The position numbers and the translations under genes are program-made. Below are positions 1 through 55,477 of a DNA stretch of 55,477 nucleotides, piece by piece. The notes under the pieces are model-generated. The model was not told the DNA's origin. It searched no databases and was given only the letters and a program-made list of their open reading frames with translations. How positions within the stretch are numbered: the first letter of the stretch is position 1; each line of letters opens with the position of its first letter. The stretch is from Octopus bimaculoides (taxonomy: Eukaryota), in assembly GCF_001194135.2 (NCBI RefSeq), contig NC_069000.1, positions 40,814,950 through 40,870,426 of the forward strand, given 5' to 3'.

Positions 1-273
1 ATACACATAAATATATATGTATATATATATATACATATATATTTATGTGTATGTGTGTGTTTGTGTGTGTGTGTATAGTATTTTAGCACACAATGCTTTG
101 TTGAAAAATCAACTGTATAAAAATATCAGAGCATTGTAAAAACTCAACATTAAACTTGTTAATCAAATATAGTGTCACCTTTTCAACACTATACTCACAA
201 ATACATGCACACATGTGTAGACAATTGCTTACCCCATTATAGGGTTGAGGTGCTACTGAAATCTGCACACAAC

Positions 274-279
274 TTTATT
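274..279 (-). terminator. Candidate polyadenylation signal (AATAAA) of the 757-aa ZNF gene
   Basis: TTTATT on + at 274-279, ~335 nt past the stop codon. Not confirmed by transcript data. Confidence 0.4.
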
Positions 280-612
280 GGAAGTTATTTTTACTGTTTT
301 CATCTTTCTCTTTCTTATTTTTCTTCAATAGAATCGGGTATCAACTCTTGCCTACCACAGACTTGCAGACACTTTTTTTTCTGATTGAGGCAGAATTCAC
401 AGAATAAAAATATATATAAAGGAAATGTAAATAGAACTCTATTTAAATATCAATATTTTTTTTACAACAAAACTTTACTTATTCATTCCAAGCAATAAAT
501 ATGCTTATGTTTTTTTCCCCTTTTTATATAATTCTCATTCCAAACACCACTCTAAGGTTTGGAAATTAAAGGGCAGGGAGCAAATGTTGTTCTAAATGGA
601 TTGTGTGAAGCC

Positions 613-2886
613 TTAGGACAAGTATCCTAATGGTTTCATCATGTCTCCGGTTTTAGACATTTTAGGACAGACTGAAGAATTTGATTTAACATTCATGTTC
701 AAAGTGGACATATTGTGTTCATGGTGATGGCGGTGGTGATGGTGGTGGTGATGGTGGTGGTGGTGGTGATGACCCATGGATGATGTCATGCCCATATGTA
801 TTGGCCTTGTGAAGGGAGGCACATCAGAATTAGGGAGGGCCAGATGTGTTAAACTGTTCTGCTTGGTTTGTGGTACTTCATATTCAGCATTGTATGCAGT
901 CTGTTGGATTTCGTTAGCTTTCTCACATTCCTTGGCATGTTTTGGCAAAGAAAGCTCAGAGAACATCAAAGAGCAGTATGCACAGTGAAAAGATCTTAGT
1001 TTCTGGAAGTTTTTAACATGAATATACAGGAATTTAGTTTTACTAAAGGCCATTCCGCAATGACTGCATTTATATAATTTGGGCACTGTTGAATCTTCAT
1101 TTTCCATTTCTGCTAGAGTTTGACAATCCTCTTCGTCTGAACATGAAACATTCCAAGAATGTTCCTCATTTGGGATTCTGTTTGAATTTTGATGGTTCAA
1201 CTTGGCATGAGTGGTGGAATTGTTTGTAAGTTTATTTGACTCCATTAACATCTCTATGTGTCTGTCTCCATCCATTAAAGAAGATCTTGATGTTTCTAGC
1301 CCTGCTATTTTATCATCTTTTCCAGAGTGCATCTGCTGCTTTTCATTGGAAGATGAAAGCTCTAAAAGACTCTGGGTTAAGCTGAATGAGCTTCCAAGAT
1401 TCAACTGGTGGTCATCTACATGTTTTTCCAGGGCAGCAATATCAGAGAATATTTGCTGACAATGAGAACATTCATAGGGCTTGTATCGGCTCACATCAAG
1501 CAAGTGGAGGAGATATTTAATTTTCGTGTACAACGTCTTATTACAGTGCTTACAGTGAAAGGGTTTCTCTCCAAGATGGGTCTTCCAATGACGTGTGCAT
1601 GTAGGTTTAGTAGCAAAGTCTTCATAACACAATTCACAACGGAATGGTTTTTTTGTATGCTTCCTTTCGTGGCTAACAAGAGCATCTGATGACAGAAACA
1701 CTTTACAACAAATATTGCAACTATATGACTTTCCTGGGTTACGCCAAGCAACTGGCGACGAAGCAGATATTGATAAGTTGTAATGTGCTTTGCGATGCAC
1801 AGCCAAACTGCTAGACGTTGAAAATAGTTTGAAGCAATGTTCACACTGGTGTCGCTTCTCCCCTGTATGGGATCGTGTGTGCACACCAAGACTACTGGAA
1901 GTGGTGAAGCATTTTTCACAATATACACATTTGTAGGGTCTTTCGCCAGTGTGAGATCGTAAATGCACAGTGAGACTGCCAGACGTGATAAACATCTTGT
2001 CGCAGAATTTGCACTGGAAACGCTTCTCTCCCGTGTGAGTCTTGATGTGCACAAGAAGACTTCCAGAGGTTGTGAAAAGTTTTTCACAAAACTTGCACTG
2101 GTAATTCTTCTCACCTGTATGGGAACGAAGATGCACTAGAAGACTGCCGGAAGTTGTGAAGAACTTCTCGCACAGATCACATCGATATCTTTTCTCCCCT
2201 GTATGCGTACGTTTGTGCACTAAAAGACTTCCCGATGTGGAGAACATCTTGTGACAGGTCTCACATTCATAGCTTTTTTCACCTGTGTGTGTACGAAGGT
2301 GTATGTTCAAACTACTAGCAGTTGACAAAAGCTTCTCGCAAACGTTACATTTAAATGTCATCCCATAATGGGTCTTGAGATGCCTTGTTAATTGAGCAGA
2401 TTTTGAAAATGTCTTCTGACAATAGTCACACTGAATAGATCCATAATGTATAGTGCCAAGCATAGAATGGCATTTCATATGACGCTGCAACAGGATTGGT
2501 TGTGAAAAGATTTTCTGGCAATATTTACATCTGATTGGATTCTCTTTCATATCATAATGTCTGCTGCCGTGTTGACTATTGGAAGTTGGGATGTTCTTGT
2601 ACATATGTTCATTAGCAATATTACTGCCAGAATCCATCATTCTTTTGTGAACAAACCCTTGCTCAGAGAGTGGCAGCAGCATATCACTGTTTACTTCTGA
2701 GTGGCTCACACCACCTTCAAGCCACTTCCTTCGTTGATTGTCCAACATTGGAGTTGTGGATCCAATATGTTCACGGAAATTTATTGAACTGTCATTGTAC
2801 ATACTGTGATCTGGGAAATTATGATCACTTGGCACAGAATTGCTTGTATCGTTTAGAGGAGGCACTGACACTTCACACTCAGCCAT
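613..2886 (-). CDS. C2H2 (Kruppel-type) zinc-finger protein, 757 aa, ~15 fingers (three degenerate), single coding exon, poly-His tail
   Basis: Uninterrupted ORF with repeated CxxC-x12-H-x3-H motifs and TGEK/TGERP linkers. ATG at 2886 lies in good context (AAGATGG). An upstream acceptor TTTTTCTAATTTCAG|G puts the exon start at 3003. Confidence 0.93.
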
Positions 2887-3003
2887 CTTGGTTAGAAAAA
2901 CGGAAATTGGATCAATATTTAAACAGAGTTCATTTCACAGATTTATTAAAGTTCTTTGAAGTTTCATAACAAATCATTGTTGATGTCAGCTGACTGCAAA
3001 ATC

Positions 3004-3025
3004 CTGAAATTAGAAAAAAAAATTA
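3004..3025 (-). other. 3' splice acceptor preceding the ZNF coding exon
   Basis: Minus strand reads TTTTTTTTCTAATTTCAG|GATTTTG (polypyrimidine tract, CTAAT, CAG). Confidence 0.75.
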
Positions 3026-3029
3026 AAAT

Positions 3030-3069
3030 ATAATAATAATAATAATAATAATAAATAATAATAATAATA

Positions 3070-3110
<41 letters not shown>

Positions 3111-3115
3111 TGATA
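3030..3115. repeat. (TAA)n/(ATT)n microsatellite next to the acceptor
   Basis: Direct reading of the sequence. Confidence 0.95.
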
Positions 3116-3394
3116 ATAAAACAAGAAGAAGAGCATGACTGTTATTGGTAATAAATAGAGATTGACTGTTTATTAAAATGAAAATGAAATGAATGAACAA
3201 TATTTCAACATCCTGTGAGTCTTTTACAAGTTCAAAATATAAAATGAAATTAAATTCAAAGATAGGAAACACTGAAACATTCAAAATTAAACCAGAATAA
3301 CTGTGTTTCTTTCCAAGTAAAACAACATCATCAGTCTTCGGTCTTTCACAAAAGGTAGCAGAGAGAAAGTAATAATAATAATAATAATAATAAT

Positions 3395-3845
3395 CCTTTC
3401 TACTATAACTACAAGGCCTGAAATTTGGGGTAGGTGGATAGTCGATTACATTGACCCCAGTACTCAACTGGTACTTAGTTTATCAACCTCGAAAGGATTC
3501 ATTGCAAAGTGTGGAGTTGGATAGGTAGGGGAGGTAATGAAGAGTAAGTGGAGACTACAGAGATTTGACAGGGTTGATGTAGTGAATTGTGGCTGGCTAA
3601 AAGGTGGAGCGGGTGAAGAGTAGTAGAATAGCAATGATGGTTTCACATTTTGGTGACAGGTCCAGCTTTTGAGGAGAGAGGGAAGTTGATTACACTGACC
3701 CCACCCTCCACCAGTACTTGACTGATTCTGATTTTATTGACACCAAAAGGATGGTGGACTCTGAATTTAGAATGTAAAGATGGATGAAATACAGCTGAGC
3801 ATTTTGTCTAGTGTGCTAATGGTTCTGCCAGCTTGACACCTTAGT
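3395..3845 (-). mobile_element. Two partial copies of tRNA-derived SINE family E ((ATT)n tail)
   Basis: Match the repeated unit ggcacaaggcctgaaatttt...cgaccccagtactcaactggtac...gaaaggatgaaaggcaaagtcgacc...gaactcaga seen many times in the window. Confidence 0.7.
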
Positions 3846-3867
3846 AGAATAGTAACAATGGTGCAGT

Positions 3868-3938
<71 letters not shown>

Positions 3939-4261
3939 GAAAGATATGATGAGTGACTGGATAGGCTACTAGAGTGTGAAGGGGGAGAGGTAGGTGTTTA
4001 ACATAGGAAGAGCGAGATGACTTGATGGTTCAAGAGTTGGGGTCAATGTAGAATGTGGTTGGAGAGAACAGTGTTAAAGATGAAGTGTTAAAGATTGTGC
4101 GAAACGGTTCCAGGTAGTGAGCAAGGTTGATGGTATCAAGGAAAAGCAGTAGTTAGAGAGATGAAGGGTGGTGGAAGTGTTTTGATAGGGAGTTAAGCAA
4201 TTGGTTCATTTGTGAATATATACAGGTATTTCTAGGAAGTTTTATTGTTGTTTAGTGTGAC

Positions 4262-4510
4262 CATCAGCATCATCGTTTAACGTCCGCCTTCCACGCCAAC
4301 CACTCCGAGAGTGTAGTGGGTGCTTTTACATGCCACCGGCACGAAGGCCAGTCAGGAGGTACTGGCAACGGCCACACTCGAAATGGTGTATTTTACGTGC
4401 CACCTGCACAAGAGCCAGTCCAGCAGTACTGGCAACGAACTCGCTCGAATGTCTTTTCACATGCCACTGGCACAAGTGCCAGGAAGACGACGTTGGTAAC
4501 GGTCACGAAT
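4262..4510 (-). mobile_element. (ATG)n-tailed repeat family A (RTE-like 3' end/SINE), internally deleted copy
   Basis: catcatcgtttaacgtccgc...aaccactccgagagtgtagtgggtgctttt is shared with about ten other copies. Confidence 0.75.
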
Positions 4511-5114
4511 CCCATATTCTGGAATTTTTTACTCTTTACATCGAAGCAATTTTCTCTAAAGGAACATTACTATCAATAGTATAAAAAAATGTTTAATTGC
4601 AAGTTGAGTAGATGACAGGTGGAGTAGGGAAGGGGGAGTGAGGTGGCAGGTGAGGTAGCAAGGTATAGTGTAGTGGTGAGGTTGCTGCAGACATCAGTGC
4701 AGCAGTAGAGCAGTTTTGCTGAACAAATAAAAAGATCAGCCACAGATAAGTGTAGAGCTGCAGGAGATAGTAGAGAAGAAGTAACACAAAACAAAAACCG
4801 AATAATATTTAGTTGAAAGCAACATCAGAAATCAACAACAACTTCTTGCATTGGTACAAGGTTTATGGGTTAAAGGTGACTAAATTTACCCCTTAGCCCT
4901 TTCGATACTATATTTCCGCTGAAACAAACTACCTTACTTCCAAATAACTTAAAAAGTAATGAAGAATTTAATAAAATAAATTTGCTCTTATTTATTTGGT
5001 GCTTGGAATTTAAATTAAAATGAAATTTTAATGGAAAAGTGCAAGTTTAGATTGTTTTAAAACAGGAAGATTGTATTATATCTAGAACCAACGACAGTTT
5101 CAGGTGGGTTGATA

Positions 5115-6640
5115 TTCTTTTCTACTCTAGGTACAAGGCCCGAAATTTTTGGGGTGGGGGCCCAGTTGATTAGATCGACCCCAGTACGCAACTGGTACTT
5201 AATTTATCACCTCCGAAAGGATGAAAGGCAAAGTCGACCTCGGTGGAATTTGAACTCAGAACATTAAAACAGACGAAATACTGCTAAGTATTTCGCCAGG
5301 CATGCTAACAGTTCTGCCAGCTCAAATAACAATAATGATAAGTTTCAGGTGGGTTGATATTAAAATGGTTAAAATATGACTGGTACTTAATTGTAAGTTT
5401 TGGTAGGATTTAGACTCACAATAAAGAGCACCAGAACTAAATATTGTAAACATAAATAGTCTGTTTGTTGTGTCACCTTTTCTATTAAACCACAGCCTCA
5501 AAAGTAATTGTTTTGAATTGGGATGCAAGGTTAATAATTGTGAAGGAGGCAAGGTTAGTCAAATACATCCACCCTTAGAACTTGACTGGTACTTTATTGA
5601 TGCCAAAAGGATGAAAACAAATATTTCCAACAGAAATAGTTAAAAGAAATACTACAAGGCATTTTAGTACACCTCAATAATAATAATAATGCTCCTTTCT
5701 TCTATAGGCACAAGGCCTGAAATTTTGTGGGAGAGGGGACTAGTTGATTACATAGACCCCAATTTTCCACTGGTACTTAATTTACTGACCCTGGAAGGAT
5801 GTAAGGCAAAGTCAACCTCAATGGAATTCGAACTCAGAGTGTGAAGATGGATGAAATGTCACTAAGTATTTTACCTTGTGTACTAACGATTCTGTAAGTT
5901 CACCATCTTAGTAATAATTATAATAATAATCTTTTCTACTATAGGCACAAGGCCTGAAACTTTGGGGATGGGGGACAGTCAATTACATCGACCCCAGTGC
6001 AAAACTGATACTTATTTAATTGACCCCGAAAGGATGATGAGCAAAGTCAACCCCAGCAGAATCTGAACTCAGAACACAGTGACTGGCGAAATACCGCAAA
6101 GCATTTCATCGAGCGTGCTAATGATTCTACCAGCTCACTACCTTAATAATAAAAATAAGAATGATGATTTCGAATTTTGGCACGAGGCCAGCAAGTTTGG
6201 GGGAGGGGTAAGTCAATTAGATCGCCCCCAATGCGTAAGTGGTACTTATTTTATCGACCCTGAAAGGATGAGAGGCAAAGCTGACCTCGGTCGAATTTGA
6301 ACTCAGAATGTAAAGAGACGAAATACTGCTAAGCATTTTGCCCAGTAACAATTAGAAAGACAACAATGGTGATGGTGGTGATGATGATGATAATCACTGC
6401 CTTCTTAATAATGATAATAATGATAATAATAATAATAATAATAATAATAATTCTTTCTACTATAAGCACAAGGCCTGAAATTTTGGGGACAGAGGGTTAG
6501 TCGATTACATCAACTCTAGAGCTCAACTGGTATTTATTTTATTGACCCTGAGAAGGTGAATGGACTCAATGTATAAAACAAAATAAATGCTGCTAAGCAT
6601 TTTGTCCAGAATGCTAATGATTCTGCTAACTCACAAACCT
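5115..6640 (-). mobile_element. Head-to-tail cluster of six SINE family E copies
   Basis: Copies at ~5115-5325, 5555-5672 (partial), 5693-5910, 5929-6145, 6165-6345 and 6452-6640. All have the same orientation and most are separated by (TAA)n. On minus, the head has an A-box-like TGGCAGAATCG and a B-box-like GAGTTCAAATTCC. Confidence 0.85.
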
Positions 6641-6651
6641 TCTCAGTAATA

Positions 6652-6700
<49 letters not shown>

Positions 6701-6859
6701 GGATGATGTTTCCAAACACAGGCACAAGGTCACACATTTGCAGTGGTAACAGAGGAGACAGGTGTGGTGGGTGATAGAGTTGTTTACAGAATAAATATCA
6801 CAGTGTCATCTGCATGGAGTAAACAATATCTAATTTAGTTTTATCGGAGTGGTTGGTAC

Positions 6860-7025
6860 TACACTCTTGGAGTGGTTGGTGTTAAGAAGGGCATCCAGCT
6901 GTAGAAACTCTGCCAAATCAGATTGGAGCCTGGTGTAGCCATCTGGTTCACCAGTCCTCAGTCAAATCGTCCAACCCATGCTAGCATGGAAAGCGGACGT
7001 TAAATGATGATGATGATGATGATGA
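6860..7025 (+). mobile_element. Repeat family A ending in (ATG)n
   Basis: ggagtggttggtgttaagaagggcatccagctgtagaaactctgcc...gcggacgttaaatgatgatgatg. Confidence 0.85.
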
Positions 7026-7059
7026 AATTTATTTAATGCAGAAAGTTTACACACACACA

Positions 7060-7262
7060 CATGTTCTTTTACTTGTTTCAGTCATTTTGACTGTGGCCAT
7101 GTTGGAGCATCGCCTTAAAGGCTTTTTAAATCAAAGAAATTGACTCCAGAACTTATTCCGTGTAAGCCTAGCAGCTATTCTATTTTGATTGAACCACAAA
7201 GTTATGGGGACGTAAACACACCAACCTTGGTTGTCAAGTGATGGGGGTGGGGGAATAAACAA

Positions 7263-7309
<47 letters not shown>

Positions 7310-7549
7310 TATAGGGCAGGGAATTGCCAATTAGTTAATAAAATTAATAATTAACAATTTTGCCAAGTAGTTCAGTATGCAAAAAAACCTTTATCGGTAA
7401 ACCATTTACAATTATAAACATATAGGGATCAGCATGCTGATCCTTATATGTTTATANNNNNNNNNNNNNNNNNNNNNNNNNNNNNNNNNNNNNNNNNNNN
7501 NNNNNNNNNNNNNNNNNNNNNNNNNNNNNNNNNNNNNNNNNNNNNNNNN

Positions 7550-7592
<43 letters not shown>

Positions 7593-7725
7593 TAGATAGA
7601 TAGATAGATAGATATGATGGTCTTCTTTCAGTTTCTGTCTACCAAATCCACTCAAGGCTTTGGTTGGCCTGAGGCTACAGGAGAAGACATTTGCCCAAGG
7701 TGCCATGATGTGGGACTGAACCCAA
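7060..7725 (-). mobile_element. CORE-like SINE family C (head 7611-7725, tail 7060-7265) split by microsatellite, extra sequence and an N gap
   Basis: Head and tail are reverse complements of the 9107-9545 copy. Confidence 0.65.
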
Positions 7726-7801
7726 GCTAACTAGAAATAATTATATAGCAAAAGGGGCAAAAAAAGAACAAATAAGAAAAAATATCAAGATCAGTCAATG
7801 A

Positions 7802-8030
7802 TTAGCTCATTAGCATTCAGATCACTCGATCAAATGTAATGCTTATTTATTCATATTGTTTAGAAATTAATCATTCATTATCTCATAGCTTTGAAACTTT
7901 CATGATGTGGTTGTATATTTTTAGAATGACATTGTAGGGAAGGTGTGAGAAGCCAGATCTGGCTAATTTGAACATAAAACGGGTAGAATATTTGGGCTGT
8001 GTATGGCTGATTTAAATGTTAAAAGGTTAA
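7802..8030 (-). mobile_element. piggyBac-like MITE (family 2), degenerate
   Basis: Ends tttaaatgttaaaaggttaa. The body is the reverse complement of the 20489-20695 copy that starts TTAA-CCCTTTAGCATTTAAA. Confidence 0.65.
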
Positions 8031-8194
8031 AGATTAAAAGTTAGTCTGTTTTCAAGTTTCATCAGTCTACTATGTAAGTTCAAACCCAGCTGGGGTTCTT
8101 AAAATATGTACCAGTCATAAACTGGTGTTGGGTTCAGCAGACCATCCTTCTCTCCAACAACTTGTGAATTTCTAACAATGGATCAAATTATTAA

Positions 8195-8314
8195 GTAGTG
8201 GTGATGGTGGTGGTGATGGTGGTGGTGATAGTGAAAGTAGTAACTACAATAAGCAACTGTAATTAGCAGCAGTAATAGTTATAGTACAAGTAGCAACCAT
8301 TAGCAGTGATGGTG

Positions 8315-8357
<43 letters not shown>

Positions 8358-8499
8358 CAGTAGTAATAGTAATGGCAGTGGTAGTGCTTAGTAGTAGTGG
8401 CAGTAGTAATAGTGATGGCAGTGGTAGTGCATAATAGTAGTAGTAGTAGGAGGAGGAGGAGTCATAGTAGCAGTGGTGGTGGTGGTGGTGAAGATAGTA

Positions 8500-8536
<37 letters not shown>

Positions 8537-8560
8537 CTGTTACTAGTAGTAACAGTAAGA
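8195..8560. repeat. Compound (TGG)/(TAG) trinucleotide low-complexity block
   Basis: Direct reading of the sequence. Confidence 0.9.
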
Positions 8561-9106
8561 ACATTAATACAGATATTAGAATACTGGAAACGGGCCAAAT
8601 TTTAATCCCACTTGCTAATGTTTGGTAGGATGGGGGACTAGATCTGGGCAAGAAGTAGAGTGAGAAACAACGCTAAGAGAAGAAATGCTATGAGTTTGTT
8701 TACATTAGAATGGTTGTGTCCTCTCGACTAGCTGCTAGGACGGGCAATGAATGGTAAGATCAGAGGCATACTCGTTGTCAACATCATCACCATTGTTGTT
8801 TTTCTAATTGTTGTACAAACTGGTAACAACCAGACATGGACATCCTTGGCACACATATACCATCTTTGTACTCTGCTGCTCTGAGTGTTCTTACCATGTG
8901 TATCCCAGTTTAGTTACATTACTGAGTCCTTGCATGTCATAACAGATAACTGAAAGGGTTTGTGACAGGATGATTGATGGCCATCTTTAATTCAACTCCT
9001 GTTCAGAATGACTGATCCTTTTTACAGTTGATAAAATACCAGTAATTCATTAATTTCTATTTAATGAATAATAAAACCACTTCAAGCAAGAAATATATAA
9101 AATAAA

Positions 9107-9261
9107 TAGGAATGGCTGTATGGTAAGTAGCTTGCTTACCAACCACATGGTTCCAGGTTCAGTCCCACTGCGTGGCACCTTCGGCAGGTGTCTTCTACTA
9201 TAGCCTCGAGCCGACCAAAGCCTTGTGAGTGGATTTGGTAGACGGAAACTGAAAAGAAGCC

Positions 9262-9327
<66 letters not shown>

Positions 9328-9545
9328 GTATATATGTATATGTTTGTGTGTCTGTGTTTGTCCCCCTAACATCGCTTGACAACCGATGCTGGTGTGTTTA
9401 CATTTCCGTCACTTAGCGGTTCGGCAAGAGAGAACGATAAAATAAGTACTAGGCTTACAAAGAATAAGTCCTGGGGTGGATTTGCTTGACTAAAGGCGGT
9501 GCTCCAGCATGGCCGCAGTCAAATGACTGAAACAAATAAAAGAAT
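9107..9545 (+). mobile_element. Full-length tRNA-derived CORE-like SINE (family C) with internal (TA)n
   Basis: A-box-like TGGCTGTATGGTAAG and B-box-like GGTTCAGTCCC. The segment ggcacctt(c/g)ggcaagtgtcttct resembles the CORE domain (gaccttgggcaagtcac). (TA)n at ~9268-9340 is followed by the tail cttagcggttcggcaa...cagtcaaatgactgaaac-aataaaaga. Confidence 0.8.
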
Positions 9546-10102
9546 AAAAGAAAAAAACAAAAGAATGGTTACAAATTTTAGCCCATGGCAAGCAAATTTA
9601 GGGAGATGGGTGGTTGATTATATTGATCCCAATACTCTGAAAAAATGGAAAGTAAAGTTAACCTTAGTGGCCTTTGGACTCAGGATGCAAAGAACCAGAA
9701 TAAATGCTGTTAAGCATTTTGTCTGATATAATTAATAATGAGAATTAACAATCTAAGTATTCTTGGAATGGCTGATTTAATTCACTGTTTGGTTTTATGC
9801 CAGCGTCTGGCCCATTGGTATCTTTTATAGAAGTTCACTGTGCTGGAAGCATTTAGATCAGGTCTCCAGTCCAAAGATAACTTTGTCAAACTCAGTGGTT
9901 CTCAAACAGAATGCTGCAAGACATATATAGGTACAACACTGATCTTTGAACATATGTCATAGGTGTAAGCACAGCTGTGTGTGGTTAAATTTACTTCACA
10001 ACTATATGGTTATAAGCTCAATCCCATTTGGACAAGTATTAGGTCAACCAATGCCCTATGAATGAAATTTGGCATATGAAAACTGTACAGAAACCTGTGT
10101 GC

Positions 10103-10156
<54 letters not shown>

Positions 10157-10572
10157 ATATGGGTGCACATGTGTGCTTGCATGTGTTGTGTGAGTGTATA
10201 TGTTTTTGTTTGTGCATTTCTTCACATTGACACTGCTTAGGCAGTAGTTATGGTGTTTGTGTTTCACATAAACAAAATAGCCAGCAGCTTAACAGTTAAG
10301 TGTGCAATGATAAGGAATCAACTACCTTAGCTGTAAAAAAAAATTAGAGTTGTTGCCAGAAAAAACATCTGGCCACAGAGAAAATACTGCCTAAAGAAGT
10401 GTCTCGTCCAACCCATGCCAGCATGGAAAAAAAATGAACATAAAAAGTGATGATGCAGATGATAATTTAAAGTTTTAGAAAATTCATATTAATGCTTGAG
10501 CATCTTGAGAAAGTGTTCTTCATAATTTCCTTACATACATGTATGATTAATAAAACAAGGAGACTTGCTTTC

Positions 10573-10900
10573 TCATCATCATCATTTAACGTCCGTTTTC
10601 CATGCTAGCATGGGTTGGACGATTTGACTGGGGACTGGCGAACCAGATGGCTACATCAGACTCCAATCTGATCTGGCAGAGTTTCTACAGCTAGATGCCC
10701 TTCCTAACGCCAACCACTCCGAGAGTGTAGTGGGTGCTTTTTACGTGCCGCTGGCACGAGGGCCAGTCCAGCAGTACTGGCAACAGCCATGCTCAAATGG
10801 TGTTTTTTACATGCCACCTGCACAGGAGTCAGTCCAATGTTTTGTTCACATTCCACCGGCATGAGTGCCAGTAAGGCGAAGCTGGAAACGATTGCCACCA
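10573..10900 (-). mobile_element. Repeat family A
   Basis: Same sequence family as 6860-7025, with a longer 5' portion. Confidence 0.85.
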
Positions 10901-11234
10901 GCATAGAAGCGAGATATATATATATATATATATTTCAAAATGTTTAACCTGCATGTAAAGTACACCAGAAATTTTTTTTATTTGATCTCCAAAGCATCTC
11001 AAAGTCAAAAAGATTAAGAGACATTCATGTGTATATATATGTATATGCATATATATGTATATGTGTGTCTATATATATGTGTGTGTGTGTGTGTGTATAT
11101 ACATATATATATGTGTATATGTGTGTGTGAAAATATATATATGTATACACATGCAAATATATATATGTATATATATACAAATATATATACACACAAACAC
11201 ACACAAATATACATATATACACATATATATACAT

Positions 11235-11615
11235 CTGGTGCAGCCTGCTGGCTTGCCAGTCCTCAGTCAAACCATCCAACCCATGCCAGCATGGAAAGTG
11301 GACGTTAAACGATGATGGTGATGATATACTAACACACACACATATATATATATATACACATATATACACACTTATACATACACACACACACAACACCATC
11401 ATCATCATCGTTTAACATCTGCTTTCCATGCTGGCATGGGTTGGACAGTTTGACTGAAAACTGGTAAACTGGGGTGGGGGGGTTGCACCAGGATCCAATC
11501 TGATTTGGCAAGGATTCAACGGCTGGATGCCCTTCCTGATACCAAACATTCTGAGAGTGTAGTGGGTGCTTTTTATATGCCACCGGCAAGGGTGCCATTA
11601 ACCTGACACTGGCAT
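11235..11615. mobile_element. Two family A copies tail-to-tail (11235-11325 +, 11397-11615 -)
   Basis: Opposed (ATG)n tails with a CA/TA spacer. Confidence 0.8.
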
Positions 11616-11769
11616 GTGTATATGTATGTATGTATATCTACATACCTCTGGTCAGACTTGCTTTCACAGAAAATTGGAAATGACTGATACAGCTTTTAAA
11701 GCAATAATCTTACATGATGGCAAGGCAAGGATACCCACACAAACACACACACATGTATATATGTATACA

Positions 11770-11890
11770 ACGGGCTTCGGTCAGCCTGGAGTTATAGTAG
11801 GAGACACTTCACCAAAGTGCTGTGCAGTAGGTCTGAACCCATAACCATGTGGTTTGGAAGCAAACTTCTCAAGCACAAAATCATGCCTGC
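11770..11890 (-). mobile_element. CORE-like SINE family C head
   Basis: Reverse complement similarity to 9107-9265. Confidence 0.65.
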
Positions 11891-11934
11891 ACACACACAC
11901 ACGTGTGTGTGTGTATATATATATATATATGTTG

Positions 11935-12310
11935 TTGTTGTTGGCACTCCGTCGTTTACGACGTCGAGGGTTCCAGTTGATCCGATCAACGGAACAGCCT
12001 GCTCGTGAAATTAACGTGCAAGTGGCTGAGCACTCCACAGACACGTATACCCTTAACGTAGTTCTCGGGGATATTCAGCGTGACACAGTGTGACAAGGCT
12101 GACCCTTTGAATTACAGGCACAGCAGAAACAGGAAGTAAGAGTGAGAGAAAGTTGTGGTGAAAGAGTACAGCAGGGTTCGCTACCATCCCCTGCCGGAGC
12201 CTCGTGGAGCTTTTAGGTGTTTTCGCTCAATAAACACTCACAATGCCCGGTCTGGGAATCGAAACCGCGATCTTATGACCGCGAGTCCGCTGCCCTAACC
12301 ACTGGGCCAT
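11935..12310 (-). mobile_element. tRNA-derived SINE family B, full length with (CAA)n tail
   Basis: Minus strand starts ATGGCCCAGTGGTTAGGGCAGCGGACTCGCGGTC...GGTTTCGATTCCC (A and B boxes) and ends ...ggagtgccaacaacaacaac. A second copy lies at 16150-16422. Confidence 0.85.
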
Positions 12311-12667
12311 ACATATATATACACACACATACACATGGTAGGTCTTGAATAATTTCCTTCAACCAAATTTTCATTCACAAGGCATTGGTCAATTCAACTG
12401 GTGAAACCATGTTGATGACATTTATCAATAGTGCTATGCAGTGAGATTGAACCTGACAAGATAGGAAAGTTATGGAGCATGAAGAAAATAATGGTGATAC
12501 CAGTGGTAATTGGACTATTAGGAGCAGTTTCCAAGAGCTTTGAAAGTATTGTCTCTTTGAGTCACAGGAGAAGGCACTACTTGAAACCTTTGGTGATTTG
12601 TTATTGCTTGCTTTCAAGTAAAGAACAACCAGTAATTAAGAACTACCCGAGGGTCTTTCAGAATAAG

Positions 12668-12835
12668 AATCATCATCATCATCACCATCGTCGTTTAACA
12701 TCCGCTTTCCATGCTAGCATGGGTTGGACGATTTGACTGAGGACTGGTGGACCAGGAGGTGACACCAGGCTCCAATCTGATCTGGCAGAGTTTCTACAGC
12801 TGGATGCCCTTCCTAACGCCAACAACTCCGAGAGT
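12668..12835 (-). mobile_element. Repeat family A
   Basis: Same sequence family as 6860-7025. Confidence 0.85.
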
Positions 12836-12859
12836 AATAATAATGATAATTTTTTTTTT

Positions 12860-13290
12860 TTCTGCTATAGGTACAAGGCCTTAAATTTTGGGGGCGGGGA
12901 CTAGTCGATTATATCGATCCCAGTGTGTAACTGGTATTTATTTCAGCAACCCCGAAAGGATGAAAGGCAAAGTTGACCTCGGCGGAATTTGAACTCAGAA
13001 TGTAGTGACGGGAGAAATACTGCTAAGCATTTCGTCCGGCGTGCTAACGAGTCTGCCAGCTCACCACCTTTATATAATAATGATGATGATATAGGCACAA
13101 GTTTTTAAATTTTGCAGGAGGATGCTGGTTGATTACATTGACACTAGTGCTTAGCTGGTATTTATTTTATTGACTCTGAAAGGGTGAAAGTTGACCTTGG
13201 CAGTATTTGAACTCAGAAATTAAAGCTGGGAGAAATACTGCTAAGCATTTTGTCTGGTGTGCTAATGATTTTCCCAGCTTGCTGCCCTAA
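12860..13290 (-). mobile_element. Two tandem SINE family E copies
   Basis: Same unit and orientation as the 5.1-6.6 kb cluster. Confidence 0.85.
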
Positions 13291-14599
13291 TAATAATAAT
13301 AATAATAATAATGATAAATATAACGGAGTCAAAATGTGGAAGAATAGTTCTGATGAATAGTATACTCTCGAAAAAAAAAAAACCCCCAATTATTTGGCTT
13401 CAAAGTTACCTCCTCTACTATGGGATACCAGTCTGTGTTGACAGTATCCCTTCAATCTTCACATTCTATCAACTCAAGTATTTACCATGAAGTGACTTAG
13501 CCATGAACTTTCTTTCACTACTTATCCAATGTTCCCACTGCCAATCACCTCACTAATCAATCATAACCTTTAATTCTAACACTTTTCCTTCTGTTAATAC
13601 TAATGAGTTCTAAATCCTATCACATTCTAGGATCAATAAAAAATTTTCAAAGCAATGTCCAAAGAATTTAACAATTTGGTGTTTTTAAAAGGCACAAAAA
13701 ATTTTTTTCAGAACTAGACACTCTCATTCATCTCCTTCTGAACATATTCCAAACCTCAGGAATATTTTATTTTGTTAACTCAATTTATAATATTAAAATG
13801 CTAGACTGTTTATGATAGAGTCATGAGTTCAAATTTTGTGATGAATATTGTATAGTACCTTGGGTAATTAGTGTATCATTGTGTGTCTTTAGTCTGTCTA
13901 GCTGAAAATAAATGATTCCATCTTCATGGTTGAAAAGTTAAGAAACATTTACTTCAACACTTCCTATATAAATATTCAACTCTGCAGGATGGGGGCAGAT
14001 CACACAAAAAGAAAATGTAAATATAAATGTAAAACAGACAAGTATAAAGATCTGACTTGACCAAACATGTACATTAGAAGCTCAAATCATTCAGCATTTT
14101 ACAAAACTCAGAATCAGGCTAAACAGTGATCCTGTGTGTTATTAATCAATAACCACACAGGTATTTTCTTCTCCACTAGCAGCAAAGCAGCTCAAAACAG
14201 CTATTAAACCTTACAGGTTTCCTCACATTTCAAATGTTAAAAGACCAGCTCACTGTAGTCGTTCAAATATGTTCTGTCAAACAGCAACAACAACAACAAC
14301 AGCAAACCTTGCATATCTTAACTCAAGTTATTTCCATCCTATATGCAATAAAAACCTTACATTACACACATCAGCTGTATTTTTGTGTTGCCAATAAAAC
14401 GTTACATTGATACGGTAACAAGAGAAAAACAAACCTCAAAAATATTCATTTCGTGATCCGGCAAATCTTCTTTATTCCATCCAGCTTTCTTCAGTTGCTT
14501 GCTATATCATCCATCCAGTGGACTGAGGGAGTCAAAGAGAGAGCAACAGCTACAGGCACGTCCCTTTCACGCTGAACCTTGAATCTTTTGTGTTTTGAT

Positions 14600-15870
14600 T
14601 CAACTGTATCATGTTGCTACGACACTGCAGTTGTTGTTGTTGTTGTTGTTATTGTACAGCTGCTTTACTTGCTACTATATTGCATTGCCATTGTTCTTGT
14701 ACAAATACAGCCTACAGTTTAGATTGCACTAATGTTAATGTTGCTGCTATTGTTGTAACTAGTTCACTGCTGCTGCTGCTGCTATTGACATTCCTGTTGT
14801 TGTTGTTGTTGTTAGCTCATTGTTGCTGCTGCTACTACTACTATGGCTGTTCTTATTGTTGTAGCTAGGTTCACTGCGACTACTACGGCTGTCCTCCTCG
14901 TCGTAATCGTTGTTGTTGTAGCTATGGCTGTCTTTGTTATTGTAGCCAACTCACAGCGACTACTGCTATGGCTGTTGTTGCCACTGTAGCTATACTTGTC
15001 TTTGTTGTTGTAGCTGGTTCACTGCTACTACTACTACTACTGCTATGACAGTCATTGTTGTTGCTGTAGCTATGGCTGTCTTTCTTGTTGTTGTTGTTGC
15101 GATATCTGGTTGACTGCTACGACTGCTGTTATTGTAGCTATGGTGGACTTTGTTGCTGTTGCTAGTCCACTGGTGTTGTTGTTGTTGTTGTTGTTACAGC
15201 CACTTCACTGCTGCTGCTGCTGTTTGGCATAGCTGGTCCACTACTAAGACTGTTGTTGTTGTTGTTGTAGTTAGATCACTGCTTTTGTTCTTGTACAACT
15301 ATACATTCAATGGTTATTGTTACAACTACATCTCCAGTTTTATTGCTTTGCTTGGGGGGGGGGGCAGTAGTAGTAGTGGTGGTGGTGGTGGTAGTAGTTG
15401 TTGTTGTAACCAGCTCACTGCTACAGCTGCTGCTGTTGTTGCAGCAATAAACTACTGCTGCTGTTGTTGTTGTCGTTCTTGTAGACAGAGCTCTGCCATT
15501 GTTCTTGTACAACTAACTACACCATTTGCTGGGCTAATGTTGTTGTTGTAGCTCATGTTACTCACCACCAGCGGCATCACCAGCAGCAGCTGGTGGTGAG
15601 TAACAGTTCAGTGCTGCCTGCCATTGTTCTTGTACAATTACAGCTTCAGTTATCATCATCGTCATCATTGTTGTTGTTGTTATTGTCCTGTTGTTTAGTA
15701 CAAATGAACTGATGTTGCTATTGCTGTTGTAATTGTTGAGGTTATTACTATGAATGTTGTTGTTGCTATAATGTAGATAACGCTTGTGCATTGTGTCATT
15801 TGCAAATGTTGTTGTTGTTCCACCAAATCTAGCAAAGTTTTGTTGTTGCAATTGTTGTATTAAAACTGTC
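14600..15870. repeat. Degenerate triplet-periodic (TTG/CTG/CTA) cryptic minisatellite
   Basis: Recurring sub-units TAGCTGGTTCACTGC(TAC)n and TAGCTATGGCTGTCTTTGTTGTTG. All three minus frames are interrupted in the 14.8-15.1 kb stretch I checked by hand. Confidence 0.8.
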
Positions 15871-15875
15871 GATGC
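15566..15875 (-). other. Candidate internal (probably 5'UTR) exon
   Basis: Acceptor ATTTTTGTTTTGCAG|G at 15876 and donor GTG|GTGAGT at 15565 bound a 310-nt low-complexity segment. No transcript evidence. Confidence 0.25.
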
Positions 15876-16034
15876 CTGCAAAACAAAAATCAGACCACTC
15901 CCTAAACTTAATTATGTTAATCAATTTTATATAATGAATTCTTAATTTCTGGAAATTACTCCGCTTTTTCTTCATGTCACTAATAATTGCTGTTTGGTTC
16001 TGTTCTTCTAATCTTGTTTCTTTTTTTTTTTCAT

Positions 16035-16564
16035 TTTGTAAGTAGCTTGCTTACCAACCACATGGTTCCGGGTTCAGTTCCACTGCGTGGCACCTTGGAC
16101 AAGTGTCTTCTACTATAGCCTCGGGCCGACCAAAGCCTTGTGAGTGGATTTGATAGACGGAAACTAGCTCTCGGGGATATTCAGCGTGACACAGTACGAC
16201 AAGGCTGACCCTTTGAATTACAAGCACAACAGAAAGAGGAAGTAAGAGTGAGAGAAAGTTGTGGTGAAAGAATACAGCAGGGTTCTCCACCATCTCCTGC
16301 CGTAGCCTCGTGGAGCTTTAGGTGTTTTCGCTCAATAAACACACACAACGCCCGGTCTGGGAATCGAAACTGTGATACTATGACCGCGAGTCCACTGCCC
16401 TAACCACTGGGCCATTGCGCCTCCACTGCCCTACAATATCATTCTAAAAATAAACAATCTCATCATCAAAATCTTGAAGCTATGAGATAATCATGATTAA
16501 TTCGAAACAACGTGAATAAATAAACGTTATATTTGACAGAGTAATTTGACTGCTAAAGAGTTAG
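16035..16564. mobile_element. Adjoining/nested repeats: family C head (+, 16035-16146), family B SINE (-, 16150-16422), partial piggyBac-like MITE (16428-16564)
   Basis: Each part matches another copy in the window (9107, 11935, 20489). Confidence 0.8.
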
Positions 16565-17149
16565 ACTTGTACAAGCCGTGCCCAGATGAGACGGTAAGCT
16601 CAAGTCAGACTGCAGTTGATTGATAATTGTTGGTGTACATCATTCAGTAAGTCACCTTTTTAACTTACCTAAAGTTATATAGGCATCAAATTGGCAGAGT
16701 TGTTCAAGTGTTAGTTAGACTGCTTTGTAATATTTGTTCTGACAATTAGCATCCTGAGTTTAAATTTCTCTGAAATCATCTTGCTGTTCATACTTTCAGA
16801 TTCGATGAGAGGGGTACCAATCTAAGGCTATGGATTGAACGAACTGTAAGAATGTTGGACTGGATACCTTGCAGTATATATTCCAGCTCTTTGCACTCTG
16901 AGTTCAAATCCTTCTGTGGCTTACTTGAGTGGTAAGGTTAATCTGTTGCCTAGTTTAATATGACTATCTAACATCTTGGATACCTATGATAAACATTGAG
17001 GCCAGGTCTCCAATTTGAGGATAATTTCTTTCCTTCCCCCCTCTTACTAGTCTTGGAGGCTGTGTGAAGGGCCAGTTTTCTCACCTGACTAAAATGATAA
17101 ATGCTATTGAGCAACTCGAGTTATTTCCCTTAATTCGTATCTTTTCGTT

Positions 17150-17351
17150 TAACTTTTACTTATTTCAATCATTTGACTGTGCCCATGCTGGGGCACCACC
17201 TTGAAGGGTTTTTAGTCAGGCAAATAGCCCCCAGGATTTATTATTGTTTTTTTTAAAGCCTGATACTTATTCTATCAGTCTCTTTTGCCAAACCGCTAAG
17301 TTACAGGAATGCAACACTGGTTGTCAAGCAATGGTGGAGGGACAAACACCA

Positions 17352-17411
<60 letters not shown>

Positions 17412-17421
17412 NNNNNNNNNN

Positions 17422-17465
<44 letters not shown>

Positions 17466-17620
17466 GAGAATAGGCCTCTTTCAGTTTCTGTCTACCAAAT
17501 CCACTTAGGCTTTGGTCGGCCTGAGGCTATAGTAGAAGACACTTACCTGAGGTGTCACACAGTGGGACAGAACCTGGAACCATGTGGTTGAGAAGCAGGC
17601 TTCTTACCACACCTGCGCCT
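17150..17620 (-). mobile_element. CORE-like SINE family C with internal (CA)(TA)-N-(GA) microsatellite
   Basis: Tail 17150-17350, microsatellite 17352-17468, head 17470-17620. Confidence 0.8.
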
Positions 17621-17999
17621 ATATGTATATGTCATTATAATTATTACTAAAGGCCAAAAATGCTCATAATTCTTTTTCTATAAGTAGAAACTTCTGTTGA
17701 CTGATCAAAGTAAGTTTGAGTTGACTATACTATGTTGACAAGGTCCAATACGACTGAAACATATCGCCAGTTGTCCCTAACCCTAACCCTAACAAAGATC
17801 AGATTTTACTCAAAACATGTAAATTAATTTCATGCAATTAATTTCTGATTTATTGAAATTAATTCTCCTTCTGAGAGTTGCTGACTGTGACCACTAGGTG
17901 TTTGTTTTCTTTCTCCAAATAATAGAGAAACTTCAGATAATTGAGGATTTAGAACATCATTTAGAATATCACAATTCAACTCACTGACACCTTGCTGAT

Positions 18000-18474
18000 G
18001 CAATTGTTGTTGAATATTAATGGAAAATAGTTGTTGTTTTGAAGATACTGTTGTTGTTATTGTTCAAAATCTATATACAGCTGCTGCTGCTGTTGATATG
18101 AAGTTGCTTACTTGTTTTGAAATTAGCTGTGGTTCTTTATTTTTTTGATAATGCTGTTGTAGTTGTTGCCATTGTTTTGAATCTGCTACTACTGCTGTTG
18201 TTGGTGTTGTTGTCACTGTTGTTTTGAAATTACTTGGTCGTTATAGATGTTGTTATTGTTGTCTTGAATCTACCATTGTGACTGTTGTTCAAAGCTATTG
18301 TTGTTTTTTTGTAATTGCTGTAGCAATGAACAAACATCTTTGTTGTTGTTGCTATATTGCAGTGCATGTTATTGTAGTGTGCTAGTTCTCTGATGCTAAT
18401 CCATTGTTGTTGTACTACCACTAGCACCAGAACTAAACCCACTACCACCACCAATGCTACTGCTGCTGCTGCTG

Positions 18475-18518
<44 letters not shown>

Positions 18519-18650
18519 GCTGCTCTTGTTAGTGTTGTTATTGATGATTATAGTGATGATGATAAGCCTTTACAACAGAGCAGAACCTTTGTTGTTCCAC
18601 TGCTGCCAAATAACATGAACAAAATTATGTTCATGTTGTTGTGATTGCAA
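18000..18650. repeat. Degenerate (TTG)/(CTA) low-complexity block
   Basis: Direct reading of the sequence. Confidence 0.8.
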
Positions 18651-18803
18651 CTTCACAGTTAATACACTAGCAAGCAAAAGGGGGGGGGGATACCAAAACA
18701 AAAATACCAGTGCGTATGTGTGTATAGTGCATCAACAAACCTATATTTGATAAACTATCAATCAATCTATCTCTCTCTCTCTGTATATGTATGTATATAT
18801 GTG

Positions 18804-18834
<31 letters not shown>

Positions 18835-18846
18835 GTATCTATGAAT

Positions 18847-18943
<97 letters not shown>

Positions 18944-18994
18944 TACACACATGCACATATATATATATGCATAAATACACACATATATATATTC

Positions 18995-19390
18995 TTTTAT
19001 TCTTTTCTTTCAGTCATTTGACTCCAGGCCATGCTGGAGCACTGCCTTTAGTCAAAGAAATCGACCCCAGGACTTATTCTTTGTAAGCCTAGCGCTTATT
19101 CTATCAGGTCCTTTTGCTAAACCGCTAACTTTTGGGTATTTAAACAAACCAACATTGGTTGTCAACTGATGGTAGGGGGACAAACACAGACACACACACA
19201 CATATATATATATATATGTATACATATATATACAACAGGCTTCTTTCAGTTTTGGTCTACCAAATCTACTCACATGGCTTTGGTCGGCCCAAGGCTATAG
19301 TAGAAGACGCTTGCCCAAGGTGCCACAGAGTGGGACTGAACCTGGAACCATGTGATTGGTAAGCTAGCTTCTTACCACACAGCCACACCT
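18995..19390 (-). mobile_element. CORE-like SINE family C, full length, internal (CA)(TA)
   Basis: Tail 18995-19190, microsatellite ~19190-19232, head 19235-19390. Confidence 0.8.
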
Positions 19391-19479
19391 ATATATATAT
19401 ATAAATATACATACTTACACACACACATATATATATACACACACACACATATATATATATATACACATACATATATATG

Positions 19480-19528
<49 letters not shown>

Positions 19529-19760
19529 ATATATACAGAAAATGTGAAAAGGGTACACTGAACTTGCTGTGAGGAATGGAATATCCAACATTTCGGATGC
19601 AATCCTGCATCAGGGGGTAGACAAAAAGAGAAGTTGAAGAAAGACAGAGTTGAAGTGTAAGCATAGTGAGAGGCAGTTCACAGAACTTAGTGGTTGGGTA
19701 TAATCAGGTAAACTACAAGGAATCTTGTATATGCACATACAATACATATGTGTGTGTGTG

Positions 19761-19794
<34 letters not shown>

Positions 19795-19800
<6 letters not shown>

Positions 19801-20185
19801 CCGGTGGCATGTAAAATGCACCATTTGAGCGTGGTCATTGCCAGTGCCACCCGACTGGTTTCTGTGCCGGTGGCACATGAAAAGCACCATTCAAGCGTGG
19901 TTGATGCCAGTACCGCCTGACTGGCCCTCATGCTGGTGGCATGTGAAACGCACCCACTACGCTCTCAGAGTGGCTGGCATTAGGAAGGGCATCCAGCTGC
20001 AGAAAGTTTGCCAGATCGGACTGGAGCCTGTTGCAGCCTTCTGGCTTGCCAGTCCTCAGTCAAACCGTCCNNNNNNNNNNCAGATCGGACTGGAGCCTGT
20101 TGCAGCCTTCTGGCTTGCCAGTCCTCAGTCAAACCGTCCAACCCATGCTAGCATGGAAAGTGGACGTTAAACGACGATGATGATA
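19795..20185 (+). mobile_element. Repeat family A (includes an artefactual duplication around the N10 gap)
   Basis: gccggtggcatgtaaaatgcacc...ggcattaggaagggcatccagctg...ggacgttaaacgacgatgatga. Confidence 0.85.
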
Positions 20186-20488
20186 TATATATATTAGATA
20201 CACACACACACACACACACATACATATATATATTATTGTTCTGAAATGGCATTGTAGAACAGTAACCGTGTCCAGTTGTCTCTGTACATATTGTTCAACT
20301 ACCCTGGGCCTTCTGGTTGGTCAGCTGGCAATATGAATAGCAGAGCTGTAGACCAGCCATCCAGGAATCCTTGTGCCATAGCAGACAATGGGTGTTGGAA
20401 TGAGTAAGTCATCCAAGGTGGGGGTCGTGGTGTGAGTAGAGTGAAGGATATTGTGAGAGAGGTACGTAGAGAGAGGGCAAGATATACA

Positions 20489-20695
20489 TTAACCCTTTAG
20501 CATTTAAACTGGGCATATTTGACCCAAATATTCTACCTGTTTTATGTTAAAACCAACCAGATCCAGCCTCTCACACCTACCTTACTATGTCATTCTAAAA
20601 ATAGACAATCACATCATCAAAATTTGTGAGATAATGTGTGATTAATTCAAAATAAATGAACACTACATTTGACAGAGTGCTCTGCATGCTAAAGG
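20489..20695 (+). mobile_element. piggyBac-like MITE (family 2)
   Basis: Starts TTAA-CCCTTTAGCAT and ends ATGCTAAAGG (inverted termini; right TSD not intact). Confidence 0.7.
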
Positions 20696-21134
20696 TGGTT
20701 GTTTGCTAGGTTTTTATTAATACTAAAGGGACTTTTGTCCTGAAGGTAACATGTTTTTGTAGGAACATGGTCACCACAGCCATCACCAAAGCACTTACTA
20801 AACTTTTAATCCACTGCTTTTCACTCACAACCCCACATCTAATGGTATGGCAATCCTTCAACCCTTTATATATCTTTATAGTAGTCTTTCTACCTAGATT
20901 CCTCTGTCTACCTAGCTATAAATACAAACTGCAAGAAGAGAGTCAGTGTAAAACAAAATATATAGTTGTATCCATGGTTATGAATAAAATGTGTGTGTGT
21001 GTGTGAGAGAGAGAGAGAGGGAGAGAGAGAGAGAGAATGAGAGAGAAAGAGCTATGTATTATATTATATGATACTCCACTGCATTATATGCTGCCCCACT
21101 CCAGAAAAAGAATTATGCTATGTAGCACCAACAC

Positions 21135-21242
21135 CATAACAACCTTACATTAGTATCTGATATCCATGAATCCTCCTCACCAATCCTTGACTTGCATATC
21201 TCATCCCTCAACAAACCTTACTCTACAAGCATCCAAAACAAA
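21135..21242 (+). pseudogene. Possible highly decayed Penelope-like reverse transcriptase fragment
   Basis: Translates HNNLTLVSDIHESSSPILDLHISSLNKPYSTSIQNK, resembling the PLE RT C-terminal motif H.nIkFT.E.E..sLpFLDv.I.....fsTsvYrK (recalled consensus, not a search result). Confidence 0.35.
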
Positions 21243-22355
21243 TACCAAATCTAGAAACTGTTGAGTATAATAATCAAACCACCTTCAAATCGCACACCAC
21301 AATTTTCAAAAGTAAAGGACACATTGAATACAGTAAGTTTTAGAATCTAATTATGCCAGAAAATAAATTAACAAAAACAGGTTGGTTACAGCCAAAATGC
21401 TTTCATCATGGGTCTGCATCATCAATTCTAACCTAGAGTTAAACAAGTTGATGTGGTGTCACCTAATTAATAATGAGTAATATCTCATGAGTCTTGCTGC
21501 TGGACAAAATTTAAAAAAAAAAAAAACAACAACAAAAATATACAAAAAAAAACAAAACAAAACTCATCTGTGACTGATGTAGAGGAATAAAGACGTGAAT
21601 ACTGAAAAGCAATTTGTTTGCTCTAAGTCAAGAAGATCCTGGCAGGATCTGAACTCAACATATTTATATCGATCTAACTAAACACAAGATGCTCAATTAT
21701 TGCTGCTACTTCATCTGCTTTATTTATCATTGATAGATATAGATTGCCAGAAACGGTAGAGTAATTGCCTTTCGGTATTCAAGTTTATTCCTCTACATTA
21801 ATCACAGACAATTTTTTTTTTCTAGAAGCAGGCCTTGTGAGATAACACTCATTATAAATCAGATGGCCACACGACATTGGTTAACTATTTTGATACAAAT
21901 CTGCTTGAAACCGCTCTTGGTTCTGTGATACAAAGCAACCTGTCTTAAAATGCTTTATATTTGAAATTTAGATCTCTCATTATAATTTTATGTGAAATTC
22001 TTTTGTTATGTTTCAGACACCAGTTTAATAATGAAGTGAGGTATTTTATATTAATGCGAGAACGTGGTACATATAAAGTATTAGCAGACACTCAGGGAAG
22101 GAAAGAAAGGTTGTTTTACGTTTTGAGAAAAGCTCTTCTTCAGAAATGTGAAACAGAGGAAAGTTCAAGAGAAAAGGAAGATGGAGGAAAAAAATAGCCA
22201 ACAATCCACATGTAGTTACATGTATATATATGCTCTGAGTAACAGTTTTGTGAAGATTTTGCAGCTTCAATAAAAGCATATTACTCTACCTTAGGTATTT
22301 GAGTACTATTTTTTTCACCTTGTTTTGCATTTATGTGCTTACTTGTGTATATATA

Positions 22356-23168
22356 CAGGGTGTGATGGGTAAATTATCGCCATTTTATATTTTTAATTCC
22401 CCACATGTGCATTGTTTGTTTTTGATTTTGTCAACTACACAGTATAGTAGGGTCAGTTGGGCACTGTCTATGAGAAAAACAACACCATGATGCAATTCAC
22501 TCTGCCAGAAATTTGGAAATAACATACTGCACTGCTTGGCTTGGCATTCATACCAGAAGCTCCAGTATGAACATTTCAGAGTATTTGGGTGTCAATCTGA
22601 GGACATGTAGCGAGAGTGATAAAAATTAAACATTGAGTCAACATTATGGTGTTTGCGCGATCACTAGTGATGGTGACATTATGCTTCCATTCATCTTCCC
22701 ACACAGCTTCAAATTCAACACAGAGGCCTGTCAAGTGCCTGGAGAAAGTAGTGCTGCCTTGGGTCAAGAGGGTGGCTGCTGGAAGATCCTATGTTTGATA
22801 ACAGGACTCTGCACCATGCCACACAAGCAGGAGAACCCAGTCATGGCTGTCAGTCAGTTTCTGTGACCACATCACCCCTAATATTTAACTCCCCAGACTG
22901 CAACCCCCTTTTATTATGTGTGGGGTGCAGTTGAGTGAGAGACCAACAAAACTCCTTGTACCACCAAAGATGACCTGAAGGCAAAGAAGGGTGAATTCAC
23001 CAACTTAAAAAGGAGATTCCAAAGTCATCTGGAGGCCGTGGTTGAAACCAATGGTGATTTTATTGAATAAATTTACTCTTTAGTATTTCAAGATATTTTC
23101 ATGTAATTTTGATAAATATATGTTAAAATGTGTAATTGTGTAATTTAGACGACAGTTTATTCACCGCA
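22356..23168 (+). mobile_element. Decayed Tc1/mariner-superfamily transposon, probably DD37D (maT/mori-like)
   Basis: Left end TA-CAGGGTG. Disrupted translation ...CLEKVVLPWVKRVAAGRSYV**QDSAPCHTSRRTQSWLS..FCDHITPNI/NSPDCNPL/YYVWGAVE, with stops at 22796-22801 and small deletions. Restoring WPP and the third Asp gives 37 residues between the second and third D. Confidence 0.8.
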
Positions 23169-23414
23169 GCCATGGTAGCAGGATGAAAGGCAAAGTTGAT
23201 CCTGGCNNNNNNNNNNGCCGTGGTTGAAACCAATGGTGATTTTATTGAATAAATTTACTCTTTAGTATTTCAAGATATTTTCATGTAATTTTGATAAATA
23301 TATGTTAAAATGTGTAATTGTGTAATTTAGACGACAGTTTATTCACCGCAGCCATGGTAGCAGGATGAAAGGCAAAGTTGATCCTGGCAGGAGTTGAGCA
23401 CAGAATATAAAGAG

Positions 23415-23575
23415 ATATTCTGAGTTCAAACACCACAAAAGTCAATTTTTGCCTTTCATGTTGGGGGGGGGGGGCTGTTGATAAAATAAAGCACCAGTAA
23501 AATACTGGGGTCGATGCAATTAACTAACTCCCTTCACTTAGAATTGTTGGCCTTGTGCCTAAATTAGAAATTACA
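23415..23575 (+). mobile_element. SINE family E, partial, + orientation
   Basis: ttctgagttcaaa...gcctttcat...gataaaataaagcaccagt...ggccttgtgcctaaattagaaatt. Confidence 0.65.
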
Positions 23576-23744
23576 ACTACTACTACTACTACAATGCTAG
23601 CATCCGTTTCACTATCATCTGTCCCCCAAGTACAAACAAGGATATTTTTCCACAATAGAAGCACCCTGTCCCCTTCCCAACTCTGTCGTTGTTCTACCTC
23701 CCATCACGTTCCCACCCCCATAATCCTGGGTCTCCCTGCCTTTC

Positions 23745-24015
23745 GGCTGAGCATGTTAGTGTTGTTATTGCTGCTGCTGCTGCTATTAATTCTTACAATG
23801 GCTGTTGTTGTTGTTGTTGTTGTTGTTACTGCCGCTGCTACCATGGTTGTTCTCTTACAATGGCTGTTCCTGTTATTGCTGCAGCTAAAGCTGTTGTTGT
23901 TGTTGTTGTTGTTGTTGTTATTGTTGCTGCTGCTGCTGCCATGGCTGCTACTGTCGTTGTTGTTGTTGCTGCTGCTGCTGCTGTTGCAGCTGTTGTTGTT
24001 GTTGTTGCTGCTGAC
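23745..24015. repeat. (TTG)/(CTG) trinucleotide block
   Basis: Direct reading of the sequence. Confidence 0.9.
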
Positions 24016-24319
24016 TAAACACAGTCACATCGCCGTCTCCCTGACCCCCTTCTCTAACTTTGTCCTTATTTGTTGCACACGCGCATGTACACACAGCACA
24101 CACACACACACTATCTCTTGCTCACACAAACTTACACGATCTCTCTCTCTCTCTCTCTCTCTCTCGTTCTCTTACACACACACACACACACACACGCAAA
24201 GCAACTGATTTTGGTGATTTTCACCAAGATAATCATCACCATCCTCATAACATAACAATGGCACTAATTATATGTATGCATCCATATGCATATATGTGGG
24301 TGTATACATACACACACAT

Positions 24320-24375
<56 letters not shown>

Positions 24376-24447
24376 AATCTAGTTGTTTACTTAAATACAA
24401 CAATAAAAAATTATTAGTCTCCAAACCTCTATCATCACCACTACCAC

Positions 24448-24495
<48 letters not shown>

Positions 24496-24801
24496 NNNNN
24501 NNNNNNNNNNNNNNNNNNNNNNNNNNNNNNNNNNNNNNNNNNNNNNNNNNNNNNNNNNNNNNNNNNNNNNNNNNNNNNNNNNNNNNNNNNNNNNNNNNNN
24601 NNNNNNNNNNNNNNNNNNNNNNNNNNNNNNNNNNNNNNNNNNNNNNNNNNNNNNNNNNNNNNNNNNNNNNNNNNNNNNNNNNNNNNNNNNNNNNNNNNNN
24701 NNNNNNNNNNNNNNNNNNNNNNNNNNNNNNNNNNNNNNNNNNNNNNNNNNNNNNNNNNNNNNNNNNNNNNNNNNNNNNNNNNNNNNNNNNNNNNNNNNNN
24801 N

Positions 24802-24834
<33 letters not shown>

Positions 24835-26313
24835 TTGTATTACATGCGTCTTTGAATGTATTCAGTTCTAGCAAAAAGACTAGCATTTCGGTTAGCAGTA
24901 AAGAAGACAGGGTCCCACTGGCATCAGGAAAGTAGCCATGCTCAATATACAGAAACAGAGTACTTAGGAATCCCATACTCTGTACTAATGGTAAATTGCA
25001 GACTCACAACTGATAATGTGAGATCATTGGCAGAGTAACAGGAGAGTTAGAAGCCATATGCAGCACATATGTGGTAGAGAAGCGAGCAGTAAGAATATAT
25101 GTGAAATAAATTCTTTTAAATACTCTGAAAACTCCTTATAATTAGCTGACAGTTTAAGTTACTCAGGTGGGTATTCTAAATGCATAGCTGCCACACTAAA
25201 GTTGGTAAAGGTTCAAATTTAAGCTGCTGTTATCGTATCTAGTAATAAAGGGCTGGCTTGATTTTGAAGTGCAATACTGCATGTTTTGCTGTAAATGTAG
25301 AGGACTTGCAAAGGCTAGAGAGAAATGAAGCAAGAATGCTTTTTTCCTTTTTTACTTTACTAGTCTGAAAGAGGGGCACTGTTAATTATTTTTGAATGCC
25401 CTCATAGACCAGTATATATATATGAACTGAGTAATCTGATAGGTTATGCTGATGTGTACAAATAATGGAACACAAATGAGCTGAAAGAAAAACTTGGATA
25501 CACAAATGAATAGGATGTAGTGTGCAATGGAGAAAATTACATCAGTACAGGCATGTGATGCACACACACACACAGGGTACTGGTTCTGTGAATAAATGCC
25601 ATGCACTCAAAGTGGATGTAAAATATGAAAGAAGATCAAAGACATGGGATGAAATGATGAAGACTGATACCCAAATGCTGAAACTCTTGAAGGACGAAAA
25701 ACTGTGATGAAAAATTGTGCTGGAGAAGACCTGTCTAACCTACACAAGCAAGAAAAGGTGCTCACCATACCTTTCAAACAAGAAGCAATCGCAATACACA
25801 GACTTCACACCGTAAAACAAAGGTAAATGGGAAAATATTGCAAGACAATATATCCATGCTTATACTAATTAAATTCCAGCTTGGCAAGCCTCAACCACAC
25901 TACAAAAAAATATTTTGTTGGCTGCTTTCTGTAGAGGAAAAGACGTTCCTGTCTCGTTCCCAATGACTGAGGGACTATGATAATCGTAACTCAGTGTGCC
26001 TTTGTGAGTTCGTGTGTTGAAGCATATTCTGTTGTGTCTAGGGAGAGTCATTTTCTTTTTGTGCCTTATAATTTAACACACTCACCGGTACAATTTCCAC
26101 TTATTCCTTATTTTTATTTTCCTAAAATTTTCGTTGCGTCTTGCAACCTTTTCAATAGTCTTGACTGTCTTTACCGGTGAGTGTGTTAAATTATACGGCA
26201 CAAAAAGAAAATGACTCTCCCCAGACACAAGAGTATGTATATATATATATCATCATCATCATCATCATCGTTTAACGTCCGCCTTCCATGCTAGCATGGG
26301 TTGAACGATTTGA

Positions 26314-26363
<50 letters not shown>

Positions 26364-27038
26364 GATATATATATATATATATATGCATATATATATACAC
26401 ACACACACACATACACTTTATATAAATATACATACACACATACATGCACACACAATTTATATATATATATATATATTATATCAATACATATATGTACACA
26501 GGCATATCATGCATATACATATGAACATATACGTGTACTCATCTTCATGGTAATACAGGTTACTACATGTCCATGTTCAGCAACAACATCCTCACTCATA
26601 ACAGGATGTAACCTGACTTGTCACTTTCACTACTTTTAAATTTCCTACAGAACTTTGCCAAAGGCTGTAAACATGTGAAACCATAAGTCCATGTTTTATC
26701 TCCAGTACCTCATTCACAATTGGAATTACATTAGTACCGTCAGTGTACAATTTGACTCATTGATGGTTTGAAAACTTTTGTTTTCGTCTCTGGCTCTCTC
26801 ATTGACAAGTCATTCTTACTGTCCTAAGCCTAGGGACAATACTCAATTCCTCGAGTCTGGACTTGAAACAGGTGGAGATCATGGCAGGAAGGGAGGCTTA
26901 TGGAAGTTATGAGAGTACACAAACACACATAATCAATTGTTTTATATTATAAATTCCTTCAGTTCTATATTTAAGAGACGAGGAATTATTTACATTATTT
27001 ACATTTGATGGATATTCGTCCTCATCTTGTTTGTTGTT

Positions 27039-27084
27039 AACACAACGTTTCGGCTGATATACCCTCCAGCCTTCGTCAGGTGTC
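27039..27084 (-). ncRNA. Minimal type I hammerhead ribozyme (Penelope-type, predicted dimeric)
   Basis: Minus strand: GACAC-CUGACGA-A-GGCUG(gagggtatat)CAGCC-GAAA-CG-UU-GUGUU. Stem I is GACAC/GUGUU and stem III is replaced by the palindrome AACGUU. Confidence 0.75.
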
Positions 27085-27128
27085 TTCGGGAAATTTCGAA
27101 CCTGGGTTCTCATTCCTATCGATTCCAC

Positions 27129-27203
27129 GGGCATATGGCGTAGTGGTTAAGAGCGCAGGCTACTAACCCCAAGGTTCCGAGTTCGATTCACGGCAGCGAC
27201 CTG
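27129..27203 (+). promoter_or_regulatory. tRNA-like SINE head with Pol III A and B boxes (not a functional tRNA)
   Basis: A box TGGCGTAGTGG 27136-27146; B box GTTCGATTC 27181-27189; acceptor stem not formed; followed by (AAT)n. Confidence 0.75.
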
Positions 27204-27242
27204 ATTAATAATAGTAATAATAATAATAATATAATAATAATA

Positions 27243-27274
<32 letters not shown>

Positions 27275-27318
27275 GTAACATCGATAGGAATGAGAACCCA
27301 GGTTCGAAATTTCCCCAA

Positions 27319-27364
27319 GACACCTGACGAAGGCTGGAGGGTATATCAGCCGAAACGTTGTGTT
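27319..27364 (+). ncRNA. Minimal type I hammerhead ribozyme (identical to the 27039-27084 motif, opposite strand)
   Basis: GACAC-CTGACGA-A-GGCTG-GAGGGTATAT-CAGCC-GAAA-CG-TT-GTGTT; predicted cleavage after GUU at 27359. Confidence 0.75.
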
Positions 27365-27934
27365 AACAACAAACAAGATGAGGACGAATATCCGTAAAAT
27401 GTAAATAATATAAATTCCTTAATTAGCACTTAAAAAAAAAATGTTATATCACCTCTTAACACATACACAAGTTATTTGAGAGAGTGTATGCACGCATACA
27501 TAAAAATACACACATGTAGAAGTGCTTGTCTATGTATATGTTGATTGTGGCTGTTGTTATGTCTTAAATTTCAGGAAGCAGAAGTAGCCAAGACTATCAG
27601 CTCTCGTACTTGACCGATACTTTAACTTATTGACCTCGGGAGAGTTTGAAATTTGACTTCGATGTGATTTGAACTTTTGTGCGTGAATGTTTGCCCACGT
27701 ATATGCATACATGAATGTCTGTGTGTGCAACATAATTTATAAAACATGCTAAATAAATGAGGTAGACCCCATACGTTCATTCCACTTACAGGAAACTGTA
27801 ACCGAATTTTCTCCAGTCACAATCTACCTGAAATAAGGAAGAATACATTGTTTAATATCTTTGATGTACAAAGAGATGGGATGGTCAGGGCCCTGGGCCT
27901 GCTCATTCAGAGTTGTCTAAGGGCAAGACAATAT

Positions 27935-28240
27935 CATTGTCGTTGTTTAACATCTACTTTCCTCACTGGCATGGGTTGGACGGTTTGACTGAGAACTGGC
28001 AGGCCGGGAGGCTGCACCAGGCTCCAGTCTGATTTGGCAGGGTTTCTACTGCTGGATGCCCTTCCTAATACCAACCATTCCGAGAGTGTAGTGGGTGCTG
28101 GTGTCGGCAGTGGCATCAGCCATGCTTGAATGGTGCTTTTTATGTACCACTGGCACGAATCCCAGTCAGGCAGCACTGGCATTGGCCATGCTCAAATGGT
28201 GCTTTTTACATGCCATTAGCACAGGTGCCAGTCAGGCAGT
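27935..28240 (-). mobile_element. Repeat family A, diverged
   Basis: gtttaacatctactttcctcactggcatgggttggacgg...gagagtgtagtgggtgct. Confidence 0.8.
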
Positions 28241-29231
28241 AAGAAATATAGCAGTAAGAAAAAATTAATTCAATCATTAAAGGATTTTAAATTACATTTG
28301 TAACAAAAGTTTTTTTATTTATATATCAACATAAGACGGAGCCTCATTTGGAGTTACAGTGCCTTGGAGTTCCAAAGCCCTACAGAGGGCATGCACTTAT
28401 CTTTCAAAAAAAAAAAAAATTATGAAAAATAAAGTAATTATTTTACATTATAAATAAATGAATATGTAAGACATAAATAATACATGCATTTACAAGTATT
28501 ATACATACATACATACATATATGTGTGTGTGTGTGTGTAAAAGGCAAAAGATTTATCCACTCAGGATGAGATACCAGTTACACACTCTTGGTCAATGTAA
28601 TCAACTAGCCACCTCCCCTAAAATTTCAGGCCTTGTGCCTATAGTAGAAAGGATTACACACGTGTCTGTCTGTCTGTGTGTTTCTGTGTGTGTGTGTTTA
28701 CAGCTTGTGAGGTTAATTTTACATAAAAACACGAGCACAGCTTTTGTTTCTACTCAACTAGTTAACTAATTAACCTATAAACAAATGAATTGTTGAGTTG
28801 CTAAGTCATATGGACGTAAACAAACCAACAGCAGTTGTCAAGAGGTGAGAGACAAATACAAACACACACACAAATAATAGGTCTGTGTACACACATACAC
28901 AAATGCAATTATATGTATCTTGCATGTGTGTGTGTGTGTGTGGTAGTCAAGTCATCATTCGGTCTATTTAGTTTTCAGTAGGTGTAGGGGGAGGGAATTC
29001 CGCAATGCATATGCACGAGTCAAAAGAAAAATAACATATTCAGAGTCGGAGCAGGCGACACGAAACAGTAAACAACTTTAGTTCAAATCTAGGTCGCATA
29101 CTATACCCCCCAGCGGACTGTTTATCAAAGAAGCTGATTGATAGTAAGGAGACTTCACAAGAGTAACAGAAAGGGAAAATGTTAAACAGAGAAGACCAAT
29201 AATGACAGCAACAACAACAACAATAATAATA

Positions 29232-29820
29232 ATTCTTTCTATTTGCCATAGGCACAAGGCCTGAATTGTTTTGGTGGATGGGAGGTAGGAGGGGGGTCTA
29301 GTCGATTACATAGACCCTGGTGATCAACTGGTATCTATTTTCTCAACTCTGAAAGGATGAAAGGAAAGTCGACCTTGCCAGAATCTAAACTCAGAACACA
29401 AAGCCGGAAGAAATCCTGCTAAACATTTAGTCCGGCATGCTAATGATTCTGCCACCTCGTCGCCTTAATAATGATAATAATCCTTTCTACTGTAGGTATA
29501 AGGCCTGAAATTTCGGTGGAGGATACTAAGTCGATTACATCGAACCTAGTGCTCAACTGGTAGTTATCTCAACGACCCGATGGATGAAAGGCAAAGTCAA
29601 CCTAGGCAGAATTTGAACTCAGAATGTAAAGACGGGCATTCATTCAAATTTTGGTACAAGGACAGCAATTTTTGACCCCTCAATTCTTGACTGGTTCTTT
29701 ATTTTATCGACCTCAAGAGGATGAAAGCAAAGTCGACCTCATCGGAATTTGAACTCAGAACGTAAAACTGAAAGAAAAACTACTAAAAATTTTGCCTGGT
29801 GGTTCTAATACTCCACCGCT
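29232..29820 (-). mobile_element. Three tandem SINE family E copies
   Basis: Units at ~29232-29466, 29480-29640 and 29670-29820, all in the same orientation. Confidence 0.8.
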
Positions 29821-30337
29821 CAAATAATTCCTAACATAGGCACAGAGCGAGAGATTTGGTGGTTGAGGGTAAGTGAATGTAAAAGTTGATTAAATTCACT
29901 GCAATTTGTGGTTAGCGGGACTTTATAAATAAAACACGCAATTTCCTGAGGAAAACAACGTTAATTAACTATTTTTTTTTTTAGTGGTGCGGCCCGTCCG
30001 ATGACGAGCCCTGTTTCATGCGGCTCGATTCTCGGACAAGGTTGTCCGTGCCTTATTTAAATGGCACTTCTAATTATCGACCTCCTAAGGAATAAAAAGC
30101 AAAAGTACTCGGCGGGATTTGAACTGCGATAACGATTTCAAAAACGAAATAAAAAAAAAATAAAGGAGTAAACAAATACGAGAAACTTACTAATTAACAT
30201 CAATGACGATAACGATGATGATGATGCTGATGTTGATATTGTTGTCAATACCTCAGTACACGGAACGTGTGGTGCAGATTGAGTGCCGGGGGAAAGAAAA
30301 CACACCACCAGTAGTAGTGGTCACAGTGGCATATTAT

Positions 30338-30372
<35 letters not shown>

Positions 30373-30712
30373 TTGATGATGATGATGATGTCGATGACGA
30401 TGATTTCCATAACAGAAAGCTTGCACATAAGTAGAGAAGTGTTGCTGATTTAATTTTTCTTTTTAATTACAGTGGGGTCGGAATCCAGTGTACAATGCAA
30501 CAGCGTGGATTCCGCTAAAAGAATTAAGTAGATGTTAAACTAAACGAAGGAATAAGTTAACCACCTCCAAACCTGATCCTAAACATATTGCCGGTATCAT
30601 CAATCCCAGAGGCAACGAACGACCCTCCTGCACGAGTAGTCTAAAGAAAAAGGAATAATAAAGATGTGCAAAATCTAATATTTTGTTAATTATGATTTGT
30701 GCGTATAAATAC

Positions 30713-31100
30713 CTGTGTGTGTGTGTTTAAAAATGTTAAACAGAAAAATGACAGGAAAAATTGTTTTCTTTTTTAACAACTCTAATCAATACGATTATCA
30801 AACAGTCCAATATGAATGGACCCGAGAGAGAATCTTTCTCTCTTGGTCCCTTTCTCACACATAAGCAGCATATGCCAACGCGCGCACAAACACGGATCAC
30901 TGTTTCGAGTCGACTGTCGGCGAAGAAATTTCAAACGATAAACAGCTGACTGAACATTTTGTTTTCTTTGTAACAAAACTTCATAGGAAGACAATCTCCA
31001 CCCCCACCTTGTTTCTCTCACCCGCTTTCTTACTTTTTTTTCTTTCGTCGTCCGTCTCACACGTATATTTTCCATCCCCTCCCGCCCCATTTTCGTAACC
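30713..31100 (-). promoter_or_regulatory. Candidate alternative first exon/promoter for the 757-aa ZNF gene
   Basis: Unique CpG-retaining sequence with a GGGGCGGGAGGGG (Sp-like) motif on minus at ~31075-31088 and a donor CAG|GTATTT at 30712. Confidence 0.3.
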
Positions 31101-32499
31101 AAGTATATAATATGGCACACAGCAACAACACAAAACAATGGTAACGATTTTTGATATTGGCAGAAGGCCAAATATCTTTAGTGATGGCCATAAAATACAT
31201 AAGATTAAATCGATGCAACAATATATTACAGGTACTTATTTCATAGACATTCGTAACGTACATGAAGGAAAGAAAGAAACGAAATCATCTTCAAACCAGA
31301 TAACCTGTTCCGAATATATTCAACAGAGTGAACTCCTCAGGAATACCCAAGGAATAATACATTAAACAGGGCAATGGATTAACTCTTCTCTCCATTAACT
31401 CAGAACGTAAAGAACTGGAAGAACTATTTGCAAGGTATCTTATCTGATACTTCAACAATTCCGCCAATTCAATGCCCTGGATCCAAAAAACGATGAACGG
31501 CAAAGTTGACCATGGTGACATTTGAATTCAGAGCGCGGAACTGGAACAAATAGCGAAAGGCATTTTATCTTTGCCTTGATGGGGTCGGAAGGGTTCGATC
31601 GTAACCCATTCCTCTTTAGGTACGACCGCTGCCCATTTCAGAGAGAGAAGACTCATTATCAGAACTGGACTTGTAGTTGATTTATCGACCCCGAAAGGAC
31701 AAAAGACAAAAGTTGACCACGGCAGGTTTTGAACTTCGTGTAGCGCGTAGAGAACTGGAACGAATATAGCGACGCTCTAAAGACTCTACCGAGTATTAAG
31801 CAACGATGAAAACTCAACTCCGGTGGGATTTGAATTCAAGATGCAGACAATCACAGTCAAGCGCTTCACCGGCTGAAAGAACGGATAAAAACACCAGCAT
31901 TTGACAGGTAATCTGTTTATCAACCTCAGAAAGATGACAACTATGATCGACCTCGGAGAGATTCAGCTTTGTTTTTACAACTATCTGGGGTTGACAAAGT
32001 AAAGGATCAGTCAGGCGCTAGAGCCGATCACATCAAATGACTATATATACCCTTTCCGCTAACTTTTAATGATAATTTGTTTAGAACATCTGTATTTTGA
32101 AACGAGTTGGTCAGAATGTGCTCTCCTCTGTGTCACATCCAAGGAAGCGGATGAACGAATAAATACACCGATTATAATGGACATCATTATTTTGGTTAGT
32201 ATAATGATTAATTATTATACTGGTTCAAAATCAGAATTTCGTAAGGAAGCCGTGCAAGATGACTGTATTCTATAGTTGACTGGGCGGAGGTAAAGAATAC
32301 GTACACCACCTGTTTTCGGCGTAACAAAAACCCTGGCCCTAACCTTAACCCTAAACACTGGGTGCGTGTATTCTTGTCGCCAGTTGACTGATATGTATAT
32401 ATATATATATATTTTATAGATCCTGAAAATGGAAAAAGTAAAGTCGACTTCGGCGAAATTCGAAATCTGAACGTAGAGGGCCAACTCGAGAGCATCTAC

Positions 32500-35400
32500 C
32501 CAGACACTCGACCTACTAGAAATAGCAGCCAAATTTGCATTGAATTAGTCTTAAATAGAGGCTACAATGTAGTCCGTGATATGCAAAAAGACAGGATTGT
32601 CACAGTTGTTCATTTCGACCAGAGATGACCTGAGGAGAAATAACAATAAAATACAGATGGCCACTGGACCAACGCTGTTTTACTGCCATTTCCTTAGCTA
32701 ATAATAATAATAATTTTAATTTTTCTTACTTTTTGTAATCGGGGCTCATTCAAGAATACAAAACGTGTAACCAAAAAGGTAATAAAATGGGTCGTGTGGA
32801 GGTATACAAATACGTAGTTATGCAAAAACAACAAATAAAGAAAAGCTGTTACGCGATACATATATAAAGACAAGGTAAAAATTGGACAAAAATAATACAC
32901 AGAATAATAGACAGATTTCATTAAAAAAAATATAAATCAATGAATGTAAATGAATAGAAATATGGGCAAACTCCCGCCCCATACACAGGTGAGAAACCGC
33001 CACCAAAGCTCACCTTCCACTGGTCTACTCGAACGTACAAAAAGTAGCTTCGTGCATCTTTTTTTTATTTATTTTGGTCAACCAAGCCGTGCGGAGCCCT
33101 TTCGTTTTATGGTGCAAAAACCCTTCAAAAGTTCATTGATCACCCAGCGCAGTCTTTATTAAGAATCAGTGTGGGGTTGTTAGGCACTGTCCCACCGTCT
33201 TTTCGCTTCTAACACAGACACGAATGTATAGTCGATTTACATTGATTTCCGTATCTGACTGGCACTTGTTAAGGATGAGAGCGAAGTTGAATTCAGCTGG
33301 ATTTGAACTCAGAACATAAATAACATGACGCACTTCATTAATGTCTAGCGCTCTACTGATTGTGCTATTTACTACCCTCAGCTAATTTTTATTTTTATTA
33401 CTGTTACTCTAAAGTCAAGGTTGGTAGTAGTAAGTATAATTAAAACACGTTGTAATTAATTTATGAATCTGTCAACACATCGAAACAGCCAATAAGCAGA
33501 AATAGTAGCCAAATTTTCCCATCGTTTAAGATGGGGAAAAAAAAAAAAAAAAAAACATACATTAGATAATGTCCTAGCTACCCTTAGAATACAAGGTGGT
33601 CATGGCTGGACAACTTTTGATCATAGATTAGTTCGATGAAAGCTGATCCGAAGCGAAACAACAACCGGAGAGAGCCTCTATCAGGCGGTCATTCGATCTG
33701 CTAGAAAGAGCAGCAAAATCTCATTCAAATTAAACTATCTTAAAATAGGATGAATACATTAGACTGGACACTGCTTGAAATGATGATGATAATGGACAGA
33801 ATGGTCACGGTTAGAATGGCTTTGATCTCAGATCTGCTTGATTATGGTTGACATATAATTAAAGAAAAGAAAACAACAAACAGGGATGGATGGATGTTTC
33901 GCATTTCTTAATTTCTATTTCATTTTCGCATCACTTGGAGGAAGGTAGTTCACACACACACGTGTGTGATTCATTACACATATCAAAAGCTCCAGGTAAA
34001 TATAAATATATCTAATGGGAAGATATTGAGGGACCATAGCATTCGTGTTTTTTCTAAATGTGATGAAACTGAGAGGAGATCCTAGCAGGGTAGAGTGGCT
34101 GGTTATTACCAAAGACTCTACAGAGGGGTTCATCTCTACGCATTCATCAAATTGACTAATTAATTCATCAGCAAACAATTAAAATATGTATGACCGAGCC
34201 AAGGAGGGAGCCTCTGCGCAGTCGCCCGACCTGCTAGGAATAGCAACCAGATCTCTCCTAAATTACATCTTACTGTCTTACAAAAGGGAACTATTGAGAT
34301 GAAGTAATTAATCGCAGACATCAGTAAAAAAAAGAAAAAAATCGGGGTGGCCACGACTAGAAGTTTACTTATTCGTAGTTGACCTGGTTGACAAGAGAAC
34401 CATGACAAGCTGCAATCATTAAATAAAGGTGATGCAGTGGTGACAATGATGACCCTGCAGAGCAGTTGGTTAAACAGTATCTAAACACTGCGGGAAGCAG
34501 CAAAAAGCTAGGTTGTTTACGATGAGAAGAAGACTATTGTTATCTCTGGATCTAAACATGTTTTCTGACATTGGCATCAGGCCAACATTTTGCATGACAA
34601 GAATATATAGTCGATTAAAGTGACCCTGGTACGTGCCTGGTACTTATTTTATCGACTCCATCCTCCACCAGAAAGACTAGATCCGGGCTTGATTTGAACT
34701 CAGAACAACGTAAAACGGCAAACTAAAAATACTGAAAGACATTCTCGTTCGACGCTCAACCGATTGTCGTTTACTCCTTTATCTTTCCAATAAATAATAA
34801 GAAAATAATAAAAACACATTGTCCATTTCTCTTTTAATCAGAAGGGTAATTTATTAAAAGAGGAGGAAGTGGCTTTAGTATAGTTAACCTGCTTGTCATT
34901 TAACAGCAGCCACCAAGTCACAGTTATTCTTCTGCGGGTGACTTTTTGTTATTTTAATAAGACTTCGCCATCCACACATAAACAAAGTTAACGCAAAGAG
35001 AGAGAGAGAGAAAGAGTAATACTAAAAAGAGAGAACGAAGCAGCTGTCCGGCACACTCACACTCTATACTAGTCTATCTCCCTTTCACTCCCTCACTGTC
35101 TCAGTTTCTCTCTCTCACTTTCACTCACACTGTCTTACTTTCTTCCACTCACACTCTAGTACAGCTTTTCTTTCTCTCTTTCGCTCACACTCTAGCTTAG
35201 TTTCTTTCTCTCTCTCCCTCACTCTTTATCTCAAAGACATATTTCATAGAGATAAAGAAAGCGAAAATGCATAACTCAGTGTAATATAGTCAACAATATA
35301 AATAGGTAATACATTTAAATGTTAAAAAAAAACACCAACCACAATAATAAAAAAAGCAAAAATAAAATGTTTCTTTTTTTTTTTTCGGAACTTACCTGAA

Positions 35401-35800
35401 GCAAACTCTTGTCGAGGAAGAGTTTATGCATAGCGTGAGTAGTTAAATAAATAATAAGACAATGAAGGAGTCACAAAGTCGGTTGACAGTCGCCATAACA
35501 CACATGACGTCATTTGCACGTCGTTGGCTGTTCGCTACTCTTATGTTAGAGAGCTCACTCAAGCTGCATGGCGACGTTGTTTGCTTGGCTTGTGTGCTGT
35601 TGTATGTGTATGGATCTGTTTGGCCTTGTGACAGCAATCACGGTTGACCTAAACATTTCTAGCCAACGATGATGGTGCCTCTACCTACTCAGTCAATCGA
35701 TCCGCTAGAAATAACAGCCAAATTCTATTCAAATCATACCATAAAATCTTGTTTTAGCCTTGATTGAGTAGATCTATTATGAAAGACGTTTCATTTGTGA
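32500..35800 (+). mobile_element. Dispersed fragments of a further repeat family (cgacctgctagaaatagcagccaaat...ctaaacaacaac)
   Basis: Related pieces at ~32500-32650, 33480-33665, 33690-33880, 34200-34300 and 35640-35800. The span marks the region, not one element. Confidence 0.6.
35396..35575 (-). promoter_or_regulatory. Candidate promoter and first non-coding exon (CRE palindrome, YY1-like motifs, perfect donor)
   Basis: Donor CAG|GTAAGT at 35395; CGCCAT at 35491-35496 and ATGGCG at 35568-35573 (YY1-type core); TGACGTCA at 35505-35512; CpG-rich unique sequence. Confidence 0.55.
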
Positions 35801-36014
35801 TTGATAATCCCGTCTTTTATTCAGACGTAGTGCATCTAAAACTACGGGATCACCTGAAGAATCGTTTCACCAACCCTCATTGAATATTTGTATAAAGAGG
35901 ATAATTATCCTTTGTGTGAAAATTTAAAGTAAAAAAAAAAAATAATAATAATTTACCGTTTTCAGAAACTAATTGAAGTTACAATAATTTATCTTTTTTT
36001 TTAAATTTTTTCAG

Positions 36015-36320
36015 TTACTTATTTCAGGCATTGGACTGCAGCTATGTTGAAGCATCGTCTTGAAAGGTTTTGGTCGAACAAATCGACCCTCTTATTCTAT
36101 CGTTTATTTTTGCCGAACCGCTAAGTTACGGGGATGTAGACAAATGAAGTTTACCAAGCGGGGTGGGTCGGGGAGAGAGAGATACACACACATACATACG
36201 ACGGGCTTCTTTCAGTTTCCGTCAATCAAATCCACTCACACGGCATTGGTCAGCCCGAGGCCCATAGAAGACACTTACTACAGATGCCACACAGGACTAA
36301 ACCCATAAGCAAACTTCTTA
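36015..36320 (-). mobile_element. CORE-like SINE family C, 5'-truncated
   Basis: Tail and partial head around a (GA)(CA) tract. Confidence 0.7.
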
Positions 36321-36834
36321 GCACACATAAAAATAAGCATAAATAGAAAATGTCGACTTCCGAATACCTCGTAATAAACAACTACAAAATGGAAACTCCG
36401 ACGACAGACACACTATAAAATGGTGACCCTTGAATACCCGAACTAGCATAGAACACAGCCTACATCCAAACAACCACAAAATGATGATGACCCAGCATGC
36501 AAGGCAAGCTTATAGATGCCAGGCACCATTAGCATTACACTTGTAATTGACTGACATGAATAATGACGAAGACTAACAATAGACGAATGATGCCTGAACA
36601 GAACTGATGATAGGGAAAACGATGAAAAATATGCTGTTTTGCACGAAATACTTACATTCACAAAAAGAGACTTATGGCACCTGACTGCTATTTCTAACAA
36701 ATCTCACAGTTTTCATTGCTGAGAAGTTTCTTTTGCTATATTACATCTCGGGTCACCATTATGTAGTTGTGTTATTTATTAACATGTATAATCAATAGGA
36801 GAAACAATTATATTTTTTAAAATGCTTATCTATA

Positions 36835-37110
36835 ATACCTGGAAAGGCTGTGTGGTTAAAAAGTTTGCTTCATAACCCCATGATTTCAGTTTCAGTCCCT
36901 CTGTATGGCGACTTGGGCAAGTGTTTTCTGCTATAGCCCTGGGCTGACAAAGAAGCCTTATGAGTAGATCGATATAGAAACTGAAAGAAATCTGTAGCAT
37001 ATTTTTGTGTTCTTGTCTTGATAGTTGCTGGCGTGAATCACTATCATGCAAACTGTGTCATACATTTCCAATCTTCCATGAAAACATGTCTAGCCTTGGG
37101 GAGATATTGG
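36835..37110 (+). mobile_element. CORE-like SINE head with a different 3' part
   Basis: ggctgtgtggttaaaaagtttgcttc...ttcagtccctctgtatggcgacttgggcaagtgttttctgctatagccctggg. Confidence 0.6.
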
Positions 37111-37159
37111 AAACAGGCTAGAGTTGGCAACAGGAAACGTATCTGACTGTAAAAAATCT

Positions 37160-37541
37160 TATTATATTTGACGGCTATTTATCCTCATCTTGTTTGTTGT
37201 TTACACAACATTTCAACTCATGTACTCTCCAGCCTTCATCAGGTGTCTTGGGGAAATTTCGAACCTGGGTTCTCGTTCCTAAGGTATTTTTTAATGTAAT
37301 TATTATTATTATTCAGGTCACTGCCTGGAATCGAACTCGGAATCTTGGGGTTAGTAACCCGCGCTCTAAACCACTACACTATATTCCAGGCAGTGGTTAA
37401 GAGTTCAATTCCCCAAGACACCTGATGAAGGCGGGAAAGTATATCAGCCAAAACATTGTGTTAACAACAAACAAGATGAGGACAAATATCCATCAAATGT
37501 AAATAAAGTACATAATTCCTCATCTCTCAAATATAGAACTG
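37160..37541. mobile_element. Second, older copy of the tRNA-head/hammerhead inverted element (opposite orientation)
   Basis: tRNA-like head on minus at 37314-37383. Decayed hammerheads at 37202-37247 (-) and 37417-37462 (+; GAAA>AAAA, CG>CA). The inverted arm ends aaatatagaactg as in copy 1. Confidence 0.75.
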
Positions 37542-38263
37542 TAAAAAGTTTGCCTCAATGAATTGTGTCTGATTGATGCAAATATGGAAAAGTATATGTT
37601 CAAATGATGATGATGAATGTACAATTTGTTATATGTGTAAACCAAGAAATCATGGAATTCTTTTCTACTCAAGGCACCAAGCCTGAAATTTTGGATGAGG
37701 GGCCAGTCGATTAGATCTATATGTATATATATATATAAGTATATATATACATATAGATATAAATAAGTATATATATATGTATGTATCAAGCAAAAATGCT
37801 AGTGCTAAAATCTCTCGAAGAGATCAATGCAATGGTTGTACTGACAAGTAATATTTGTAGCCACTTCAACATGGCTGTCTATTCGAGTGGACTCCACTGC
37901 GATTTTTTGACTCCAAGAGGACATCTCCTTTAGCTGGTTAATGATGCACAGCTGCATCTGATAAAATTGTGAGCAGGGGAGTGAACCCCTACCATCTCCT
38001 CTTTCCTCACAGTAGAGTCCGCTTGAATGGACAGCCGCGTTAAAAATGGCTACAACTCTTCGAAACGCTGGTGTTTTAATGGTGGCAGCTGATGAAGGAT
38101 ATGTTCTCTATGTGGCCTGCTTGTTTGTTGTACCTTGTTTATCATTTTGTCCATGTTCTTTTGCAACGTCATGTGCCCAGATATGTATCTATATGTACAT
38201 GTAGATGAAGGTATGTACATACATATGCATATACTCATATTGTTTATATATATATATATATAT

Positions 38264-38548
38264 ATGTGGTCCGATCAATAAGTATCCGGACTGTTGCCAT
38301 AGTAACAAAGCTAAAGCATGCAGAGTGAAGCCACGTGGCACAGACTGACATTGAACTCTGCTGTGCATGTGCACTAAGTTTAAACATTCTAGCTCACTTT
38401 CACTGTTTGCAGCAGTGCTGGGAAGGAACGTATGTAGTGTGTGATCATTGCATTGACCATGACAGTGAAAGTTGAGCAGAGAATCTGCATCAAATTCTGG
38501 CAAAATTTTGGTGATACCTGTGCAAAGTTGCAAAAAGTGTATGGATAG
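38264..38548 (+). mobile_element. 5' fragment of a mariner transposon
   Basis: TIR-like atgtggtccgatcaataagtatccggact, then ATG at 38459 giving MTVKVEQRICIKFWQNFGDTCAKLQKVYG*, the mariner N-terminal EQRxCIKF helix-turn-helix start. Confidence 0.7.
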
Positions 38549-39529
38549 GAGTGTATGATGTGTGTGTGTGAGTGAGTGTGTATGTATGTATGCATACATG
38601 CATGCGTGTATGAATTACGTACGTATGTAGGAATGCATGTATCTATGCACACACATCCACACAGATATACAGTGTTTTTGTGTATCCTAACATAGATGTT
38701 CTTTGTTTCCATGAAAACATGTCCAGACATGGGGAAATACTTCTTTGCTTGAAAATAGGCAAGGACTGGCATCATTTTGTTGTAAAAACATCTGCTTCAA
38801 TGAATACTATCTAACCGATGCAAAAATGGACTGTAAAACGATGGGGATAATGATGAAATGAATTTTCCAATATAATCTTTTACATCAGCAATATGACATT
38901 CAGCATACAGAACCAATGACTTAAAATTAAGAGTGCAGTTTTTAATTAGGGTTGTAATTTGAGTTATGAGCACGATTTTTCAGTAGTCCTCTCATACTCT
39001 GTGGTGTCTCCTACAATGGAAGATAAGAAACAAGGAAGAAAGAAGAAAATAAATTATCTGAGTGTAAAAAAAAAGCAAATATTTCAAAAACATAATTTTT
39101 TTGTTAAAAAAAAAAGTGTTTATTTAAATTAAATTTTTTGAATCCTCTGAAGCACACATATTTACAATTGTCCCTTATTAGATTAGGGAGAGCAAGAATA
39201 TTATAAATAAACATTTATTCAAAATTATTGGATTCTCCTGAAAGACTTTTGGCGTCACCCTACAAAGAAAAATCCAAAAGTAAATACATTCACTAATTCC
39301 ATGACTTTTAAATATATGTATATACACATATACATGTTTATGTATGTATATATACATACACACATATATGTATATATATATATATATACACATGAGCATG
39401 TATTTATGTATGTGTGTGTGCGCATGTGTGTATGTATAATTATATTGATGTATGTATCTATGTATGTGTATATACATACATGTATATGTATATATATATC
39501 TATATATATATATATTTATGTATGTATAT

Positions 39530-39560
<31 letters not shown>

Positions 39561-39567
39561 TGTATGT

Positions 39568-39627
<60 letters not shown>

Positions 39628-40937
39628 ATATAGAGGATCATCTGTGCCAGGCTACTTGAACAAATTCTCTGGAATCTCAACATTCAACATACTTTATCAA
39701 TTTGCACTCTTGCACTCCAGTTACCATCAAAGATCTCAGGGCATATAAAACCAGGTAGGATAAAAAAACTAACTGCAACAAAATCCATTGACTATAGCCT
39801 CACATAATCACAAGCACCCATATGTTTGTCCCTCTTCTAGTTACATATTCAGGATGATTAAAATTCAGTATTGCAAGATAAAATGGTTGTTAGAGAGTAT
39901 GATGCTTGCAAAATTAGTATATATTTCCCCCAAAATTATTGAGGCAAGCATGGCCACATGTTTCACTTCACAATTGCATCGTTATATGTTCAATTCTACT
40001 GTATAGTTCTTCTAGCAAAAGACATGTATATCTGCTTTATGGTAGATTTTAGAGAAGTATACCTGTTCTTGAGAGGTAGGCATAGTTTGTCAGCAAGTCT
40101 AACACCACCACCACCAGACACTATGTGTCCAGTCTGTTGCAAGCATTTGAATCAGTTCTCTGATTTCAATCATCTTTCTCACACCAGTCTTTTTACTTAA
40201 CTAAGCCACAGAGAATTTAATAATAACAAAATACTACCTATGATGATGATGATGATTATAGTGAAGTAGACTAGGCTATCAATACTGAAATGATTATGCG
40301 AGCAACACAGCATACAACCAGGTGAGACACTTTGTAGAAGTGGTTTTTACCTACCCTCCTACTGTAAACAAAACAATTTGCAAATTTTTATCTATTTTAG
40401 CAGGTTAAACCCAAATAGAATTTTTTCTGTACCAAACATTGAATTTTAATTACTGGTCTCAATTTTATATTTCATGGTACATTTTAAATTAAAAATTTGT
40501 TTTATTTTCTTTCTTTCTCAAATTTTGAAGTAAAATTATTTAGCATTTTCACCAAATTACCTATGTCCCCACTTCCCCGTGAGTATTTCACTGAATAAAA
40601 TACAGGTTTCGTTAACAATGCATCCAAACAACAGAACTATGGTAGACAATTAGTTGCCACTTGAAAATTGTCCCATGTATGCAGAATTCTGCCACATCGA
40701 GTTTTCCATTCTAGCATGGTTTGGACGAATAGATTATTGAGGTATTGTTTTATAGCCAGATGCCCTTCCTGATGCTTGCCTTTGCCTGTTTTTAAATAAG
40801 GAATGTCTTATTCCACAGACTTAGAAGGCAGAAAGCGAGCAGGCAATCTACTGATAAAAGAAATGCTGTCAGAACATTGCATGAACAACTTAACTTTTGA
40901 ATAAGCAAGCAGATGTAAACAGACACACACACACATA

Positions 40938-40969
<32 letters not shown>

Positions 40970-41130
40970 ATGCCTCCTTTTTCAGTTACTGTCTATTAAA
41001 TAATTTCACAAGGGTATAGTTGGCCCAGGGCTATAATAGAAGACACTTGCCCAAGGTACCAAACAGTGGGACTGAACCTGAAATCATGCAGTTGGGAAAC
41101 GAACTTCTTAATCACACAGCCATGCTTGCA
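40970..41130 (-). mobile_element. CORE-like SINE family C head, diverged
   Basis: gctataatagaagacacttgcccaaggtaccaaacagtgggactgaacc. Confidence 0.7.
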
Positions 41131-41632
41131 ATCAAAGATGGGTTTGCCAGCTAACCCATTTATACAATATTTATAGAGCTATGTGTATTAATTGTAGAGG
41201 TACATATATTTACTTTATTATGTGCGACCCATATGAGAACAGCGAGTCGAGATAGCTCAGCTGACATGCTACCAGATTGCATAATACTGCCAAATACACA
41301 TAATCATCAAGAAATTAGGAAAAAATCATGAAAACACAAAGCTCAATTAAATCTGAATTGAAGCAGCATCACATAGACCCATCACCCTCATATGCACTCC
41401 TCAAACATTAACCCCACCTCACCATTTTTGACATTACTAACCCACATATTGCTCCCCACAAATCATGTGGATTCAGGCCACTATATAAAAGCACCACATG
41501 AATCAGGAATCTGATACAGAAGATATGTGACTGTTTCAACAATAAAATATGTATCATTTTATCCATCATCAATAGCAATAAAGTTTCAATTTCATTCCAT
41601 ACTTATATGCAAAACACTCAACACATCCTTAA

Positions 41633-41853
41633 CCCTTTCGTTACCATATTTATTTCGAGATGCTCTGTGTTTGTTTCAATTATTTTAGATATAACAAAGA
41701 ATTTAATAAAATAACTTAGTTATCATTCAGCTGGTACTTTGAACATAAATTGTGACTAAGTTTTAGTGGATGATTTTAATTCAAAATTTATGAAAACAAA
41801 ACATTTGCACTACAGAGCCAGAGCTGGTTTCAGCCAGGTTGCTATCGAAAGGG
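41633..41853. mobile_element. piggyBac-like MITE with TTAA target-site duplication
   Basis: TTAA|CCCTTTCG(T)TA ... TATCGAAAGGG|TTAA; TSDs at 41629-41632 and 41854-41857. Confidence 0.85.
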
Positions 41854-42645
41854 TTAACAAATAACACAAAACTCTGCCTACTAAACCACCTATCAGTCTA
41901 AGTTTATCTAGTGGACAAAAGTTGACCAAACCACACTCAAAGCTGCTTAACTGGCCCTAAGTCCAGCAATAGTTGCATAAAAGAAATGCTTGAATTGGCA
42001 CATCAAATGCAATGCCTTTCCTAACTGCAGTTTTGAATGGCTTCTAGGACCACTATCTAATCTAGCCTTTTCTGTCACTATACTCTAGTTAAACAATAGC
42101 AACTCTTCTCTAAACTCTCTCTGTCATTACTGATGATCACTCTCTGATGTGGTTACATAAGCTTTCCTTGTCAGGAAAGTATTCCAGCTTCACAGTAAAC
42201 TATGTCCCTGACTATGAGTCTTATTTGTCTCGACCCAGGATTTAATTTTTAACACTGGTGAGATTATGACAAGTGGAACAGACAAATATGTTAAACATTG
42301 AATTTGAACTTCCAAAGGTTGATGTGGTGGCAGCATAAATGGAGAGCAGAGCAAAGGAGTTCTAAAAAGAGGCAAATATGTCGAAAATCAATAGAAAAAT
42401 ATATTTTTGCTTTTGTGTGTGTGTAGGCATAGCAATGTGGTAAAGAAGTTCACTTCATAACCATATGCTAGCTCCGGATGTAATCCTGCTGCATGGCACC
42501 ACAGTTAAGTGCCTTTCTTCTGCCACATCCATGGGTTGACTAGCTAAAGCTTTGTTATTGATATTAGAAGATGAAAACTGGAAGCTTCTAACATATACAC
42601 ACGCACATAAGAACGTATATTCCTGTGCATGTGTGTATATATATA

Positions 42646-42861
42646 TCATCACTGTTTAACGTCCGTTTTCCATGCTAGCATGGGTTGGACAATTTGACAG
42701 AGGACTGGCAAGCCAGAAGGCTGCACCAGCCTCCAATCTGATCTGGTAGAGTTTCTACAGCAAGATCAGATTGGAGCCTGGTGCAGCCTTCTGGTTTGCC
42801 AGTCCTCTGTCAAATCATCCAATCCATGCTAGCATGGAAAGCGGACGTTAAACGGTGATGA
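42646..42861. repeat. Fold-back inverted duplication of repeat family A
   Basis: Arms 42646-42744 and 42763-42861, about 6-7 mismatches by eye, 18-nt loop. Confidence 0.9.
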
Positions 42862-43378
42862 TGATGATGATGATATATATATATATATATATATATATAC
42901 ATTTATGCACGTGTGTATGTTGTGTGCACACATGCACATGCATATAAATGTTAGAGAAACAGATCAGTGAGGAAGGAATGATAAATCGGTGCTTCAAACC
43001 GATCTATGTCTTCTGTACGAGATGCACAGACATTCTCTTCATATTCATACCATCATCAATGCATTGAACCAATGATTGTCCTATTGGAAACCTGTAACCA
43101 ACAATGCCATTTTTTTTTTTTTAATAGCTTAGTCAGAGAAAGAAAGATAGCACCACTGACCCTTTTCAAGGACTTTGTGACTGGAAAGAAGAACTTATCC
43201 TTAAACCAGATACCTGGCTTGATTGCTTGCAACAACACGAATTTTGTTAAAAGCTCCTCCCACCCCTACATAGTGCTGTTAAACCAGGCAGTGGATTAAG
43301 TCTACCCTTCAGATTGTTCACAGATGTAATATAATATATACATACATATATTTTCATACACATACACATACATATATG

Positions 43379-43429
<51 letters not shown>

Positions 43430-43434
<5 letters not shown>

Positions 43435-43505
43435 CGCCTCCTGGTCCACCAGTCCTCAGTCAAATCGTCAAAACCATGCTAGCATGGAAAGCAGACGTTA
43501 AACGA

Positions 43506-43510
<5 letters not shown>
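43430..43510 (+). mobile_element. Repeat family A 3' fragment
   Basis: ccagtcctcagtcaaatcgtc...gcatggaaagcagacgttaaacgacga. Confidence 0.75.
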
Positions 43511-43541
<31 letters not shown>

Positions 43542-44011
43542 CATGCACACACATATAAACATAGATATTTTTGTACCCACAAACTAACAACCATAATATC
43601 TTTGTACACTTACATTTCGGGAAATGTCTGAAGAGAGGGACTTAATTCTGTTGGTAGCTGAATAGATGCACATATGCGCAAACATATATGCAAATCATGC
43701 GTACATGCCATCAGAAAGGCAATATAAATATATTCTTTCGTTCCTGTTCACTTCTATTGACTTAGTTGTAAGCAACATACAAAACGACCCTGCAAATCTC
43801 TCCTCAGTTATTTTGTAACTGACTTCCAAATGAACCATGGCACTAACACTTAGTAGTAAAAGACGCAAACTGTTTACCTTCAACAATTCAAAGAGAACAC
43901 CAATATACAAAACTTTCTTATTGTATTTAGAACCACATTGTTTAAATGACATCAACCATCCAGGTGATCATACCACTGGACTTGCATGTTAAAAATGTTA
44001 TTTTTTTTTTG

Positions 44012-44048
44012 TTTATTTACCGTGAGACTTTCACCCACAAAATTTATT
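44012..44048 (-). terminator. Candidate AATAAA polyadenylation signals of the giant ZNF gene
   Basis: TTTATT on + at 44012-44017 and 44043-44048, 140-170 nt past the stop. Confidence 0.4.
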
Positions 44049-44183
44049 TTAAAATCTATATCATATGCATGAAATAAAGATAAATAAATATATATATATA
44101 TATATATATACAAATAAATATATATATATATAATATATACATGTATGTATGTATGTATGTATGTGTGTATATCAACATAAAAA

Positions 44184-47100
44184 TCACAACTCATTACTTT
44201 TAGCAGCTTTACTGCTTTCGGTTGCCGCTATAGTTTTAAGATGTGCAGGAGTGAAACTGCATGTTTTTCTGTGTCTGTAAAGGGCACTAGTTTGTGTGAA
44301 TGCTCGCTGGCAGTAACGGCATTGGTAAGGTCGTTCTCCAGTGTGCGTGCGTCTATGGGTAACCAAATGTCCAAACCGCGAGAAGGCTTTATCACAGTAT
44401 TCACAAAAGTAACGACGACTTTCAGCTGAATGTGAAGAGTCTGACTGAGGCGAGAAAGTGTCATCTTGAACAACTTTGTTGCCTCTTTTATTAACAACCT
44501 TAGACTTTTTAGGGACACAATGTGCAGCTGCTGATGGAATAGACTTAAGGCTCTTACTTTCTTCTTGTGCAACATTACTCCCTAGCTGATCATGTGTTCC
44601 CTCTGTACTCTCTAGGCAATTTGTGAGAGCCATTTCCTCTTGCAAGTATCCACCATCTTGAACAATTTCTCCTTTTAGAGAATTTTTCATGCTTTCATTT
44701 GTGTGGTCAACACTTTCATCATTGGCTGAAGCTTTTGATTGTGAAATAGTAAGACTAAGAGGATTTGTTTCTGAATCTAAAGGATTAGGTTTAGAAGAAG
44801 GAAGAGGTTCAGTTTTAATGTAACAATCATCAGTTTCAGAATCCACTTGGGAAAGAAATAGATTTTCTGACAAGTGTGAGCACAATTCTTTTGAATTGTT
44901 TTTACATTCTTCACAGCGAGGAAATCCTTCAGACAGCTCATTAGCATTAGACTGGTTCTCCTCTTTGACCCTCTTCGGAGGTGACATTTCTGTAACTTCC
45001 CTACTGCAAGCTCTATTGTTTTGTTCTGAATCCGTGCAAGGTTTTGCACTAGGAGTTTTGGTCAATTGCTTTCTCTTGTAACTCCTTTGAGGAAAGCTTG
45101 TTGGGTTGTTAACAGAAGGTGCCGTATCCATTAAAAAACTTTTGTTTCTTTCCTTTAAACTATGGTGATCATCTAACAAAGAATTAATTGCTTGTCTTCT
45201 TGAAAGGCAATTCAAGTCACTATTAAGATCATAACTCGAGTGAAGCTTTCCTCGTTTCGACAGCTTTAGTTTTTTCATCAGTCTACTTCCAATCCCTGTA
45301 TGTAACCTTTTGCGGTTGATCTTATTGCTGATTGTTGTTGAAGTGTTGAGCGATGATGTTTTCTTATGCCTGCCTTCTTTCTCCTTTGTGAAAGCAGACA
45401 CTGTTCTACTTGTTTCTTCATCAAGTAAGTTGACAGTTTTTTTAGAGACATTAGTAAGATATTCTGGTTCTAAATCGGGATTTTCAGCTCTGTGCAACTT
45501 CTGTTTAGACACATTAGGAAAGACTGTTTCTGCTTTCGATGGCTTCTTATGTGTTTCTGAAATGCGATTTCCAACACAATCTTGCTTGTTACTTGGCACA
45601 CACTGGAAAAGAGAAGTTGTTGCATTGGCCTTGAGACTGTTCTGGTTTTGAGGAGTTTTTTCTGGATCTTTCACTATCCTATCTTCAGGAAGTACACTTG
45701 TATTATGAATCACTAGAAAGCAAGTCTTGCGGTGCCTGTTAAGGGCGCTGACTTGTGTGAATTGCTTACCACAACCAGAACATTTGAATGGACGTTCTCC
45801 AGTGTGGATCCTGAGATGCATTTTTAGGTGACTAGAACGAGTGAAACCCTTTCTACAATGAGTGCAGACAAACCGAGATAAGTTTTGCTTTAATGAACTA
45901 TTTGTAGTGGGATTAACAACTGCAGGGTTAGAGGATTTATCCAACTGGGTAACTTTGTTTCTAGTTTTGCCAGTAGCACACTCACTGTTTCTAGGAGTGG
46001 TCGTACTGCCTTGCTTAGATTTTAAAGATGTCTGTAAAGAACTATACTTGGACTTAGCATTAAATTTTTCTCCTGGATTTTGTTTTGATATTGACTTTTT
46101 TAGCATTGTTTGTTTTTCGAATCTTTGTGCCTTACTTAGAACTGGAACCAGGTTATTATTTGGAATTGTGATTTTTGGAGGTTGTTCAACAACTAAATTA
46201 GAAAATTTGTGTTCTCTCCTTGAATTAACTCCTGAATCTGGATCATTAGTTGAATTTATCGTAATTTCATTTGAGAATTGTTTCAATTTATCAATTGAAT
46301 ACTGCTTAGAACATTGATCACTTTCTGATGGATTTTCAAAGTTCAAAATGGATATTTCTGGTTGACTAGAATGTTCTCTTAATGATGGATTTTCTATCAT
46401 GAAAGGCTGATTATGTTGGTCTTCTGGTAAGGTGATACCAGAGAAAGGAGATGTTGAAGCATGATGTCTACGACTTTCAGCTTGAGCATAGAATTTTCGC
46501 GTGAAAGGAGACAATATACGGTCAGTCGAAAACCTGTATTTGTTGATGTTATTCAAAGCTTTTTTAATTACTCTACGTACATTCTGGTTGAGAGAATTTT
46601 TCGTAACCAACCCTAATTGGGAAGTATCAGGGTTAGAAGTCTTTCCATCCAGATTAAAGTTGGAAAATTTTCTTCGCTGAAACTGTAACGAGCGACTGTG
46701 ATCCTGCTTATTCTGCCGAGATTTGCTGTAGGGATGCAACTTGTTTGGAAGAGTTCCTCTCTTCATTAAAGGAAATCTTTTGACATTACCAGTTTTACTG
46801 GTAGAACCTGAGTCTGACATCTTCAACTGTATTTCAGGAGCAGAATATACAGTTCGACTGGAGCTAAGTGGTATTTGGAATACTTTAGATTTTTTTGAAG
46901 TTATGGACCCATCATTGTAATTGGGTACAATGTCCTGATTAGATACTAAGCTTGTCTGAGATTTTGCTAAGGAAGTAGATTTATGATTAGAGTTTATATG
47001 TATTAGTAAAGAAATTAAATCAGCAAAGACAGTCTGACACTGGAGACACTGTCTGGGGGAAACAGCTGGAGTTATGGCAGAGGTTTCTAATTCACTCAGT

Positions 47101-50100
47101 TTGAATTTCAAATGAGAAAGAAGCTGTTCAAAATCACTAAATGTCATATCACAGCAGTCACATATGTAAATGCCATGACCAACATAATGCGAATAGAACT
47201 CATCTCTTTTATCAAAGACAAAACCACAACATATGAATTGGTCTGATGTTTTATCCAAGTCAAGTGCTGCTGTCGTTTCAGGCCATTTATTCCCTGACAC
47301 TGACAGAGCTACTCGAGCAAAACTGCATGTCTTTCTGTGCCTGTTGAGAGCACTTGACTGGGTAAAGGCCTTCTGACAATGACTACATCGAAATGGTCGT
47401 TCTCCTGTGTGAGTACGATGGTGCATAATCAGATGACCGCTACGGGTGAAAGTCTTTTCACAATACTTACAAGCAAATCTTTTGAATAAAGGTGTGGATG
47501 AAATATTTGTAGATGAGTCCATGTTCCATTGGTTCCAGTTGTTGCTGGAATCCTCCCAGACAACATAATCATTCATAGCAGACATTTGCTTTTCAATTTC
47601 AAGTTTTCTACTTTTGTCCATAGAAACCAGAGCTTGAGAAGCAACAGAAGAATTTTTTAGATTAAATAATAAATCTGGTGAATTGGATTCCATAGCTTGA
47701 AGATGGCAAATACCATCAGAATTTGTTTTATTCAGACCTTTAGACTTCTTATTATATAAACTAGATTCTAAGAGAGATTCTTTGTTAGAGACTGGATCTT
47801 TAGATGAGACTTCAATGATAAAATTTTCCTCTTCATCATCTTTATCTTCTCTCTTGATTGTGGAAGAATTATCCAGAAATGTTGACTGATGTCTAATTTC
47901 AGAATTGTTCTCATCAAAACTGATCTGTTCAGAAACATTCCAATCTTTAAAAGATCGGTGGCTAGCTAGATGTAAGTTAAAACTATCATTGCCTACAAAC
48001 ATTTGACCACAACATGTAAATGTACAAGTATTTTCCTTTTTCACTAATGTAGGTGAGGTGATATCAGAGGAGTCAGTGTGGTTACTCTCTTTCATCAATG
48101 TAGCAGACATATCTTCACCAGGATTGACTAGATTCTCTTGATCATCAGAAAATATTTGTTGGTTGGCAATATTTTGCTGATTAATGTCTAATGAATGAGT
48201 CATTAAATGAGAAATTACATCACCCTTATCAGAAAATATCTCATCACAAAAGTGACAATTGTATGTAGCATCAACAATTTCTGTTTTAATTTGAATGTCT
48301 GGGCGGTATACTGTGCTTGAAGCACAACTTTCAAGGTTTCTATTGTTCTGACTGGTATTATTCCTAGAAGACAAATTAATCTCTTGTGTATAATTTTTGC
48401 TTCCAGAGTCCACTTGAGAGCAATTTATCTTAAAAGAACATACCTTCTGGTGTTTGATAAAGTCATCAAGTTTCAGGTACTCACAGCTACAGTATTCACA
48501 TTTTATGATACCTTCATTGCCTTCTTCACAAGGGATTTTATCAATGCTATTAAATCTCACCTCAGACATCTGGGTATAATCTCTATTTAATTGATAATCC
48601 TCTCCAGCTACATTTTGCTCAGACAATAAAGAACTTTTATTTTTATCCAAGTCTGAATCTATTTGGATTAGGTCTCCTTCGTCTTCTTTTGCTCGAGTCT
48701 GTATATTGTGAAGCATTAGTAACTTAATTCGGCAACATGTTTTCAGGTGCCTGTTGAGAGCGGAAGTCTGGGTAAATGCTTTCATACAGTACTGACATGA
48801 GTATGGCCTCTCTCCTGTATGGGTGCGAAGATGTTGCATTAAATGACCAGACCGTGAAAATCCACGATTACAATATTGACAGACATAGCGCCGAGTTTCA
48901 GACAGGTTCTCTTCATTTGAAGAGGCCTGATTAGGTTTGGAGATGATGTTATCTGAATTATGAAGCAGTGTTTTTCTGTCATTTTTACTTGATGTTCTTT
49001 GATAGTCTGATAATACAACATTTGAGATCGTTTGCATATTTTCGGAGTGTTGTACCTCTGAATGTATTACAGAACTGTCAATATCAGTAGAGTGATTGTC
49101 TTTTATATGGAAACTCTTCATATGCTCATTAAAATCATCTCCCATGAATGTTTGGTTGCAACAAACAAACATCTTACAACTGTTTGTAAGATTCATACCA
49201 TCTTTATTGAAACTAACTGTGCCCTCTTTATTAGTCTTTTTATCAGATGTAGATAGATCACCATTAACTTCTTTCAAATCAATCACTATTTGGTCTAAGT
49301 GCTGAGAGCTACCATCATTGCTGTTATCCTTACTATCACTGTTTGTTTCAGTCCCTGATTTCAATTTGATATTTTCCTGAGAAACTGACTGGTTAAGAAT
49401 TTTCTCTCCTGTTTTCTCATCAAGTAACGGTTTATTAGTAGTTATATTATTCAAAACTAAATGCTCATCCAGATTTACTTTGTTGTGGTACAGAGCAAAA
49501 GTGCTACTATTGTTGCTAGATTTGCCTACAGTCCTTGCTTTTGACAGCGACTCTTCTTTCAAAGGTTGAACATTAGAAGTATTTTGTGTCCTTTCTAAAC
49601 TATCACAAACTACTGATTGTTCAGGCACTTTATCCTGGCAACCATTTTCATTAATACCTTCACAGTCAGACCGGTTGTTTGCAACAGTCAGTGGAGTACA
49701 CAAAACGATGTCAGCAAAATGAGAGCTTTTACCTTTAGTACTGTCGTTGGAAATATTTTCAGCTGACAAATTCGCAAAGGTGGTAGAAGAACCACATAGT
49801 TTCAGATGTTGTTCAAACTTAGACGATGAATAATAGTTTTCCTTACAAAACCAACAAACATAATGCTTTTTACTTGTGTGGAGAAGGACATGCTCTTCTA
49901 GTAGCATCAATGAAGTAAATGATGCAGTACAATAAGAACAAGACAATTTCCTAGCTGAATCTTTATTGTTGGTTGTAATTTCCTGTTTAGATAAGTTATT
50001 TGACAGAGTGCTACACTGCCCATCAGTTTGATCAGAAATGTCAATATTTTCTGCTTTGGAAGAGTAAGAAAGCATATCACATGCAGAAGTGTTGCCTAAA

Positions 50101-53100
50101 CTGTCCATAGAGTTAAGATTATCAGAACATTTACTTTTATCATCATGTTGGTCAGATAAACTAGATAAAAGTTGCCAATTCTCAAACAGTTTGGTATTAT
50201 CTGACTTATTCTGTAGAGGACTAGTTGCTTCTCCAGTTGTTTTACTCCCAGTAGAGTTTGAATCCAACTGACCGGTAATTACTAAATCATTATTCACTTG
50301 CTTGTCTACAATGTCAGCAATACAGGATTCTGACAATATCATTGCACAGTTCTTTGAGTGTTCATAAAAAGTACCAGAATTTTCAAATGTTTTGGAGCAT
50401 TTTGAACAAGTCAGTGATTTCTCGGCAACAGATAATGTTACATTGACATTGCACTGTTCTTGAGGACTTGAAACTTTTTCAAAATCAATTGAACAATTAC
50501 TTATAGTATTATCATCCATATGGTATTGATCTTTTAACTGGCTTGCATTAGAGCTATTGCTGTAAATTGCTGGTGCATCACTGATTGTCATGTCAGTGCA
50601 ACCTTTACTGTCTGGCTTGGATTTTGCAGTTGTGGAATAAAAGCTGGAAGAAAATGGTGGGGTTTCTGGTGAATAAGTATGGAAATGGCTATCTTCGAAA
50701 TTTGGAGGTTCATCTGTATTGCTGTTTACAGAAGAGTCAGCAATCTGAGAAATATCAGTTGTAATCATGTCTCTAAAGTCACTTCCTAAGGTCAAAGTGA
50801 CATTAGGTTCAGGAATTTCAGGTGACATACTAGAATCATTGGATTGCAAACTTTGGAAATGATTTGCATCTCTTAGTTGGTTAGTCAGTTCAACAACAGC
50901 TGTTGGTTTTGTTACATTAGAATTAGATGCAATCATGGAATTTTCTTGACAGCTGATACCTTCTTCAATCTGATCAATTTTTAGCTCACCAGAACATTCT
51001 TGGAGATTATTGTGCACAACTTGCAGAGCACTCCCAAGTATCATATTTTCCTGTTCTTCAGAGTATGAACTGTTCAAAGTACCATCAAATTTTGCCTGGT
51101 CAAGATTATTTAAGGTATGAGTCCCATGGAGAAGCTTGTAAGCATTTAAAACTGCTTCATTTTCTGCTGAATTTGATTGTGTAGAACAACTAAGTCTGGC
51201 TGAGTTGACTGACAGACTGGAACTGGAAGAACAATTAGAGGTATTGTGATTAGCAACTAAAACATTGCTAAAATATTCCAAGCTATTTTTTTCTTGCTTG
51301 ATATCATTACCACTCAACTGCTTGGTACTTTTATATTTCCTGATATAATTCTTTCTCATGTGTCTTGAGAGCAACTGAGAATCAGGAAAGTTTTCCAGCA
51401 TCAATGGAGAATTGTACAGGATGTCATCATTTAGTTCACTATCTTGCAAGGAGATTGTATCTTTGCCTTTTCTGTGGCACTCAACATGATTCCGCAGCTC
51501 TTTGCTACTACTGAAGACTTGGCCACAGCAGGTAAAAGTGAAGTTGTCAGGATCAATACTGTCCTCTCTGATTTTACTGTCCAAGTTAATTACTTCAGAG
51601 CGCTCCATTGCACTAACAGCATTCCCAGTAGTTTTAATGGAGGCATTTAACTCCGGGTATCTGACTCGTAGGCAAGTTTTGGTGTGTCTGTTTCGAGCAC
51701 TAGATTGTGAAAAGGCACGACCACAACTCTCACACTGGAATGGCTTCTCTCCTGTGTGTATTCGGATGTGTGTTTCCAGATGAGATTGTTTGAAGAATTC
51801 CTTTGGGCAATAACTGCAAGGGAAACTTTTGCGCTGAATGTCAAATTCATTTACAGTCTCCACAGCAACACGAGAATTAGAACTAACAAGATCTCTTTGC
51901 TCTAAAACGTTGACGTCTTCATTATGAATGGATTTGTTGGTGTTGGAGTCTATTTGAGAATGGGAGTTTTTTTTAGACTCACTGGAATGTGAAGCTTTGT
52001 GAATCTGATACACAATGGAGGAATGGAAAGGCTTGGAACAAATATCACAAACTAAATTAGTTGACGAATTGGATTTGGTTTCAACACTACTGCGTGTGTT
52101 AAAAACATTTCCTTTGTTTACCATTGCAACAGTAGGTTTTCCTTTGGTGTCAAGAGATTCTGATATCTTGCTAGTTTTATCAGGTAACAGAGAAATATTT
52201 GATCTGCAGGTGTTAGAGTTGGTCAATGGATGCTCAGTTTGAAACTGAGAGTTATTGGTTGAATGTGAAGAGTTCTTTTTCATTATCAGCGAATTAACTT
52301 TGTTTAAGAACTCTCTATGATTTGAAGACTTACTAGGGGATTTTTTAGTTGAAGTTTTAGATCTTGTAATGTGTTTGTTTCTTGCTGAAAAAGATCGCAT
52401 TAAATTAGTGGTTGATGAATTTCGACTCTGCAACTGAGAAATCTTTGATAAATTATTAACCCGATGGTGTTTCTTTATATGGACTTTAAGATGAGGATAT
52501 GATACAAACTCAACTAAACAAATGCTACACTGATAGGTTCTATCATTTTTTGTATTAAAACTTTTTTCCCTATGTTTTACTTGTCTAGACTCAGGCATGG
52601 GAGCTTTGAAACTTTGCGTCTTACTTTTAATCATGGAAGTTGAAGCACTTTTTAGTTTGGTGGATGGCGTTTTTACAAAGCTGTTCTTGGCTGAATCAGT
52701 GTGATCATTAACTATATCAAAGTCATCATTCACAACATCTTCATTAGGCTTTAATTGACTTTTATGTGCTGCTGGACACACTTTTAAGTGGCTGTCATAT
52801 TTAGACACTTGTTGAAAATTATCACCACAGAATTGACATGTGAAAGAAATGTCACTGCCAAGGGTTAAGTCAGAGGTAAGGTGATATTGTGCAGTAGTGT
52901 CCCATTGAATATTCGAATTAATGCTTTGAGCAACACTGCATGTCTTTAGATGGCGATTAAGTGCACTTGATTGTGTAAATGCATTACCACAAAAATCACA
53001 TTTAAATGGTCTTTCTCCTGTATGTGTACGTAAATGCTGGGTCAAACGGCTAGTACGTGTAAATTGGCGTGAGCAGAACTGGCAAGTTAAGTGTTGGTGA

Positions 53101-54473
53101 ATTTTGGTTTTCACAGAGTCTTTTAATTCAGAAGATTTTAACTTGGAATTTATATTTTTTTGAACTTTGTTAGCATTTTCTGCAATTTTTTCATTGTCAC
53201 TTTGATGAGATAACTGGTTGAAATGTTTACTACTTGTCAAATCATTATTTGGCAGAATTTGAGTTGAGAAAGAATTAGATGAGTCCTTCCAAGATTTGTC
53301 CCCATTACAAGCAAGCAACTGATCTGAAGACAGAGAATCTTGTGAAGTAAAAATAGCAATGGATGTATCGTTAGAGCAGTCTTTTGGTAATGTTTTTTTG
53401 CTAATTGCATCGGTTTTCTCCCGCAACAGTCTGAGATTTTCAGCCAAACTATCAATGTCTGATAACTGAGATTGGTCAATTTTTAACTGCTTATTAGAAC
53501 TGTTACCAGGTGACATATTATTTTTATCCCAGACATACGTGCTATCTTGAGATTGGTCAGTTAGTTCAATTGTTATTGGATCAAATATGGGATCATGTTG
53601 GTTATTTGCTTGAGAAAAGCATAAGTTGTTCTTTGGAGATTCCATATGATTATCAGTTAGATTGATGGTGATCTTGTTTTGGTCAAGACTATCTTTTGTC
53701 ACCTCTGGCTGATTATCATGAACAATTATTTGATACTGTGACTCAGAACTTGACAAGATATTCAAATTTTCTTTGGTTGACGACTGCTTTTTACCATTTA
53801 TAGACGTGTTTGTCTTATTGTGGAACTGGCTTTGTTTCTTTCCTATTTTATCTATAGTAGTAACGTCTTTCATCATATCATTGACATGGCTGTTGTTGTT
53901 TGGTAACAGGCTCAATAATTCAGAGTGAGACGGGTCACTGTGACCAGCTATGTGCTTGTTGTAATCAGAAGAATCTTTAAATGTTTTATTACAACAAACA
54001 AACATTATGTCATCATGTGTTTCAATATTATCATTTGAAAGTGTTCCAAGTGATGTAAACGCACTTTCTGAAGCAGATAGCATTGCATAGTGTTTTTCTG
54101 CTGCTGCAATAGAAGTTTCTAGCATTTTCACGTTAGCTGATAACTCCAGGCTGTCTTTGTTTGGCACTTTAGTACAGATTTTCATATGGCGATAGAGAGC
54201 ACTGGATTGAGTGAAGGCTTTGTGACACTGTTGGCAAACATAAGGGCGTTCACCTGTGTGAATACGACGGTGCATCACCAAGTGGCCATTGCGAGAGAAT
54301 GACTTTGAACAATAGTTACAGGTATATTTTTTTGAAGCTGTAATGTCTGTAATTGCAGACATGCTTGGGTTTCCATTTGCAAGAAAAGGGAGTTCCTTTG
54401 TACCTGCAGTATTGTTTACAAAGTTCAATATAGGTGGCCATTCGACCGATGCATTCTGGTCTGTACTATCCAT
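44184..54473 (-). CDS. Giant multi-zinc-finger protein (~3429 aa): seven dispersed C2H2+C2HC pairs plus scattered single/atypical fingers in S/N/K-rich, likely disordered linkers; single coding exon
   Basis: 10.3-kb uninterrupted ORF. The first in-frame ATG (CACATCATGG, 54473) follows an in-frame TAA at 54627-54629, and the track's start at 54593 is TTG. Seven HTGE(R/K)P-linked finger pairs. Confidence 0.92.
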
Positions 54474-54739
54474 GATGTGATCTAGTAAACCTAGTTCGAA
54501 ATCACAACAAAGCTTCTCTTTCTTGAGAAGTAATAGAGTAGCTGATGAAAAATATGAACCACTTACAAATCCCTGTATTAGGTACCATGGCAACAGTTGA
54601 AGAGAAATGATATAAGTGTATATCAGTTACCATGGAGATAACTCATGTACAAGGTACCAAATGTTAACAGGGTCTTCAATATATATGTCACAGAAACTTG
54701 TTTCTGTCATGAATTGGTGTGAGTTGATCTACGGAGATC

Positions 54740-54765
54740 CTGTAAGAAAGAAAAGCTTTTGTTAT
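54740..54765 (-). other. 3' splice acceptor preceding the giant ZNF exon
   Basis: Minus strand AAAGCTTTTCTTTCTTACAG|GATCTCC; exon starts at 54739. Confidence 0.7.
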
Positions 54766-54847
54766 TGCATATGAAAAGAATGATACTCAGTGAATTAGTA
54801 AACAGTAAAGAAACCAGAGTACAATATCTAACTGTATTAATTAATCA

Positions 54848-54996
54848 ATCATCATCATCATCATCGTTTAACGTCCGCTTTCCATGCTAGCATGGGTTGG
54901 ACGATTTGACTGAGGACTGGTGAAACCAGATGGCTACACCAGGCTCCAATCTGATTTGGCAGAGTTTCTAAAGCTGGATGCCCTTCCTAACGCCAA
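54848..54996 (-). mobile_element. Repeat family A
   Basis: (CAT)n-cgtttaacgtccgctttccatgctagc...gcccttcctaacgccaa. Confidence 0.85.
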
Positions 54997-55183
54997 AATG
55001 TAAATATAAAAAGTTCAAATGCTATCTTCCTCACATGGCATAATATTCATTCACCTTCAGTAGAAGAATAAGGATCTCACATCATCACAGCAGAGCAGTT
55101 TCACTGACATTATAACCCAGTGGTGTGTGTGAGTGGGTGCTGGATTACTTTGCATGCCTTCAACTCTTTTCATGATCATATTT

Positions 55184-55477
55184 CTAAGGGTTGGAAATGA
55201 GTACAGCAATGAATTCCGGGTAGAGGTAGGGGTCCACCAAGGTTCCGTCCTCAGCCCCCTATTATTTACCATAGTCCTCCAGGCAATCACAGAGGAGTTC
55301 AAGACAGGTTGCCCCTGGGAGCTCCTCTATGCTGATGACCTTGCCCTAATTGCGGAGTCACTATCAGAACTAGAGGAGAAGTTTCAGGTGTGGAAGCAAG
55401 GTCTAGAATTGAAGGGCCTTAGAGTCAACCTAGCTAAAACCAAAATCCTAATAAGTAGGAAGGTAGATAAAACACAA
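55184..55477 (+). mobile_element. 5'-truncated non-LTR retrotransposon (RTE clade) reverse transcriptase, runs off the window
   Basis: Open frame RVGNEYSNEFRVEVGVHQGSVLSPLLFTIVLQAITEEFKTGCPWELLYADDLALIAES...GLRVNLAKTK. GVHQGSVLSP and YADD (55328-55339) are typical of RTE-type RT. Confidence 0.9.

What the first reader, a model, noticed from the sequence alone, without database searches (positions are those of the whole stretch)
1783..2355. Seven consecutive fingers with one recognition helix (T-S-G/S-S-L-x-V): a predicted trinucleotide-microsatellite reader
Seen: fingers 3-9 have helices TASSLNI, TSGSLLV (x3), TSGSLTV, TSSSLGV and TSSSLAV joined by TGE(K/R)-type linkers. Established: engineered modules TSGSLVR and TTGNLTV recognise GTT and AAT, so T(-1)/S(+3)/V(+6) predicts about (A/N)TT per finger. 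Inference: a ~21-bp (ATT)7 or (GTT)7 target. The locus is full of such tracts: (TAA)n beside this gene's own acceptor (3030-3115), (ATT)n tails of SINE family E, the (AAT)n of the ribozyme element, and (TTG)n blocks. This suggests an SSR/SINE-tail-binding factor, possibly for repeat surveillance or autoregulation.
Basis: partly seen in the sequence, partly recalled or inferred. Interest (0 to 1): 0.72.

Follow-up and report, generated by a model that had tools for sequence, protein, structure and literature searches.

The report
Octopus zinc fingers sharing one helix
A conserved octopus gene encodes a zinc-finger protein in which seven neighbouring fingers carry almost the same DNA-contacting residues, which predicts binding to long A/T-rich three-base repeats such as (ATT)n, but that target is inferred from sequence and has not been tested.

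Summary
A single-exon ORF (window 613-2886, minus strand, 757 aa, Octopus bimaculoides chromosome) has fingers 3-9 at 1783-2355. Their helices are TASSLNI, TSGSLLV x3, TSGSLTV, TSSSLGV and TSSSLAV, joined by TGEK-type linkers. This is not chance and not recent duplication. Fingers are saturated at synonymous sites relative to each other. Contact positions are 79% identical between fingers, other variable positions only 31%, the reverse of 35 control poly-zinc-finger proteins. The one orthologue found (Argonauta hians) keeps all 49 helix residues although synonymous sites are saturated (4 nonsynonymous against 76 synonymous differences in 192 codons). However, Thr(-1)/Gly(+2)/Ser(+3)/Val(+6) are small or hydrophobic residues. 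In SALL4 structures such residues read thymine methyl groups and generally give loose specificity. The supported prediction is therefore a 3-bp-periodic, T-rich A:T tract of about 21 bp: (ATT)n is the leading candidate and (GTT)n is unlikely. Abundant AAT repeats in the locus are not evidence. An (ATT)n tract just upstream of the gene's splice acceptor in both species is suggestive only. Conservation outside octopods could not be tested. Verdict: real, conserved, unusual array; interpretation partly supported; new variant of a known kind.

The parts
613..2886 (-). Complete coding sequence (757 aa plus stop) of a C2H2 zinc-finger protein, on one exon. It is the orthologue of Argonauta hians 'zinc finger protein 846'.
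   Evidence: ORF list and translation. Pfam finds only C2H2 families. A gene call with this exact product lies on GCA_001194135.2 CM046620.1. It is 78-82% identical end to end to P0001.
1783..2355 (-). Fingers 3-9, the seven-finger block with one recognition-helix type, joined by six TGEK/TGER linkers.
   Evidence: Against Argonauta there are 4 nonsynonymous and 76 synonymous differences in 192 codons.
2302..2322 (-). Finger 3 helix TASSLNI
2218..2238 (-). Finger 4 helix TSGSLLV
2134..2154 (-). Finger 5 helix TSGSLLV
2050..2070 (-). Finger 6 helix TSGSLLV
1966..1986 (-). Finger 7 helix TSGSLTV
1882..1902 (-). Finger 8 helix TSSSLGV
1798..1818 (-). Finger 9 helix TSSSLAV
   Evidence: checked by eye
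2368..2529 (-). Fingers 1-2 (helices QPILLQR, KSAQLTR) with non-canonical linkers. These are candidate flank-specific or non-DNA fingers.
   Evidence: nearly invariant in Argonauta
1408..1719 (-). Fingers 10-13 (SSDALVS, TKPTCTR, a degenerate finger lacking the last His, DIAALEK).
925..1068 (-). Two atypical C-terminal fingers ([21 protein letters not shown]; [20 protein letters not shown]).
   Evidence: Read from the translation; conserved in Argonauta.
722..768 (-). His-run coding repeat (His13-Arg-His3) near the C-terminus.
   Evidence: In Argonauta it is expanded to a His/Gln/Cys/Asn-rich block of about 85 aa.
2887..3005 (-). Inferred splice acceptor (AG at 3005-3004, preceded by T9CTAATTTC) and the 5'UTR part of the coding exon, conserved with Argonauta.
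   Evidence: Alignment A2. The splice site is inferred from consensus and conservation; there is no transcript evidence.
3026..3119 (-). (ATT)~28 tract on the sense strand, about 25 nt upstream of the acceptor. Argonauta has (ATT)6 in the same place. It is a candidate self-target or part of the U-rich acceptor region.

Best explanation
This is a conserved octopod nuclear C2H2 zinc-finger protein. Its central block of seven canonically linked fingers most likely lies in the major groove over about 21 bp. Every finger presents the same small or hydrophobic contact set: Thr(-1), Gly/Ser(+2), Ser(+3), Val/Ile(+6). These side chains cannot make the Arg-G or Asn-A hydrogen bonds that give sharp specificity. 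As in SALL4 ZF6-7, they can pack against thymine C5-methyl groups. The array should therefore select long A:T-rich tracts that are T-rich on the contacted strand with a 3-bp period, (W-T-T)n. (ATT)n/(AAT)n microsatellites are the best-fitting abundant genomic target, and poly(dA:dT)-like tracts are also plausible. Because the target is itself a repeat, any register fits and several molecules could tile a long tract. The polar fingers 1-2 and 10-13 may add flank specificity or partner binding. Shown: the anatomy, the inverted conservation pattern, and extreme purifying selection. Inferred: DNA binding, the A:T/thymine-methyl mode, and (ATT)n as the target. Unknown: what the protein does once bound.
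For: (1) DNA-binding hallmarks are read directly. The spacing is C-x2-C-x12-H-x3-H. There are six TGEK/TGER linkers. Lys is invariant at C-x-K-x-F, and a basic residue sits between the two His in all seven fingers. Pfam zf-C2H2 and zf-H2C2_2 match at 1e-39 and 1e-47. (2) The contact set is uniform and selected. Contact identity is 0.79 against 0.31 at other variable positions, while controls average 0.20 and 0.38. Run lengths are far beyond controls. (3) Fingers are old duplicates (pS about 0.88), so the sameness has been maintained rather than inherited recently. (4) Against Argonauta there are 0 nonsynonymous changes in 49 helix codons and 4 in 192 finger codons, against 76 synonymous. This is the most constrained part of the protein. 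(5) Structural precedent: in SALL4 ZF7 (helix TKGNLKV), Thr(-1), Gly(+2) and Val(+6) contact thymine methyls, as does Ile(+6) of ZF6 (PMC9672407; PMC12264921). Fingers 3-4 are 53% identical to SALL4 ZFC4, with helices TASSLNI/SASALQI and TSGSLLV/TKGNLKV. The typed SALL4 sequence matched chains 8cuc, 8a4i and 7y3i at 108 bits over 49 aa. (6) Engineered modules agree: TSGSLVR=GTT, and Val(+6) goes with a 5'-A in TTGNLTV=AAT, DSGNLRV=AAC and RRDELNV=ATG. (7) Suitable tracts of at least 21 bp exist about once per 7 kb in this window.
Against: There are no binding data of any kind. Ser at +3 removes the adenine hydrogen bond that dominates SALL4 affinity (N912A costs more than 55-fold), so affinity and specificity per finger may be low. 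The review states that small residues usually give degenerate, 'versatile' recognition. Val(+6) is read as 5'-A in the engineered sets but contacts a thymine methyl in SALL4, so ATT and TTT cannot be told apart. Long arrays often use only a subset of fingers. Conservation is shown for a single orthologue within Octopoda. Purifying selection covers whole fingers, not only the helices.
Confidence: 0.5

Rival explanations
1. One reading: the array is a sharply specific (ATT)7 or (GTT)7 microsatellite reader. It marks SINE tails and other simple repeats for surveillance and regulates its own gene through the (ATT)n tract at its acceptor.
For: The modular code gives A-T-T per finger. AAT is the commonest trinucleotide repeat in the window, and three tracts abut copies of one interspersed repeat. 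An (ATT)n tract sits just 5' of the conserved acceptor in both O. bimaculoides ((ATT)~28) and Argonauta ((ATT)6). That tract is the only (ATT)>=5 tract in 14.6 kb of the Argonauta locus, while the rest of the intron is unalignable.
Against: (GTT)n needs Arg at +6, which is absent. Small contact residues argue against sharp specificity. Repeat abundance is genome background: ACT, AAC and ATC repeats are also common. A T-rich microsatellite next to a polypyrimidine tract can persist or re-arise without any link to this protein. No effector domain such as KRAB was found. The gene evolves very slowly, unlike transposon-tracking zinc-finger genes.
Confidence: 0.2
2. The seven fingers are a low-specificity DNA clamp or spacer. 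They add non-specific affinity or span DNA, while the polar fingers 1-2 and 10-13 choose the real, non-repetitive target.
For: Contact residues are all small or aliphatic. The review describes such fingers as versatile contacts, spanners or spacers. The flanking fingers have polar helices ([28 protein letters not shown]) and are also highly conserved.
Against: A mere spacer would not need the same four contact residues in every finger while the rest of each finger diverges (0.79 against 0.31). Nor would it need zero change in 49 helix codons over saturated synonymous divergence.
Confidence: 0.15
3. The block binds something other than double-stranded DNA, such as RNA (for example AUU-rich RNA), a protein partner, or itself (multimerisation).
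For: C2H2 fingers can mediate protein contacts (abstracts of PMC12774644 and PMC6643046). The block scores on Pfam zf-C2H2_jaz and zf-met. It lacks strongly base-specifying residues.
Against: The jaz and zf-met hits are generic overlap with C2H2 models. Canonical TGEKP-type linkers and conserved phosphate-contact positions are typical of DNA-wrapping arrays. The close match of fingers 3-4 to a DNA-bound SALL4 pair also points to DNA.
Confidence: 0.1
4. The sameness is only by descent, from recent tandem duplication or gene conversion of one finger, and has no functional meaning.
For: Finger arrays do grow by unit duplication. In O. bimaculoides the +3 Ser is AGT in all seven fingers and the +6 Val is GTG in all six.
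Against: Between fingers pS is about 0.88 and third-position identity is near random. Non-contact positions are only 31% identical. The same seven helices are already present in Argonauta, where the Val codons differ (GTC, GTA, GTG).
Confidence: 0.03

Closest known systems
SALL4 zinc-finger cluster 4 (ZF6-ZF7; PDB 7Y3I, 8A4I, 8CUC), the A:T-rich 'base-composition' reader
   Same: The helix pair SASALQI/TKGNLKV compares with TASSLNI/TSGSLLV, and fingers 3-4 are 53% identical to it over 49 aa. Thr(-1), Gly(+2) and Val/Ile(+6) are the thymine-methyl contacts in the SALL4-DNA structures.
   Different: SALL4 uses one isolated pair with Asn(+3) hydrogen-bonding adenine and reads 4-6 bp (AATA). Here +3 is Ser and the second-finger type is iterated six times in one continuous array (about 21 bp). 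The protein lacks SALL architecture: there are no separated finger pairs, and the N-terminus reads MAECEV..., with no SALL-type N-terminal motif (the motif itself is from my own knowledge).
Zfp568 ZF5-ZF6 reading a run of A:T pairs through thymine methyl groups
   Same: Small residues in consecutive fingers contact thymine methyls over a stretch of five A:T pairs (review PMC12264921).
   Different: That is two fingers within a heterogeneous 11-finger KRAB protein that targets a unique site. Here there are seven uniform fingers and no KRAB domain.
ZSCAN4, a natural zinc-finger protein that binds (CA)n/TG microsatellites
   Same: It is a natural C2H2 protein whose genomic targets are a class of microsatellites (abstracts of PMC7083622 and PMC10785592).
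   Different: It has four dissimilar fingers plus a SCAN domain and reads a dinucleotide repeat or the TGCACAC motif. It does not have an iterated single helix.
Engineered modular zinc-finger arrays, including GGAA-repeat-targeted arrays
   Same: They establish the principle that repeating a module gives an array that reads a tandem repeat (abstract of PMC9374162). The modules TSGSLVR=GTT and TTGNLTV=AAT resemble the natural helices.
   Different: Those are designed proteins with strongly base-specifying residues. This is a natural, conserved gene with weakly specifying residues.
Lineage-specific C2H2 expansions of coleoid cephalopods and KRAB zinc-finger genes of tetrapods
   Same: It is a polydactyl C2H2 gene with the coding sequence on one exon in an octopus genome. 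A link between expanded zinc-finger genes and repeats is an open question there (PMC12513265).
   Different: It is not fast-evolving (gene-wide dN/dS about 0.06, finger block about 0.007). It has a 1:1 orthologue in Argonauta, no KRAB domain, and no similar paralogue in the window.

Membership tests
Classical C2H2 (Krueppel-type) polydactyl DNA-binding zinc-finger proteins | C-x2-4-C-x12-H-x3-5-H units with the conserved Phe and Leu core | tested here: met
   There are 12 regex fingers. All seven in the block are C-x2-C-x12-H-x3-H with F/L at the core positions. Pfam PF00096 matches at 1.6e-39 and PF13465 at 1.1e-47.
Classical C2H2 (Krueppel-type) polydactyl DNA-binding zinc-finger proteins | TGEKP-type inter-finger linkers (7 residues, His to aromatic) | tested here: met
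   TGEKSY, TGEKRY, TGEKNY, TGEKRF, TGERPY and TGEKRH lie between fingers 3-9. Pro is replaced in five of the six.
Classical C2H2 (Krueppel-type) polydactyl DNA-binding zinc-finger proteins | Sequence-specific binding to double-stranded DNA | not testable with these tools
   This needs SELEX, PBM, EMSA or DAP-seq.
SALL (Spalt-like) family | Finger pairs with a SAL-box-like second helix (FTTKGNLKVH), arranged in separate clusters along a long protein | tested here: not met
   The helices resemble the SAL-box ([10 protein letters not shown]; 53% identity of fingers 3-4 to ZFC4). But the fingers form one continuous 9-finger array plus a 4-finger array, not separated pairs.
SALL (Spalt-like) family | Asn at +3 of the second finger that hydrogen-bonds adenine | tested here: not met
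   +3 is Ser in all seven fingers. Asn912 is essential in SALL4.
SALL (Spalt-like) family | Conserved N-terminal repression motif and N-terminal C2HC finger (feature list from my own knowledge) | tested here: not met
   The N-terminus reads [16 protein letters not shown]..., and there is no finger before residue 120.
KRAB or SCAN zinc-finger proteins (transposon- or repeat-targeting, ZSCAN4-like) | N-terminal KRAB (PF01352) or SCAN (PF02023) domain | tested here: not met
   The Pfam scan at E<=0.01 returns only C2H2 families.
KRAB or SCAN zinc-finger proteins (transposon- or repeat-targeting, ZSCAN4-like) | Rapid, lineage-specific evolution of contact residues | tested here: not met
   0 of 49 helix codons changed between Octopus and Argonauta, with synonymous sites saturated.
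Microsatellite-binding proteins (functional class) | Demonstrated preferential binding to a tandem short repeat | not testable with these tools
   Only a prediction is available, from contact residues and the presence of candidate tracts.

The most novel reading that the evidence does not exclude
Octopods keep a dedicated, slowly evolving seven-module 'thymine-methyl ruler'. It binds (ATT)n microsatellites genome-wide, including the (ATT)n ends of an abundant interspersed repeat. It also binds a conserved (ATT)n tract beside the acceptor of its own coding exon. This would make it the first natural zinc-finger protein built by iterating one recognition module to read a trinucleotide repeat, with autoregulation through its own intron.
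Probability: 0.15. Interest if true: 0.8.

Novelty: new variant of a known kind. Interest (0 to 1): 0.55.

Why it matters
Natural poly-zinc-finger proteins almost always vary their contact residues from finger to finger. An array that has held one contact set in seven consecutive fingers, while the rest of each finger drifted, implies a tandemly periodic ligand. If that ligand is (ATT)n or related A:T tracts, it would extend the SALL4-type 'base-composition reading' mode from a two-finger, 4-6 bp reader to a 21-bp periodic reader. It would also give octopus genomes, which are rich in SINEs and simple repeats, a candidate factor that recognises repeat tracts. And it would offer a natural template for A:T-repeat-targeting zinc-finger tools. 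The question is directly testable with a small recombinant fragment (193 aa) and synthetic oligonucleotides or DAP-seq on octopus DNA.

Tried and rejected
(1) The full-length homologue search returned one true orthologue (Argonauta) and was otherwise swamped by generic poly-zinc-finger proteins, whose many fingers add up in the score. (2) A search with the N-terminal 183 aa returned nothing, not even the Argonauta protein that shares long identical stretches. This behaviour is unexplained, and the search was wasted. (3) The exhaustive HMMER search with aa 370-660 was again swamped by giant zinc-finger proteins; only P0001 covers the query end to end. (4) A masked query, with all finger frameworks and linkers set to X and only helices and non-finger parts kept, gave 5767 candidates, of which only P0001 passed E<=0.001. 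So no other protein in that collection has several in-register TSGSLxV helices. However, the collection lacks this protein itself and returned no other Octopus species, so absence from squids and cuttlefish is not shown. (5) PDB sequence searches rank by summed finger scores and are uninformative for specificity. The SALL4 link came from comparing helices and was then checked. (6) An alignment of 119 control proteins was too large to export, so 35 were used instead. (7) An Rfam gathering scan of the whole window gave 0 hits. (8) Recent duplication or gene conversion was considered and rejected. SALL membership and KRAB/SCAN membership were also rejected. (9) Structure prediction was not run, because it would not inform DNA specificity.
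Full report
WHAT IS THERE. The finding lies inside one long open reading frame on the minus strand, window 613-2886, encoding 757 aa. A gene with exactly this product is called on assembly GCA_001194135.2, chromosome record CM046620.1, near 40.81 Mb. From my own knowledge that accession is Octopus bimaculoides; the tool does not name the organism. Pfam finds only C2H2 zinc-finger families: zf-H2C2_2 at 1.1e-47 and zf-C2H2 at 1.6e-39. There is no KRAB, SCAN, BTB or other effector domain.

A regular-expression parse gives 12 canonical fingers. Fingers 1-2 have helices QPILLQR and KSAQLTR and unusual linkers. Fingers 3-9 are the block in question. Fingers 10, 11 and 13 have helices SSDALVS, TKPTCTR and DIAALEK, and a degenerate finger sits between 11 and 13. 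There are also two atypical C-terminal fingers, a His13 run and a conserved tail.

CHECK OF THE OBSERVATION. Their helices, positions -1 to +6, are TASSLNI, TSGSLLV, TSGSLLV, TSGSLLV, TSGSLTV, TSSSLGV and TSSSLAV. They are joined by TGEKSY, TGEKRY, TGEKNY, TGEKRF, TGERPY and TGEKRH.

IS IT MORE THAN CHANCE OR RECENT DUPLICATION? I used 35 unrelated polydactyl zinc-finger proteins from the homologue search as controls (688 fingers, 544 adjacent pairs).
- Adjacent fingers share the (-1,+3,+6) triple in 13 of 544 pairs, and the longest run is 3.
- The T/S/V triple never occurs.
- Fingers with only small or aliphatic contact residues are 30 of 688, with a longest run of 2.
- The octopus block has a run of 6 identical triples (7 if Ile is counted as Val) and 7 small-only fingers in a row.

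The sameness is not inherited from a recent duplication. Between the seven 84-nt units, third-codon-position identity is 0.21-0.61 and the proportion of synonymous differences is about 0.88, which is saturated.

More tellingly, the usual variability pattern is inverted. Among fingers 3-9 the four contact positions (-1,+2,+3,+6) are 79% identical, while the other non-framework positions are only 31% identical. In the controls the means are 20% and 38%. The best of 146 control seven-finger windows reaches 55% at contacts, but with 60% elsewhere, the signature of young duplicates. So the contact set has been held constant while the finger scaffolds drifted.

CONSERVATION. The only orthologue I could retrieve is Argonauta hians 'zinc finger protein 846' (P0001; 78-82% identity over the full length). 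Its locus L001 carries an 864-aa single ORF. Both species are incirrate octopods of different families.

Synonymous sites between the two genes are saturated (pS 0.56-0.80; Jukes-Cantor dS above 1 or undefined). dN/dS values are therefore rough, and the counts are the safer numbers. In fingers 3-9 there are 76 synonymous and 4 nonsynonymous differences in 192 codons (dN/dS about 0.007). In the 49 helix codons there are 15 synonymous and 0 nonsynonymous differences. The block is the most constrained part of the protein. By comparison, dN/dS is about 0.04 in the N-terminus and 0.16 in the inter-finger linker region and the tail.

Attempts to go beyond octopods failed for technical reasons. Searches containing fingers are swamped by long generic arrays, and an N-terminal query inexplicably returned nothing. 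A masked query that kept only helices and non-finger sequence found 5767 word-sharing candidates, of which only P0001 passed E<=0.001. That shows no other protein in that 5.8-billion-sequence collection has several in-register TSGSLxV helices. However, the collection lacks this protein itself and returned no other Octopus species. Its cephalopod coverage is thin, and absence from squids and cuttlefish is not established.

WHAT THE HELICES PREDICT. Published module tables give GTT=TSGSLVR and ATG=RRDELNV (PMC3607563), and AAT=TTGNLTV and AAC=DSGNLRV (PMC9705829). By that logic Thr(-1) specifies a 3'-T, Ser(+3) a middle T, and Val(+6) a 5'-A, which gives ATT per finger. (GTT)n, however, depends on Arg(+6), which is absent here.

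Structural work adds a closer natural precedent and a caution. In SALL4 ZFC4 bound to AATATT-type DNA, ZF7 has helix TKGNLKV (PMC9672407; review PMC12264921). [quoted passage not shown] Asn(+3) makes the only base-specific hydrogen bonds, to adenine, and N912A weakens binding more than 55-fold.

Octopus fingers 3-4 (TASSLNI / TSGSLLV) are 53% identical to that SALL4 pair. The octopus fingers thus share the three methyl-contacting residues but replace the hydrogen-bonding Asn by Ser.

The same review states that small or non-aromatic hydrophobic residues at contact positions generally give 'versatile' contacts and degenerate sequence, and in some cases read thymine methyls in A:T-rich DNA. Note also that Val(+6) goes with a 5'-A in the engineered sets but touches a thymine methyl in SALL4. 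The sound prediction is therefore (W-T-T)n: a T-rich, A:T-only tract of about 21 bp with 3-bp periodicity. (ATT)n is the leading candidate and poly(dA:dT)-like tracts are also possible. A sharp (ATT)7 specificity is not warranted.

Features typical of DNA-wrapping arrays are present in all seven fingers: canonical linker length, Lys at C-x-K-x-F, and a basic residue between the two His. DNA binding itself is nevertheless inferred.

THE GENOMIC-CONTEXT ARGUMENT. The window (36.9% G+C) holds 13 perfect AAT-class tracts of at least 15 bp, 7 of them at least 21 bp. This is the commonest trinucleotide repeat class here, but ACT (8 tracts), AAC (10) and ATC (7) repeats are also frequent. A (WTT)7 pattern with up to one mismatch matches 47 times at 8 loci, against 0.01 expected from shuffles. 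That only restates that microsatellites exist.

Three AAT tracts (at 3370, 5676 and 6423) directly abut copies of one interspersed repeat (...CTACTATAGGCACAAGGCCTGAAA...). None of this is evidence that the protein binds them. It shows only that a (WTT)n reader would have roughly one potential site per 7 kb. No Rfam family reaches its gathering score in the window, so the 'ribozyme element' is unconfirmed.

ONE NEW HINT. The coding exon is preceded by a consensus acceptor, T9-CTAATTTCAG|G, with the AG at 3005-3004 on the minus strand. This acceptor and the roughly 115-nt 5'UTR segment down to the ATG align well with Argonauta, whereas the intron further upstream does not.

Immediately 5' of the acceptor's T-run, O. 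bimaculoides has (ATT)~28 on the sense strand (3026-3119). Argonauta has (ATT)6 at the equivalent place (L001 5804-5821). That is the only (ATT)>=5 tract in the 14.6-kb Argonauta locus. With background densities of about 0.23 and 0.07 tracts per kb, a chance co-occurrence within about 120 bp in both species is unlikely (roughly 3% times 1%). The tract is therefore probably orthologous and long-lived.

It fits equally well a role of the U-rich tract in splicing, or simple persistence of a microsatellite next to a polypyrimidine tract. I treat it as a lead, not as support.

MECHANISM I COMMIT TO (confidence about 0.5). The protein is nuclear and binds DNA. Its seven uniform fingers read thymine methyl groups along a 3-bp-periodic, A:T-only tract; (ATT)n is the best candidate. 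Because the target is repetitive, binding is register-independent and molecules can tile. Fingers 1-2 and 10-13 and the conserved termini provide additional specificity or effector contacts.

Rivals are:
- A low-specificity clamp whose flanking fingers choose the target (0.15).
- A non-dsDNA ligand such as RNA or protein (0.1).
- Sameness by descent only (0.03, contradicted).

COMPARISON WITH WHAT IS KNOWN. The block works most like SALL4 ZFC4, and like Zfp568 ZF5-6 as described in the review, but it is not a SALL protein. The fingers are not in separated pairs, Asn(+3) is missing, and the N-terminus is unrelated.

It is not a KRAB or SCAN protein, and it does not evolve like transposon-tracking zinc-finger genes. 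Natural microsatellite-binding zinc-finger proteins exist: ZSCAN4 binds (CA)n (PMC7083622). Engineered arrays of repeated modules bind GGAA repeats (PMC9374162). I found no described natural array that iterates one weakly specifying helix seven times. The recent survey of cephalopod C2H2 genes leaves their binding sites as an open question (PMC12513265).

VERDICT. Novelty: a new variant of a known kind, namely A:T-rich or thymine-methyl reading by C2H2 fingers, iterated here into a long periodic reader. Interest 0.55: unusual and cleanly testable, but resting wholly on inference for function and on one orthologue for conservation.

Noticed in passing
window 44184-54593 (minus strand): A single 3469-aa ORF encodes a giant zinc-finger protein with at least seven widely spaced finger pairs of one type (C-x2-C...F[ST]R.GHL..H.R[IT]HTGERP[YF].C..C.KAFTQ[ST]SAL.RH.K[IT]C, a C2H2 finger followed by a C2HC-like finger). 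Pfam shows only C2H2 families plus a weak BIRD-IDD C2HC hit.
   Followed up: partly
window 3026-3119 and L001 5804-5821: An (ATT)n tract lies on the sense strand just 5' of the conserved splice acceptor of the coding exon in both O. bimaculoides ((ATT)~28) and Argonauta hians ((ATT)6), although the rest of the intron is unalignable. It is the only (ATT)>=5 tract in the 14.6-kb Argonauta locus.
   Followed up: partly
whole window (tracts listed): There is a strong strand bias in AAT-class microsatellites. 12 of 13 perfect tracts have AAT on the plus strand (ATT on the minus strand, the sense strand of both zinc-finger genes), and all 47 (WTT)7 matches are on the minus strand.
   Followed up: no
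window 722-768; L001 about 8140-8500: The C-terminal His13 run of the octopus protein corresponds in Argonauta to a His/Gln/Cys/Asn-rich repeat block of about 85 aa (HDHCQQ-type units). The NCBI gene model removes it as an 'intron', although the genomic ORF reads straight through (864 aa against the annotated 779 aa).
   Followed up: partly
window 1798-2322 (helix codons): In O. bimaculoides the +3 Ser is AGT in all seven fingers and the +6 Val is GTG in all six, although other codons of the helices vary. In Argonauta the Val codons are GTC, GTA and GTG x4, so this is probably not an RNA-level constraint.
   Followed up: partly
window 3394-3480, 5690-5780, 6449-6540 (also 5134, 5948): Several copies of one interspersed repeat (core ...CTACTATAGGCACAAGGCCTGAAATTTTGGGG...GTCGATTACATCGACCCCAGT...) are present. 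Three of them are bordered by an (AAT)n tract on the plus strand. TRF also reports a 235-bp-period array of them at 5676-6338.
   Followed up: partly
window about 24500-24800: A run of N (an assembly gap) shows up as X in ORF translations, flanked by (TA)n and (TAG)n repeats.
   Followed up: no
The tracts at 27207-27276 and 37299-37313 adjoin sequences that look tRNA- or SINE-like by eye.
   Followed up: partly
tool behaviour: A homologue search with the N-terminal 183 aa returned 8 candidates and no hit, although the Argonauta orthologue shares long identical stretches with that query and was found by the two other searches. Negative results from that tool should be read with care.
   Followed up: no

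Follow-up and report, generated by a model that had tools for sequence, protein, structure and literature searches.

A giant octopus zinc-finger protein with seven dispersed C2H2+C2HC finger pairs predicted to read related DNA sites

Results

A gene with a single coding exon for a 3,429-residue zinc-finger protein

The window, a 55,477-nucleotide stretch of Octopus bimaculoides DNA (contig NC_069000.1), contains on its minus strand an open reading frame that runs without stops from 44184 to 54593 and comprises 3,469 codons, with ~36% G+C in the DNA. Translation places the coding sequence of the encoded protein, P0001, at 44187..54473, as one uninterrupted exon of 3,429 codons that begins with the ATG at 54473 and is closed by a stop codon at 44184-44186; all features of P0001 given below lie on the same strand. 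A sequence-only reading of this DNA had proposed one giant zinc-finger protein of ~3,400 amino acids, and the 3,429-residue product of an intact 10.3-kb reading frame confirms it. To the notion that the frame is non-functional, whether it arose by chance, as a pseudogene or through faulty assembly, we give almost no credence: the collinearity of contig L003 with the genome through the non-coding flank does mark that contig as genomic and not cDNA, but the long run of stop-free codons at this G+C content, at least six assemblies that contain an intact orthologue, and dN/dS values far below 1 throughout all speak against it. The locus is an intact Octopus gene with a single coding exon.

A Pfam scan of the complete P0001 returned finger families and no other domain family, with PF00096 (zf-C2H2) scoring 222 bits in 10 stretches (cut-off 25.2) and PF13465 (zf-H2C2_2 double domain) 158 bits in 7 stretches; the C2HC finger model of plant BIRD/IDD factors gave a borderline match (26.9 bits, cut-off 27). 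The PF00096 matches, together with TGE(R/K)P linkers in all seven of the modules described below, place P0001 among the classical (Krueppel-type) C2H2 proteins, and the KRAB, SCAN, BTB and ZAD subfamilies were rejected because the scan gave finger families alone. About 28 zinc-finger-like units cover ~19% of the residues. A zinc-finger gene with a contiguous array lies nearby in the same window, at 613-2886, and the contrast with this neighbor bears out the earlier remark that the architecture of P0001 departs from the usual contiguous arrays.

Seven C2H2+C2HC modules

Using a regular-expression scan and re-translation, we located seven modules, in each of which a C2H2 finger is joined through TGE(R/K)P to a C-x2-C-x12-H-x3-C finger, and all of them lie where the sequence-only reading had put its seven pairs. 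With the helices of finger 1 and finger 2 in brackets, these are module 1 at 54174..54326 (RNGHLVM, QSSALYR), module 2 at 52938..53090 (RTSRLTQ, QSSALNR), module 3 at 51672..51824 (KQSHLET, QSSARNR, joined by TGEKP), module 4 at 48735..48887 (RSGHLMQ, QTSALNR), module 5 at 47325..47477 (RSGHLIM, QSSALNR), module 6 at 45720..45872 (RSSHLKM, QVSALNR) and module 7 at 44259..44411 (RFGHLVT, QTSALYR), from which the C-terminus is 24 residues away. Module 1 is 76% identical to its positional orthologue in P0003, modules 2, 3, 4 and 7 are 82%, 80%, 86% and 84% identical to the orthologous modules, and module 6 is the least conserved at 58%.

As had been described, finger 1 mostly carries R at -1 and H at +3 (each in 6 of 7 modules), and finger 2 has both the helix Q-[S/T/V]-S-A-[L/R]-[N/Y]-R and the H-x3-C ending in all seven. 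This pattern is not due to chance, since among 6,418 background fingers from 256 other large zinc-finger proteins the H-x3-C ending occurs in 2.06% and the Q/S/A/R contact quartet in 0.03%, compared with 7/7 of the octopus finger 2 copies. To call the pairs near-identical was nevertheless an overstatement: protein identity between modules is 51-73% (mean 62%) and DNA identity 52-67%, measured against a background mean of 41% and a 99th percentile of 55% in 4,352 two-finger windows.

An AlphaFold2 model of module 5 shows two beta-beta-alpha fingers (pLDDT 71-83), and the solved structures nearest in sequence are classical fingers bound to DNA (ZNF568, PRDM9, Aart, CTCF, ZBTB7A, Zif268). These results bear on the idea, raised earlier by analogy with FOG/U-shaped, that proteins or RNA dock on the pairs, or minimally on their C2HC fingers, with P0001 as a scaffold that does not bind DNA. 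The CCHC fingers of FOG and U-shaped bind GATA factors in place of DNA; of such a role the sequence of P0001 shows no more than the final Cys ligand. Docking would fit the cysteine that serves as last zinc ligand in every module, the borderline BIRD/IDD match, and the protein contacts suggested by the many lone or atypical fingers and by the conservation of short linear motifs. However, every octopus C2HC finger is joined by TGE(R/K)P to a classical finger, its positions -1, 3 and 6 are strongly constrained, the top solved-structure matches are DNA complexes, and final fingers of the H-x3-C type are known in proteins that bind DNA, CTCF among them (PMC8084297). Given the canonical TGERP connection, the canonical contact positions and the CTCF precedent, the FOG-type analogy is weak and we consider docking improbable.

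Further fingers outside the seven modules

The earlier count of seven holds for the canonical pairs but overlooked an eighth, divergent pair, the remnant of a ninth, and the lone and adjacent-cysteine (CC) fingers. The eighth C2H2+C2HC pair (49794..49946) begins with LSCSYC and has non-canonical contact residues; of its two fingers, the second shows strong conservation across all four orthologues. The ninth is represented in P0001 by a lone C2HC finger of 21 residues (50346..50408), where P0003 has a full pair (aa 1286) and P0004 a degraded one. Judged from these comparisons, the ancestral number of modules is nine. In distant orthologues the linker of module 6 has decayed to TEEWP or TEGWP and several of its contacts are lost; pairs 8 and 9 have decayed as well, and so not every module is needed.

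Besides the pairs, P0001 contains seven more lone fingers and five CC fingers. A lone C2HC finger (52776..52838) stands 34 residues past module 2, and lone C2H2 fingers are found at 52464..52529 (22 aa), 51987..52049 (21 aa), 48195..48257 (21 aa) and 46983..47048 (22 aa). In a conserved 39-residue block ending in HQKVC (48438..48554), a C2HC finger is extended on its N-terminal side by a conserved stretch with an extra cysteine, and a C-x-C-C finger (47106-47168) directly follows CC finger 5. The CC fingers (n=5) share the pattern h-x-C-C-x3-[FY]-x5-h-x2-H-x3-H, in which two adjacent cysteines precede the usual F-x5-h-x2-H-x3-H. They lie at 53940..53996 (CC finger 1, with the CC unchanged throughout four orthologues), 51474..51530 (CC finger 2), 49107..49163 (CC finger 3), 47958..48014 (CC finger 4, the most conserved copy) and 47175..47231 (CC finger 5, pLDDT about 40 in the AlphaFold2 model). 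With their invariant cysteine doublet, the CC fingers may constitute a novel type of finger. Lone and CC fingers make up more than half of the finger-like units and are without a predicted DNA role, and they could carry the main function of P0001.

Linkers with predicted disorder and conserved motifs

Linkers between the canonical modules measure 363-930 residues, with the eighth pair and the ninth-pair remnant inside the largest gap, and are rich in S (15%), N (10%) and K (8.5%). Their structure was modelled in one segment, a conserved non-finger block (50634..51053) with the motifs SALQVVHxxLQ (helix), IPxPNVxLxLGSxFxDxxxTD and YSPETPPF: AlphaFold2 predicts this stretch to be disordered (mean pLDDT 51.6, pTM 0.18) with the sole helix at SALQVVH, in keeping with the flexible chain that had been proposed. 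The further claim that the linkers had diverged completely is true within P0001, where detectable similarity between them is confined to the CC-finger segments, but not across species, where motifs are conserved and purifying selection acts. Among these motifs are FxDIxLxTPLTxxxNxSDC (49659..49727) and NVRRxIKxAxNNIxKxR (46530..46592), the sole basic cluster conserved in all four orthologues and a possible nuclear localisation signal or helix. A C-x2-C-x7-C-x-H knuckle of 19 residues (44868..44924) has C3187, C3190, C3198 and H3200 invariant in alignment A1. Of nine psi-K-x-E (SUMO-consensus) sites in P0001, five, all in linkers, are conserved across all four orthologues and are putative SUMO sites: YIKTEP (44802..44822) and four others (51291-51305, 48276-48293, 48030-48047 and 47844-47861).

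Orthologues and naming

The Octopus sinensis and O. vulgaris orthologues are about 93-94% identical to P0001 (93.2-93.6% in one comparison), although the N-terminus of the O. vulgaris gene model differs, and orthologue P0002 is 85% identical. P0003 and P0004 are more distant (35-36% in full-length alignment, 29-31% in BLASTP local alignment) and have the modules in the same order as P0001. Start-to-start distances between modules are nearly equal in octopus and P0003 (412/407, 422/450, 353/367, 470/470 and 535/525 aa), the exception being the final interval (487 aa in octopus versus 363 aa in P0003). Despite this retained spacing, identity is only 26-27% over the single linker region for which we made a separate alignment.

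A profile search run exhaustively over 1.84 billion proteins gave no other full-length relative among the best 150 of 31,382 matches; a very diverged non-cephalopod relative could sit among the generic finger matches beyond those 150. Orthologues named to date are from Octopus only, and we infer a coleoid-wide range. P0001 is not a known zinc-finger protein that has already been characterized, as the orthologues are uncharacterized ("uncharacterized protein LOC115221598") or mislabelled ("finger 236", in O. vulgaris) and we found no paper naming them. The "finger 236" label would require orthology to vertebrate ZNF236, a protein of ~1,850-1,950 aa with ~30 fingers in clusters in the same order. 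We rejected this identity because the ZNF236 proteins that we fetched have neither the C2H2+C2HC pair nor the linker motifs of P0001. Their best BLAST segment scores 97-100 bits versus 889 bits for P0003, with fingers aligning to fingers and so blurring coverage. Separate ZNF236-like proteins (P0104, P0107) exist in octopods.

The modules are old and under purifying selection

Between the window and L003, dN/dS is 0.095 in the modules and 0.396 elsewhere, and between L001 and L002 it is 0.074 and 0.343. Purifying selection on the modules is strong. Paralogous modules are saturated for synonymous differences (pS 0.69-1.05), and the pairs are therefore old duplicates and not recent repeats. Since, in addition, the closest relative of 6 of the 7 modules is the positional orthologue, their similarity is upheld by selection; neither recent duplication nor gene conversion accounts for it. 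The DNA of the ORF, when scanned, contained no tandem repeat.

These data weigh on the possibility that P0001 is a product of the cephalopod C2H2 expansion, that is, a fast-evolving transposable-element repressor whose pairs are by-products of internal duplication, with no special function tied to the architecture. Octopus genomes are indeed rich in C2H2 genes (PMC12513265), with the contiguous-array gene in this very window as an example. We consider this origin very improbable, as contact residues and module order are kept between lineages with so little overall identity, module dN/dS is 0.07-0.10, the ORF lacks a DNA-level repeat and no close paralogue with these modules occurs among the best matches listed.

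Predicted DNA recognition

The base-contact residues of finger 2 (Q, S, A, R) are identical in all seven octopus modules, while the +6 residue of finger 1 is M, Q, T, Q, M, M and T in modules 1-7 and is retained by the positional orthologue in 6 of 7 (module 6 has M versus I). The sequence-only reading had assigned 5'-GTA-NGG-3' to each pair. Its GTA half agrees with the engineered helix QSSSLVR, a GTA-specific module (PMC2632909), whereas the fourth base should be specific to the module. The pairs are thus not equivalent: a +6 residue that varies between modules and is yet retained argues for a family of GTA-NGG sites, and the claim that all modules serve one hexamer is not upheld. GTA-NGG is a prediction based on a simple contact code and on a single precedent, the engineered module. 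An alanine at +3 determines specificity only weakly, and two-finger units alone can bind DNA poorly. The window shows no enrichment of GTANGG, with 50 sites versus 60 expected, and 55 kb would be too short to reveal any.

Discussion

We propose, with somewhat more confidence than doubt, that P0001 is a multivalent DNA-binding scaffold that reads GTA-NGG-like sites. We observed the anatomy, its conservation and the selection on it; DNA binding, the sequence of the sites, multivalency and an effector role we infer. Each module would touch ~6 bp of the type 5'-GTA-NGG-3', with finger 2 (Q-1, S2, A3, R6) reading GTA and finger 1 (R-1, H3) reading NGG, where the module-specific +6 residue would fix N. 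A single module would bind weakly; several on one chain could bind strongly by avidity at clusters of sites within tens of nanometres, where the linker motifs may bring in partners or modifiers, most likely for repression or chromatin organization. Bridging or looping of DNA by P0001 is a matter of speculation.

The same modules might instead be independent, alternative DNA-binding heads, each with its own targets or partners, as has been suggested for the two Schnurri pairs, and acting without cooperative multivalency, bridging or looping. The varied and retained +6 residue of finger 1 would suit such heads, the closer kinship of 6 of 7 modules to their orthologues than to their paralogues implies non-redundant roles, and the pairs of Schnurri are functionally separable (PMC10853822). 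On the other hand, with finger 2 contacts equal in every module, at least half of each predicted site would be common to all, and joint action explains more easily why module spacing is kept though linker sequence is not. We regard independent heads as unlikely, if less so than docking.

A bolder extension of the multivalent scaffold, which we hold to be improbable, is a cephalopod-specific chromatin "ruler" or bridge. Here nine ancestral readers of one short motif family, spaced evenly at ~350-490 residues on a disordered chain, would gather or bridge dispersed GTA-NGG-like copies, for example in a cephalopod repeat family or in regulatory clusters, and the conserved linker lengths would set the reach between sites. 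Equally improbable, as a separate matter, is that the CC fingers form an undescribed class of metal-binding or redox-sensitive fingers.

C2H2 genes with contiguous arrays have undergone a well-known, huge expansion in cephalopods. The P0001 gene is the opposite case, a single-copy giant that has retained its finger pairs, with their order and spacing, across lineages of ~35% identity. Should a short motif common to the modules be what they bind, P0001 would illustrate how nature can use avidity to read clusters of weak sites, with at least seven heads per chain, more than in Schnurri or Spalt proteins, and a candidate chromatin organizer in animals with extensively reshuffled genome architecture. 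If they do not bind DNA, it is simply another uncharacterized zinc-finger gene.

In layout P0001 recalls Schnurri and Spalt, yet it falls within no described family, HIVEP being set apart by description. Like P0001, Schnurri/HIVEP (ZAS) proteins are very large and mostly non-globular with classical finger pairs far apart; they are defined by two ZAS domains, each a finger pair accompanied by acidic and Ser/Thr-rich stretches. Their pairs 1,2 and 4,5 are dispersed and each binds DNA (PMC10853822), with similar intrinsic specificity for kappaB-like sites (PMC10853822, PMC1361774). Schnurri differs in having two conserved pairs in which both fingers are C2H2 and other contact residues are used, compared with seven to nine C2H2+C2HC pairs in P0001. 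No Schnurri/HIVEP protein appeared among the best 120 or best 150 matches, and the comparison made here is by description.

Spalt/SALL proteins likewise have several two-finger clusters along the chain, are ~1,000-1,300 aa long versus 3,429 aa, and carry a SAL box in their second fingers and an N-terminal C2HC finger. Membership in this family was rejected, as the second-finger helices of P0001 are of the QSSALNR type ending in H-x3-C and no lone N-terminal C2HC finger precedes module 1; the only SALL match among those listed covers fingers alone (6% of the query). In SALL4 a single pair, ZFC4, suffices for sequence-specific binding to a short AT-rich motif, and chromatin is shaped by weak binding at dispersed sites (PMC9838217, PMC9672407).

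Fish "zinc finger protein 1035" (for example P0042, P0061, P0095 and P0096) is the only named group among the matches listed with a repeated C2H2+C2HC (H-x3-C) pair, present 4-7 times in 2,100-2,800 aa. Its pairs follow each other at ~90-200 aa, interspersed with many further fingers (32-39 C2H2 fingers), the contact residues bear no relation to those of P0001, and neither the octopus linker motifs nor CC fingers occur in the fish sequences. The best BLAST segment scores 64-70 bits, and any kinship beyond the generic finger framework, as collinear similarity would reveal it, would be tentative. Basonuclin/Disco proteins, set apart from P0001 by description, have at most three pairs with an atypical long second finger. 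Fish ZNF1035, like P0001, is uncharacterized, with one passing mention found in the literature.

WIZ also spaces its fingers widely on a long chain. They are single fingers and not TGERP-linked pairs with shared contacts, and no homology to P0001 was detected. Experiments tie WIZ to CTCF/cohesin loop anchors (PMC7212317, PMC4977153), the function guessed for P0001 in the sequence-only reading. Finally, CTCF finger 11 (PMC8084297) and PRDM1 finger 5 (PMC2889900) are each the last finger of a DNA-binding array, with Cys in place of the final His; there a single C2HC finger ends one long contiguous array, whereas in P0001 it belongs to a repeated two-finger module.

Anatomy of the giant zinc finger gene

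The minus strand of the window carries a stop-free ORF of 3,469 codons (44184..54593), within which the gene call places the start ATG at 54473 and yields a product of 3,429 aa (P0001). A pattern scan, re-checked by translation, identified the same module at seven of seven places, namely a classical C2H2 finger (finger 1), a TGE(R/K)P linker and a C-x2-C-x12-H-x3-C finger (finger 2). With recognition helices given as positions -1 to +6, finger 1 and finger 2 of these minus-strand modules read RNGHLVM and QSSALYR in module 1 (54174-54326), RTSRLTQ and QSSALNR in module 2 (52938-53090), KQSHLET and QSSARNR in module 3 (51672-51824), RSGHLMQ and QTSALNR in module 4 (48735-48887), RSGHLIM and QSSALNR in module 5 (47325-47477), RSSHLKM and QVSALNR in module 6 (45720-45872), and RFGHLVT and QTSALYR in module 7 (44259-44411). 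An earlier sequence-only reading had placed seven such pairs here; translation of each interval located all of them, and the helix description given for both fingers was correct. Its inventory of seven holds but is incomplete, as it overlooked an eighth pair, the remnant of a ninth, lone fingers, a knuckle and a group of units with adjacent cysteines (CC fingers). The eighth C2H2+C2HC pair (49794-49946, minus strand) has non-canonical helices. A lone C2HC finger at 50346-50408 on the same strand aligns with a place that holds a complete ninth pair in the orthologue P0003. P0001 also contains another seven lone fingers of C2H2 or C2HC type and a conserved C-x2-C-x7-C-x-H knuckle. Altogether finger-like units make up 19% of its residues, the rest being rich in S (15%), N (10%) and K (8.5%).

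AlphaFold2 modeling of the region around module 5 folds the pair as two beta-beta-alpha fingers with pLDDT 71-83. A Pfam scan of the whole protein detected no KRAB, SCAN, BTB or ZAD domain, and an Rfam scan of the window returned no match.

Gene boundaries and the rest of the window

Possible splice acceptors occur on the minus strand within 54400-54760, tttctttcttacag near 54739 and ctgcag near 54405, positions that are either upstream of the ORF or just within it. In the O. vulgaris gene model the N-terminus differs and meets the common sequence at ...NTAGTKE, and the true first coding exon may therefore be outside the window. At codon 1113 (~51137) the window is short of 30 bases, or 10 codons, which encode KPEATVYKNS in O. 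vulgaris and in isoform X1 of O. sinensis, and KPESAVYKNS in the orthologue P0002. O. sinensis isoform X2 is missing exactly the same 10 residues as the window protein, so an indel polymorphism, and not splicing, may account for X2. In the 5' flank, ~285 bp at 54819-55103 ending in a (GAT)n run are missing from L003, an otherwise collinear contig of a related octopus, and look like a SINE-type insertion. Because this non-coding flank is included in its collinearity with the window, L003 was ruled out as a cDNA. Directly downstream of the stop codon are AT-rich microsatellites, (AT)n and (AAATAAATAT)n, at 43329-43541 and 44072-44170, with candidate AATAAA signals on the minus strand at ~44012 and ~44043.

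About 41 kb away on the same strand is a second zinc finger gene (613-2886, minus strand) with a 757-aa ORF that encodes a contiguous TGEK-linked C2H2 array of the ordinary cephalopod type and, at the C-terminus, 13 consecutive histidines. Assembly gaps appear as N runs at 7457-7549, 17412-17421, 20071-20080, 23207-23216 and 24496-24801, with low-complexity microsatellite sequence flanking those around 23.5-25 kb.

P0001 is a conserved and uncharacterized protein

Within the 90% identity cluster of P0001 are the O. sinensis 'uncharacterized protein LOC115221598' (XP_029647658.1) and an O. vulgaris protein labelled 'finger 236' (CAI9737359.1), which are 93.2-93.6% identical to P0001. The window would accordingly derive from a different Octopus species, probably O. 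bimaculoides. Three further orthologues came from other assemblies. P0002 (Logan SRR11869390) is 86% identical to P0001 by full-length alignment (85% by BLASTP), P0003 (ENA ERZ21867824) is 35% identical (31% by BLASTP) and P0004 (Logan ERR12921340) is 36% identical (29% by BLASTP), with 68% identity between P0003 and P0004. Given their deep divergence from P0001, the sources of P0003 and P0004 are probably decapodiform cephalopods.

We searched 1.84 billion representative proteins exhaustively with a HMMER profile built from the 926 residues that separate modules 3 and 4. Among the best 150 of 31,382 matches, only the P0004 and P0002 clusters matched end to end, and in the remainder the match was limited to profile segments that contain fingers. 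When P0001 was compared with ZNF236 and with ZNF1035, a fish zinc finger group, finger-to-finger alignment inflated the BLAST coverage, which hence does not discriminate. We consider the O. vulgaris label 'finger 236' to be a best-hit artefact because ZNF236 proteins have no C2H2+C2HC pairs, octopods have separate ZNF236-like genes, and the best ZNF236 segments score ~100 bits versus 889 bits for the true orthologue. A literature search found no paper that names the orthologue accessions, and a 2025 survey of cephalopod C2H2 genes makes no mention of C2HC fingers, linkers or spacing. The giant gene is real, conserved and uncharacterized.

The modules are a distinct set of constrained duplicates

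As background we used 256 other large zinc finger proteins comprising 6,418 fingers and 4,352 two-finger windows. Of the background fingers, 2.06% have the H-x3-C ending and 0.03% combine the four contact residues Q(-1), S(2), A(3) and R(6). Identity among the seven modules is 51-73% (mean 62%), while the background two-finger windows average 41% identity to the modules, the 99th percentile being 55%. This rarity, together with module identity above background, indicates that the modules form a distinct, related set, and at 51-73% identity the earlier description of them as near-identical is too strong.

Six of the seven octopus modules have the positional orthologue as their nearest sequence (76-86% identity). 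Module 6 is the exception, with 58% identity to a counterpart in the distant lineage that is degenerating. Between paralogous modules, synonymous sites have reached saturation (pS 0.69-1.05) and nucleotide identity is 52-67%, and Tandem Repeats Finder detected no tandem repeats inside the ORF DNA. Collectively these sequence comparisons argue that the modules are old duplicates held similar by selection, and not products of recent duplication or gene conversion.

The modules are also the most constrained part of P0001. Nei-Gojobori dN/dS between the window and L003 is 0.095 for the modules and 0.396 for the rest of the protein, and the corresponding values between a second pair of nucleotide sequences (L001 and L002) are 0.074 and 0.343. 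The linkers are therefore relaxed, yet not neutral.

Linkers conserve length, short motifs and a putative CC finger

Module order and spacing are both conserved between octopus and P0003, with start-to-start distances (octopus/P0003) of 412/407, 422/450, 353/367, 470/470 and 535/525 residues; the final interval is the one exception (487 versus 363 residues). One linker region aligned separately shows 26-27% identity between octopus and the distant lineages. Conserved linker motifs are a SALQVVHxxLQ helix, IPxPNVxLxLGSxF, YSPETPPF, FxDIxLxTPLT, FNSIDKIxC...C2HC, YSKxRQNKQ and NVRRxIKxAxNNIxKxR, and the linker motifs are absent from all of the 270-odd non-family proteins that we fetched. The protein has nine psi-K-x-E sites, five of which, all in linkers, are kept in four of four orthologues. 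For the best-conserved linker block, AlphaFold2 predicted no folded domain but one helix in otherwise disordered sequence (mean pLDDT 51.6, pTM 0.18).

Self-comparison of the P0001 linkers revealed a single recurrent similarity, the CC finger, with the pattern h-x-C-C-x3-[FY]-x5-h-x2-H-x3-H. Its five copies, all on the minus strand, are at 53940-53996, 51474-51530, 49107-49163, 47958-48014 and 47175-47231, and two of the five have an extra cysteine 3-4 residues upstream. The CC doublet is invariant at all five places in four orthologues, and the pattern occurs once among the 256 background proteins. AlphaFold2 placed the CC finger beside module 5 at pLDDT ~40 from an alignment of only four sequences. 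We conclude that this adjacent-cysteine unit is an undescribed putative finger.

Predicted DNA reading

The modules carry every sequence hallmark of tandem DNA-reading fingers, and the solved structures closest to them are DNA-bound classical fingers (ZNF568, PRDM9, Aart, CTCF, ZBTB7A and Zif268). By the standard contact positions, finger 2 (Q-1, A3, R6) would read 5'-GTA-3', in agreement with an engineered QSSSLVR module described as 'GTA-specific' (PMC2632909), and finger 1 (R-1, H3) would read 5'-NGG-3'. Together they give a predicted site of 5'-GTA-NGG-3', the same as that proposed in the sequence-only reading. The modules had also been taken as equivalent, which in its strict form is unsupported since the +6 residue of finger 1 varies between them (M, Q, T, Q, M, M and T in modules 1-7). 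The positional orthologue has kept this residue in six of seven modules and differs only in module 6 (M versus I). Because it is module-specific and conserved, the sites are expected to form a family that varies at the fourth base from module to module, and not to be one hexamer. GTANGG occurs 50 times in the window versus 60 expected, which is no enrichment in a low-power test.

A two-finger unit would contact ~6 base pairs and is expected to bind weakly alone, such that a flexible chain with at least seven of them would bind strongly only where several sites are within reach. As an estimate from standard polymer scaling, a disordered 400-residue linker would typically span ~15-20 nm, with a maximum of ~140 nm, dimensions roughly like those of neighbouring nucleosome linkers. 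A model in which reach matters is compatible with the conservation of linker length, and the conserved psi-K-x-E sites and short motifs could recruit modifiers or co-repressors. A shared half-site and multivalent design is a reasonable reading, while FOG-type protein docking and looping, also put forward earlier, are not supported by anything tested.

Comparison with known dispersed-finger proteins

A terminal C2HC finger is not exotic, as it is present in CTCF (finger 11; PMC8084297) and PRDM1 (finger 5; PMC2889900). Among the matches listed, fish ZNF1035 is the only named group that, like P0001, repeats a C2H2+C2HC pair (4-7 times); its helices are unrelated to those of P0001, the linker motifs are all absent, and it is itself uncharacterized. 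P0110, a 1,893-aa protein from ENA, has dispersed four-finger clusters, three of which are near-identical and each end in a C2HC finger (FTQSTNLNVH...AFKTSGALNGHxKxC), with one at each terminus. Its hhalign alignment to the family is limited to finger regions, which rules it out as an orthologue; it is an analogue, and an independent case of repeated dispersed clusters closed by C2HC.

Among characterized proteins, Schnurri/HIVEP has two far-apart finger pairs, each with similar kappaB-like specificity (PMC10853822), and Spalt/SALL has dispersed pairs of which a single one is enough to bind a short AT-rich motif (PMC9838217, PMC9672407). Basonuclin/Disco proteins have 'split pairs' of fingers (PMC2889900), and WIZ, with widely spaced fingers, is located at CTCF/cohesin loop anchors (PMC7212317, PMC4977153). 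P0001 varies this established layout of dispersed finger pairs, and its modules outnumber those of every characterized example.
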